A DNA stretch of 64,000 bases, counting the filler, from Dirinaria sp. TL-2023a (taxonomy: Eukaryota): NCBI GenBank assembly GCA_051941275.1. It is 5 parts of 5 records of this genome, joined end to end, with 100 filler letters (N's around TTAATTAATTAA, not from the genome) between each part and the next. Parts side by side here need not be neighbours in the genome. Positions count along the whole stretch, not along the records: positions 1 to 13,029 come from JAVEBF010000718.1; 4 more parts are not named here. One strand, written 5' to 3'. The stretch's first letter is position 1, and each line of letters opens with the position of its first letter. The notes under the pieces were generated by a model. It worked only from the letters and a program-made list of their open reading frames with translations, ran no database searches and was not told the DNA's origin. Position numbers and translations under genes: made by a program. Positions 1-64,000 of the stretch are shown piece by piece.

Positions 1-46
<46 letters not shown>
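1..46. terminator. poly(A) tract; T-run on the minus strand just downstream of the tRNA, likely Pol III terminator (also the window edge)
   Basis: About 46 A on +. On - the tRNA 3' end (69) is followed by CTAGTTTTCCTTTGCG... and then the long T tract. Confidence 0.6.
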
Positions 47-49
<3 letters not shown>

Positions 50-68
50 TTTCGCAAAGGAAAACTAG

Positions 69-228
69 GGGCTCAGCCGGGATTTGAACCCGGGGCCTGT
101 CACAATGAGGAGTGCTTAAGAGCACTCAGGCCGATGAAAACCCGAAGCGACAATCATACCACTGGATTGGAATTAGTTTACAATTTTTTTGGTCCAAGAA
201 TGTCTTCACCAACCTAGACCACTGAGCC
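69..228 (-). tRNA. tRNA-Pro-CGG: tRNA-Pro(CGG) with two intervening sequences (exons 228-214, 161-141, 104-69)
   Basis: Joined exons read GGCTCAG TG GTCT AG TGGTA TGAT T GTCGC TT CGG GT GTGAC AGGCC CCGGG TTCAAAT CCCGG CTGAGCC C. Perfect 7-bp acceptor stem, 5-bp anticodon stem (one G-U), T arm with B-box GGTTCAAATCC; matches the eukaryotic tRNA-Pro consensus. Canonical intron 140-105 (36 nt, after G37). Second insert 213-162 (52 nt) in the D-loop. Confidence 0.93.
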
Positions 229-577
229 GGATTTTAATTAGTGTTCTTATTAAAAAACATATTCAATTACGTATAATTCCGCTTACATAATATCAGAACC
301 CCTACGTTGATTTTCGCAGTCTGTGACTTCAGAAGCCAATAATACAAAATTTCATCGTGATGCAATAGCAGACTCAATTCCTGTGATGGCAGATGACACT
401 TTGTAAAGCTCAAGTCTCTGAGCATGTATCTTACTAATGCCAGCAAAGATACACACAAATTCAGCGTCCTCTCACTATTGTCTTTCACACCTGATACTGG
501 AAGTCACAAAGCCCGGAAACCCTTTGAACCAAAGGGCGAAGCAATATAACATGGCCTATAGTACGCATTGAGCTAGG

Positions 578-2395
578 ATGGATGAAGAGCAGTGGCCCGT
601 AGATGAGCTTAACCGCTGTCTTAGGACGCTTACAATCCTGTTCCCACGCATCCAGCCGGAGGTCTTCCGTGAACTGCTGCTGCCGTACATTGGACGCAGC
701 CAATTGGAGATCGTTACGGAATGGCTGCTAAAAGACCAAGACAAATACGTGAGAGGTCGCTGGAGACCGCCGGGTGGAACAGGCAATCCCGTTGGACAGA
801 GCTCAGAATTACGGGTCCCAAGGCAAGATGAGTTCAGAAGCGAGGGTTACAGGAAAGCAGTCAAGGCAGCGCTGCGCAAGGAGTTCAAAGGACTTAGCAA
901 GAGCTCTATAGACGCGGTACTGGCTGAGAAGAATCATTGTTATACCCTGGCCAGGCCCACGCTCCAGGAAATTGCTGCTAAAAGCTGGAGGTACAGCATT
1001 AGCACTTTCTTTGCCAGATGGAATAAGTACCCAAGAGCTGCCCAAGAGGAGCATCCTATGCTTATTAAAGTCAAAGAATCAGAGCAGACAACTCCAACTT
1101 TCAGGCTGAAAGAGAGCGGAAATGTTGAACTCGACCATGAGTTGTACTTGACCGTATTAGCGCCTGTCCTTGAGAAAGCTAGAACAACTCAGGCGGCTAT
1201 CGACTGGGAGCTTTCATTGTGTGTAAACGAGATGGAAGCCCAAGACGCACGAGCCTTCTATGAATGCGAGTGCTGCTTCTCCGACACCACTTTCGAACAG
1301 ATGGCTACCTGTACGGCTGGCAGCCACGTTATCTGCTTCCACTGTCTGCGCCATGCCGTCAATGAAGCCATATTCGGTCAAGGCTGGGGAAAGAACATCG
1401 ACCATGACCAAGCGCGAATTAAATGTATTGCCCCAACGGCTGGCGAGAGCTGCAATGGCTGCGTGCCCCAAGCAATCGTCAAGCGTGCTATCATCCAAGA
1501 CAAAGGCGGCCCAGATATCTGGAAAACGCTCGAAAACCGTCTGACCTCTGAAGCTCTCTTCAAGGCCCAAATCCCCCTGATTCACTGCCCGTTCTGCTCT
1601 TACGCCGAACTCGACGATCTCTACTTACCTCCATCGTTTATTAAGTACAAACTCAATCTCTCTCAACCGCTTACAACGCTCTTTCTCACCTTCTTAACCA
1701 TCAACTTTCTCCCTCTTCTCTTCCTTTACTCTCTGCTCTGCCACTATATCACAGCTTTCAAGCTCCCCACCCTTTCAGCCCTCATAGCAACCTCCCTAAT
1801 CCACCTCACGCGCCGCAAACACCTCTCTGCGCGCTTCCAATGCCGTTCCCCAAGCTGCTCGAAAGCGTCTTGCCTACACTGCCACAAGGAATGGCACGAC
1901 CCACATAAATGCTACGAATCCGCGACGCTCTCGCTGCGCACCACGATCGAAGCGGCGCGCACCGCGGCTCTGAAACGCACCTGTCCCCGCTGCGGGCTCG
2001 GCTTCATCAAAGAAAACGGCTGCAACAAGATGACCTGCGTCTGCGGCTACGTGATGTGCTACATCTGTCGGCAGGGCTTACTGGCGAAGGGTGCAGCAGC
2101 AGCAGGTCCTGAAGGGGTCCGAGGCGTCTACGAGCATTTCTGTCAGCATTTCCGACCCGCGGGAGGGGGACGTTGCGCGCAGTGCGAGAAGTGCGATCTG
2201 TATAAATCCGAGGACGAAGAGGGGGTGGTGAAGCGAGCTGGCGAGCTCGCTGAACGGGAATGGAGGGAGCGAGAGGGCATGGTGGGCGTTGGTGGCATTG
2301 GGGGTGGATTGGAGCAAGGAAATGCCTGGTGGGAGGAGCAGTGGACCGTGCAGGGGGTGGTGGATTGGTGGGTTCAAGGGCTGGTGACCTGTTGA
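578..2395 (+). CDS. RBR (RING-IBR-RING) E3 ubiquitin ligase, RNF216/TRIAD3-like
   Basis: 605-aa ORF. RING1 CECCF...HVICFHC...C; IBR CPFC...CRSPSC...CLHCHKEWH...C; RING2 KRTCPRCGLGFIKENGCNKMTCVCGYVMCYICR. Confidence 0.9.
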   Translation: MDEEQWPVDELNRCLRTLTILFPRIQPEVFRELLLPYIGRSQLEIVTEWLLKDQDKYVRGRWRPPGGTGNPVGQSSELRVPRQDEFRSEGYRKAVKAALRKEFKGLSKSSIDAVLAEKNHCYTLARPTLQEIAAKSWRYSISTFFARWNKYPRAAQEEHPMLIKVKESEQTTPTFRLKESGNVELDHELYLTVLAPVLEKARTTQAAIDWELSLCVNEMEAQDARAFYECECCFSDTTFEQMATCTAGSHVICFHCLRHAVNEAIFGQGWGKNIDHDQARIKCIAPTAGESCNGCVPQAIVKRAIIQDKGGPDIWKTLENRLTSEALFKAQIPLIHCPFCSYAELDDLYLPPSFIKYKLNLSQPLTTLFLTFLTINFLPLLFLYSLLCHYITAFKLPTLSALIATSLIHLTRRKHLSARFQCRSPSCSKASCLHCHKEWHDPHKCYESATLSLRTTIEAARTAALKRTCPRCGLGFIKENGCNKMTCVCGYVMCYICRQGLLAKGAAAAGPEGVRGVYEHFCQHFRPAGGGRCAQCEKCDLYKSEDEEGVVKRAGELAEREWREREGMVGVGGIGGGLEQGNAWWEEQWTVQGVVDWWVQGLVTC

Positions 2396-2811
2396 AGATT
2401 GAATATCGAGTATCGAATATCGCTTGCCAGTCACGAGCGTTGGCGTCTGGCGTTTGGGGGAGCAGGACTTATGGGGAGCGATGATACCACGGCCGGATGG
2501 GTTGGTATTAGAACTTGTGCCAGGAGCATATTGAAAAGCTATATCTTAAGGAATTCGGCTAACAGGCATAGACATTAGACTGATGCAAAGCTTTGCTGAA
2601 TTGGCAGCCAGCAACACTGCATTCGCATATGGGGTATAGAATACAAGCAAATGCCACCAGCCCACTCGTGCAAAGCTACATACCTACATGTAAATGACCC
2701 ACCAGCAGAAGCATCATACCGTAAACGCTACTCACTTTTCCTCGCAAGATCCCAATTCCAGAAACATACTTACAATACAACGCATTGCCATGTTGTTATT
2801 CATTGAATTCC

Positions 2812-4665
2812 TCACGACCGTTTACCTCGAATCACGTCCTCTGCACCTCTCTTCAGCCCGGTCAAATCCTTCTCCACCGCGTGAGTCTTGCTTCTGACCC
2901 GTTCCTCTCGCTGCGCGACTTCTTTCTCGATCCCTCGGGCCGCGTCTCGCTTCTCCCTCCTCGCATCTTTGTAGCGGTTAAGGAGACTGGCGAATTTCTC
3001 AAGGATGAGATCTCCAGTCTCTTCATACTGCTCAATGGACAAGCTGGCGAATACATTCCGGCGCTGCTCTTCTTTGTCCTTCAGTTGGTATACGTGATCG
3101 AGCTTATCAGCTAGAGAGGCTTGGGCCAGATCGCTCGGGAGCGCGGTACCAGACGGCTTGGGGATATGATCAAAGGACTCGCTGTTCAATAGCTTGTATG
3201 ACATCCCTGCAAGCTCTTCTCGGGTGTAGTCTAACTCTAATGAGCGCTTTCGAGGTTCTGCGATCCTTGGCTCTGCCTTGTTTGGTTGGGGGAGGATGGT
3301 CAACTTCGGCGCCGCGCCGCTGGTTTGATTGGTATAAGCATCCATCTGGGCTTGATTTTCAAGAGCGGCCGTTATTCCTCTATCCTGGACTGCATTTCCC
3401 CCTTCAATGGGGACTTCAGAGTCTAGCTTCAATGGATGAGCATCAACGGCTCCATGGTCCAGCTCTAGATCCGCTTTTCGCGTTCTGCGATTCATTGGTA
3501 TACCATGTACCCCGCTGTCCTTATCGGAAAATTTTCGATCTTCTTCATCGGAGGGTCGAAGCTGGTTCTTAGTCTCTGGCAATTCCTTATTCTTTTCCTT
3601 ATACTGGAGAGAGGGTTGCATTGGATTGACGACTTCTTGCCCAATGTTCTGTTTTGTCTGGACTGGGCTGGTAACAGATTGTCCACCGTCGTTTCCGATC
3701 TCTATCCGGTCAGGCCTCTGAGGAACCTTCCTTGACTGCTTCAGAAATGCTTTCTGCTCAGCGGTCAATGGCGGTCGTGATATTATTTCTGGATTGGCAA
3801 GAGCCACAGACTGCTTCAAACCCTTACGAGGAGTATCGACGACTGTAGACTGTATTGGCTGTTTCTGCTCATGTTGAGCAATCCTCACGGCCAAACTCTT
3901 TTGGGTCGTAGGAGAGTCTATGACGGACTTAATGATCTTTTCTCTTGTATTGGGCGTCTGAATGTTAACAGAGTATCCAGCATCCCACTCTTCAGTATCG
4001 AGACTTTCCTTCCGCTTCTTATTAGATCTATGCTGAATGTCGTTAACGTCACTACCGTGGTCTGTACTATCGTCGTCATCAGAATCCCCCTCGTTTATGT
4101 GGTTGGCATGACGAAGTGAGCCCCGAGAAGATTGCTGTCCGTCGTTGGGGGCACCGTCTACGCTCTCCTCATACTCGGACTGATCTGCGAAATATTCTTG
4201 TGTAATTGCCGCTCTGGCTTCGAGCTGGGAATCAAATGGCTGAGCAAAATCTACTCTGTCTATGTCACTGATGGTGGTCGTTCCATCGGCGTTTTCTATG
4301 TCGGTATCAAAGGGATCATAACCCTTTTCATTCTCTTGATACAAATGAGTATCGGCCTCAGCCCTACTGACAGGACGTGGGGGCGGTGGCATGGTGCCAT
4401 CGTGGGCCCTCGATGTCTTTACAGCCGCCTCAGGCGCGGGGCTCTCGCTACGTGACTGTCTCCAGGAAGCAGGCTTGATCCTTGCATCATTTGCAACTAA
4501 CTGTCGCCGGGAGACTTCTGGAGGAGCTTTCACTGCTGGGCTCCCGTAGATTGGGCTACGGCCATCCGCGTGAACCCAGCCATTTGCACGCCGAATCGCC
4601 AGCTGCCGAACCTCAGGGTCATCTTTTTCAGTAGTCCTGAAGACGAATTTTTCAACGCCAGACAT
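2812..4665 (-). CDS. ECM11 (extracellular mutant protein 11) C-terminal domain protein
   Basis: 617-aa single ORF with a disordered N-terminus. The C-terminus LDYTREELAGMSY...ESFDHIP...FASLSIEQYEETGDLILEKF plus a coiled coil resembles the fungal ECM11 domain. Confidence 0.7.
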   Translation of the reverse strand: MSGVEKFVFRTTEKDDPEVRQLAIRRANGWVHADGRSPIYGSPAVKAPPEVSRRQLVANDARIKPASWRQSRSESPAPEAAVKTSRAHDGTMPPPPRPVSRAEADTHLYQENEKGYDPFDTDIENADGTTTISDIDRVDFAQPFDSQLEARAAITQEYFADQSEYEESVDGAPNDGQQSSRGSLRHANHINEGDSDDDDSTDHGSDVNDIQHRSNKKRKESLDTEEWDAGYSVNIQTPNTREKIIKSVIDSPTTQKSLAVRIAQHEQKQPIQSTVVDTPRKGLKQSVALANPEIISRPPLTAEQKAFLKQSRKVPQRPDRIEIGNDGGQSVTSPVQTKQNIGQEVVNPMQPSLQYKEKNKELPETKNQLRPSDEEDRKFSDKDSGVHGIPMNRRTRKADLELDHGAVDAHPLKLDSEVPIEGGNAVQDRGITAALENQAQMDAYTNQTSGAAPKLTILPQPNKAEPRIAEPRKRSLELDYTREELAGMSYKLLNSESFDHIPKPSGTALPSDLAQASLADKLDHVYQLKDKEEQRRNVFASLSIEQYEETGDLILEKFASLLNRYKDARREKRDAARGIEKEVAQREERVRSKTHAVEKDLTGLKRGAEDVIRGKRS

Positions 4666-5241
4666 GTCTCAGAACAAGAGATATAACCTATTCGCGATGC
4701 AAGGATATCTTGTAGAACAGAGTAAGAATTTGGAAAAAGGGTTATTAGGAAATAAAGCTAGCTTTCAAGCTCGGCTTGATGATGGTAGTCTGATATAGTC
4801 GAGAGGCTCTGTGGCAGCGAAGAGGACCTACTATTCTTTCAGCATTCTTCATCAACGGCACCCAAATCGCTGTATAAGGCATCCATGCTTCTAGACATGG
4901 ACCTCCTAAGCTTGATGTGAGGAAGGAACAAGAGGTACCTGTTATTAGTGAAAGATTTAAAAGTCGAAGATTTACCTTAAGATATTTAGCAGACGCGAAG
5001 ACGCGTGAAGTTTTAAAACACCCGATTGGAACCCCTTGTTGTAAAATACCATCCCAGCCAAGCTACAACTCGAGGCCACGCATCCCTACTGTACCCTACC
5101 TATTTCTGTAGATTAGGCCCAAAACCTATTACATGTTCTTCTCGGGTCGGCATCTTTGCAAAGGACGTATCAGTGTCACACCCTGAAAAGCTTCATTACT
5201 CTCAACATTCTCATGAGTCCTGCTGACGCCAGTCGCTTCCA

Positions 5242-6299
5242 ATGGCCATGATGGCAAGTGCGTCGTCAGGCAACCCATATGACAATTACGACAACAGGGA
5301 AATCGAGCAAGACCTGATAGATCCGGACGACGGTACGTATTTTCGTGGACTGGAAAGACCAAACTAATTGCGTGATCGCTCAGCGAACATCAATGACCTC
5401 GACGATCCTCTACAATCTAACTCAGATCGAGCCCCTTTGACAGGCAACATTCAATCCTCTTCGTCGCGGAACCCTATCTCCCAATCTTACCTTAACTCAT
5501 CAATACCGGGCGAAGATCGTCGCGCGCCAACCAACACCATAGATGAGTCGGTATGGGACACTTTGTCCAGAGATCTTTTGGCGGTGTGGGAAAAGATGAG
5601 ACAAGTGCTATGGCCGAAATACTTACTCGGGGGCATGCTGCAACGCGGTGGAGGCATAGGTGGCGCTGAGCGAGGAGAAGGAGACAGTTTAGCGGGAGGA
5701 GGCCTCAGAGGGTTCGTTGGTAGATGGCCTGATGCGGACGACGTTCTACAGGGCGGTATGAGCGAAGGACTAAGGGACTGGGATCTATGGTTAGACCACC
5801 AATGATGTCTTGTGGCAGTTGAAACTCTTGCTAAACATCTCGGCAGGGGTCCACTGATCTTCTGTCTGCTTCTCAGCTTACTTCTATCGATGACGGCTTC
5901 GAGTGAGCAGAAGACGATAGTCTTTTCGGGCGTCTTCGCCCTCGTATGGATAGGCGAAGCCGTGGTGACAATGCAAATCAAGCTGTTGGGCGGGAACATG
6001 TAAGTGTGGTAGTTGCGTTCCGAGTGCATGACGCTGATGGCTGCTATAGCTCCTTCTTTCAGTCCGTCTGCATTATCGGGTACACCCTATTCCCGCTTGT
6101 CATCGCCGCCCTATTAAGCGCCGTACACCTTCTTACCATTGCTCGTATCCCGATATACCTCGTCCTTATTGCTTGGTCTTTAGCTGCCGGTATTAGCATT
6201 CTCGGCGGCTCAGGCGTAGTGAAGAATCGTGTTGGCATTGCAGTATACCCCTTATTTGTATTCTACCTTGGGCTGGGATGTCTGTGCTTTATAAGCTGA
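5242..6299 (+). CDS. Yip1-domain Golgi membrane protein (Yip4/YIPF6-like), 4 exons
   Basis: Motifs NTIDESVWDTLSRDL, LRDWDLWGPLIFCL, FFQSVCIIGYTLFP, AVYPLFVFY. Introns about 5333-5383, 5790-5847 and 6000-6049 have GT/AG ends and branch sites. Confidence 0.88.
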
Positions 6300-7109
6300 A
6301 ACAATGTACTTCGATGATTTTCCGATAGAGTCAGTTTAGCAAACGCAAGAGAACCCCAGAGTTTTTTCGGTGCAGGCGAAAAGAAGCATGGCGCAGTCCA
6401 AGTTTCAAATTGAGCCTGATGAATAAATATCACGTGTAATTTTGAAAGGGGTGAGGTGTACCTTAATCACCCGAGTCAGCTACCCTCCTACCTACCTTAG
6501 GTACCTTAGGTATTGCTCTGGTGAAAGCTTGGCGGCTACGTATGCTACGTATGAGCCTTTATCGTTTGCGGCTTGTGTACTTTACCTACTTCTGCTACTA
6601 CTAGCAGTAGCACTCCATTTCTCCACTCGCAGATCGCGGACTATGCCATCAGCCCATCTCTACTATGATCCACTCTATCCTTCTCAGGAATCTATGCTGT
6701 GATCCCTCTACAAGGACTTCCTGTTTCCGATCTGCATCCTCGTCTTGACATCATCACCTTCCAAGCAAGGATCTTGTACTCTGACTGCAACCAACCGGCT
6801 ATTTGCAGAATCTTCCAATTTCAACTTGAAACTCGGGGAAAGCAGTCAATCACACCAACTGAAACAAGATCTGCTTGTGCTTCCAGACTGCTCAGCGAAG
6901 ATTGCATCTGGCCGTCAATCGGCTTGTGGTACTGCTATCTCTAGGCGTTGACTCGCTACTTCTGCTCGTGGGATGGCGGCATGAATGCGGGCACTTGCAC
7001 ATTCCATACACCGATCCAGCCTCGACTACGCATCTAGTTTCGTGTTTCCTCCTTTGCCCGACCTCCATCAGGTATTATCGGTCCCCCTTCCCTGAACCAA
7101 ACGTTCGCC

Positions 7110-9143
7110 ATGGAAGATCCAGAGCAACCCCAGAATAGTGTCATGCCGGACAGTCTACAGTCGCCGTCCTCAAATGAAGGTTTCCAAACCTCGCCAACCC
7201 AGTTGCCAGTCGTCAACTCGAGCGAAGACCAGGTTAGCGACAACGAAACTAGTGAAGGCCCGGTCCGTGAAAAGCTCAAGAAAACCTCGATAGCCTCTAT
7301 ACCACGACAGAGTGAGCTAAATCAGCATACCGGAGACAGGACAGGAGAACCATCGCCGTCTATTGCCCAAGTTCTGGATAACCCTACGTCTACCATTCAA
7401 GAAGCGGCTACACAACTCCGTGGGCGGCCAACAAGGAAGCGATCGTTCGATGAAACGGGGACTGAAAAGACCGCACATGCTCATAATCAGCCAGAGGCTA
7501 GTATTCTAAGTGGACGAGAACGAAAGAGGTCGAAGGAAGTAAGTTCCACCAGGAGTTTCAGCGTAAAAGATCAGGAGCAGAAGCCAGCCTCGTTTCCTGT
7601 CTTAGAAGATGCGGTACAGCCCGCACAAGCTGCTGAGTCTGGTAATGAAGCCCCTCAAGTAAGCGAAAGATCAGAAGAGAACGAAGAACTTGTCAGCTCA
7701 GCTTCGGTCCATCCAAATTCAACGGATCAAGAAATGCAGGATTCAGTGTTCAGCCCACGTAAGAAACGGAGTAGGGATCAATGGGACGCAGAATTGCAGA
7801 GAGAGCAGAAAATAATTGCTACAGAAGAGTCCAAAGCGCACAGGCGGTCAGAAGAGCATGAGAGACAGAAAGATACTAGATCTGAGGGGGAAGAAGCCGC
7901 GCGTACAGTATCGGGCACCAATATGCCTGGAGATGATGTAGTTTCAGGCTCTGTGAAGGTATATCCAGCACCGTGTTCATCCGTCAACCTTGCTTCAGTA
8001 CTCATGCTGCCGCAGAATGGTACAGACGCTGCTCCGGATAGTGCTCCAACAACCGCTCCAGCCACCAGCTCTGTAGATACACAATCCACAGTCAAGCCTT
8101 CATCTGCACGCGAAAATAGCTCTACACGTCCGGATTCAAAGGCCTTGGGATATGATTTCTCCAACTCCGCATTTGGAGCCTTTTCAAAATCCTCCGTGTC
8201 GCCTTTCGCGATTGGGTCTTCTACAGGAAATGGACTGAGAACTTTTGCTTCCCCAACACCGTCTAACCTCGTGGAGACCGCGCCAGCTGGGCAGACACAG
8301 GAGGGCTCTAGGCAACTTTCAAGCAATGGTTTTCCAGGTAACAGTATGCCAGCCGGCCCAGGAACCAAGGGTGAAGGACTTTTTTCATTGTTCGGCGGAG
8401 GCGGAAGCAGCAACTCGAACGGCACAGCCTTTGGTGCCCCAAGCCCATTCGCAAAACCTTTGGGGGCACCCAAGCTCACATCCTTTGCTAACCCCACAGG
8501 AGGAAACAATACCTTCGGAACGGGTGGGCCAATTAAGCCTATAGGTGATGCGAAGGATAGTGACGATGAGAAGAGTGGAAGCGAAGGTGAAGGGCAAGCC
8601 AGTAAAGAGTTTGAAGCAGACGAAGAGGAAACAGATCCTCGTTTCCAATATCAAGAAAGTAAGTCGCTCCGTACCGGCTTCTAACCCCCATGCTCTAACC
8701 GAAATAGTGGACACCGGTGAGGAAGGCGAAGATCCAGTCTTCACATGTGGCCGAGCAAAGCTCTACGGCTGGGAAGGCAAATGGAAAGAGCGTGGAACGG
8801 GCATTCTCAAGTTCAACGTGTCGACGTCGTTGCAAGAAGGTCCTGATGGACCGCAGAGAAAAGCGCGCTTCATCATGCGAGCCCATCAAACCTACCGGGT
8901 CTTACTCAACAGCCCAGTCTTCAAGGAGATGAAGATTGGCGATCTTAAAGGCAACGAGCCGGCGAAGAAACAAGTATCTATAGCCGTCATAGAGGATGGC
9001 AAGCCGACGCCTTACCTTATAAATGTAACTCCACAGTATTCAACAGCCTTTCAAAGCATCAGCTAACTCTCTTCCAGCTTACCAGTGAAATTGAAGCCCA
9101 GACGCTCTATCGAGAAGTGAAGAAAATGCAGGAGCAACTTTAG
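7110..9143 (+). CDS. Ran-binding (RanBD1) domain protein / nucleoporin (Yrb2/Nup50/NUP56-like)
   Basis: Disordered N-terminus with FG-like motifs. C-terminal VDTGEEGEDPVF..RAKLY..WKERGTG..ARFIMRAHQTYRVLLN is a RanBD. Introns about 7959-8015 (in-frame, no stop), 8659-8708, 9024-9077. Confidence 0.85.
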
Positions 9144-10850
9144 GGGTCGGCTACCGTTGGTTATCGCTCCTCAACACACAGTCGTCGACTTCACGCCGGT
9201 CGTGCCGTCTCCCAGGGCTGAAACCAACAACATCTTCTTTCGAGGCGGATCAGCACTATTGCTGCTGCGAGTCGGTCATGTTCAGGATGTCTCTGTGTTG
9301 CACGTGTGTGTAACCGCGTATTAGCGGTAGTAGGGACGGTGCCTCATGGATTGATCCCCCGGATGTCACGGCATTTCCGGTCTGCGCGATGGATATGTCA
9401 TCTGATGCTTGATGGGGTTCTGAGGGCAACAAGCTTGCGTGGATATGGCCGGGACGAAGACATCGAGATTCTAGATATTGTAGCGGGCCACAGTACAGCA
9501 CTATTTCGGGTATCACCACCAGCGATTGATTTTTTGAAGGATTCGCCACGCAGGCCTAGAGTCTGCATCCGCTTAGCGGTGCGGCAGTCGTCCGTCACAA
9601 GATGAATGTAGCTTTGCAATAGAGTTCGGTACGTCTATGGCAACGTGTTCGTGTTGATTGTCGGCTCCAGCAAGGGAATCCAGTGACTTCAAGGTCTGGG
9701 ATTCACCCAGGAAGGCTTGGACAGGGCAAGTATGGCACTGGGTCGTGGCCGGTGTGCCTCCATGCATAGTGATCGATGATTCGTCGTTTCATGTCTACAG
9801 TGTATTCGATAACTCGACATGCTCATGTTTGGTGGGAATGGAGAATTCGCCTCCCCGGCCACCCACCCCTGAACTCCGAACTCCGAGCCGTCCATTCCAT
9901 GTAGCACATCAATTTTACTTTATAGTAAGCGCTATTGCATTCCATTACTCAAACTCCCCAAGGTCCCACACTCCCACTTGACTGCTTCATAATGTTTGCT
10001 GATGTTTGCTTTCGCTCGTCGTCATTCCCACGGGGGTCGGGAGTGGGGGAAACGATAATCAAGGAGGGCGTCGATTGGATGAAAAATCTCCGTTTCTGTT
10101 CCTGTTCCCTGTCAAGCCTGTCTTGGATCTTCACCAGTGGCCCGATTGAGCTGCCAGATTCTGCAGGCAGTAAGTGGTACTAGTAGTGCAGTCAGACCAT
10201 CTACATACTTTATGAGGTACCTTATGGCCACCCTTGCCACATCCGCCTGACGCCTCTCGGCTTGACCATCCCACTCCCCCTAGATACGTCGATCCCGTTG
10301 GTGCCTTCCCGGATTAAGGATTCGCGGCATTGGCCGGCCAGCTTTTCGACACGACGAAATATCTGACTGACGATACATGCTGCATCTGGTTTCGTTCACG
10401 GCTCGATACCTTTCTGCTTCGGTTCTTGATCCAATAGTCCGCTTTGGCACCACGAGGCCTCGTCGTACCTGGCAACTCCACTTCATGTCAGGGGAAAGCT
10501 TGTATCGATCGTGCCCACACATTGGGCACGACCTCATCACATCACATTGTTCGGCGCAACTGGCTTCCGGCATGGCTGGCCTGTGGCGGTATCTCGTATG
10601 GCCTTCGTCTCCTTGTGTTCTACAGAATCGTCTATTCTTGAATATACTTCTCGGTACTCGCTCGTTACTTTATTATGAAGGAGGGAGTCGCTATCTCCAG
10701 CGTCCGCCGAGAGACCTTGATGTCTTTGACGACGGATCTGGGGAAACCGCTCCCTCCTCAACATCTCTCCTATAATCTCTCTTCTCGACTTTTAAGCCCA
10801 AGCTGTGGTAAGATACGGGTTGCTTTAGAGGACGTGAGAGCCCATTGAAG

Positions 10851-12350
10851 ATGCCTGGTGGCTTTTCGCCTCCTCTGTCGGTCGTACAAAGCTGGCCCAA
10901 GCCGAACTACACAAACCCGGAAACGAGAGGCAATGCTCTGGTTATCTGTCTAGCTGTCTTTCTCGTCCTCGCCTTGCTCGCTCTAGCTGCTCGAATCTGG
11001 GCTCGTTTCGTCCTCTTAAAGTCACCTGGACTGGATGACTGGCTGGCAATATCGGCGGCTCCGCCTACTATCGGCCTCACTGTTGCCGTTATCTTAGGTT
11101 GATGCCAGCATATATGATGGATTGGACATGGTTAACAATGTTCCAGCAGCGGAGAAGTACAACTACAATCGCCATATATGGGACGTCAAACTGGATGCGC
11201 TGGCTCCAATGAGCAAGGTAATCACGCCACAGCCAAGCATTGCTTCTCCAGCTCGTTGACCTTCTTCGTGTGTGTGATATACAGAACGCCTGGATAGCGC
11301 AATTCTTCTTCGTTATCAGCACCTGCTTGATTAAAGTCTCAATTCTTCTCTTCAATCGCCGCATCGCAGCCGGAACGGACAGCCGGTTATTCTCCTGTGT
11401 CGTGTGGGGTGCTATTGGCGTGATCATCGCATATGCAATTGCCTTCTTGGCTGTTCTCTTCGCCCAATGCCAGCCTCTCAACTCATACTGGCTACGCTTT
11501 TCACCTACATACCACGGAACTTACCACTGCCCGAGCAAAGAAGCCACTAGCTTGCCTATATCAGCTTACTTGAGCGTTACGACCGACTTTCTCGCCCTAT
11601 TGCTGCCGTTCTGGCTGGTATGGAACATCAATCTGCCGAGGAGACAAAAGTGGTCGTTGTACGCCATTTTTGGTCTTGGCTTAGTGTAAGTAATGATTTC
11701 TCCCCAAAAAACGCATTCATGGGTCGTCGACAGTTCATAATAATAAAACTGGCCTTTTCCACAGCGTAATCCAGGCAGGCATCCTTCGTTCCATCTACCT
11801 CTACCAAATGTTCCACACTACCTACGACGTGACATGGATCGGGTACTTGGAATGGATATGGACGGCGATCGAGAACGACCTCGCGCTCATCGCCGCCAGT
11901 GCGCCGGCCTTACGACCTATCTTCCGCCGTTACTACCCGTCAGAAAGTAACCCCGGCCATCCCCACCGCCATGCACGGTCTCGCAAATCCTATCGCCGCT
12001 CTTCAGCGGAGGACTCTTACACCCTCCGCCCCGCACGCAAAGGCCACTTTCCCGGCACAAGGGACTCGGCCGCCCAGATCCAGGTTCGAGATGCCGAGCA
12101 AGAGACCAGGCCGACGCTGCCGATCCAGAGTGGCCAAGAGCAGGAGCTAGCCGTTATGGAGAGCCGTATCGGGAGCTTACTGTCGCGTAGTAGCGCGTCC
12201 AAGAGGGGCGGGATGGTGTGGGATGTTGGGGAGGGTAGCCATTGGGATGATGGAAAGAGCGGCACGTTGTGGAACAGTGAGGCGGAGAGCGAGGCGACGG
12301 AGCGGGATGGGAGAGAGTACGCGTGGCCGTTACCGGGGAAAATGATTTGA
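10851..12350 (+). CDS. PTH11-like (fungal rhodopsin-domain) integral membrane protein
   Basis: WPKPNYTNPETRG, ARIWAR..GLDDW, CLIKVSILLF.RRI, QCQP, TDFLALLLP, W..IENDLALIAASAPALRP. Three introns. Confidence 0.88.
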
Positions 12351-13029
12351 AAAATTTTTACGATAGAGGAAAAGAAAAGAAATGGGATGGGAGGGCGGCA
12401 GGTACATTTGAAGCGCAGGAGCTCGGAGTACTACAAACTCTCTATACATGTCATCGTAGTTCGGAAGTTTTTCAAAAGCTATATGCATATATATGTATAC
12501 TTTACTTGTAACATGTAAAATTCAAATAAGGAAACTCCGTGTCCTCTGGTACGAAGTACCCGTTGTGCTTTGTTGTTCAATCGTACCCATACTCGCTCGC
12601 CTAAAGCAGGCACGAGAAAACGACTAAAGTAGGTAGGTAGGTAGGTAAAAGTCGGGCAGAATTTTATCTATATCAAGCATCGAAAATCTCAAAAAAAAAG
12701 TTGGGGAAGTTGTTTCTCTTACATTATGATATATGATTATATATATATATATACTCTCACCTGCTGCACTCTTCTTTCTCTTTCCCTTGCCTTTGCGCAT
12801 TGAAATTTAAAATCTAAATAAGGGATCATGAAGGAAACTTCGAAATACGATCGATCGTTTTTTTTTTCTGATATTTTTCTTGGTCTAGAAACTCTAGTAA
12901 GTGATAAGGAAGGAAGGGAATTTATATATTAGTGCGGGGGCTCTGGTTTCGTGCGATTGTTGGTTGTTGGTTGTTTTCGAAAGTTTGGAGGGTGGATGAT
13001 GGGGAGGAGAGGAGAGGAGAGGATAAGGA

Positions 13030-13129
13030 NNNNNNNNNNNNNNNNNNNNNNNNNNNNNNNNNNNNNNNNNNNNTTAATTAATTAANNNNNNNNNNNNNNN
13101 NNNNNNNNNNNNNNNNNNNNNNNNNNNNN
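13030..13129. other. artificial contig-joining linker (N44-TTAATTAATTAA-N44)
   Basis: Exact 100-bp pattern with a six-frame stop core, repeated identically four times in the window. Confidence 0.97.
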
Positions 13130-13222
13130 GGAGAGAGGACCGTGGTCGTATATGTATTGAATGAGCGCAAGATAAAAGCTGCGCTCTTTTTAACGCGTGC
13201 GGATCGTGATGTTGTGATTGGC

Positions 13223-13254
13223 TACCTTACCTTACCTTACCTTACCTTACCTTA
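13223..13254. repeat. (TACCT)n pentanucleotide microsatellite
   Basis: About 6 tandem copies of tacct. Confidence 0.85.
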
Positions 13255-13570
13255 AGGATGGTAAAAGGCATGCAGTAAGTATACTAGCTCATGTGGAAGA
13301 AGCTCGCAAGAGACATTGACTTACTTTACTTGTTCGAAAACAATCCAATGGACTAAGGTGGGCTAGTGAGCAAAAAAGCTCAGCTTGGAGTCGATCTTTG
13401 GACACGTCGAATCTAATCTCTCTCTGTCTCTCAAGAAACTATTTGATTTATTTGATGTCATTTATTATGTTATTTTTATGTACTTATTACATCCCCGCCA
13501 CAAAGCAAACCAAATTCCCAATTTCTCCCCAAAAATCAAAAAAATCAAAAACTCAATCGAAAAAAAAAAA

Positions 13571-14716
13571 TCAATAAACAAGTCGATTCCTCCGCGCCAA
13601 ATGCTCCAGCGCACTAATCTCCTCATACGCAGCCGGCTTGTCCTCGCGCACGAAATCATCCATGGGCCCCGCCGATTTCTCGCCGCTCGGCCGGCTGAAG
13701 AACACGAGTGAGTAGCGTTCGGGGAGGATGCATTCCTCCCCTTCCTCCTCCTCTTCCTTTTCAGCATCATCGTGGTTTTGAAATTGTGCAGGCACCGAGA
13801 CGCGGTGCAAGCCTGCCTTCAGCACGTCGTTCGTCCAGCGCTGCAGGATATCCGCCACCGTGACGATGAGGTCGGCGGGCTCGTCCCCCGTCACGGGGAC
13901 GAATTTCCCCGGCTTACTGCGGTCTTCGAACTCCAGTCCCCCCGCACTGTCCTGGAAGAGGAGGCTCACGGTTCCGAAATCCGTGTGCGGCCAGATGCGG
14001 CGCGTGTTTTGGGTGAGCAGTTCGCGCTTCGCGATGCTGGGGTAGTGGTTTAGGCGCAGCTCGCCTACGTTGGGGAGAGCGCGGGAGAGGAGGGAGCCCG
14101 CGGGGATATCGAGGCCCAGTTCGATGGCTTTGAAGATGAGGTTGGAGGTCTGTTCGAGCGTGTGGTAGTAGGATTCGATGTGCTGGCGGAAGGTGGGCAG
14201 GGTTTCTTCGGCGATCCATTGGTTCGGATGTTTGGTGTCGTTCAGGGGGCCGATGTTTAAAGATTCCTTTACACTCGTTAGATGGCGATGAATGGGTCCT
14301 TTTTTTTTTTGGGAAGGCTTTGATATACGAGTGCGTCTTTGGCATCTGGTATGCCTTCGTTTCCAGGGTGGAGTTTTGACGACTTCTCTTGATTACTGCT
14401 GTTGAAACCCCTCACCGGGCCTGTTCCACCTTTGTGCACGCAACTCATTTTCTCTTCCGTCGAAAGAGCGAAGAAACGCTTTTGCTATGATTGCCCGCTT
14501 TATCAGTGCCAAGGGACTCAACTAGCCACTCTTGCTTGAAAACAGTCATCTCACCCAGTTGAAGATCTCGGTGACATCCTCGCTGGAGATGCCATGATTT
14601 CGCAGCCTGACATAGCCGTGTTGGCTTAGGCAAGATACTAGATCTTTGGCAAATTGGATGCGATCATCTGCAGAACCGGCGAGATATCGGGATGCATCAA
14701 GTGTCGTTGAGGACAT
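13571..14716 (-). CDS. 2-oxoglutarate/Fe(II) dioxygenase, IPNS/DIOX family, 3 exons
   Basis: DIOX_N start (GYVRLRNHGIS). ELRLNHYP, HxD motif IWPHTDFG, distal His LHRV, RYS 2OG-binding motif. Frame is intact after removing two GT-AG introns. Confidence 0.9.
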
Positions 14717-15953
14717 GATGTACAATTTAGAATTCAAGATCGCAACTGCGAGAGAAGAGACATGAGATGCACGCCGAGGACATTGAGGATTGGGAAAGAA
14801 TAGAGAAGCACTTCTCCGCCATTGCCGGCAGCGTGGTCATAGCTCGCTCCTGATTGAGTCGATCTCGCCAAACGCTGCTTGCGTGAGTAGAGCGAGAGGG
14901 GTAGGCAGAGGCTTGAACTGCTTCTGGCCTGGTTTGAGGAGTTGTCCGCAATTCTGGCCCACGCCATGGTGTGTTACACGACATCGAAAGGGTTGCCATC
15001 TCAGGTAATTCAAGGGGGGAAGCACCAGGTGGCCCAATTGTCCCATAGGCCGAATCAAAAGCAACCAGAAGAATTGGGCAGACGAGATATTTTTCAAGCC
15101 TTCTGCATGTCAGTGCATGAGCTGAATTGAACTTGTGCCTTCCATTGTCTGTTGGATGAATTAGTTTGTGCATAGGTAGCATCCGTGCATGCATTCATGA
15201 TGTGTGGATGTGGCACCGATGATGTGGGCAACAGCCCACAAATCAAAACCTGTATCTGACACCGGCGACGCTAGGCCAGCGAAACGAGCCAGGTCAGCAC
15301 CCCGCCCGAGATACATATAATCTGGTTGATGCCGATGAGATGGCGGCAAGACTTGACTTTGGAAGATGTCGATTTTGGCCCCTAATCTTTGGTATTGTCA
15401 ACAAAAGAGGCGGGTTTACATACGGAGTATATGGCGGGTCAAGGGGGTGATTCATGAAGGGATATGGTCTAACCTGATTTGTAGTCATTCCGAGGTACAG
15501 CCGAAGTTGGCCCCTCGCCTCGCTCGCCCCGAGGCCCTCCGTTAGTAGACTCGTGTGCAGACCCCCCAACCTTCATTGGCTTAATCAGGCATCAAAGTTT
15601 AAAGAGTCTCTGGCCTAGCTTATCTATATGAAGTCTCGCCGTCATCAGGCAGTCCCTCAGGTCTTTCGTTGTCCCTATCAAGAATTGAATGGTAAGGTAG
15701 AAACTGCCGACTGCGTTGCTAACTGCTACACTAAGGTAGTTTGAGGATATAAAGTCGTCAAGATATGGTGCGGCAGATGGAGTCTTTGGGTACTATGTAG
15801 CTTGCTTTTTCAAAGACCCGTAAGATGGTAGATTGAGGCAATAAGCTTTCTTGAAGGACTCAGACACACATCGGGTATAAGTGACGGTTACAAAATCTAC
15901 TGCTCTATTTTCTCATTAGTCTCGTCCTTGGTTTTCCTTCTTCCCTGTATCAA

Positions 15954-17585
15954 TCACACTCGTTCGAGTTGAAAGATCTTTCTGAACATCAACCCCCGAT
16001 GTTCTGGGTGATGTTTCGGCTCCTTGGATGCAAAACTTGACTGCCGTTCCCCACGTCCCTCATCTCTGCGTTCGCGTTCGCTTTTGGCAACTGCCTCCTG
16101 CTCCGTCTTGCTAATCTTCCACCCTCGGAGAAATAAGTTGCAGATGGACGCCCCGATGTACATGAAGCCCACAAAGATCTGTACATCGAGATAGATGTCC
16201 CCCGTGGGGGACCGCAGAGCTAACCCGATGGGCTCGGCGACTGTAGACACCGATGTTAGCTTTAAACATCGAGCCGGCTTCAAACATCTCAGACTTACAA
16301 GTAGTAGGTAGGACCATGCAAAACAAAACGACACTAAGAGTACTCGGGACTTCCGAGAGCCCTGCGACGTCTGCTCCGACCGGAGCAACTGTTGCCCAGA
16401 AGGTGCCACATAGCATACCTGCTACTATAGCGAAAAAGCACAACAATCCGAAGCTTTTGGAGAAGATCCAGACAATCAGGGAGACTATACCGCAGAGACC
16501 CGTTGTGATGGTCGCCATATTGATTCGCCCCAGAGTATCGCTCAAGTAACCGGTGGCCGGCCTACCAATCAACAAACCGAGGTTGATCAGCGCGCCTATT
16601 ATTGAGCTTTGATGAACACTCATCCCAACCTGGCGTGCGTAGTTCGGTAAGGAGTATAGGAGGATGGTATAGCCCAGCTCACTCAAACAGCCCCATCCAA
16701 CTACGAGCCAGATCTCACAGCGTTTGAGAAGGCGATAGTTGAAAGCGGACTGGTTGGGTTGCTGCATATGATTTCGATCTCGAATCAAGACAATAGCAAT
16801 GAGGTTCGCAACAAATCCGCAAATGGCGAGAATCCGGAACGTTAACGGAGGGCCAGAACCTTCCAGCATCGAGCTTATTGCTAAGCTGTAGACGATGCCG
16901 CCAAATGGGGCTCCGGCAGCTGCAAGGCCATTGGCTAGGCTCCTTCTCGTCGAGAACCATTGCGGTATGATATTAGAGGATCCAACATAGAGAAACCCTA
17001 GACCCCAACCAAAACAAACCCCCTGGCTGAGATATAGTTGCCAGACTTGATCTGCGAACGATGCCCCAACGAGGGAAAGTGTTATGAAGAAGAGGCCAAT
17101 TGTGAGCGTGGGACGAGTTCCCCAGAGACGCGAACTTGTGTTGATGAGAGGCGTGACGACAAGGGACATAGATGTCGATAGGCCGCCGACCAAGGCATAG
17201 TCGAGCGGACTGGCGCCCGGGTAAAGGTCGTTTGCCAGAAAGAAGTCCAGAAAAATCCCGTATGCCTTGATTCGAAACCCGATCAGCCGAAACAATGACA
17301 AGGGAACGGCAGGTAAAAGAGTTTCTCCAATGATTGCCAAACAGATACAGAAGGCTGACTCACAAAGTTAATGCCCCAAGTGTGGGCGTTGATTAAGAAA
17401 ACGCACAAGACACAAAACCAACCATAACCGCCGTTCGGAGGCACATATTCTTTCTCGGTCACGTATGCTGGGGTCGGCTGGTCGTGATCCAGTAGAAGTT
17501 CGACACTGGATCTGGGAGATGACATTTCCAGATCCATGGTCGTCAGTGCCCGCTCCAGTTGAGCTCTTGTTCCACGTCGAGGCAT
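15954..17585 (-). CDS. MFS transporter, monocarboxylate porter (MCT) family
   Basis: PPNGGYGW..FLINAHTWGIN, IIPQWFSTRRSLANG, GYLSDTLGRIN; about 12 hydrophobic segments. Introns near 17363-17267 and 16298-16241. Start uncertain. Confidence 0.85.
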
Positions 17586-18805
17586 GATGGTTCGTACTCA
17601 AGGCTTGGAATCTTGGGATAGCTGGATGGTTTGGGGGAATGAAGAATCCTGCAGGTTCGTCGATGATGGATGATGGAGCCACTGAAGAAGCCACTGAGCG
17701 GCGTGATAGAATCACTATATCAATATGATGTTAGAAACATATAAGTACATACTCTACATGTACCTTCCATTTGTACAGAAAATGTGGGCGAAACTTCATT
17801 GGCTGGATATGGTTGGGTGTGGTGGAGTTCTTACCGGGTTGGGCTAGCTATTGTCATTCCAGGCCAATCAACGGGCCTCTTGGATAGATCTTAGCTCCTA
17901 ATTGGCAAAAGGGTAGATCCGCTTTCACGGCTTTGCAAACCGCGAGCCGCTCAGGGGCCGAATGATATCACCAGAAAAGGTTCTACTCACTGCTCACCGC
18001 TCACACAGCGTTACATCCTGGCGTCTTTTCGGCCCCGAGTACTTTTAATTCCTCAGCCTCATCGATCATCTCAGGACACCATGACAGTCACACCTGACGT
18101 CACTTGGAATTCTCAGCTTTGAAGATCTCAGATGAAACGCCAAGCAAGGCCGTATCGGAAGTGTTTGACAGAATCACAGATCCGGATGGCGGATGCCATT
18201 ATCTTCTTGACGTAATGACGGAAGACTCAGTTGGTTTTCCAAGGGAATGCCCATTAAACAGACACCCAAGCCTCGGGTAAAAGCACCGTCGCGGAGAAAA
18301 AAGGCGGAGATGACGCACTGTGGATTGTCCGGACCCACTCGCTTCGTATCGAAACGGGATTTGAATTTTCAACAGGCTTCTCGCGGCAGCTTGTTGTTCC
18401 TCCTTTTTTTTCTCATGCACAGCTCGTGAAGTTTCATCATCCGGATTCGCAAAACGTGACGAGTCCTCAGGCTACCTTAGTCAAATGGTTGTGCACATCC
18501 CACGATGATGGAGTCTTTTGAAATTGCCTCAGGGATCGGTGGAGGCATTATCATCACCAAATGGTCTGCTTCTGTACTCGCTGCCACCTGATCGCATCAA
18601 GCTTTTGGCGTTTCAGCAGTCGACAAAAGTATTGTGTCTTAAAGTACGCCTCCCTTTGACTAGCTATTGCAAATCGTTAGGAGCGTTATATTGTGGGACT
18701 CTGCATTGCCATACTGACGTTCGGGCGTACCTTGGTCATTCACCATTAGTCTGTTCTTGAGATGAGCAAATGAGCATTGAACGGCCTGACTTTTGGCGAC
18801 CCCTG

Positions 18806-19871
18806 TTAACAAGCATCCAAGGCCAGACGCATCATCTCCCATCCCAGAGTTGCCGCTGCATTGGCAGGTACCGCTCTACACAGTGCCGGTCCGAGGCCCG
18901 GGAAAAACGCTTTCACTCCTCCCTTACTATAGAGATTTTTAAAGACATAACTTACCTTTGCCTTGCCATCGCTACTCTGTATTCTGCTCTTGACTGTGTC
19001 TATCGGGAACAATGGTACTAACATCACAATCCCCGCACCCGCGCCAGCGCCGCTGACCACGAAAACATTGAGGGAGGCCCCGGCACCATCGCCTCGCTCG
19101 GGAGTGAATCGTCTCTTACAGTATTCGTATGTCGCGAAGTATGCCGCGCTATCGGGTGCATCTCTCGCAAAAGTCATCAAACCTCCCCTGTACACTGAAC
19201 GGATGCCATCCCTTTTGTACAAGCCAGAGATCATGCTAACTATACCGCTAGCAGCTATCTTGTAGTGCTTGCTCCCTTGGATGCCTTGACCTTGGACCTG
19301 CAGAAGTATCTTCAAGCGTTCAAAAGGTGCACTGATAAGTGTCATGGGTATTGCTGAGAGAAGTCTGGCAGCATAGATTTGTGCGATTTATAGTTTCGCA
19401 GCAGGTTCATAGATGCCACCAGCAAGCGTCTGAACGAGCAATTTACCAAGATCGTACAGCCAGAATGAGACGGCGTCTAAAGGAAAGCGTTAATCACGGT
19501 CGATAAGTTGAGCGGAAAGATACGTCACAGATTGGCGTTACACCCATTAGAGGGGCGGTGACGCTGCCGTAGATGCTCTGCCGCCATTAAAAGGTATCGG
19601 CAAAGAGTTTCGAGCACTGGCATACCCTAATTCCGCCATCTCGACTCAAAATACTCCTGACTACATCTGAGGCATTTCTATGCGCAGCCCTGTCCGCTGT
19701 CTGCAATCGGACCTTGACGAGGTCAAATGGGTAGCCCACTAAAACCGAACAGATGCCCCCAGCAGCGCCAGCCACAAGTGAGCACAGGCCGGGGAAGTGG
19801 AAAGCTTTCAGACCATTTGCTTCATGGTATGGCTCCCTACCATCCGACCAAGTGGCTAGCATCTTGGGCAA
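18806..19871 (-). pseudogene. mitochondrial carnitine/acylcarnitine carrier (CRC1-like), disrupted
   Basis: Three carrier signatures (PFDLVKVRLQ, PFERLKILLQ, PIDTVKSRIQ), plus APLMGVTPI and RAVPANAA. In-frame TAA at 19390-19388 in KL*IAQIYAARLLSAIPMTLI. Confidence 0.75.
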
Positions 19872-20692
19872 TCAACGCGACGGACCCTCGGCGAGGCCCG
19901 GACTACAATGTGGATGTGCCACTGGGACCAGAGTATCACTGCTACTCAATGAGACTCTCAGAAGTGGCGATCGACTCATCTGCAGAGCTGGTGGTTTCGT
20001 GTATGGGAACGATGATCAGAAAAGAATGGCTAATCCTCATAGTTAGATGCTGTTCCCCACCTTTTTACGGCCCCCAAGTTGATATGGGCTGGAAAAAGGC
20101 CTGCCGAGAGAAAAGTCGGAGCCGTGCCTCCGCTAACGCAAATCGCCGCCTAAACAGGTATAGCTCGAAGGAGCAACGGTAAAGCTCGTGTGCGAAAGAG
20201 GTCATGACTATTGGACAGACAGATGTTGAGCGGTGAAGCCTCTTGAACCATCGAGTGGAAAAATGCGAGCTGGAGTTCGCGGGAAACCTGCTTAAGTAGT
20301 GTGACCGACAATTTCATGCAAGAATACTGAAACGGTCATGATGGAGGTGGTACCAACGGTCTAGACAGTCGAACGTAAGGTACCTTCTTCGCCACTGCAT
20401 CACAATACATCATACTATGCAAGCACAATGCTGAAGATCGATCGACAAGTTGATGCTTGTGACGACCGGGCCCGCTCACTCATGCGAGTTTGTAAGTCAT
20501 TGTTGCTGTAGGCATGCTCGGTTATCATGGCGTTGGTCGGCTTTGGCTTTCAAGTACGTAAAGGTAACTCGACATCCTCTTTTTTCGGAAAGGTTCGCTT
20601 GTGTGAAAAGCTCCCTTATTAAGCTCTGAAAATCCAAGAAAACCTCTCATCATAATAATTTGCGGAGACTAGCTCCCAAGCCAGCGATCCAA

Positions 20693-21238
20693 ATGGCAGC
20701 AGCAATCCATCCCGCTCAACAGGATTTGGCCTTCAAAGTCGTCCCGCCGTGGGTCGCACCCGACACTGCTTCCCTCCTGCAGGTGAGCAGGGGGGAAATC
20801 CCATTCAGCTCTTCCGCCACCTCCAAAGTCTTCCTTCCTGCCGGGGCCCTCTTCGCACGAATCACAACTGCCACATACACTCCCCATCAGACATACTCCT
20901 CGGTCCAAGTTGGCCCTGAAGTCCACGTCGAGCTGAAATCCGATCTCCTTTTCATCGACCACAGCTGCCAGCCTTCTCTAGAGTTCGATATGGCGAGATT
21001 CGAGGTACGCGTCGTTAAAGACCGCCCGCTGCGTGAGGGTGACAAGCTCTCGTTCTTCTATCCGAGCACAGAGTGGAAGATGGCGCAGCCCTTCGACTGT
21101 CGATGTGATGCACCGAAGGGAATGTGCCTCAAGAGGATTGAAGGCGCTGAAGGTTTGGATGATACTGTCTTGAGCCGTTACTGGCTCAACGAACACATCA
21201 ATGAACTATTGGCTGTTCGACGAATGGAAAAGGGTTGA
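20693..21238 (+). CDS. small SET/post-SET domain protein
   Basis: LLFIDHSCQPS (NHSC-like), GDKLSFFYPSTEW, post-SET FDCRC...C; about 181 aa, intronless. Confidence 0.75.
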   Translation: MAAAIHPAQQDLAFKVVPPWVAPDTASLLQVSRGEIPFSSSATSKVFLPAGALFARITTATYTPHQTYSSVQVGPEVHVELKSDLLFIDHSCQPSLEFDMARFEVRVVKDRPLREGDKLSFFYPSTEWKMAQPFDCRCDAPKGMCLKRIEGAEGLDDTVLSRYWLNEHINELLAVRRMEKG

Positions 21239-21749
21239 TTGAAATTGTGTTGCTCAGTCGACTGGTCTTGACGGAGCGGTACGTGGAAACAGGACTGGAC
21301 TGAGCGTTGAGGCAATTGCATTACCCAATTCTTGCCGTGAGTTCCAAAATACTGTTGCTTGCTTGATTAGATAGCAATATATGAGAATCTCATCCATCAT
21401 TCCGCACAGAGCAGACTGGCATTGAGCTCTGATGACATAGGGAGACCTGCTGACTAATAAGCATGCCCCACTTTCTGCTTCATTCCGATTGAAATGATCA
21501 TGCCACTCGTAGATGACGTCGTATTGTCTCTCACCACAATCCAAATTGTTCACAACCCTCGTCATGAGGAAGTTCTCTCGAAATCTCATCATAGTACCTA
21601 GAAGCCGACTCTGCAGCACGTGGGCTCAATCAGATGCGACCTAAAAAGGTATCTTTGCAAGGAAGGTAAGTAGATAGAGCTTCCCCTTCAAAACTGTACG
21701 CTGGCAGATCCAGCATTCCAGTCAATTAACATTGAGAAATTGCACTCAG

Positions 21750-23556
21750 GCCAGGCGTTTAATTCCGCCTACCAACCGGACGTACGCAACAGCGACGTCG
21801 CGTCCTATCCTGCTGGACCACAAGGATAGCAGCTCCATTACGCTCTCCTTGCCAAACTGGGAAGAATTGAAATTGTCAAGACTCCTCCTATCTCGTGAGT
21901 CTTGATCTAAAAACCTTCTGACTACGCGTTTCGCGAACTAGAAGTTATTTCTATTTAGGTAGAACTCCCTATATACACATCCAGTGATATAGATGACACC
22001 TCAAAGGGATCATTGCGCGTGTCCAGAATGCCGTCATCCAGACACTCAACAGCGCTTGGTAGATACGTTCTCGATAAGGCGGCTCTGCTTTTCACGATGC
22101 AGCCTCAAATGGCAAACACATCATTTCGTCGTCGCTCCTTGACTTAAAAGTTGCCTTACTCTTTACAGAGAGACGTACTCTAGGTTGCATGAGTTTTGTC
22201 CCCTCCTTATGGTACTATAAAGTTCTTCCGTTGGCAGGATGAAATAGATCCCAGAGTATTGCAGCAAGAGAGATTGACTTGACGAGAGATGGCATTTGCA
22301 TAACATGTAAGCAGTACTGGTGACTTACAATGCTCGACTGACTCCCAAGGGGCGAACGATGGCCGCAAGAGCTCATATAGTCGGGACTGGCTTGAAGCTC
22401 GGAATTCAAGCCCACGATCCCCCAATGAGTCGGTCTACGTGCCGACTTTTGCTTGAACGGTACTTATACTCATAGACTGGCCCGTTGGGACGCCGAAATC
22501 GCTGCAGAACCTCCGAAAATTGATCATGCAGAGGTCATGAACTCTATGTATGGCATGAAGCAGTGGACGTCTTTGATTGTAAGCTGAGTCAGAAAACTCG
22601 TCGGTCTAAGCTTCTCACGTGATATCCCAGCGAAAATGGGGATTTTGTTTTGTCGATGGATGCCCCGAGACTGGAAAGGCCACCCAAGAGCTTATCGAAC
22701 GTATAGCTTTTATTCGTCATACGCATTACGGTAGGTTTCGTGACCGTTGTTTCCTTGCTGCGAGATCTAGCAGCAGGAAATTGATGTATCCCATCCTTAG
22801 GAGGCTTCTGGCACTTCACTTCAGACTTAGCATCAAAGGACAGCGCTTATACTTCGTTAGCGCTAGCTGCGCACACTGACACGTCATACTTCTCCGACCC
22901 AACCGGATTTTAGACCTTCCATTTGCTCTCGCATACAAATGGCACAGGGGGATCCTCTCTACTTGTCGACGGCTTCAAGGCGGCGGAGACTCTTAGCAGA
23001 GAGTCACCCGAGGCGTATCAGGCCCTGTGTCAGGTCAAGATCCGTGGGCACGCGAGCGGAAATGAAAACGTCAACTTGATGACCGATCTCCCGTATCCTG
23101 TCTTAGTGACCGCAAAGGCGGAATGTGGGCCAGAGACTTTAAGGCAGATACGGTGGAACAATGATGATCGAGCAGCAATGATTGCTCGAGATCCAGATGA
23201 GATTGGAAGAAGTGGGTTGAAATTGTGAGAAGACCTCGATCGGAGTATTGGGAGCAGTTAAGGCCAGGGAGACCTTTAAGTAGGTCACACTACGCCAGGA
23301 GGCTTGTTTTTCTTCTGGTGCGAGAATGCTGATTGGATCAAGTTTTCGACAATTGGAGGGTTCTGCATGGAAGATCCGCATTCAGCGGTAGACGAGAGAT
23401 GTGTGCAGGCTACAGTCTGTCATGCACTCACTTCGCTTAGATGGAGAGTATGCTAACCTTGATAGCTAATATGGACGACTTATCTCGAGATGGAAAACAC
23501 TGCATTTTTCTCAGCAGAGGGTTAGAAACAGCGTACAGCGCTGGCAGATGAAGTGA
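21750..23556 (+). pseudogene. trimethyllysine dioxygenase (TMLD, BBOX/TauD-like family), disrupted
   Basis: RDHCACPEC..TQQRL (GBBH-like N domain), GFCFVDGCP, RHTHYGGFW, AHTDTSYF (HxD), IRWNNDDR, FDNWRVLHGRSAF. Stop TAG at 22911-22913, frame break near 23205, further lesions near 23480. 5' boundary approximate. Confidence 0.85.
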
Positions 23557-26151
23557 GCTTGTAGACGAGCGATCTCGAGGTGATGTCTTGGCTGTAGAAC
23601 CGTTAGCCGTATCCTTGCAATTCGATCCAGCTCCAGCTCCCGGAATATCTCTTCCAATTTACGCTCCAACATTAGAACCATGCAAAGCGTCGCTGACAAG
23701 AGCGTCTTATATGATACAAGGATGATCGACGTACCTGTCCGATTATTCTAGAGCTTCATTTGATCTCGTAAGAACCTTCTCATATCATCAGACAAGGGCA
23801 ATGTCAACCAGATCTATCTGCATAAAGTGCCAGTAACCTGAACTAAGGAACTTTGAACACTGCAATTATCAAGGAACAAACCATAAACCGATACTTAGTG
23901 CTACATCCTAATCCTGCAACTGCATCTACTAATTAGAAGTCGCAAAATCACGTTGAATTGAGAATTCAAGCTCTTCGCCGTATCTACAAATTAATCCATT
24001 GATCCATAATCAACCGAAAGTAGCATCACGCGTAACTCTGGCTATAGTGAAATCTTGGTACAGGTAGCTTTCTTCCCTGGTCAAGATCGAGGATACCGTT
24101 GATTACGTGAGCGTGTCACGTTCCATATCGACACAGCGTGCTTAAGCGCGTCGAAAGTCATCATCCAGACTTAGACGACATGAGTATCTATAAGTCAATA
24201 GAATCATAGAAGTAGGGTCAGCCTGTCACGTCATCTTACTCTTAGGGTTGAGGACGCGGTTCTGTTTAGGTGCGTAATCCGTACAGTTTGATCCCATCTC
24301 GGAGATTATGGTAAGTAATCTTTACCTACTCGAGCTTAGTGCCCCCAGGTAAAAAAGTGCCGAGATTGACCCGATGCTGCCTCGTGCCAGCACAGCGAGT
24401 ATACATAACAGTGCGAGCATCGAATATGTCTCGCACCTCACATTGTAGCTGTACTTACTATCAATCAGCATCTGTATGATCTGACTCTGCATCGAGCCTC
24501 ACATTAAACCAACATTAGTCTAACAATGTGGTCATGTTCGTCTTGTACGAATTTCAAACAATAACGATAACACTGTTGGAATCGATGCAGCGTCAAGTCA
24601 GGTCCTGGTATGTTTAAGATATCATCGCTAAAGAAGGAGGAACAACTGAAAACCTCCGAGAATCACAGCCGACGTCATCTTCATGAAACTTCAAGAACTC
24701 TATGACTCGAATTGTGATCTCTCTCAATTCGTTAAGTCATTAATTCGCAAGCGCGGTCCTCTGGAACCGACTTAATTACTACTTTGACAATATCTTTTGT
24801 ATCGCTCTCATCGCACCGCCTTTGCTGCTCAGCGGCTTTCTCAGATCCGTTGTATCAATTTGCTGTAGCCTATCTCTCCTTTCCTGTCTCCATCTTTTCA
24901 AGCAGGTTCGCAGTACATGCTTCAATGTTGTACGGTTTTTTATCACATCCGCAGGTTCTTGTGATCACTCCCAATATCTTTCGTTCCGGTTTACACAGAA
25001 ACTCATTTGAACTCGCTATATTGCTCGTTCTCAACTGTGTTAGCAGAGCGCCATGCGTCTTCGAGCGATTCTTGTATAGATACATGTAAGGGTGGTATAT
25101 CGTGAATGCGGGTCTTCTGTAGTGAGTCTCGTTGATGCTCTACTTGCAAGTCGTCCTTCATGCTTTGCGGGCTCTGCTGCGTGAGAGCGTCGCGCGAGCG
25201 ATAGACTCGCGTATATTATCTAATTGAGTAAATTTTAGGTGTGCGTCTCGTTGACTGCTCTGTCTGCAAACTCATCGTTATTTTATAGTCTTAAGACTGG
25301 GATTCTAGTATAATTTCAACTAGATGTTCTTAATTACAATGGTGCTTTTCAAGAATTTGATCGCTTTCTACGGATATTTCAAAGCCAAGTCTGCGAAAAG
25401 GGCATTCAGCCCTGTGGTTCACGAGACCTTCAAACTATTGTAGTGGAGGTTCTCCCACAGGAATGAGAATTGGGGCGAGTGATGAATAGGCCGCTAGAAG
25501 TATGTAGCCTTGTCACGGGAGAAAAGAGAGAGAGAGAGAGAGAGAGAGGCATGTGCTGCAGCGAACGAAAAATTGCTCGCCAATGTAAAAGAGCCCACAG
25601 GCGAGAACGTGTATCGTCCGTAACTAAAACTGTTCAAAGAGGGCTAAACATTCAGGAATGGGATGCTAGATCAAATACGATCATGTACATCATACATCTC
25701 CCTTCTTGTATTGACCAATATATTTCGTAGAACATTAGTCAAGTTATAGGTTTTTCTGGCAAGGCATGACGCAGATCCAACATCTTACACGTACCCGATA
25801 TAAACCAGCGATTTCGAACAAAAAAGGAGACCACTTCTACATATAAATGAAATAAGTAAGTTCTCCTGAGAAAGAATTAGCATGAGGGAAGACTGGATAA
25901 TAAGTAATTGTAATTTAAAATTATTCAACTCTATAAAGCTAAACAACCCCTATACTAAGCCACTAACAAAATCCAATTCTCGATAGCGTAAGCGTTAAAG
26001 GTTACGTACAATAGCCTCTGATAAAAAGGGAATGGAGTGGCTGAGTGGAAGGTGGGCTGGGGGCGCCCGTTGTTCGAACCCACAGTACATCGCAGCATGC
26101 AAGCGAGCTCGCAAAATTTCTTCTGAAGAGCCTTTTTATCGGGTCAGAAAG

Positions 26152-26251
26152 NNNNNNNNNNNNNNNNNNNNNNNNNNNNNNNNNNNNNNNNNNNNTTAAT
26201 TAATTAANNNNNNNNNNNNNNNNNNNNNNNNNNNNNNNNNNNNNNNNNNNN
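26152..26251. other. artificial contig-joining linker
   Basis: N44-TTAATTAATTAA-N44. Confidence 0.97.
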
Positions 26252-28000
26252 TCCGCACGCTGTCGGCCCAGGTGATCGAGTGGCCTTGAGCTGCGTCCGA
26301 CGCGCCGTCGTAGTCTTCTGCGCGGCGACTGATTCCCGTTGGGAGACCGAAGACGGAGGGGGAGGCTTGTTGCGGCCTGTGAGGGAAGTAGGCGGTTGTA
26401 GCTGTGGGTGATTCCGTGCTTCTTCTGGAGGAGGAGGAGACGGAGGGCGCAAGGGAGATTTCGGTGAGGGGGACGGGATGCATGGGGCTTTGTTGTGCTT
26501 CGGATGCGACGTGGACGAGGCTTCGCGGTCGAGATGAGGGGAAGACTGCGCTCTGCGCGATGCGGACCCGGGGGTTGGTGCTGGCGAAACCGGCGTCGAT
26601 GGCTCCTCCGCGCTCGTCTTCGCCGCTTCCTGTTCGCTCGTCGGGCTCGTCTACTGGGAAGCTTGACATGCCTAGAGGCGGGTGGAGCGTGCGTCGTCGA
26701 GATGCGGCGTGAACGGGTAGGCTGACGACCGTTTTCCGTCGTCGAAGGCCGTCCCAGTGGACTTGTTCGTTCTCCGCGAGCGGCTCCATCAGATCCCGTT
26801 GCTTTTCTTCGTGGATCCGTCGAGCCTCTTCCGCCTCTAGTTTCTGCCTCGATTGTGACATCCTGCGGATGATGGCGGCGGTGCCTCGGATGGCGTCCGC
26901 CTTTGGCTCGGATTCCGGTTCCTGTTGCTCGGCCACTTCGCGTACCTGGTCCAGGTCACCTTTGAAGACTGCTGTGTCCGGGACATCCTTTGCCGATTTT
27001 GAGAGCTGGAGAAGGATGACGCCGCAGCAGATGACCAGGAAGCCGAGGACGACGTTGATTATTGACACTACGCTGCCCTTGAATCCTTGGAAGAGGATCG
27101 CCGAGGTGACTATGGTGGCACTCGTGAAATAGACATAGTAGGTGGGTGTGACGAGGGCTGCGTTGAAGATGTTGAGTGCTTTCTGTGCACATGTCAGCTA
27201 CGGAGCCGTTCATGAAAGAGGGATGGACGGACATTGAGGAAGATGATCTCCGTCAGCAGCGTGGCAATGACGAAGACGAACAGGATGTAGAGGAACGGCT
27301 GATTGTACTGCTTCGTACCACCCGCTTGCGCGACGATTGCAGCACCCAGACCCTGGGTTGCAACCACGCTCAGACCTCCAATCAGACTGCAAATGCTCAA
27401 ATATACCAACATACTCTTCTTCCCGTATCTGGGTCCGGCCCAAAACGCGATGAAAGCACATCCAAGAATGATGACACCGGCGTAAGCCAAAAATCCCGGT
27501 GCGATGACGAAGTGTTGCATCTCTTGTATCGTCCCTGCCGAGCTTTGTGCCGGGGCACTCAGCAGGATCACGACCGAACCTATAATGCATAGGAAGCAGC
27601 CAATCTTTCCAACGAAACTCAGACGTTCGTTGAGGAAGATGGCCGACAGAATGGTGGTGATGACGACGGAGAGGGCTCCTAGAGGCGTCACCAGTATTGC
27701 ATCGACGAAAGCGTAGGCCACGAAGTTGCATATTTCGCCCACAATCATCAGCGTCATGCCCGCCCACCAGAAGGCATTCTTCAGATAGCCATAGCCCTCG
27801 CCCGCTTCTTCATTGTATTTCGCGTTGGCGCGGAGCAGCCCCGTCTTTTTCAGCACGAACGATGTCCCAATAAACAATCCGGAAGCAATGGCAAGAGATA
27901 TCCCAACCGCTTTGAAAACTGGAGGCCGGTGTGGTGTCTCGGTATCCGCTCGTGTGTAGAGCGCGTGTGCGGTTGAAAGACCGCCATGAGTCCAGTCCAT
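26252..28000 (-). CDS. NIPA-family (DUF803) Mg2+ transporter, 3' end truncated by contig edge
   Basis: GISLAIASGLFIGTSFVLKK, WWAGMTLMIVGEICNFVAYAF, LVTPLGALSV, then KALNIFNAALVTPTYYVYFT after an intron at about 27233-27184. Confidence 0.92.
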
Positions 28001-29185
28001 GGTCACTTCGCCGTTGAGCAATGATCCGGCACGATGCTCTTCGGCTCGCTGAGCTTCTAGCGATAATTGTTATCCAGTGTTATCGAGCAAGCAAGTGCTG
28101 AAAATATCGATCACTCTGAACGAAACCCCGATTTTGACAAAGAACGTTTGGTCGTGGTATCATTAGGTCATGTAGTCGTCCGGAGCTTTGGGTTCCAGAT
28201 CCACCTTCTCAGAAATATCTTTATTCGCGAGCGTTTGCGCTGGTCGTAAGATCTCTAGGAAAGCGCTACAAGGAGGCGTGTAGATGTGTCTAGGAATTGA
28301 GGTCGATGCAGGATGGTTAGGCTGGTCTGTTTGTCGGGAGGTGAAGGGTCTGTAACCGCTGGAGTGTGGTAGAATCAATGCAGCCAGTCTGGGAAGGGTT
28401 GTACGAGTTACGTTCAGAGCCAAGCAATCAACAGGGTCAAGTCAACGTTGATAGCGGTGATAATTAAGTGATACAAGTGAAGGCCAGTGCAGAGTGGATG
28501 GCGGATTCTGTCGATCTCATAAGAAGGATGAAGGGTTCATGAACGTACAGCACAATTCCAGAGTAGTTGTACTCTACCTTACTACTTCTCCTCGATTTAC
28601 ATACATCCAATGTTCTGGATTCGCATTTCAATAATGCGTTTGGCTTGGCACACACCCCTCGACCCGGCGATCAAATACTAGCGCCACAAGCATCACGTCT
28701 CCCCGAGCAACGAAGCCAATCATGCGTTTATCGCCTCCCCTGTTCTGCATCATCCCACCACCACTAGCGCAACACCCAGTCCAATCCATCCCCAAACAGT
28801 GTCTGTGGCGATCCGGAGAGGACGCGTCCAGTCTAAATTTAGGCCGGTGAGTGTGCAACAGGGCTCCGGAGGTGATGGAGATCGATCAATCGTGAAATCG
28901 TTTTGTTCGGTGGAGCGGATGTTCTGCATTTCAAGTTATGGGCTTGGCATGCAATTGATTGCTGGCAAACAGTCCCTCATAAGAATGCAACAGTTTTAGA
29001 AATGTACATATAGATTCTTCGTGTAGTATATCTTCGTTCCGCATTTACGCAATATCTTGTTCAGCTCAGAAAACGCCAGGAGATATCTGTGGTATCGAAT
29101 GCTGAATCATTATTCCCTCCTCTGTGCCTCAGAACGCCGCTTTGGAAAGTCCATCGTCATTGGAGCCTCTGAAAGCCTTCCTTGA

Positions 29186-31087
29186 CTACCGAGCCGTGTA
29201 CTCCGGCTTGCGCGCCATGTTGACCACCGGTGGTGGCCCATCCGTGTCTGGATACGGCAGGTTCACATATCCGTCACTTCGCGGCGGAGAAGTATGCCTC
29301 CGGTCCATGTCGTTGTGTGATAGTATTGGCGTCTTGGGCGGTCGAGGTGGTGCCTCCTGCCTCCCGTAGCCCTCGTTGCCCCGCGGTGAGGGAACAGCGC
29401 CATGGATGGTGGCCGGCCTCTCCGCCGCGGTAAGCTCGTTACTGCTTCGATAGTGCTCTTCTGATGCCCTTGAATGTCGGTAGTATTGAGGAGGGTCGTC
29501 GGGCTCGATGACAAATTTGTCTTGGTCGTTATACTGATTTTGGTAGGGATAAGACACATTTTGCGCCGGGTACTGTGGGCCAGGCTTGCTGAGCGGTCGA
29601 GGGAGGAGCGACGGCACGTCTTCGCTTGGTAACTCTACGGCATGGTCTTCGGGCACTGGGGGGATATCGGCAACGATAGGCCTATCGAAAGTGCTTTCAT
29701 AAGAACCGGGTGGAAGATATGGCTCCGCTCGCTTCGCTCTTTCGATCCTGCCCATTTTCCGGGCCGCGTCACCAATCATTCGATCCACGTCAGGGTTGTT
29801 GAGATATGTCTCTGTGCTGTTGCTGATGTCGGTCAGCCGGTTCCACTCGTTCATGCCAAACTCGCCCACGCCGACCTCGACATTCAGCCTGTAGTAGTTG
29901 TGCGAATCCACTCCGCGTTTTTTAAGATGGATGTCGAGCATGTCGAGGTGCGTCATCTCGCAACCTTCGATCTTCTCGATTAGCTTTCGCTTGGCCTCTG
30001 CGAATTCGCCCATGCCACCAGCAAAGCTTTCCCACCACTCTGCCTGCATATTGCCGCTTCCTGGGGCCCTTTTCCCAGTGCCAATGCTGAGGAAAACACC
30101 GATCGGTCTGTTAGGCCATTCGTTGACGACAGCCTCGTCCAGTATCAGTGGCGCTGGGTTGTAGTTCCCTCCTCCTTCGTCAAGAAAAGTTGACGACCCT
30201 ATCTGCATTGGCTTGAAAGCAAGTCTTGTTGCGCACGTTGCACGTCCGGCCTGCCATATAGGATAGAGGTACTCTAAGCCAGGCTTCTTTCTCGATCTAT
30301 ATGATCTTAAGAGAGCGGAAGTGGTAGGGCTTTTCTGGCTCGTTTTCTTGTAGACAGCCGTGACAGCTCTAAAGACGGCGTTAGCTTGCTTCAACGTCAT
30401 GCGAACATTGACTTACGTCTTTGTGCGATTTTCCCGAGTATCATAAAGGTATGCATTTGGATTGCCAGAGGCGTGTGGTCTCATTGGGCTGTACGGGCCA
30501 GAGCTCAAAGACCTCCGATGCGCGCTGCCGTTGGTGCTGTATACACTTGGCGGCCTGTGGGGACTTAGGGGGGATCCTCGAGCGCCGTCAGCGCTCGCTT
30601 CCGCTTTCTCCTGTTCGTATTCGCGCACACACTCTTTGATAGCGTCTTCTAATTTAGATGCCTTGAAGAGCGTGGATCTGTAGGGAATGCCTGCAATTGT
30701 CTTGTCGGTCTCGAAGACTTTCCTCGTCATACGAACGTAGACCTCCATACATTCGACAAGGTTCATTCGGAGCCGACCCAGCATGATGGCAATCAGCCCG
30801 CCAGTCCCAGTGCCCGCAATGAGATCAAAGTATTCGCACGGCTTTGGCCTTGGATCGACATCCTGTGGTCCTTCGCTGTCGGCGCCGTGAGTGGCTACAT
30901 AGGTCTGGTGCATAAACTCTCGCAGCAAAATGAGCATAGAGTATCCTCTAACACCGCCGCCATCTATGATATATGAGTCAGCTTGGTGTGTTTTGCATGT
31001 TCGGTGCAAAAGCCAAGTACCTAGTGATAATATGCGCAATGGTTGACCCAGAGTAGTATCTTTGCGCCGTAGACGTCCTGAGTCCAT
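29186..31087 (-). CDS. patatin-like phospholipase-fold protein (catalytic Ser absent), 3 exons
   Basis: RILSL|DGGGVRG, FDLIAGTGTGGLIAIMLGRL, IWQAGRATCAT, FLDEG, FLSIGTG, YYRLNV; Pro-rich tail. Confidence 0.88.
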
Positions 31088-32041
31088 CGCACTTTGCGCT
31101 TTGCGCTTTTGTCCTTCAAGGAGCCTTACTTGCCCGTTTAGTTAAGGAAATTTGTCGGTCCAAAAAAGGTCTTGAAGGCCTTCTTGTATTGCTCCGGCAG
31201 GCCTACCGGCCTCGGAAGACCACGCAAGAAACTGCAGTCCGAAAGTGGAGAAGTCCTATCACTTTTCAATGATAGCAGGATTGACGGTCGACGAGTTTCA
31301 GCAACCTCGGTCCTCAGCGAGTTTCGAATGAGGATAATCGCAGTAGGCGCGGATATTGTAGATAGACTTCAGAGAAGCCGAGGAAGACTAGGGACAAACA
31401 TGCAGCGGCACCAGCGGAGCGGCCAGCTGCCTTTGGAAGGGAGAGATCTTCTCTACTTCGCTCGATTAGGAAGCTCTCCGTGGTTGAGGAAATCGGTAGT
31501 CGGCGACACAGTGAAAGTCGGAAGATAAGTGAAATTTGTTTGGTGAACTGAAACGTTTTCGAGGGGTCAAGGGGTGACAGTGCGGTAACGTAAGATAGAT
31601 AGAGGCGTAAAGAAGCGCCCGTATTCACTGCTGAGCATTAAGTTGGGCAGTGGGCAGTGGGCATTGCGCTAGGTGCCTGAGGCCGAGTGGGGCTGTACAA
31701 TTGCTCCCATCCATTCCTCCTGACTGTTCCTCAGGTATGTCAAGGTACCATACGAGGAGTTATTCTACCTTACTTAGCCTCTGACTCTGCGCTTCTCATC
31801 GTTTCACACATGTTCATGATCTGTTAGCCTTGAAACACCCCTTGATGTGAGCATAGTCGAAGGTCTTCAGGCCTCATTAAATGGGAGCATATCAACGATA
31901 GATAGGCACACCTCTGAGCTGTCACTGCACACAAGCTGAGACAAAGGCTACATGTACAATAGGAAGCTAGCAACCATCAATCCTTCTGCTCATTTGAATA
32001 GAGACCTGTGGGAGCGTTTGGAAGTCATCTAGACCAATATC

Positions 32042-33212
32042 ATGAAGGTCACTCAAGTGATTACAGCCTCCTGTCTCTTGAATCCTGTTCTTCATACTAA
32101 TCGCAGTAACGCATCAGCTCTACACCTATCCCATCAAGTCGATGCGGCCAATCTCTCTTTCTAATGTGGAAGTGACACCGCACGGATTTCCATATGATCG
32201 GCGATTCATGCTCTTCAAGGTCATGGAAGGAGATGGCAAAAGGAAGCTCAGGAGAATGACGGTGACGAACACGACTGAAATGGTCCTGTATCACCCACGC
32301 ATTGACCTGCCGACGAACCAGAACGATGGCAATGGTACCATCACCGTGGAGTACTGTCCGCCCGGCGGAAAGAGTAAGGAAATCACCATGCCCCTCAAGC
32401 CTGATGTATCCACTTTGGAAACTGTAGATACGGCATTGCATGAAAGTCCAGCGAAAGCTTACATTATGGGTGATAAATACAACTCATGGTTCTCGTCGAA
32501 TTTTGGCTATCCGGTCGTTCTCGTGTACCTGGGGCCTCACCTGCGAGCGCTGAGAGGGAATCTATCGCCGAACGCAGCCACCAAAGGAAGCAAGAAAACA
32601 TGGCTTTCGAGCGTTACGGAGAATTTGCCTGGCTGGTTATCGGCGGATGTAGGCCATGAAGAAGGCATAACTTTTGCAGATTGTGCGCCCTATCTTGTAG
32701 TCACAGAGGAATCATTGCATGATGTCTCTGCCCGGCTCCCCAAAGGTGTAGGAATGGATATAACAAAATTCAGACCCAACATTGTAGTTTCGGGCGCTAC
32801 AGACTGCTACGAAGAAGATTTCTGGGGAGGTCTCAAGATTATTGCGAACGCAAATGAAGACACCGAAAACAACGAGATGGAGCTCATCCTGACTAACAAC
32901 TGCGCTCGTTGCTCGAGTCTTAACATAGACTATGCGACAGGAAAGATAGCCACCGATGAAACAGGCACAGTACTGAAAAAGCTAATGAAGGATCGAAGAG
33001 TTGACACAGGCCAAAAATGGTCGCCTGTATTCGGCCGCTACAGTTTCTTGAAGGCAGACGGTTTACCAAACAGGAGAATAAGCATTGGAAACGAGGTCAT
33101 GGTCTGCAAGAGAAACAAGGAGAGGACAGCCCTTGGTGATTGCATGCCTGCTGCTTGATATCCGATTACGCTGACAACTTTTCCAGAGTGGCCAGGCCTT
33201 GGGAGTGGGTAG
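32042..33212 (+). CDS. MOSC-domain (mARC/molybdenum cofactor sulfurase C-terminal-like) protein
   Basis: MKVTQ|LYTYPIKS, YDRRFML, FADCAPYLV, KFRPNIVVSG, EEDFW, CARC. Introns about 32057-32117 and 33136-33186. Confidence 0.9.
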
Positions 33213-33246
33213 GAGATAATGGAGATTGCAGCAACTCAAAAGTCTC

Positions 33247-34089
33247 CTACATCATTTCAGTCTTGGAAAACAATGGAGTGTGGATGGGAATCATACCTTG
33301 TCCCTCATCGTAGCCCCCTTGATACCCTTCTCCACCTCCTTGTTCGTCGAGATCTTGTCCACCCCGTTGCTCACGGTAACCCCCCAACTCACCCTGAGCT
33401 CCGCGATCCGCACCATTTGCCGCCAAAAACGTCGACAGCATCTGCAGCTCCGTCATGAGGATCTCCGTATCTTTCGCTCTCATAGGAGCATGCTTCAGAT
33501 GCCGCGCCAGCTCGTTGATCGTCCTCTTGAGCTTGGAGTACACATGGCTCGCATTCTCCCCGTCTCTAGTCTGGCGCGCCATCGCCGCGGCTTCAATGGT
33601 ATCCTTCGCATGCTCCATCAGCAAACGAGCCATCTCGTGGAAGCTGGTATGTGCCGGCTCGTCCATCGCCCCATATTGTTGTTCGCGATATCCATCGCCG
33701 CTGTTGTTGTCTCCACGGCCACCGCCTCTCCCTCCGGCCGCCGCTGGCCGTTTATTGCTCGCGCCGACCTTGCCCATCCAAAGATGGTCCAGCAGCTCCG
33801 GCCTCGCATACGACTTCACATACTGCACGTCACGCTGGAAACTCTGCAGAAAGGAGCCATAGAAATTCATCGCTTCGCCAACGGCCCCATAGAGCTCTTG
33901 CAGCTCTTCATCGAATGCCGGGCGCTGCTGCTGCCGCCGACGTCCACTGCTATGGCGCCCACGCTCGCTGCTTTGCCGTCCATGGTGCAGGTCCTCATCG
34001 TATCGCTCTCGCGTCGGCGGCATCCAGTGATTGCTCTGTCTCCCTGGGCCATATTGTCCCTCATGCATCCTATTATCCATCATAGGCAC
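33247..34089 (-). CDS. hypothetical Gly/Arg/Gln-rich protein with a helical core
   Basis: 280-aa ORF with GC-rich coding bias, flanked by an AT-rich upstream region; no recognised domain. Confidence 0.6.
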   Translation of the reverse strand: MPMMDNRMHEGQYGPGRQSNHWMPPTRERYDEDLHHGRQSSERGRHSSGRRRQQQRPAFDEELQELYGAVGEAMNFYGSFLQSFQRDVQYVKSYARPELLDHLWMGKVGASNKRPAAAGGRGGGRGDNNSGDGYREQQYGAMDEPAHTSFHEMARLLMEHAKDTIEAAAMARQTRDGENASHVYSKLKRTINELARHLKHAPMRAKDTEILMTELQMLSTFLAANGADRGAQGELGGYREQRGGQDLDEQGGGEGYQGGYDEGQGMIPIHTPLFSKTEMM

Positions 34090-34958
34090 TACCTAGCTTT
34101 TCACCTCAAATGTACTTAAAATTAGAAAATTTAAAAGATCTTTTCAATCCTTTAAACCTTGCATTAAAAAAGTTACACAAAAAACCCCCCCAAAGCACGG
34201 TTTCCAAACCCAAACCCCCTTTTATACAAACCCCCTAATGTTCTCATCCGACCGGTAATCATCATTCGACTACATCATCTCTCTTGTTTTTTTTTTCCCT
34301 CTCTTTTCGATAGTTTGTTTGCCAGCTATTTCTATCAGGTCTCGTCACATGGGGGGCCATGACATGGATGGTATCATATCCCACGATTCCCATTCGCGAA
34401 ACATTGTGGCGGTTTGTTGCAGCGGTCACACGCATACGAAGGTTCGGCTGCTTGCTTTGCAGATTCGCCTGCTTGCATGTATGTAGGTATGTATGTGAGA
34501 TATGATGTTTGAAAGTTAAAATGGAATGGAGATAGGGTAGGGTGAATGCTTGACTTGACTTGATCAAACTACAGGATATGGGATTTGGGCCCCGAGGCGG
34601 AAAAGGAGGGAGGGGAGTTTTCTGGATCTCACTTCCTAAGTTTTTCTTTTTTATTTTTATTGCGGTCGCTTTTACGTTTTCATGGTTTTCTTATTGATTA
34701 ACAATTGTATACTTGGTCGTAGAGAAGCTCTAAGGTAACGTTTAACTCTGGTTTAATAATATGGCAAAATTTATGGGGAAGCAAGGAGTATAGAAGATAG
34801 GGTTGATGCAGGGTTTCACCAGACCAATCAATCCTCTGCCAAAGTCGTACTTTATCCATGCGCTTTCCAGCACTTCTATATCCGTCCAATATCCTCTTAT
34901 AGGCATAAATAATTTCCTCATTCGGGCCTCAGCAGGAGCCTGGTCGGATTTATTTCGC

Positions 34959-36356
34959 CTACTGGGGGCCCTTCCATGCCCAAGTTCCCACTGTGGTCTT
35001 GCTTCCCGCCGGTGTGGCTCCATCCTGAATTCTGCGCTCCTCTTCCTCCTCTAGTCGTGGTGATGTGTTGGACGGCGGATGATGCACCCCCCTCAAACTG
35101 CCTTTACTCGCCATCTCATGCATAGCCGCCGTACTGCCCGTCAGCTCCTGTACCGAGCCCCCTCTTGACCGCCGCGAACTTCTTTCGCTCTTGGACGTGC
35201 GTGCCGGGCTCGTGGCTGAATTCGTGGTGTTGCTCCAATAGTCCTTTTCGGGTACTGCGGGAGGAATGGGGATGTCCTTGTTGTTGTTGTTGTTGTCGAC
35301 TTCGTGGTAGTCGCGGAGCGAGGGCGAGCCGTGCATTTCCGCACGCCGGCCGTGGTGGTTTTGCGAGCGCGGCACTCCTGGGGGAATGGGCTGCATCTCC
35401 GGCGATGGATGTTGGCGCTGGGCGCGTTGGCGGCGGAGTAAGTAGATGAGGAGGCCAAGGAGGCAGAGAAGCGGGATCCCAAGACCCAGACCTAGCCCTG
35501 CACCGAGAGCGACGTTGTGGGAGTTCGACGAGGAGTTTGGGGTAGGAGTGTGAGGCGCAGACGTTATGGTGATGGCAGCTGGGGATGAGGAAGTGGTAGT
35601 GGGTGGAGCCGTGGTGTTGAAGATATCGAAGTCGAGCTTCAGAGGTGTTGAGCCACCGATGGGAGGCTTTTGGTCGCATCCCTGATCGAGTGCACGAAGG
35701 TAATTGACAAGAGTATTGGAGGCAGGCACTTTGCGCAAACAGTCCATGCATGCATTAACGTTCTTCTGAAAAGCGCCGTTGCCGTCTTCGCAGTACTGGT
35801 ATTGGATGGTTGTGTTGGTTTGGAGTACACGGTCGGTCTGGGGCAGGGGCAAATTAGTCCTCATCCTCATTGACTCCTATCTCCCAGGTCGAAGAGGGGC
35901 ACAGAGAGAGAGGTAGGTTGCACTGAAAAGACTGGAACATACCATGGCTGACAGCATACCATTCGAAGGTCCGGCACAGGTATCAGCGCATTGAAGGTTT
36001 TGAATTGTGACATCGTTGTTCTCGAAAGAGAAGACGCAATGATCGATGGTATATTTCATATTGAAGAGAAACCAGTAGACGTCATTCTCTCGGCTTCCCT
36101 GATCAAATGCAGTTGAGGAGCTCTCGCATGCGAGGCAGTCATGAAATTTGCGGCCATCTGCTGTCGAGTTCGGTCCGCTGAGCTCCCAGTCATTGCAAAC
36201 CAGCTGATATGGTTGCGTACTGGAAGCTAGCTTATCGGTGACATTGGCAGTTGGGGAGTTGATGCAAATAGAGCTACATTGTGAACTAGGCGTGACCTCG
36301 ACGCAGTGGACAAAGCTGAGGTGATGCAATACAATGAATAGGATCAAAGGAAGCAT
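34959..36356 (-). CDS. type I single-pass membrane protein with Cys-rich ectodomain and Ser/Thr stalk
   Basis: Signal peptide MLPLILFIVLHHLSFVHC; paired Cys; TTSSS stalk; TM ALGAGLGLGLGIPLLCLLGLLIYLL-RRQR; one intron at about 35942-35838. Confidence 0.8.
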
Positions 36357-37749
36357 GATGTTGCAAGCGCTGTGAAGAGATGGGCTTGCGAAAAGATCGA
36401 AGAGAAACTAACAGTGGTCGATGAGAAGGAACAGGTAAAAGAACGAACACACACGCACACACACACACACACAGCATGAGGCACCAAGCATTAAGGCTAT
36501 GGTCCGTACGGCGCAAGAAAAGTAATTACGAGACCACCTAGCATTATTATTATGGTATGGCTCAGCTTGCGCAGATCACCCTCTCTGTACCTCACAGTCG
36601 TACAATAATGCTGCATCTTGCCAAGGTGCCTGCGACGAAGGACTCGCTGGTGACAGCTAGGCTCGAAGGTTTCGGCACGCTTGTAGGCATCCGAATCCTC
36701 CCAAGCCAGACGGATTGATTAGATCAATGCTTCGAGTAATAATTAATGATCACTGTGGTCAAACCGTCAAGACGGGCATTGTCAGACCCCGCTCCCTACT
36801 CAATCGGTAATAAGCGTACTTGTCGCTGGATGGTAGCAGCTGAGAACACGACCGCCTCATGAAACGTGGGCGGCAAAGCTTGAAATGCTTCCCTGGCTCG
36901 TCGCTCGACCAGGCGAAGGATTCAGCGACTGCGATTGGCCGCAATGACGAAACAAGAAATTGCCTCGATAATGCAAGTGATAATGATTTGAGAAGATTGA
37001 TCATCTCAGTCTGGGCAATACTAATTGCCCGGTTCATGGCATCATTATTGATCTACCTGAGGAAACACTAGACCGGTTTGAGGTTACCGCTTTCCAGCTT
37101 TGGGTGTGGGAGATAAAGTGCCCCTGGTATGATAGTATGGTTAGGTATTGCTTTTTTGTGGGCGAATTCCCCCTCATGTATATGAACATGACTATCGTAG
37201 TGGTTTCCTGCACATACGCCCTCGTGATTGTTCTTCTTAAACTCCCAGACAGCATCGCAGCCTGCTCCTCGACTGTTTGACGTCGGCCTAAAGACTAACC
37301 TTTATGTCCGAGCTACTCCAGGGCTGTGTCGCTGCACGCACTGCGGCCCAGGGCACCCCGCGGGCTTCTCCAATTGGCCCAAACGGGATATGGCCATACT
37401 CACAGGCTGACTGGGCACAATGCTTAATAATGAATTGGCATCCTACCCAAAACCCCTCGAGACTAGAGTACGGAGGCCTGATGAAGTGTTCATGCACGTC
37501 AAAACTCGGACCCTAGGCAAGGGAAAAATGCGGCTCAACCAGAAAGGGCTACACGGACTTTGTCATAAGATAGACCTGAGGCATTGAGTCATTTGCCTCC
37601 ACCCTAACTTTTCCATTACTCGAAACCTTCGACGACCAGCCGTTAGGCTTTTCTGGGTTGACATGTCGATCGGATCGTCGGCGCAACCACGTTTCGTCAG
37701 GAACGCCGTCATTCACTAGTCTTCGGCCGTTTGATCGCCATCTCTCAAA

Positions 37750-39270
37750 ATGGCTGAGATTGGGTATGTCTCCATCTGAAAACATCCAGATCTTTCACAG
37801 GACAATAATGCTAAAAGAAAATCCTTCTAGAATCATCGCCTCCGTCATCGGGGTTGCGGGCGCAGGCTTCCGCCTCTCTTTGATCCTGAATGCTGTTGGC
37901 GTCGAGCTGGCAACTGCCGATGTCGAGATTCAAAGCATCGCCAGAGGCATCTCCCTGTTCTCTTTGATGCTGAAACAGGTCGGCCTTACGATGGAAGGTG
38001 CAAAATCGATCGCATCACAAAGTGCTCTCGATACTGCGAAAGAAATCACCAGCCAAAGCCAGCTCGTGTTTGACGAAATTAAGAACATGGTTGAAATGGT
38101 ACAAAGGCGCGATGACAAGGGCAATCTTCGGACCATCACTGTGTCGCAGAGAATCAAATGGTGTTTTAAGAAACAGAGGGTGCAGTATCTGCTGGGTCAA
38201 CTAGAATCTCTCAAATTGAGTCTGTCGATCATGCTGCAAACGCTACAGCTGGGAAAGCGTATCGTGGAGACACAGTATGCTGCTTAGACCGATACTATTG
38301 ACGAACGCTGATCATTTTCTAGGGAGACCCCATCAAAGCCACTTCCGCAGGAGAGAGATATGCTGCAAGAGCGGGCTGAGATACAGAACATGGTGGTGGT
38401 CCGACATTGGGCATTGGTCGACTTGCGGAGGCTCTATGAGATGGCGGAACATGAAGATAATGGCGACGTCAAAAGTCCGATAGAAAGCCCGCCTCCAAGC
38501 TATACGAATGGCGTCGAGCATCCAGGAGGCGATCCTCGTCTTGCAATTGAACCTGATCCATTGGCATCAGATGATTCAAAAGCTCTTGTCAAGTATCAAG
38601 AAAAGCCACTGGGGGAACTTGATTCCTCTCTATCTAGAGCAATGGCTATCCCAGATCGAATCCTCCGGAATCCGGATGTCAATGTCGTCGACTATCTGCT
38701 GGAAGAGTGGACCAGGCTCCGCGAGTTGGAGAAGCAGCGACCAGTGGAGATGAGAGAGCAGAAGAAACCCAAGAAATACGGCGTTCGTTACGAGACTGAC
38801 GAATCGGACTTTTCTTCTGAAAATGAGTTCGAGCGTGTGGATGGCAAGGGCCGGTACATAACTAATGGTTCGAGCAAGCCCAATAATGTCAAGAACGTAC
38901 GGTTCCGTGCCCGTGTGGAGAGTGAGTCCGAGGACTCAGATCGAGCTAAATCTCGAAATCGACCTACATCCCGGCACGTTCTCCGTTCCGACTCATCGTC
39001 GTCATGCTCTTCACCCAGCCCACCACCTCGTCCCCGCCGCAGCAGCGAAAGTAGCACCAGTAACCAATATCGCCCGCCACCTCCAGGGTTCGCAGAGCGT
39101 ACTCCTCGTCCCTACACCCAGCCACGCGACAGTGCTTCGGAGCGTCCTGGATCACGGAATGGCCCTCCTGAGCCAGGCTCTCAATACCCTCGTCTGCCGA
39201 TGCCTAACCAGCAATGGCAGAACGCGCCGCAGTCTCCAGGTCTACGGCCTCCACCGCAGCAGGGACAGTT
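37750..39270 (+). CDS. fungal N-terminal helical (HeLo-like/STAND N-terminal-type) domain protein, 3' truncated
   Basis: MAEIG|IIASVIGVAGAGFRLSLIL...RIKWCFKKQRVQYLLGQLESLKLSLSIML is typical of this fungal N-terminal domain; a low-complexity tail follows. Introns about 37764-37830 and 38275-38321. Confidence 0.7.
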
Positions 39271-39370
39271 NNNNNNNNNNNNNNNNNNNNNNNNNNNNNN
39301 NNNNNNNNNNNNNNTTAATTAATTAANNNNNNNNNNNNNNNNNNNNNNNNNNNNNNNNNNNNNNNNNNNN
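39271..39370. other. artificial contig-joining linker
   Basis: N44-TTAATTAATTAA-N44. Confidence 0.97.
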
Positions 39371-40206
39371 GGGTTTGTTCTTGTGGGGAAGAAAGAAAGG
39401 GCGTGTGCGGTTTTCGAGGAAGGTTGGTGGTGGTGGTAGTGGTGGTGAATAGGTGTTGTTATAGAATGAATGATTAGGACCTGTGGGTTTGGGAGGGTTT
39501 TTTGCTTTTGAGTCACGTGGCTTTTCTTTTCTTTTCCTTATTTTTTGGCAGAAAAGATCGGGATTCTTTGGCTTTTGGGTGTCGGGTAGGGAGGGAGACA
39601 GTCTTTTTGTGCCCTTTTTAATAGTTTTTGAGGATGACTCAGGGCAAGTGGCGTTTGGGCACTGCCTGGGCTGCCGAGTGTGATCCATGGTTCCATTGAG
39701 AGGCGAGGTTCAACCAAATTCCCCTGGATTGGTGGCAAAGGCATAAGATAAAATGCCTCATGTTACAGACAGTAGTCTTGTGGAGAGCATTTTTGTCGAC
39801 AGCTGTGTTGTTTGTCGAAAAAAACTCCATGGGTTTTTCTTTTCAAAGCGCCGCTCATGCTTGTTATTCTCCAAAACTTTCCATGTCTTATTTCCTGATA
39901 TGCCTTCTTCCTAAAGTCGTCTGTGAGACTGACCCAAGTGTATACAAACAAACAAATAGGTAATGAGAAAATGAAATAAATCCTCACCTCTCTCCATAAA
40001 TCCCAAATCCTCCACAAAAGCCTCCCCCTTGATATTTGAACCAACCCAAACCACGTCCCACCCCTATCTCTGTTGCCCAGCTCCAATCAGCAAAACCGCT
40101 ACAAAATTTCCTCCAATATCCATTACCACCACCACCACCACCACCACCCCAGCCAAAATCTCCATCCCTAACACCCAAAACCCGGCCACTAGAATCCTCG
40201 ATTACC

Positions 40207-40581
40207 ATGGATTCTTTTAATCAGCAGTTGGACGCGCAGTTGGACGCGCAGTTGGACGCGCAGGCGAAGAACGTTGATGCCCACTTGGAGAAAGTTGGGT
40301 TGAGTCTCACAGTAATGGAGGTTCTGGACTGGTATTCGGAAAACGTGGCGCAAATCATGGGCCACAGACTCGAAGGACTAGGCACCACCATGGAAGGAAT
40401 GGATTGGCGTTTTTATTCGCAGCAAGAAAAAGCCGCCTGGCAGGAGCGCATCCGAGAGTTGGAGCAACAGGCCGAGGAACTGGAAGAGAAGAAGGAGCAG
40501 GCAGACGATAAGTTCAAGCAGCTCGTGGCAAAGCTGAGCGAAGCCAGAGAGACCTTGGAACGGGCCAATGCCAGCTCGTGA
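40207..40581 (+). CDS. small coiled-coil hypothetical protein
   Basis: ATG in good context (ACCATGG); 124 aa; QLDA x3; E/K/Q-rich heptad C-terminus. Confidence 0.55.
   Translation: MDSFNQQLDAQLDAQLDAQAKNVDAHLEKVGLSLTVMEVLDWYSENVAQIMGHRLEGLGTTMEGMDWRFYSQQEKAAWQERIRELEQQAEELEEKKEQADDKFKQLVAKLSEARETLERANASS
40225..40263 (+). repeat. 12-bp tandem repeat (CAGTTGGACGCG)x3
   Basis: Three exact copies, encoding QLDA. Confidence 0.9.
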
Positions 40582-41850
40582 TGTGCTAGCTGGCCGAAGA
40601 CTCTGGATTGTTGAAGCGGGGAGAAGGAAAGGCAGGCGGTTAGGTAGTGTGGTTGCAATTTTGAAAGTCTAGATCGGATTTCGGGGGCCCGCGAGTTCGA
40701 ATCACTGGGATCGTTTCTGCTCTTGTTCTGCTCATGCTTGATGTCTCTTCTCCCTCAAAGCTCATCAGATTGCCGCTGCTTCGGAACACCAGCGTAAAGT
40801 ATAATGGCCATGCTACTCACTTATCGAACAGGTTCTCTGATCCACTCGAACAGACGTGGGATATTTGCAACATCGTAAAATGTTGCTTTCTCTACACCAG
40901 TATTTAGATATCTCCCCCGTTTTTCTGTCTCCCTGTGCAAAACTGGGCTGCAGTCATTGCGAGCTTCTGTGCGAAAGCGATGTTCTTCAATATCTTCATC
41001 ATTTGCCTGACATTTGATCTTGGCGATTCGGTGCAGCAGGCGTATGTAATACCTGAGAACACGTGAAATCTTCTGAACAGCTAACGCCAGAACATGCTCA
41101 GATGCAGCAAATCTCTAACATAGATGCCTTCAATACTTGTCAGCAAAAAGCTAATATGCCCGGAATTCTTCGAACTTTGAAGGCTTATTAGAACAGAAAA
41201 TGATATGATACGGCAGGAAGAAGAGTGCTTTGGTTCTCGAACTTGAACCTCATGCATTCCTGGTCTTTATTTTTGTCATTTCTCACGCCCATGATCAATC
41301 AACAATCATCATCCGGGTTCTCATTGTTACACGCCCCAGATAACGCGAACTTATAGCTCTAAGGACAATCTCGGTTGGGAAGACGTATCGTGTTGGGAGA
41401 CTTCCCAATGATCTCCCCTTAATGGATTGATGCAGCGCTCAACCAGGTTCCGACAAAAGTGGGAATCGCGAATCAAAATGCTACAAGTGAGATGACGCAT
41501 CAGCGGTTTGGAATTCTGACCGACTCTTAAAGCTACTGCGCGTGATCGGAAACTCTGACTAGAGATCTGTGACTAAAAGCTTGCCAGGCTGTGGAGCCAC
41601 ATATGCAAGCACAGAGATGAGAAACCAGGCCGGAGCGAGCAAGAATGACTTTCATGGTCAAGCTCGCTTAAAATCTGATTTTGTATGTTGTATTTCCGAG
41701 TCCTGGGCGACACCTTTTTGCTGGAATTCATGCATTAGACGCTCCAAAGGCCTTACCAGATTCCTTCGCTGCCCATTACCATGCTTCAAGAACACCTTAT
41801 TGCCGTATTTACATGCCAGTAATCTCTTATCTTGAACATTGCGTCCTCGT

Positions 41851-42532
41851 CTATTCCTCTCCCAGACTTGCTCTGACATTCGCCCTACACCTCTTCTTGA
41901 ACTCTCTTGTGTCCTCCCGCCACAATCTCGCTGCTTCAACATTGGCCGGGCTCTCGTCATTGGGACTACTTAGCATACTGATGACACTGAGTAGGATTGT
42001 CTCCGGGGTCTGGACGGGCGACCAACGTTCCGCTGCCGATTCGTAGCCGTATTTGTCTTCTTCAGGAGGATGTAGTACTTCGGTCACGTTAGTGAGGTGC
42101 ATGACTGAGAAGTGGAGTGGGCGCAAAGGTACTTGAGATGCAGACTTCGCCAGAAGGATAGACTAGTCGTTGATCAGCATACTGCGGCAGGCACTTGGAC
42201 GTAGCTGTAAACATACTATTGGGGTGGAAGATTTCGCTCTTGAACACCATTTTGGGAGGTAATAGCGGATACTCTGGTGGAAACGTAAGATGTGCCCGAA
42301 AGAAACCGCCTACCAAAACGATTGTCAGTTGCGGTTCTTGGCTCGGAAACATCCCCAGCCCCTCGAGCACATTACCTCCGTAGAACCTGCAGTCATCAGA
42401 GATCATAAGCATGACCTCCCATTCCATGACATTATTATCAACGAGGCCGCAGCTTATGCCTGGAATGTCTTTGTCGGTTTGCATCTGCTTGAGCTGGCGA
42501 CCAAGAAGGCCAGCTGCTGCTGATGTCGCCAT
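41851..42532 (-). CDS. ubiquitin-conjugating enzyme E2, UBE2G1/Ubc15-type, 4 exons
   Basis: GFFRAHLTFPPEYPLLPPKM, FHPN|VYPSGEVCIS|..LHPPEEDKYGYESAAERWSPVQTPETILLSVISML (active-site Cys and acidic loop). Confidence 0.93.
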
Positions 42533-43122
42533 ATTCGCTGATGTCCGTTGCGGAATGGCTCTTTCGGAGGAAGCGAGTTCGACCGGGTTAGGTGGGCTGG
42601 ACGTGGATGGAGAGAAGAGAAGTAGTGACAGGAATGAACTTAGTATTCCCACGAATCGCGGTGAAGAAGAAACTCATGCATCAGAACACAAAAATGATGC
42701 AAGTCCTATGAGCAGAAAAGAATGAAATGTGTTGGATATAGAACCACTAATACATGGCAAGGTACATGTACTGAACACCATCGACGGTAATCACTCACAC
42801 CTGCCGAGAGTCCCCGTCAGCACTGTAGAAATACCTTGAAGTTTGTGAAATCCGAGGTATCCCCTCGATCTTATCCAGAGGACGCTAAGGTCCTCGCTTG
42901 GGCGGGAGTAACCCTAATTTGGTATGCTTTAGGTAAACCTAAAAAACCTTGCCTGGCTCCTGCGCTATAAAGTGTCGGGCTCTCAAATTGACGGAAGAAT
43001 CATGACTCCACTGTATGCATAGGCTCAGAAATGTCTCAATTGTATGAGTAACTCATTATTCAGCAAATACTCTTGCTACATTCCCGAAAATATGTTGAGA
43101 ATTCGGACATGATTGGCTCATG

Positions 43123-44105
43123 CTAGAACCTGGGATCAATAACGAACAATGCTATCAAGAAGGCCCACACTCCAGTCCCGAATGCTCTAGATGGCTCGAT
43201 TCGAATAGCGGCATCACCGTTATGGGAAGTGGCGCTTGCAATATGTGAGGTGACCGTATCGGTCTTTGGGGCCTCTGTCATTCCCGCCAAGGTCGTTGCG
43301 GGCTCGGTTGTCGCTGGTTTCAACGTCTTTCCACTAACTACACTCGCGGCTAACACATGTGCGGCCACCGTGGTTGGCGGTATCGTGGTACCTGGGACAA
43401 CCGTTGTGTATGTAGTCCACTCTCCAAGCTCGCTGATCGGGATGGCACTACCGACACCTTTGGCAGTGTATTGCGTAGGCATCGTGAGTGTGGCGGTGTC
43501 GGGTGTTGCTGTCGAACTCTGAGAGCCATAAATGTTGCCCTTCATCCCGTCGGCTAAGGTGTATTGCCCAGTTAGGAGGTTTGCTATGCCATTTTCTGAG
43601 GTGTAATTGCCGGAGACGACTTGTCCGTAAGCGCCACCAGGCAGGACATAATTTGTAGTGAATTTGTCCTGGTCAAGTTCAGACATGAACCTGCTACAGG
43701 TGATTGGAGACACTTACATAGCAGAACGGCAGGGCGTAACCTTCGAGCAGGAGACACTGAGTACCATCGGCACCTGGACGGATAATTAGCTTCAAGCCTC
43801 AAAAGCTGCAAACTTTTGTGCGGCCTACAGCAGATCGAGCTAGCGGTGGTCCTGGCATCTTTTGCTATGGAAACTGACTGTGTCTCTCTCTTGGTGTTCT
43901 GAACCTTGTTGATAGAATTCAGAAGGTCAACAAACAGTGTCGATAAGGAGCTACCAATACCAGGTGCATTGACGGCTGATGCACCTTTAGGCTCACATTC
44001 CGTGAAGTCTTTGCTGCAGTGGTCTCGTGCTTCAATTTGAGATTTTGCATGAGTGATGAGGCAAACGCCAATTGCAACAAAGACAAAGCCCTGCCCGAAG
44101 AACAT
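43123..44105 (-). CDS. secreted, probably GPI-anchored Thr-rich cell-surface protein
   Basis: Signal peptide, Cys-containing N domain, Thr-rich region, hydrophobic C-terminus GTGVWAFLIALFVI; two short introns near 43820 and 43715. Confidence 0.75.
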
Positions 44106-46513
44106 CTTCTTAAAGGCACGATTTCTAACGACTAAATCAATGAGTACGGGGTTGGAGAAGAAATTAAGATGCAGTAGGTACGCGTAGTCTTAAGGTAGGC
44201 GCGGCAAGGAGACCTGGTCGTGTTGATGGTACGGGCTGCAGGTCTAGAAGGTAGTAAAGCACTGATGACTTCAGCTCCTAGCCTCTTTCATTTTTTAAGG
44301 AGGTACTTAGGAAGAGGCTAAGGTACGGTAGTTAGGTATTCATTAGCAAAAATGGCCAGGCAAAAGTCACCATAGGATCAAGGCTTTCGCCGACACATTG
44401 CGCGCATGCATTTTGTGGTTAATATTCCAAAATAAAGCATATGTCATTGATATGGCTCCCGAAGTTTTCGTAAAAAATCGTTCAAATATAATACTGGGTC
44501 CGGCGATAGCGGAAGGGGAGAACAATGCATCACAAGGTGCGAACATTGGTCCCGGGCAGATGCAAGGGGCTTCGCTTCCATTATACCAACTTCCCCTTCA
44601 TTAGAGATGCGAGATGGCTGCCCGAGTACTTAGATACTGTTTAAGCATAACGACAAAGAAAGATTGAGTGAAGAGCGTGATTTGACAGCTTCAGATGTAC
44701 TTTTACCGATCTAAGTCGGTTGTAGTGCGTCAACTACTGGTCATCAGATAATCACGATGAGGCACTAACGTATCGCTAAGGTATGCGTAACCTCATGATT
44801 TGTATATTGAGAGACGAATTTAAGAGAATCATCCTAAGCATACGATGAAAGAAGAGCTTGATATTGAAATCTTCCGGTCAAAGCCGTTTCGAGCACACAG
44901 GTATCATACCTGACTAATAAAAACTTCTCTCATTTCAGAGTAGGTATGATCGGGACTCTTCTGTACAGTGAAAGCGGCAGAACATTGCCCATACACTATA
45001 ATTTTATGAAGTGCGAGTAGTGGAGCTGCTTTCTGTTCGCGTTCGAGCTTGTGGAATGATATTTTATTCTGCTTCACATCAAGTTCTCAATCTGGGTATC
45101 TATAGCACTTTGATGACGAAATTTATTCAACATGACCTGAGCGAGAAAATGCTTCTGGCCGAAGATTTTTTATGCTTGACCGGATAAAACAATTTCCGCA
45201 CGGGGGCCACGTGATCTAATGAACCACTTTCGCTGTTCAAAAAAGATGTTCAGACGAAAACCGATTTGGCCTTGAGCGCACGCGACGCCATTCAAAAAGG
45301 AGCATCAGGCCAACCTACATCTAGTACATAAGGTAAGATTACTTTGTCAGATGTCACCCTACAGGTCGCGGAACAATTTGAGCATATGAATTACATATGG
45401 AACGATTTGGAGCGGGATTACGCACGAATGGGCATCGCGCAGAAGCGAACTCATTATCAAGTAGAGATCTACAGAGAGGGGGATAAGAACTTCATTATTG
45501 CCGTATTCTATTGGCTACCGAACGGCATTGATGCTACTATTTCGACGATCTGAGTGGCCAGACGACATACGACCTTGCGACTTCCCGCTCGGGTCGCCCG
45601 ATCGGGATGCATCCCCGACTTAAGGTAAGATACCTCCAGGCTTGAAACAACGTGTAATATGGAAGGTAGCATTGGTTCTATCACGAGCACTCTCTTGATA
45701 GCAGCTTTATCTGCTTCTTTTGACTAGAATACGGAGCAGCCTCGCGAGGCTCGTCCGTTAGGAGGAACTTCCGAGTGTTTTCCTCCCCGCTTGAATCCTC
45801 TCATTAGCCCTCCAATTTTCATTGGTTCAAGTTAGATAAGATATCAGTCTCCACGGATTGAGGAATCCCAACGCCTAAATGTATTTGTATTTGTGTAATG
45901 GCTACGCTATCTGGAATTTGACTGTCCAATATGCCCTGGCTTGGTCAAAGCGTGCTCATCACCAGGCTGTCGGACCGGCTTTTGATATCTGCTTTGGGCC
46001 AAATGGATTCCATTTCCCAGTACCCAACAGCATGGTACTGTACTTGTATCATCAACCAGGCGCTTTCACGAGTTGGAGAGAGGGTTGCAGACTGCCGAAA
46101 CCTACCTTACCTCAAAAAGAACCCGGCCCCACTTTGTCATCAATTCTCCTCTCAGGACAGAACGGCGATCACGGCTTGATGCTCTTAATTTCCTGCAGCC
46201 ACACGTTTTTGACCCGAAGCCACGGCAAGCACTAACGTCCTAAAGGACCTCTGTACAGGCCCCAAGCCTGCATTATTGTTGACGGACGAGACCTGCTCCC
46301 TCTCACTCCCACTCGCTTTGCCCAGCCTCGGGCTCTTTTTACACATTAATTGCGAGTAAAGTGTTGCTTGCTCTTCACTTGAGTTGACAGTGATGCGTCA
46401 TTTACTGCATTCCGCTCGCTAGCTATATCGTGATCTCGATAAATTCCTAGTAGTTGCATTTCCTCAATGGGATTCTAAGGTACTGATCGCAAATCAACCT
46501 GTGGCCATTGGCA

Positions 46514-49485
46514 ATGAGCCTCCACATGAACCAAGCTTCTACCAACTCGCCGCCGCAACAAGACACCCGCAAAACCACAGACTATAACGTCGATTTCAAC
46601 TCCAGCTTTGTAATCGAACCGCTGCCCGCTCTGACTCCGGGCTCCGCTGTTCAGAACCAGCCAGCATACCATCGAGCTGTTTCACTCAGCGAGCAAGACA
46701 CTGCATATTATGGCCCAGAGCATTTATTTGATCGCAGCGAAGATATACACAGCCATGGACTCGGTATCAACGCATCGCCTGGCGACCGGAGCAGTCCTGC
46801 TACACCCGCTTCAACCAATCCTCTCCTTTCCCCACCACCAGCGCATTCACAAAGCCCATACGTGCCTCTAGAAAATGGTCCGAAGTCGGAGGGCGATAAA
46901 GCTTGGGATGAAACCAACTCCCTGACGGAGTCATACCAACCTTTCGTGGCCGATTTGGAAACGGACAGCCTGCGGAAAAATACTGCAGCTCCGACAATAC
47001 AGTCTTTTGAGCCGCCCGGTACGCTTGAGTATCTAATAGTCTTCGTGCTTCCTCATGCGATTGCCTCAACACAATTTTTCGGTTCTTTTGCCATGAGATT
47101 GATTCGTCATTTTTGTCTATTTTTGTCTATTTTTGTCTAGCCTGTTATTCTCCTTTGCAGTCCTTGTCATATTTGAGGCGTTTTATACTGATTCTCGCTA
47201 CTCTTGCAGAATCCGAATGTCGATCTAAACGAAGATTGCATTATGGCAAAGCAAATTGGCTTGCGATCTCGGTCATGGTACTATCACTTTACTCCACTCT
47301 GCTCTCTGGCCTCTGGTTAGGGGTTGCGCTTGCTAAGCCCCGATTCGGTCATCGAATCAGCGTTCATTCAAGTATGCCGCCTGCGACTGCATCGCTGATA
47401 GCTGCTATTTTCGCCAAAACTATTGAATTGTCGTTTGTGACTGTCTTTGTTACATTTCTGGGGCAGGTTCTCAGTCGAAGGGCTCTAGTCAAAACTTCAA
47501 GAGGCATCACGATCTCTGAGATGTCAATGAGGCAATGGTTCGTGCCAGCAGAGTCAAATACGCTATGCATCTGAAGACAAACTGACGTACCTAAAGGATA
47601 ATGCAACCTGGCACAATGATCACCCATTGGCAGACACTTCGGTATGCAGCTCCGACCTTTCTAGGGTTTGTATCGTTGCTTGGCGCTCTCACTGCGATGT
47701 TCTACACCACAGCATCGGATGCTCTAGTCGCTCCACAATTGAAAATGGGGCCTTTGGAGCACCGGCTATTGTATGGCAAAGTCGCAACCAGCTTTGCGAA
47801 TGAACAATACATTCAGCAACATTGTCAAACACCGATAACAAACGCAACCGATCCCAAATATCGCAACTCGACATGTATAGCCATTGAGCACTCTGGCCAA
47901 GCGTACACCAACCAATCTCCTGCGCTCAAGGTTCTTGCTGACTAAATGGCAGGTACCATAATTACATGCAGTACCTTTCCAATTGGACCAACAGCATCGC
48001 GATGGGTCCCGTAAGTGGCGAACTGTCCCAAAGGCCCGCTCCTTTGGCGATGCTGTACGACAATACGACTGTGCAGGGGAGCTGGATTCACATGCAAAAC
48101 ATGAATGAGATATCTCAAAACTTTAGTACAACCAAATATAACCGAACTGTGATTAATGTTACTATGGCTATGCCGCATGCCGGAGTCTTTGCTGCAACTC
48201 GCGACCCAGTCAACAGTATCTTGCAGCCTCAGGATCTAAACGTAGGCTTCTTACTCCCAAAGTTTAGCCTCTACTGCTGACGACACTGTAGGGACTGGGC
48301 GAGTACGACGTGCATGCGTCTGTTCCATCTCCAAGCACCAACGTTCTATGTGCTAGTATGCAGAGAGAAGAGCTCAAGCCGATGGTCTTTTCGGAATGGC
48401 CTGCTGGGAAAGGCCCAGCTACCAATCTTACCGGATGGCCGACTAGCCAGGCTATTCCTAAGTGGCCGAACTGGCTCAACCGGACTACGGTCGACGACCT
48501 CTTCGAATTTGGCGAAAAGTACGGGCGAAGGCCTCCAGTATTTTCTAAGCTTCCGTTGCCCTACAACACCGTTTCCAATGACACAGGTATGTATATCGAT
48601 ACAATCTACATCTTGGCTACTTCAGCCACCGGCGACTACACCATGTGCTCAATGAGAGCATCTGTAACTGCTGGATGTTCCACCCAATACCATGCGAGCC
48701 TTAGCGGGGGGTCCCTGAACACGCGTTGCGAAGACCCACAGGACAGTTTGGCCTACGGCAGGTTACACGCTAATGTTACCGATGGCATTATCGCAACGGA
48801 CTGGGCCGATGTTGCGACTGAATGGGCTCTAGCTTTAAGCTTGAATGCAGGCATCAACGATGCGATGGCCAGCAATGCTCGTCTACTATCTCAACTGATC
48901 CCTACACAACAAGCGTTGGACACCTCACTTCCCTCCATTGCCGAGGCACTCGCGGTACTTTCAGGATGTACGCTGCTGTTGAGCTCTATTGATTCGCCGT
49001 TCATCCAATACTGGAATTATTCGACCACGGAGGCCGCGCTTGCCGAACCTCAGTATCAGTCTTTCCCGGCCACGCTTCGGAAACGGGAGTATGCTTCCGG
49101 AGGGACGCAACGCTGGCAAGGCATTTTCTACATCATCCTCTTCCTCACGTTCGCCACCAACGTTTTCTGTCTGATATATTTTATTGTGCGCCATGGCCTT
49201 GTGGCGGACTTCATCGAGCCACAGAATTTATTTGCGCTGTCGCTCAATTCGCCGCCGAGTGACGCGTTGGATGGCGCTTGCGGCGGCGGGCCAGAGGGAG
49301 AGCAGTTCGCTGTGAATTGGCACATCAAAATGGACCCCGAACGTGAGCATTTTTATATCCAGAACACTCAAGGCGTCCCGAACATAGGTCGCCGGCGAAG
49401 GCGGCCCCTGGAAGTCGAGATGGAAACGAGTCCAGTCACGAAGACTTACAACAAGCTATCGAGTAAGCATTCTAGTATCCTGTGA
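46514..49485 (+). CDS. fungal multi-pass membrane glycoprotein of unknown function (multi-exon)
   Basis: Chain of ORFs joined by GT-AG introns. TM segments (FAKTIELSFVTVFVTFLGQVLSRRA; FYIILFLTFATNVFCLIYF), many N-glycosylation sequons, DFIEPQNLFALSLNSPPS. Confidence 0.8.
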
Positions 49486-50243
49486 TGGAGAGTATGAGAA
49501 TTATGACCCTGTTCATGTCTTGGACTTGTTGGACATGTGATCCATGACTATCTGGTAATAGAGCGTGTCCTTATCTAGTCTCTTGTGTCAGCTGTAGATT
49601 AATATAGTAGTCACTTTGCTAGCGAATTCTTTCCTCGTCTAGCTCACTCCAAATGCTCTAGAGATTTCAATTTCACTGGACTGTATAAGGCTTATAGCCT
49701 AGGTCTGCCACGCTTGGTTTTCTTAGCACGCGCAAATGCGTGGCAAGCATCTCCAAGTCTGGGTGATGAGGGGAACACGCCCTGTTCATGATAGTTTCGA
49801 TGCTGGTTTATAGGGTCTTAATACTGCGCCTAGAAGATCACGCTATCGAGCCAGTCTCGAAACTTTGCATAAATGCCTCGTGCAGCAAATTGCATCAGCT
49901 CATACTTGAAGCCGAATCTGCTGTTGGTATTGTAGTTGCGTCATGGAGATATCTTGAGATGTCTTGGCGACGCGTCGAAACGCGCTTTGCCAAGAGAATC
50001 ATGTGAAAATGACATCATGGTGATGCTGCACAGGTCGAAACTTCCATTGATGGAAAACTGCACTTGAGCATTTGCTGGAAGTTATCGAGCGGATTCTAGA
50101 AGTTGTCATTCTCTAAATATTTTTCTACCAACCTCAAAGCACTCTTAATTTGCAATCGTGCGCCAGGCACGTATAACTGGGTCAAACTCTTCACTCCCCG
50201 AATAGCAGTCAGACACTGAAGATCTCCAGCAATCCACACCCTA

Positions 50244-51100
50244 ATGGAAGATCCAGGTAGATTTGACTCCTCACCTACGAGTCTGGACTCTGGACCAAGC
50301 ATGCCGCTAATTCCAATCCGCAGTCTCTGAAATCTCCGGTGTCATTCACCAGCTTTGCCAAAGCCCTCCCGAGAAGCAACGTGCCGCAATTGAGCGATAT
50401 TTCACTCCCACGGCGTCTTTCATACACCCGTTCTGCAGGACTGGTAGCTTCAATGGTTCCAGATGGCTTATTTGGTGCATCTACCGCTGGTATAAGATCA
50501 TGAGTCCCAGGATTGAGATGAACATAGAGAGCATTGGTATGTACCCTTCCTATATGTGCGGTTAGGCGGCTGGCATCTGCTCGAATCCATTCTTTGTGGC
50601 GACGGCAGTGCGTGGGAAATGTTTATCTGGGCTTCGGAAGATTTCCATCATCATACATGGCATCTGGCCATCCCATCCTTGCGTTGTCCAAGTCTTTGGC
50701 TTACAAACACATCAATACTCCAGCGTTCGACTCGAAGACACTCCGTTTGTATGTTACCATGCATCAGGTTTTCCGTATTTGGATCATCCCTTTCTTCAGC
50801 GCCTCAGCCACTCTTACCACACTGCTACAACTTGTTGAAGAGCCTTATCCAACACCTCATCATCCGAACAAACGGTCTCTCTACTTCATCCAGAGCCAGA
50901 ACGATCTCTATCAGGTCAATGAGTGGATCAAGTTCGTCAGTCCATTTGGAATTCTGAGTTTACTCCTGTTGACGTGGCAGCTCATTGCGACCGGGTTGTG
51001 TGTGCTTGGGGCCGTTGCCTTATGGCCCGTTACTTGGGCAGAACAGAATGTCATTGGTGGAAACGATGAAAAGTCCATTAAGGATGTGTTGCAAGGGTAA
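50244..51100 (+). CDS. fungal NTF2-like fold protein with C-terminal TM helix
   Basis: MEDP|..QRAAIERYFTPTASFIHPFC..IYRWYKIMSPRI|..FDSKTLRLYVTMHQVFRIW..YFIQSQNDLYQ. Introns about 50257-50322 and 50537-50722. Confidence 0.75.
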
Positions 51101-51465
51101 CTCCCTCGATAGATACTCACAGACAATAATTATCCTGCTGAGCTGTATATTGGATATTTAAGGTAAAATTTCCTTATGACCAACCTCGTTCATCCTGTCC
51201 GAAGAAGCTCAGAAACGATCGGTAAGACACAAGTCTAATTTGAAAGTCTTTTACATTCCTGTTTTCTTTGGTATCGCAAACGAAATGTTGGCAGCTGCTC
51301 CCGAGTGTTTGCTCGTCCGTTGGGCCGCTGTGCACATATCCGGGCGTTTGCCCTCGATTGATCGCTACTAACAAAAGTTTCACACTTCAAAGGTGCTAAA
51401 TACATGAATAAAGTTTATTTAAAGTCTTAAAGGACGATGCATATCATTGTCTCGCCTTTGCATCT

Positions 51466-52122
51466 ATGGAATTAATTACGACTCTATTAAGCCAGCAAAT
51501 CACGATGACGCGATCCAACGAGCACTTGGGGCATATTTCAAACAGTACAAACAATGTACTGGGCTCACATAATGAGCAGAGTTCTGTACAGCGCACACAA
51601 TCACATCGCAATGATCCCACGGACGCAGAAATATCAAGCCAACCCCAAGAATCTCCTGACATTGAGCATTCCCAAGTCAGCAATCTGCCAGGTTGGAGGA
51701 GCAACCTTGAGGTCTTCGCATCCGTAGATGCCTCTACTGCTACTAACGACAGTGCCGCCCTTGGAGACCCCGGCCAGATCTCCATGCCAGATGCAGAACA
51801 GATCATGCAGGTCAGGGGAGAATCCAGACGAAGAAATGCCACCTGCGACCGCCTACTGGATCAGCAACTCCATACTTGGGAGTCAGGTACATACGAGGAC
51901 GAGAGGGTTCATGAAGCAGGGAGCGCGAACAGAGCAAGAAATAGGCCCCCCGAAGCTCCTGGCCGAGAGTTGCCACTAGGTGAGACAGGGGGTAGTGGTG
52001 TATCACAAAGCAGACGGAACGCGGGTGAATTGACAATGTCTGACGAGGACGAAGACGAGCCCGGCTCGATCGGTGCTTTTCTGAACAATCGGGGCGCACG
52101 AAAACGGGGGCGACACCACTGA
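51466..52122 (+). CDS. hypothetical disordered protein
   Basis: 218-aa ORF, polar and low-complexity, basic C-terminus; no recognised domain. Confidence 0.45.
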   Translation: MELITTLLSQQITMTRSNEHLGHISNSTNNVLGSHNEQSSVQRTQSHRNDPTDAEISSQPQESPDIEHSQVSNLPGWRSNLEVFASVDASTATNDSAALGDPGQISMPDAEQIMQVRGESRRRNATCDRLLDQQLHTWESGTYEDERVHEAGSANRARNRPPEAPGRELPLGETGGSGVSQSRRNAGELTMSDEDEDEPGSIGAFLNNRGARKRGRHH

Positions 52123-52386
52123 ACAAGTCTGACATGTAAGGGAATCCAGAACGTTAAAATGAAAGGAGGAGCTCCATGCATAGATGAGAAATATTTTCAA
52201 TTACTCCTTAGACTCCATGATGACCTATTGCTACAGCTTCCCGATCAAGAAAATGGTCAAGACTGGCGAATGGGAACCTACCTTCCTCAAGTCGCAACGT
52301 CCAAGGTCCTCCGCCCTCTCCTATGCACGAATTGCATGCCTAATCCAGATTGAATGCTTAATTTATGGGTTGAATGCCTCAATGAA

Positions 52387-52486
52387 NNNNNNNNNNNNNN
52401 NNNNNNNNNNNNNNNNNNNNNNNNNNNNNNTTAATTAATTAANNNNNNNNNNNNNNNNNNNNNNNNNNNNNNNNNNNNNNNNNNNN
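52387..52486. other. artificial contig-joining linker
   Basis: N44-TTAATTAATTAA-N44. Confidence 0.97.
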
Positions 52487-52949
52487 ACTCCAACCCCGCT
52501 GAGAGCCGCCTCGGCCACCCCATTAATACATTCGTTTGCGGGGTGCGGAGTAAGCCACGACCCTTAACTCAGACGAGCAAGAATATCCCGTTCTGCGCCG
52601 TGTGCCCCCGCCAAATCCGAAAGATCCTGGACACTACTTCACCCACTCTCGTGATGCGATGAGGCTTGTTTTCGAGGGGTTATTTTATTTCCGTAGTAGA
52701 ACCGGTGGGAAAAGATGAGGTTGGTAGTAAGTCAGGTAGCTGTTCCGGATTTGGGCGGGGTTGACGGTGCGAGAGGGTCTATGTGTACCTAGGTAGGTAC
52801 TGCAGAATCTGAGTACTGGTTCTTTACCGATATCGAGAAAAATCTTTATAGACCGTAGAACAGCGGTAGAAGAAGCTAATGAGAAACTCGACAAGGAAAG
52901 CGTTCTGTTATTTTGCGCAATCTCGTGTCTCAAGACTGTTGGGGATGAG

Positions 52950-53400
52950 CTGTGTCAAGCTCTCAACAGTGATGCTCTTCTCCAACAATGTCACGAACGA
53001 GGACATCCATCTTCAACGCTTGAAAAACAAATGTCTTAAGTTCCGCTGCGAGCATCGAGTCTACCCCAAATTCGCCCAGCGTTTGTTTTAGACTTACATT
53101 CTCTATCGGCAGGAGGATGAGGTTCGATGTTTTCTTCACCACAATTGCGCGCACTGCATCCAGCATTGCTTGGCTATCTTCTCGGGCAGTTTCGACGCAA
53201 CTGCAACAGGACCGTTACTATTATCATCTCGTCCATGAGTACTGCGAGCGAAGGCTGCCGAGAACAATGAGGCACGTGGATCCAGCAAGACATGATTCAC
53301 GCCTTCAAAGCGGGTGACCACTCGAAAATCCCGGCCAGCCATGAGAGGATGTGACGTCCGTGGAAGAGATCCTGGTCTCAAACGGGCATCACTACCCCTT
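52950..53400 (-). pseudogene. relic C-terminus (post-KR linker plus ACP) of a highly reducing polyketide synthase
   Basis: LLDPRASLF in one frame; SNLILLP...LGEFGVDSMLAAELKTFVFQALKMDV (phosphopantetheine GxDS motif) in another frame. No upstream PKS domains in the contig. Confidence 0.75.
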
Positions 53401-53613
53401 TCTCAGTAATGAGATGTGCTCTGAGTTTGCTCATGGGCAAGCGGAGAACACCAGACCTATGAGAATGTCAATCGCAGTACGGCAAAGCTCAAATTGCGTC
53501 AAATTCCCCTTGATACAGATGAAACCCGACTCGTATTTAGAAAAACGAGGATCCAAAAATTCGGCCTGCCTTTTTACTGGCATTTTCGTCTCTCCACTCG
53601 ATTGCATCTCATC

Positions 53614-54750
53614 ATGGCAGTCGTCCATTTCCAAGAGAGTCGACAGCCCGAGTTGATCACGCTCTGCACGATCATGTTAACTTTTTCGCTGGTGGCAGTT
53701 ATTTTGGGCTGTTGGCTCGTGTACGTCTCACCGAAGCATCGTTTGGGGTTCGACGATATCTTTGCGATATTGACTTTGGTAAGTGATTCACACTGACGCC
53801 TGCCCTTGGTAGCCTGCCACCTCTCTGTGCACTGGCACGCCTGGACATAGAAACAACGCTTAATCAAGCAAGCGAGCAGTTCGACGGACTGTTTCTCGTG
53901 ATGCTCTCGCTGTTGTCCATCGATTCAATATTGACGAGGCTAGTGCCGGCCTTACCAAAGCCTTTTATTATCGCCGAATCCTCCCTCATGTTTTGGTGGA
54001 TTACTCTTGGCCTCGGCCGTCATGCATCAGCCTTAATCCCAAAGAATGTGCTCGAGGGCCGAAAGATAATATTCGCAGCCGCTTTCCTTTACGACGCTTG
54101 CATTTCGTTGCCCAAATTTTCAGCCCTTTTTTTTTTTACTACCGAATTTTCGCGAAAACGAATCGCCGGTTTTATATTGCGCTGTGGACGGTTGGGAGCT
54201 TCAATACTGCGTGGCTAATCTCCGCCTGGTTCTTAACTCTGTTCCAATGCCAACCCGTCCAGAAGGCGTGGACGAAATGTAGAAACAGGTCACTGCTTCT
54301 CGCAGTGGAGTTTGTTTCTCGGAACCGCTCTTCTGAGCACGATCATTGACTTATGCATACTAGTCATGCCGCTGCCGATCCCGTGAGATTTGCAGACCAG
54401 CAGAAATAGGAAGCTTCTGACAACGGGGATTTTCATTTGCGGATACTGGTGGGCCGAAGAACGATCGCAAGTAAAGCCATTAGGGGCGATCGAGACAATT
54501 GTTCAACTAGTGTCATGATTGTCTCCATCGGGGGCCTGGTAACCCTTGCCAAAACCGGTTCCGCATTGGAGGTAGACCTCACATGGTCCACAATCACTTA
54601 TATTGAGTAGGTTCAGTGCGAAGGCCCCGTATCGGTCATCTCCGTGCGCCTGCCGAATATTTTCAACCTTTACAAACTTATCAATATACATGGTTTCGAT
54701 AGTGTACTCAAGGGTCGAATTGGTCGAATTACTGCGAAAGCAAGACCCTA
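53614..54750 (+). pseudogene. PTH11-like (rhodopsin-domain) membrane protein, disrupted
   Basis: GFDDIFA, LGLGRH, ISLPKFSALFF, then a frameshift in the T-run at about 54127-54137, QCQP, a second shift near 54285, and stop in MPLPIP*. Confidence 0.7.
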
Positions 54751-55128
54751 TTCCCCGGGGTCCCCGAAATCTACCGGTGCGTTTATTCGGATGGACAGGT
54801 ACCCTCAGAATGTACGGAGCGGATTGGAGGAAAACCCGGAAATGCTGCCAGAATAGGAGCTTAATCAAGGCCTTTCATTTGTGGAGTGGACCACTTGGAT
54901 TCTACGGTACAATATATTCCTAAGATCCATGTCAGTGACTGAACATTTAACGGCATCAGAGCTTGATGGGGAAGGGTTCATTGTCGGCAAGCATGGAAGC
55001 CTCTCCGACTAGAGTTGTCAAATTTGCAACTGCTGTACCAAAAGAATCTAACTCACAATTGCAAGTATAAGAAGTACACACAATTCAAAGTATTTTACAG
55101 CCCAACGTTCTTAAGATAACAGAAGCTT

Positions 55129-56490
55129 CTAATCCTGCATAGCAAGCTCATGCAGTAGGATCCTTTTTACGCTGTGTAGAAACTCGGTCGTGTCCCCCTC
55201 ATCATGGAAGCTGGCGTTATAAACGAGATTGAGATTTAGCTGATTTCGAAAAGTCCAAACAAGACAGACACACTGCCTCGTCAGGATCTCAACTCCAACA
55301 GACACACTCTGGACCTCCAATCCCATATCTGAGGAACCTTTAAATCGTGCGATCAATTTTTCAGCGATACCAATGCTGCTGATATCAACATCGCTGGGAG
55401 GATCTCCGCCTTGTGGCATGTTACGGATTAGTTCTCCTAGGGCAAGTGCATACTGTCTGTGGGAGTTGATGTACTCATCGTTCAAGCCTTTGCGGTACTC
55501 CTCGTTGTAGGCTTTCGCATGATCGACCCATGAGGCTGACGCTGGAATGGTCTTCATCCACCCCGTGGTATAAAGGCCGCTTGCATATGCAGGAGTACTG
55601 TATGGTTTAGGTAGATATGGCCGTAAGCTGAATCGAATAGTGCTTGTGTAGTGCTTTTGTTTGTTATCTTTCAACGCAAGAGCTCGGTTCGCTGCGGCAA
55701 CAGAAGCATGAAGAGCAGAAGACACCGAGAAACCTCTCATCCTGCATTGATCGACGATACCAAGAGTTTCGGTGGCGTCGAAAGTTAAGTGAGTGGACCG
55801 CGTGCCGCTTGGTATTGTGGAAGCGTTGCCCTTGTAAGGAATGCCTATCGCGTCAGAAGCCTGATAGAAAGTCTCCGCATATCCTTGTGCGATGCTTTTG
55901 ATCGCGTCCGTAGGCATAGTAGGCATTCCTGCTGCACTCTCAACCGCCGGAGCAAGGCGCGGCACCTCTTGACCCCATGCAAGACTATCAGGATCTGGAA
56001 GCATGGGCGATACAGCGAGGTCAAGGAATGCATCGATTAGGAGTAGTATACCTACGCCATCTGTCCGCCAATGCGCCGTGTGAAATAAGATCTGATTAGA
56101 CTGCGGTAGAAGTATGAGCATTGCATAGGGACTGGGCTTGAAGTCGTGAATAAGATCATCGGCAGTCTTTTCCGTGACGACATCAAATGTTTCAGCAGTC
56201 CACTGGTCCAGAGCTGCTCCGTCTGGGACTGTATACTCAAGCGTTTTGTCGTCGGTAGCATATGCAGCAATGCTTGGGTGGTGAAAGCGTAGAATTTTCC
56301 ATACTCTCGCAAAGAGAACCGGTAGGTCTTGCTGTGCCAGTGATCCTCTAGGCGTAAAGGATGCAACGGCGTTAATAGCCCAGTGCTCACGGTTGAGAAG
56401 ATGGCCAGGGTCTCCAACCAATTTGATGAAAGTTTCATTTTCGCCAATGGTTCGCTGGAACCTGCCGGGAGCAACGGCTGACCAAGACAT
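55129..56490 (-). CDS. CoA-dependent O-acyltransferase, Tri3/CAT-like superfamily
   Basis: 453-aa intronless ORF. WKILRFHHPSIA, catalytic HxxxDG (HWRTDGVG), ISSIG, VWTFRNQLNLNLVYNASFH. Confidence 0.8.
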   Translation of the reverse strand: MSWSAVAPGRFQRTIGENETFIKLVGDPGHLLNREHWAINAVASFTPRGSLAQQDLPVLFARVWKILRFHHPSIAAYATDDKTLEYTVPDGAALDQWTAETFDVVTEKTADDLIHDFKPSPYAMLILLPQSNQILFHTAHWRTDGVGILLLIDAFLDLAVSPMLPDPDSLAWGQEVPRLAPAVESAAGMPTMPTDAIKSIAQGYAETFYQASDAIGIPYKGNASTIPSGTRSTHLTFDATETLGIVDQCRMRGFSVSSALHASVAAANRALALKDNKQKHYTSTIRFSLRPYLPKPYSTPAYASGLYTTGWMKTIPASASWVDHAKAYNEEYRKGLNDEYINSHRQYALALGELIRNMPQGGDPPSDVDISSIGIAEKLIARFKGSSDMGLEVQSVSVGVEILTRQCVCLVWTFRNQLNLNLVYNASFHDEGDTTEFLHSVKRILLHELAMQD

Positions 56491-57330
56491 TGTGAAGAGC
56501 TGTTACAAGGTTGGAAGTGAGCCTTGTGGTTTTCAGCGTGGTGTAGTTGCTGGAGACTGATTCTGTGCTCTTGTGTACTGAAGAAAGACTGTAAATGCAA
56601 GGTATGAATAGCTCGAGGAATGAATTGAAGGTGTGAGGCATTGAGATACCTTACCGTTGAGGGACTCTTATCACCTTACCTTACCTACGGTAGACTACCT
56701 TAGTTCTTACCCTACAGCCCGAATACCTAAGGATGGATGCCTTGCGTATCTCGGTATGCCCGAGAAGCAGGCTCGGCAAGTCCGTAGATGTTCGCAAAGG
56801 CCGAAGCCGAACGTGTGTCTCCGGCAGAGCTGGGAAATCGGTGCAGACATTTTTTCCGAAAACTACATAATATAGGGACAGGGGGAACATCCACGGCGCC
56901 GTAATATGGCGGGGTCGGGCATCCTCCTTTGATTATAGATAGGCAATTTCAGGTTTGAGATGACTTTCTGGAGGTGAACTGGGCCTGTGTATGTGTATTT
57001 GTGCTCAATTGCCTAAAACTAGAGGAAGAACTTTCGTGGGCAAATACCCGGGGTATGCCGACTAATATAAAAATCTAACCACTTTAGTCAAACCATCCTT
57101 GGCATTTTGTTAGTGGTGGTGAGTTTTCTGCCTTACAGTAGTAGAAACTTCTGATTTCTCGTTACAGGAAGGCCAAGACTCCATGTAGTTCCTAAGGTAC
57201 AGTACCTAGCCTCGGTACCTCACAGTTCTAAGCTACCTTTCCCTCATATTATTTACGCTTCTAGCTAAAGCTGGCATTCCATCGTTCAAAATTTAAAGAG
57301 AGATCCTGGAACGGTGTGATAGTTTGAGAA

Positions 57331-58498
57331 ATGGACCTTGATGGGGTAGCTCTTGTTGCAGGCGCAGGTAGGACTGTTCTCAGGACCATTTTTCACCCCC
57401 GACAATTTGGTTGCTGCTACCGATAACCAAAGCTGCTCTTATTCAAAATTGAATAGGAGGCAAATCCTCCGCTGACACCGTGATAGGAAGCGGTATTGGG
57501 CGCGAAGTTGCCTTGACTCTCGCTTCTCATGGAGCAACCGCATTGATTTGCGCGGACATCAAATTCGAAACTGCAGAACAGACCGCTGAGATGAGCAAGT
57601 CTGGCCAAGGGCCCCGGGCTGCTGGGTTCAAGGCGCAAGCTTTGCAAGTCGACGTGAAAGACGAGAAAAGCGTTCAGCAAATGGTTCAGGACGCACACTC
57701 TCTTTTCGGCCGGATAGACTATTTTGTAAACACGGCTGGTGTAAGTGCTTTACACGCAGAGCATCGGATTCCCCTGAGCCAAGCGTGCAACAGTTCAGTC
57801 CTACATAGCCTCTTACGATATCGTCTTTTGACGTCGAGTTCCTCACTAATCTCATGACTGACGCTGTGCTTGAGGATCTAGTACGGCGCAGCTGGCCAGA
57901 AAAACCTAAGTTCAATGACTCTTGATGACTACCGGAGTATGAACGAAGTTCACAACATAGGTTCTTTCTTGTGTGTGCGAACAGTTCTTCAAACCATGCT
58001 CCAGCAAGAGCCTAGAAGTATGCCGATCACTGGTCGGTCCACGAAAACCTTGTCCAGGCATATGAGCAGAGGCTCGGTTGTCATTCTGACATCGCTAGCA
58101 TCGGAAGGAGCGGTTCTAGGCGTAGGGAACTACATTGCAGCAAAGCATGCAGTCAAAGGCCTAGTGCAAACCGCAGGTAAGGGTGCGGCTTTGGCGCGGA
58201 GGACGGGCTGACACGCGTTCGAAAAGCAATTGAGAATGCACGCAAGAGTATCCGGATCAATGCGGTCGCGCCCTCGTATGTGTCAGGTCCTATGATGGAT
58301 AAATTCATGGACGACGTCCCAGGACTCAGAGATGCAATGGAGAGCAGCCTCGCGTTAGGACGTCTTGCGGACCCGGGAGAAGTTGCAGATGCCGTCGCGT
58401 TCCTCTGCTCTGCTTCGGCAAGCTATATCAATGGCCACACGTTGGTCTTGGATGGAGGCTCTTCGCTGCAATTAGCAAATACGCCATTCAGTGATTGA
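57331..58498 (+). CDS. short-chain dehydrogenase/reductase (SDR), multi-exon
   Basis: VALVAGA|GSGIG (Rossmann), GRIDYFVNTAG, YIAAKHAV (YxxxK), IRINAVAP, YINGHTLVLDGG. Confidence 0.9.
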
Positions 58499-59052
58499 GT
58501 TCACGCAGGCATTATTACGTTATGCATTGCTTGATAGCTGCCGTAAGGTAAAATCGACTTATGGGAACTCCACCTCCCAGATATATTGGTCGATTTCTGT
58601 GGAGGATCAAGAATGTATATATATATATGTCCACCGTCTTACTGTTCATAGGTAAGCAACAACTCAGGGGAAATAATACCTACCTACCCTACATCAGTTC
58701 TTACCCCTAAAAACCCCGGATTTCCCTACAAAATAGCATAAGGCGAACTCACTAGTCCTAGATCCTAGAGAGGTTCCAGCGTATTGATTGAGATTAACGT
58801 TGAGCTGGTCTTAACGAAACAAAGTTCATATTAGACCAAGGCTGCTTTCTCCTCACATGATGAATATAGAGTTCGAAGTGAACTCTTATTTACAAGTTAA
58901 AAAAAAAAAAGTTGTCGCTGGTTTTAGATAGACATTAGTTTGAAGATCGAAGAAGGTGATCAAAATAGGAAGACTTCTTTCTTTTGGAACGTTTTATCAC
59001 AAGTCTTTTCCCCCCTCTTTTTCTTTTTTTTTTTTTCAAACCTAAGTATCAG

Positions 59053-60511
59053 TCAGTTGACCCAGCTCCCGAAATACGTCGACCCCCATCCTTCAAACAC
59101 CCCGTCATTCCAACCGATCATCGCGCCTCTGAGGCCCGCTGTGCCCAGCTCCCCTTCCCACACGGTCGGCACGCCGGCATCGACCACCACCCAGATCCTC
59201 TGCCCGATGCCCGGCGGCAGGTTCGTACTATAAAATACGCCAAACACCAGCAGAAGCCCCAGCACCGCGATGCCGCTGAACATCGTGAACCACGGTCTGC
59301 GCATCTTCACGCCTCTCCACCTCGTGGTCCCGCTCACCAGGCTGAGGACAGCGATATCCAGCACCTCCAGCGCCAGAGAGATCGATGTCCCCGTCACAGT
59401 GGCGCGGAGCCAGGACATTTGCTGTGTGCCGGGGATCAGGATGCACCCGACGCCTTTGGAGAAGGTTTGCTGGATGGGGAAGAGGGAGCAGTTGCCGTCG
59501 AGGACGGCGATGCCGAACGGAGCGAAGACCGGAGAGCACCATGAGACGCGGGGTGTAGGGAGGTGAGTGTGGTGAAGGGCGCGAGCGAGGCCGAGTATCT
59601 GGAGGACAAGCACGGCCACGAGCAGGAGCAGAGCTGAGAGGCAAGCGTAGAAAGGCCTGGATCTTAGCAAAGTGGGTCCACGAGGGTCTGCTTGTGGTGT
59701 ACTAGTGCTAGAGCTGCTGGAGGTTGTAGAGGGATCTGGATCTGAGCAGGGTGGACTTGGCTTTACACCGAGTACGAGTATTTGCTTGTGATCGGGTTGA
59801 GTTGGAGCTGTGAGTAATGACTGTCTCCTTTCCTCGGCTTCGAGAGCTGGCTTCTCAAGGTCTAATCATGATGAGTATTGAACCTCCTCGCTCACTCAGG
59901 CTGGAAGCATACCAGAACCACGGCGTCGCTGTAAGATTTTTCCCAAAGGCAGCTTCCAGCCTCTTCCCTTCAACTCCGCGAGTTCTTTCCCGCAGCCGCC
60001 AAAGACATTGTGCCCTTCATTGACTAAAAAGAGAACCTGCGCCATACTCCCAGCATCAATAACGAGCATCAGTGGCGTCCAAGTCAGGATCTTATCGGCC
60101 TGGAATCTTGTTGAAGAGTAAGCTTGGGCGGTCACGATGACGGTGAACAGCGTCGAGATTAAGCACCAAGTCTGCACGGTCTCCCACCGCACCACGCGAA
60201 TAATCACCACGGGAACGTGTATGATCAAGATCACTGCCGTGTAGATATAAGGAAGCAGCGCACCGCCTTGAAAGGGTCAGTCAAGCTACATAGCCGCTCG
60301 GGAGCCGAAAGCGAATACCAATGTCTGGACGCAGGTACCAGGAAGCGCTGAGCGATTTGATGGGCTGGTTGAGGACTTGCGACCAAGTGACACCTGAGTC
60401 TGCAATAGTGGCGTTCGCATCAAGAGGGCAGAGATCAAGAAAGCTTGATGCGACGGCAACGTTGTAGGAAAACAAGAGAGAGAGAACGATCAGAGCAGAC
60501 GGTCTAGCCAT
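59053..60511 (-). CDS. multi-pass membrane protein with signal peptide, unknown function, 3 exons
   Basis: Removing introns at about 60318-60267 and 59912-59862 joins the three listed ORFs in frame; several TM segments. Confidence 0.7.
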
Positions 60512-61734
60512 AGGAGCAATCCAGTACTGAGCCTTGGATGAACTGCGAGGAAGCAGTAATGAGAAAGTTGATGGTAAAAAAAAATCTAGAGGAGGCAGAA
60601 TTTTGAGGTGCCCTCAGATTACCGTTTGGACTTATAGAGGAGTCCACCCATCTGTCTTGAAGTTGCGGCTACAGATCGTGACTTCGAGCTTCTGTGTCTG
60701 AACCCCGCTACATCATGACCTATGACCCAACACGACCAGAAGTGAGGCTGGCGGAGTGATAGCGTCTTTCGAATAGACCCAAAAGGAAATCGGTCTGCCT
60801 TGCCAGTGCGCCTACATTTGCACGCCATCGCTTATCGACAGCGGACGCAATACCATTGGGCTTGAAGACAAACAATACATTAGCGCTTTGAGATTGAGAT
60901 TCTAGATCTGAACGAGGCCAATCAGTGTATCTGCATCATCTGGGAGACAATGTGGAACATTTCTTTAGGGCGTCGCGGTGGGAGATCAAGTACGATGCCA
61001 AGAAGTCTGCGTCTTTCTGCACAGCTTCTAGAAGCGCCAAGCCCCAGCTTTTGAAGATGAAGCGGGGATGAGGGCGGAGGCTGTGCCCTGGATCTTCAGC
61101 CGCCCAAGGTTCATGGTGTTGGATAGTGTCGATGGTACGGTGCCCAATGATTCTTTTCTGGACTGATCGGAGGATTGGCATTGCTTGAAAGAAGATGGTA
61201 CATTGCTTTTTGAGTGAGAATACCCTAGTATAGGTATTGTATAGGAAATCAACCTTCGACCAGACGCATATCAACAGCATGAGAGTCTCGAGGAGAGAGA
61301 AGGGTATATGCCTTAACCTTATGCATCGAACCTTGGCTGCATTAGAATTCCTATTTAGGTCTTAACAGAGACCTTCTAAGAGGACCATGAGCTCAGGCAG
61401 GGTAAGGGACTCAGATGGCAAATCCAACACAAAGCGGTGCACCGCGCCTTTCATCTCGCTACTCTAACCAGAAGAGACTTGTCAGCTTCTCATCCATCCG
61501 ATCGCTTGCCCTGCTTCAACCCTTTCGCACGCTATGCCCGGAATCAGAAGAGGACGACACACCCATCCACCCATGAAAGCAGCGAAAGGTATGGTAAGAA
61601 AAGGACCTCAGCCACGACGCTTTGCGCGTAGCATTCAAAAGGGGTATTACACGAAATAAAACATACAGGCAGCCTCCCCCTCTCTTGCTGTAGAAGAAAA
61701 AAATGAAGTAAACGGGTCCCATAATATGCACAGG

Positions 61735-64000
61735 CTAATCAGATAACTCCACGGGGTGATGCTGGGTGCCCTCCGAACTTGGCGGGCTGACAACGGTCGT
61801 TGGCGTCGATCTATCAGACGGCTCTTCCAGGATCGCGTCGTGGTTTTGCTCGGCCGAAGGCGACATCGTGCCCTCCCTCTCCTCGCCGCCGGTACTACTC
61901 GTATTAGCACCCCTCCGACGTCTTCTCGCACGCCGCTCATCGTCCGCGCTTTCTCTCCGTCTGCGGACGCGAAGACTGCCGCTTTGGCTACCGGCTATAG
62001 GATCCCCGTCGGCGTCGCCGCGCAAACCTTGCAGCATGCTGGCAGCGCGATCGGCGATGTCTTCGCCCTCGCTAATGGTGGCCATATCATTGCTTTTCAC
62101 TTCGGTGCCTTCCCCGCTGGTGGTGCTTTCCGGACTCAAGATTGTACGATCGAGCTCCTCGTCTTCGTTACCTTTAGTCAAGTCGCCCATGTCTGGGATA
62201 GTTTGACCGCTTGCAACGCGGACCTGGTGTCTGTCTTTTAACCTGGCACGCCGCCTGCGATCTCTTTGATCTCGGGCTTGCGGAGCAGCAGCGCGAAGCT
62301 TCTCCAGTAGGGTATCCATTGCACCTGATGATGATGGCGAATTTGCCCCATCAGTAGGAGTGGAATTGGTGGCGGCCGGGTTGACAGCTTTGGCGTTCAT
62401 GCGCTTGCGGGCCATGGAGGCTTCATTACGCTTGCGAGTTTCCTCCATGGCTATGTTCTTTTCTTTAGATTTCTGCCAGGGGTTAGCAATTGCGAATTTA
62501 GCAGAAATGTATTTTGATAGCCTTACCCTCCACTCTGTTACGAAGGATGCAAGCTTAGCGAAGAAGTCGCGTCGAGCGTTGTCGTCTGCACTATCCTCGC
62601 CGTAGAAGGTCATGATATCATCATAAGTCCGAGTCATTTCTTCGAGGTAGAGTTGCATCTGCTCTGCTTTCCTCCTGGCATCTTTCATTGACCTTTGGAC
62701 AACTTGGCTGACACGATCTTGAGGGTGGAACTTTTTAGGGTCGCTAAGATTACCTGAGTCGAGGGACATCTGTATGTTCTTGATGTTGTCAATGTACTTC
62801 TTTGCGTCAACTTGGAGCTGCTCGACATTCAACTTCTGAGCGCCGACGACACCGCCAATGTCGTCGACGAAGCCTTCCCATTCAGGGTACTGATTGCGAA
62901 CTATTCTTTCTACCAGGTCGGCAAATGTCGATTCGTTCTTATCGTCCTTGACCATACCCAGGCGGCTGAGCGAGCTGAGTTTGAAACCGGTGGCTTGCTT
63001 GTTCGAATCATTCATGTAATTACCAATGTCAAGAATCAAGCCAAGAATGTTCATCAAAGAAATTGAATCTCGCAGCGACTCTGAAACCTGAACGACCTCT
63101 TTCAGATGTTTGGCTATCTCATCGTATTCAGACTCAAAAGACCGCGTCAATGCTAGGGCACGCATTCTTGATTTCCAGTAGTGGCGGAGCTCGTACGCTG
63201 TTTGCAGATATATTTGGTCTTCTCTCGTCAGCTCTGATGGGTCCTGCTCTCTTGACGATTTCAGGGCGTCAGGACCAGTCCAGTCTTTGCTGTAAGGTGC
63301 CATGAGCTTGGCGGTGTTGTCGGGTATAGTACAGAGGTCTTCCTTTTGCAAGAAAGTCATGACCACATTGTTATCAAGGACTTCTCTATCGCAGTGAATA
63401 ATCATGCGAATGACTTCCTCCACGGATACTTGAGAGAACTTCGCCAGCGAGATTTCGAAGTTTCTTATCAGTTCACTGGAAATAATCTGCTTCTTGTCCG
63501 ACTTCTTGCCGCCACTAGTGCCAATTTTCTTAATTTCTTTGGCCATGAAGAGTTTTTCGACTTCGTCAAGAACTCCTTTTCTTGACAGCTCCATATACTT
63601 TTCTTCTTTGGCGGCATGTGTAGGAGTATGCGCCGCCCATACAGTCACTTGAGGAGCGTCGACCTTCTCCCAATGCAGCGCCTTCAGCTTCTTCTTCGGC
63701 CGAATGAAAGGTAGCCCGATAGTAGGTACTGAAGTGGATTGCGGTTGAGGAAGATAGCCGCCTTTTGCTGCGCCAGGCAAAGGAGGCGCACCAGGTACTG
63801 GTGGAGGAAGCGGTGGCGGCGCCATTGAGCCGAAACCCGGAGCCGATGGTGTGCCAGGGGCGGATAGTGTCCTCGGGGTACCTGGCAAAGGTGGAGGGGG
63901 CGGAGGCGGAGGCGGTGGAGCATCGGTAGAGAAACCAGGCATAGATGGAGAGGGAGACGGAGAAGCTAGTGGCGGGGGAGGAGGCGGAGGAGGCGACGGC
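61735..64000 (-). CDS. sepA: formin (SepA/Bni1-type), FH1-FH2-DAD part; 5' end outside the window
   Basis: Poly-Pro FH1; KLKALHWEKV; IGNYMN..ATGFKLSSL (FH2); MDTLLEKLR (DAD); in-frame intron near 62527-62476. Confidence 0.92.
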   Translation of the reverse strand, partial: PSPPPPPPPPLASPSPSPSMPGFSTDAPPPPPPPPPPLPGTPRTLSAPGTPSAPGFGSMAPPPLPPPVPGAPPLPGAAKGGYLPQPQSTSVPTIGLPFIRPKKKLKALHWEKVDAPQVTVWAAHTPTHAAKEEKYMELSRKGVLDEVEKLFMAKEIKKIGTSGGKKSDKKQIISSELIRNFEISLAKFSQVSVEEVIRMIIHCDREVLDNNVVMTFLQKEDLCTIPDNTAKLMAPYSKDWTGPDALKSSREQDPSELTREDQIYLQTAYELRHYWKSRMRALALTRSFESEYDEIAKHLKEVVQVSESLRDSISLMNILGLILDIGNYMNDSNKQATGFKLSSLSRLGMVKDDKNESTFADLVERIVRNQYPEWEGFVDDIGGVVGAQKLNVEQLQVDAKKYIDNIKNIQMSLDSGNLSDPKKFHPQDRVSQVVQRSMKDARRKAEQMQLYLEEMTRTYDDIMTFYGEDSADDNARRDFFAKLASFVTEWRVRLSKYISAKFAIANPWQKSKEKNIAMEETRKRNEASMARKRMNAKAVNPAATNSTPTDGANSPSSSGAMDTLLEKLRAAAPQARDQRDRRRRARLKDRHQVRVASGQTIPDMGDLTKGNEDEELDRTILSPESTTSGEGTEVKSNDMATISEGEDIADRAASMLQGLRGDADGDPIAGSQSGSLRVRRRRESADDERRARRRRRGANTSSTGGEEREGTMSPSAEQNHDAILEEPSDRSTPTTVVSPPSSEGTQHHPVELSD

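Follow-up and report, generated by a model that had tools for sequence, protein, structure and literature searches.

What is the 52-nt insert that splits the D-loop region of a tRNA-Pro(CGG) gene on the minus strand (228..69) of the window, i.e. the whole 64-kb stretch of DNA that was analysed, and what would take it out of the transcript? A preliminary description had read it as an intron of the spliceosomal type, and this reading is supported by the conservation of the splice signals across lineages and by synteny in two fungal classes. We consider it quite probable, judging from these sequences, that old and functional spliceosomal-type introns reside in tRNA genes transcribed by RNA polymerase III (Pol III), and that the window holds one such gene, a nuclear tRNA-Pro(CGG) gene that works in its host, an ascomycete of the Lecanoromycetes that forms lichens. 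Since the mRNA-type signals and the same site are kept in related fungi, these tRNAs probably depend on the mRNA splicing machinery for their maturation.

Anatomy of the interrupted gene

The exons of the gene add up to 72 nt (228..214 + 161..141 + 104..69), and the first of them carries the first half of the A-box region. The gene and its surroundings contain the following features:

69..228, minus strand: tRNA-Pro(CGG) gene, from G1 (228) to the discriminator C73 (69), with three exons and two introns
214..228, minus strand: exon 1, tRNA positions 1-15 (5' strand of the acceptor stem, U8, G9, 5' strand of the D-stem, A14 and G15)
162..213, minus strand: spliceosomal-type intron in the D-loop, 52 nt, between tRNA positions 15 and 16
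208..213, minus strand: 5' splice-site hexamer GTTGGT, with an identical hexamer at the same site in the related locus L001
172..176, minus strand: branch-site motif CTAAT, in which 173 is the presumed branch A (11 nt from the intron's 3' end)
162..164, minus strand: 3' splice site CAG, the end of the 52-nt intron
141..161, minus strand: exon 2, tRNA positions 16-37, with the anticodon CGG at 144..142
105..140, minus strand: canonical 37/38 tRNA intron, 36 nt, placed by ARAGORN and presumably a substrate of the tRNA splicing endonuclease
69..104, minus strand: exon 3, tRNA positions 38-73, with the B-box region at 90..80
61..64, minus strand: first T-run (TTTT), 4 nt past the gene, a candidate Pol III terminator
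1..46, minus strand: T-run of at least 46 nt, truncated where the contig stops; if real, it would halt Pol III with certainty

The sequence at 213..162 is exactly as it had been quoted (GTTGGT at the start, CTAAT, CAG at the end and exonic AG in front), and the branch A, 11 nt before the 3' end, lies where CTAAT had been placed, about 10 nt from the end. The letters just 5' of the insert are exonic CTAG. Because AG both precedes and ends the insert, moving the cut to the left by 1 or 2 nt leaves the product unchanged, and it is solely the register 213..162 that gives the GT..AG ends. When 213..162 was excised by script, ARAGORN called tRNA-Pro(cgg) with a 36-nt intron at 37/38 and a complete cloverleaf, which bears out the earlier claim that an intact tRNA-Pro is left when both introns are removed. 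The Pol III gene features that were found are a B-box-like motif, intact in the window (90..80), the TTTT at 64..61 and the T46 at 46..1, next to an A-box region that is split by the intron. A search of the 64-kb window, and of the sequence that flanks the 23 related loci described below, turned up no other tRNA genes. A self-splicing intron of group I or II was rejected: 52 nt is far too short and there was no match to an Rfam intron family at E ≤ 10 over positions 1-600.

The expectation that tRNA finders would miss or mis-call the gene held for both programs. At default settings ARAGORN reported 0 genes, and with introns allowed it turned the uncut gene into a false tRNA-Met(cat) with an 85-nt intron. 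Rfam returned nothing at the gathering score and no tRNA-family match at E ≤ 10 over positions 1-600; at E ≤ 1 its tRNA model detected 0 of 13 interrupted relatives and did detect the one uninterrupted gene. Such missed calls may explain why tRNA-Pro genes can look absent from the annotations of lichen fungi and black yeasts.

Splice signals and their conservation

The mRNA introns of the window were defined by RNA contigs (three runs of one sample, from a relative that is ~95% identical) that were aligned to positions 47-13029; the pieces listed start at 355, so the tRNA gene (69..228) lies outside the covered part. Six of the eight joints between contig pieces in 47-13029 were resolved to GT..AG within 3 nt, five on the plus strand (64, 57, 50, 57 and 49 nt) and one on the minus strand (83 nt), and the other two, with one extra letter between the sides, were not resolved to introns. 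The insert has the properties of a U2-type intron with respect to length, ends and a branch motif at a short fixed distance. As had been remarked before, its 52 nt match the size of the mRNA introns (49-64 nt for the five on the plus strand); the D-loop introns of the relatives measure 44-67 nt, and the RNA-supported mRNA introns carry branch-type motifs 9-12 nt from their ends, comparable to the CTAAT of the tRNA intron. The 5' hexamer GTTGGT has G at +5 and unusual letters at +3 and +4, and it is a weak match to GTAAGT and GTGAGT, which are commoner in the relatives (GTAAGN, GTGAGN, GTATGC, GTTAGT, GTACGN and others); the hexamers of the RNA-supported mRNA introns are loose too (GTACGC, GTTAGA, GTAAGT, GTATAT). 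Among all 52-mers of the window, both strands included, GT..AG ends occur in 488 of 126,688 (0.39%), and GT..AG together with CTRAY 8-16 nt from the end in 18 (0.014%).

A metagenome pattern scan, in which only the exon letters on either side of a 40-70-nt gap were fixed and the insert ends were unconstrained, recovered 23 loci: 22 further tRNA-Pro genes with a true insert at the same D-loop site, and one false positive (L011), which is an uninterrupted gene. The orthologous inserts were found to conserve the splice signals. Counting the 22 relatives and the window, GT starts 23/23 inserts (for L023 when the junctions are shifted left by 1 nt, which gives an identical product), AG ends 22/23, and 20/23 have a branch motif (CTAAC, CTAAT, CTGAC or TTAAC) whose A lies 10-14 nt before the 3' end. 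The exception to the AG rule is L009, which has GT..GG and no well-placed branch motif, so that one copy or more must either depart from the rule or be in decay. In L006 and L008 CTRAY is missing at the usual distance, and by eye there is only CTAAA 9 nt from the end. Clustering at ≥ 70% identity sorted the 23 inserts into 12 sequence-unrelated lineages, among which GT is kept in 12/12 and AG in 11/12 (binomial P against 1/16 of 4e-15 and 6e-13, respectively). Apart from these signals, the insert sequences of different lineages are identical to a random level (0.52 between clusters versus 0.46 with one partner shuffled), and alignment A1 shows no variation in the exons, in contrast to the D-loop introns.

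In two pairs of relatives (L006/L008 and L003/L017) the tRNA-Pro(CGG) gene adjoins the same RBR E3-ligase gene as in the window, about 130-350 nt upstream of its transcribed region, in a divergent orientation in the window and in L006/L008, and in tandem in L003/L017. The RBR protein of L006 is 66% identical to that of the window, whose named relatives are Lecanoromycetes. The L003 protein has its closest named relatives in Endocarpon pusillum (55%) and Capronia (53%), both of which are Eurotiomycetes. Judged by synteny and protein similarity, the orthologues of the interrupted gene span two fungal classes, the Lecanoromycetes and the Eurotiomycetes.

The exons bear the marks of a functional tRNA-Pro gene: a cloverleaf, a Pro anticodon and compensatory change. 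After scripted removal of the GT..AG insert, ARAGORN recovered a full tRNA from 22/22 complete genes (20 typed as Pro and two mis-typed through intron placement), and all 13 representative genes have a 37/38 intron of 15-39 nt at this place. Among these representatives variation occurs at six of the seven acceptor pairs, a single cell out of 91 is a non-pair, and the anticodon and T stems have 0 non-pairs in 65 cells each, which amounts to 1 non-pair in 221 cells for the three stems together. The co-variation of the exons keeps the stems paired, and this pattern indicates selection on the spliced product.

Further introns were located by anchoring on the exon context, at tRNA positions 50/51, 51/52, 53/54, 69/70 and 71/72 (T-arm and acceptor stem), in 12 loci of five lineages. 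All are GT..AG with CTAAT or CTGAC, the branch motif being 10-12 nt from the end in 12/12, and two of them have to be removed for the acceptor stem to pair. The 3' exon in L005 comprises only 2 nt of the mature tRNA. The second intron of L001 splits the B-box region, and this split and that of the A-box in the window are awkward for a Pol III gene driven by TFIIIC. A test for introner-like elements yielded no second copy of the 52-nt intron in the 64-kb window or the 23 loci, and the identity of D-loop and extra introns within a gene (0.51-0.62) lies inside the range of the shuffle maxima (0.51-0.63), so that there is no sign of intron duplication.

Removal of the insert and choice of polymerase

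These results bear on readings in which no spliceosome is involved. The gene might be dead, a pseudogene or tRNA-derived repeat that was broken by a chance insertion and gives no functional tRNA, and the blindness of the Rfam tRNA model and of default ARAGORN, the lost AG of L009 and the location at a contig end beside a long homopolymer would all suit this. We find it scarcely credible (the preliminary description, too, had argued against a decayed pseudogene): the cloverleaf is perfect once the insert is cut out, syntenic orthologues in two classes have retained both the insert and the gene, the stems change in a compensatory way (the single non-pair in 221 cells), the combination of GT..AG and branch motif has a chance frequency of 0.014% per 52-mer, and the intron is without another copy in the window or the loci. 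The insert could also be a non-canonical tRNA intron with a bulge-helix-bulge (BHB) motif where the tRNA splicing endonuclease would cleave. There are precedents for this: passages of PMC3978253 report D-loop and T-arm introns with BHB junctions in Cyanidioschyzon merolae, nucleomorphs and prasinophyte algae. Introns cut at such motifs occur in archaea as well. However, the minimum-free-energy folds of 17 distinct D-arm-plus-intron sequences contain no recurrent 3-nt bulges around a 4-bp helix at both junctions, just two exon nucleotides separate the D-stem from the 5' junction, and endonuclease cutting leaves unexplained why 11 or all of the 12 lineages share the GT, the AG and a branch motif at a fixed distance. 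With the insert at 15/16, no shared BHB fold, and the expected position taken only by the separate 36-nt intron at 37/38, the BHB reading was rejected as very improbable.

The same spliceosomal intron could sit in a Pol II precursor, spliced like an mRNA or lncRNA, from which RNase P and RNase Z then free the tRNA. Spliceosomes normally act on capped Pol II transcripts, which is also a point against a spliceosomal intron in a Pol III gene; the promoter regions are intron-split (A-box in the window, B-box in L001), and the tRNA gene sits upstream of the RBR gene, about 130-350 nt from its transcribed region. On the other hand, the B box is intact in the window, and a run of at least four T starts within about 40 nt past the gene in 13/13 representatives. 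Moreover, T4+ runs are missing from all 17 lineage-representative introns (A4+ runs are present in three), as against 10 of 36 intron-like controls, which were defined by pattern and without RNA verification; zero T4+ runs were reached by 2.6% of the shuffles, and the statistic is modest. With the RBR gene in a divergent arrangement in some of these loci and in a tandem one in others, there is no conserved host transcript. We therefore hold a Pol II precursor to be unlikely, and the gene, by its sequence features, is most likely transcribed by Pol III.

A tRNA that would need the spliceosome

Returning to the spliceosomal intron in a Pol III gene, the sequences show the anatomy, the conserved signals, the orthology, selection on the spliced product and the missing BHB fold; from these we infer, in the following way, that the spliceosome takes out the insert, which polymerase makes the transcript, and which splicing step precedes the other. 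The primary transcript would carry two unrelated introns, one of 36 nt at 37/38 and one of 52 nt between positions 15 and 16. The former, of the ordinary kind, would be excised by the tRNA splicing endonuclease, with tRNA ligase joining the exons, and the latter, a putative U2-type intron with GT, the branch site CTAAT and CAG, would be removed by the spliceosome via a lariat, before the D-arm and the tRNA elbow could form. The intron is old, the same site being occupied in tRNA-Pro(AGG) and tRNA-Pro(CGG) of Lecanoromycetes and Chaetothyriomycetidae (Eurotiomycetes), and further gains of such introns, in the T-arm and acceptor stem, would have followed in the same gene family. On balance we lean towards a broader proposal, that spliceosomal introns are a regular, ancient and still spreading element of nuclear tRNA genes in the Lecanoromycetes and Chaetothyriomycetidae, with a 15/16 intron older than the divergence of the two classes, five or more subsequent gains in T-arm and acceptor stem, and a tRNA-Pro that is made by three RNA-cutting systems.

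If this is true, a single Pol III transcript needs RNase P and Z, the tRNA endonuclease and ligase, and the spliceosome; the spliceosome can then be required for tRNA biogenesis, and translation capacity would be tied to its activity. A similar coupling through rDNA introns has been argued in the case of lichen fungi that grow slowly and tolerate stress. The tRNA genes would become the fourth class of hosts of spliceosomal introns, after mRNA/lncRNA, snRNA and rRNA genes. With a 15-nt 5' exon in the window and a 3' exon that includes only 2 nt of mature tRNA in L005, these genes would offer a small, naturally occurring substrate on which to study splicing that has neither a cap nor a Pol II CTD to rely on, and the natural series of intron gains in a highly structured RNA would offer a test of the reverse-splicing model. 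As the affected groups include the well-studied and culturable Chaetothyriales, the prediction is directly testable.

Spliceosomal introns and tRNA introns are usually held apart, the former being assigned to Pol II transcripts and the latter to the tRNA endonuclease (PMC12530127, 2025). The exceptions named in the relevant passages of PMC5855946 are snRNA and rRNA genes, with spliceosomal introns known in U6, U2, U5, U1 and rRNA, and yeast can splice a lichen spliceosomal intron out of Pol I rRNA transcripts (PMC8527467). A full-text literature search, with most subscription journals outside its scope and hence no proof of absence, found no earlier report of a spliceosomal or mRNA-type intron in a tRNA gene, and the portions of PMC8527467 and PMC5855946 that deal with lichen rDNA introns mention no tRNA case alongside them.

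Within the tRNA world, the canonical 37/38 intron is present in the window gene too (36 nt, 140..105), from which the 52-nt insert differs in its 15/16 site, its spliceosomal signals and its mRNA-intron size. The BHB introns and permuted tRNA genes of Cyanidioschyzon merolae, nucleomorphs and green algae are, in the sections of PMC3978253 on these genes, similar in lying away from 37/38 in the D-loop and T-arm, sometimes several per gene, and in being missed by standard finders; their junctions, however, are BHB motifs cut by the endonuclease without GT..AG or branch signals, whereas for the tRNA-Pro insert no BHB was found and the spliceosomal signals are conserved. A closer likeness is to the mRNA-type intron in the U6 snRNA of fungi such as Schizosaccharomyces pombe (Tani and Ohshima 1989, 1991, as cited in passages of PMC5855946): both are short, with GT..AG and a branch site, both lie in a gene for a small structured RNA of the Pol III type, and the U6 intron likewise interrupts a conserved functional region, reverse splicing being its proposed origin. 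Unlike U6, the tRNA is not part of the spliceosome, so that the gain cannot be put down to nearness to the catalytic centre; the tRNA gene also has a second intron class (37/38) and a split internal promoter region, and splicing of its D-loop intron is predicted, whereas that of the U6 intron has been proven by experiment. The spliceosomal introns in the rDNA of lichens and other ascomycetes (Bhattacharya et al. 2000, as cited in passages of PMC8527467 and PMC5855946) occur in the same fungal groups, are short with GT..AG ends in the gene of a structural RNA not made by Pol II, occupy several positions with a lineage-specific distribution and coexist with an unrelated intron class (group I in rDNA, the tRNA type in tRNA-Pro). 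They differ in residing in multi-copy Pol I genes, the tRNA-Pro intron being in a ~72-nt tRNA attributed to Pol III with a 5' exon of 15 nt plus leader. By analogy with the mRNA-type introns of U6 (Pol III) and of lichen rDNA (Pol I), the tRNA-Pro intron would be their tRNA counterpart.

Structure and detection of the interrupted tRNA-Pro(CGG) gene

The 52 nt that the preliminary description had placed in the D-loop of a minus-strand tRNA-Pro gene (162..213) were recovered letter for letter as quoted, and the signals named with them were all present: GTTGGT at the 5' end, CTAAT with its A 11 nt from the insert end, CAG at the 3' end and exonic CTAG directly before the insert. When the 52 nt were cut out by script, ARAGORN called a tRNA-Pro(cgg) and placed a 36-nt intron at 37/38, in keeping with the claim that removal of both inserts leaves an intact tRNA. 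Since the letters AG stand both directly before the insert and at its 3' end, moving the cut 1 or 2 nt to the left leaves the product unchanged; the register used here is the sole GT..AG register.

Features of the tRNA-Pro(CGG) gene in the window
228..69, minus strand: tRNA-Pro(CGG) gene in three pieces (sequence read, and ARAGORN after insert removal)
228..214, minus strand: exon 1, tRNA positions 1-15
213..162, minus strand: 52-nt insert
176..172, minus strand: CTAAT within the 52-nt insert (A at 173)
161..141, minus strand: exon 2, tRNA positions 16-37 (anticodon CGG at 144..142)
140..105, minus strand: 36-nt insert at the canonical 37/38 site (ARAGORN intron placement)
104..69, minus strand: exon 3, tRNA positions 38-73
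64..61, minus strand: TTTT, 4 nt past the tRNA gene
46..1, minus strand: T-run of at least 46 nt, reaching the contig end

The window is a chain of ~13 kb contigs; the first of these, 13,029 bp long, carries the tRNA gene 68 nt from its end, at which the T46 run is cut off. In each spacer (13030-13129, 26152-26251, 39271-39370 and 52387-52486) a 12-nt all-frame stop linker stands between two stretches of 44 N. In the minimum-free-energy fold of 221-190 (minus strand), a 9-bp helix joins exon letters 8-15 and the first intron G to a segment inside the intron and hides the 5' splice site of the 52-nt insert; similar exon 1-intron pairing occurs in folds of several relatives, and ARAGORN built an alternative perfect D-stem in the window gene with intron letters (AGAC).

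As had been anticipated, tRNA finders miss or mis-call the gene. The Rfam tRNA model detected 0/13 interrupted genes at E ≤ 1 and found an uninterrupted tRNA-Pro(TGG) gene (L011) with 48.4 bits; in the window nothing reached the gathering score, and positions 1-600 gave no tRNA-family match at E ≤ 10. ARAGORN returned nothing for the window gene by default and a false tRNA-Met with introns allowed. The sole tRNA-like Rfam signal (70-132, minus strand) was a weak mascRNA-menRNA match to the 3' half of the gene (19.5 bits, E 0.26).

GT..AG 52-mers made up 0.39% of the 126,688 52-mers in the window, and those that also carried CTRAY 8-16 nt from the end 0.014%. The mRNA introns were defined by RNA contigs of a related lichen, aligned to positions 47-13029, with 8 joints: six resolved to GT..AG within 3 nt and two, with one extra letter between the sides, were left unresolved. 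The RNA-supported introns (five on the plus strand of 64, 57, 50, 57 and 49 nt; one on the minus strand of 83 nt) have loose 5' sites (GTACGC, GTTAGA, GTAAGT, GTATAT) and, 9-12 nt before their 3' ends, branch-like motifs. The tRNA insert therefore matches the mRNA introns of this organism in size and in its GT, branch and AG signals; its 5' hexamer GTTGGT has G at +5 and unusual letters at +3 and +4. The earlier remark on size was borne out by the five plus-strand introns (52 nt vs 49-64 nt).

Splice signals and intact stems in related tRNA-Pro genes

Metagenome contigs were scanned with a pattern that fixed 8 exon letters before the gap and 16 after it, allowed 40-70 nt in between and left the insert ends free; 23 loci were recovered, 22 with a true insert. 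L011 was not counted as interrupted: a copy of the 8-mer happens to lie upstream of it. In line with the suggested search for relatives with split tRNA halves, the scan gave 22 further genes, all tRNA-Pro(AGG) or tRNA-Pro(CGG), whose inserts of 44-67 nt occupy the D-loop site seen in the window. With the window included, GT opens 23/23 inserts (in L023 once the register is moved left by 1 nt, with identical product) and AG closes 22/23, L009 having GG instead. A branch motif (CTAAC, CTAAT, CTGAC or TTAAC) whose A lies 10-14 nt before the insert end is present in 20/23; L009 lacks one, as do L006 and L008 (by eye only CTAAA at 9 nt). Clustering at ≥ 70% identity gave 12 clusters; GT starts 12/12 and AG ends 11/12, and the identity between clusters was 0.52 vs 0.46 with one partner shuffled. 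The splice signals, whose absence from orthologous inserts had been named as a point against a spliceosomal reading, are conserved: three signals are held and the remainder varies freely, a footprint typical of spliceosomal introns. The tRNA-Pro(AGG) gene at L009:3001-3078 (minus strand of the locus) has an insert GTAAGA...GG, without a well-placed branch motif, and an intact tRNA body and T5 terminator; the copy may be decaying, or its 3' site may be non-canonical.

Script removal of the GT..AG inserts let ARAGORN find a full-length tRNA in 22/22 complete genes (L012, cut by a contig end, was left out and L011 excluded), 20 typed as Pro; L009 and L014 were typed as Asp and Thr only because ARAGORN puts the 37/38 intron elsewhere. 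Among 13 representative genes, 6/7 acceptor-stem pairs vary, with changes on both sides (for example T-A vs C-G at pair 3 between L004 and L010), and non-pairs occupy 1/91 acceptor-stem cells (A-C in L007), 0/65 in the anticodon stem and 0/65 in the T stem, while a T-run of ≥ 4 begins within ~40 nt downstream in 13/13. The evidence argues that the interrupted tRNA-Pro genes are living genes. Decay to a pseudogene, already doubted in the preliminary description, is excluded for the family by cloverleaf restoration, stems kept paired and syntenic orthologues, with L009 as the one candidate for decay. Three tRNA-Pro(AGG) genes on related contigs (L007, L014, L019) have a common A6-C67 acceptor-stem mismatch, kept though their D-loop introns differ (L007 vs L019: 83% identity).

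Besides the D-loop intron, five lineages (12 loci) have another GT..AG intron, 48-53 nt long, at a further tRNA position.

Positions of the second intron in tRNA-Pro genes
L001: 53/54, T-loop, B-box region split
L002, L018, L020, L021, L022: 50/51, T-stem
L003, L017: 51/52, T-stem
L006, L008: 69/70, acceptor stem, 3' strand
L005, L013: 71/72, acceptor stem, 3' strand

In 12/12 the branch motif is CTAAT or CTGAC, its A placed 10-12 nt before the intron end. In L006/L008 and L005/L013 the acceptor stem pairs only once the extra intron is removed; the last exon of L005 comprises 2 nt of mature tRNA plus trailer, and the trailers of the two groups to the first T5+ run (+38 and +15) are longer than in most others, which in this small sample would fit a requirement for a 3' exon. 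Introns with the same signals at six tRNA positions are difficult to explain by any structure-guided tRNA endonuclease.

Neighbouring genes and the age of the D-loop intron

The window gene adjoins an RBR/IBR E3-ligase gene (355-2395, plus strand; ORF 578-2395, Pfam IBR), in which RNA contigs of the relative show an intron at 561-624; ATG 578 of the long ORF falls within it, and the true start is therefore probably in the upstream exon (355-560). The best named relatives of the protein (51-55% identity) are from Stereocaulon (Lecanoromycetes), Toensbergia, Lecanora, Xylographa and Schaereria. By tblastx, tRNA-Pro(CGG) lies directly upstream of the same RBR gene in the window, L006/L008 and L003/L017. 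The window protein and its L006 counterpart share 66% identity; the L003 protein is 44-46% identical to the lecanoromycete set and nearest, among named relatives, to Endocarpon pusillum (55%; Eurotiomycetes, Chaetothyriomycetidae), Capronia coronata (53%) and Exophiala (49-51%), so the 5'-side linkage is kept between Lecanoromycetes and Eurotiomycetes. The two genes are divergent in the window and L006/L008 and tandem in L003/L017; the small tRNA gene was therefore inverted in one line (L003/L017).

In the alignment of the CGG orthologues (A1) the exons are invariant, and the match is poor over the D-loop introns of 52, 67 and 51 nt. Among the window, L006/L008 and L003, similarity is clearly higher in the 37/38 intron (window 140-105, A1 columns 138-172) than in the D-loop intron, which suggests structural constraint on the former. 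The AGG genes L004, L005, L010 and L013 adjoin a flavin monooxygenase gene with Neophaeococcomyces (77%; Chaetothyriales) and Lithohypha (75%) as nearest named relatives. From the kinship of both neighbours it follows that the D-loop intron is common to two Pezizomycotina classes and two isoacceptors; the simplest reading would be a single old gain, with gene conversion as a possible means of spread between paralogues.

Removal of the insert and known systems

A BHB intron cut by the tRNA endonuclease, the form in which PMC3978253, in the passages available, describes eukaryotic non-canonical tRNA introns, is disfavoured: the folds of 17 distinct D-arm-plus-intron sequences had no common structure in which a 4-bp helix is flanked by 3-nt bulges that hold the two junctions, and the stretch of exon between D-stem and 5' junction is only two nucleotides long. 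An introner or other repeat gained no support in the 64-kb window and the 23 loci, where the 52 nt have no second copy. Spliceosomal removal could also act on a Pol II precursor, which is possible because the intron splits the A-box region; wide A-B box spacing is tolerated by TFIIIC. The evidence leans to Pol III, as T-run terminators are conserved (13/13 representatives), T4+ runs occur in 0/17 lineage-representative introns vs 10/36 intron-like control sequences (A4+ runs in 3/17; zero T4+ in only 2.6% of shuffles), and the orientation of the tRNA relative to its neighbour differs between lineages. Upstream TATA elements aid tRNA transcription in some fungi, according to a section of PMC3978253.

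From sequence logic, Pol III would make a ~200-nt precursor in which U1 and U2 would find their sites in GTTGGT and the CTAAT branch motif; the 52-nt intron would leave as a lariat, joining G15 to U16 and letting the D-arm and elbow form. The tRNA endonuclease and ligase would take out the 36-nt intron, and RNase P, RNase Z and CCA addition would complete the tRNA, no order of steps being implied. Spliceosomal removal from a functional tRNA gene seems very probable to us, and the full statement, a spliceosomal intron in a functional tRNA-Pro gene with Pol III included, likely. The comparative evidence is strong for an ectopic spliceosomal intron, old, conserved and recurrent, with tRNA as a new host, and supports the original suggestion that this tRNA may need both the spliceosome and the tRNA endonuclease/ligase.

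A search of the full-text literature, which mostly excludes subscription journals, turned up no tRNA gene described as carrying a spliceosomal intron, and a 2025 paper, in the portion available, presents the intron classes as having no relation to one another and assigns the spliceosomal class to Pol II transcripts (PMC12530127). Excerpts of other papers report such introns outside mRNA, in U6 (Pol III), U2, U5 and U1 snRNA genes and rRNA genes (PMC5855946), and in the rDNA of lichen fungi, with yeast splicing one lichen intron out of a Pol I transcript (PMC8527467). Like those of rDNA and snRNA genes, the present, probably spliceosomal intron lies outside mRNA; its host is a tRNA.
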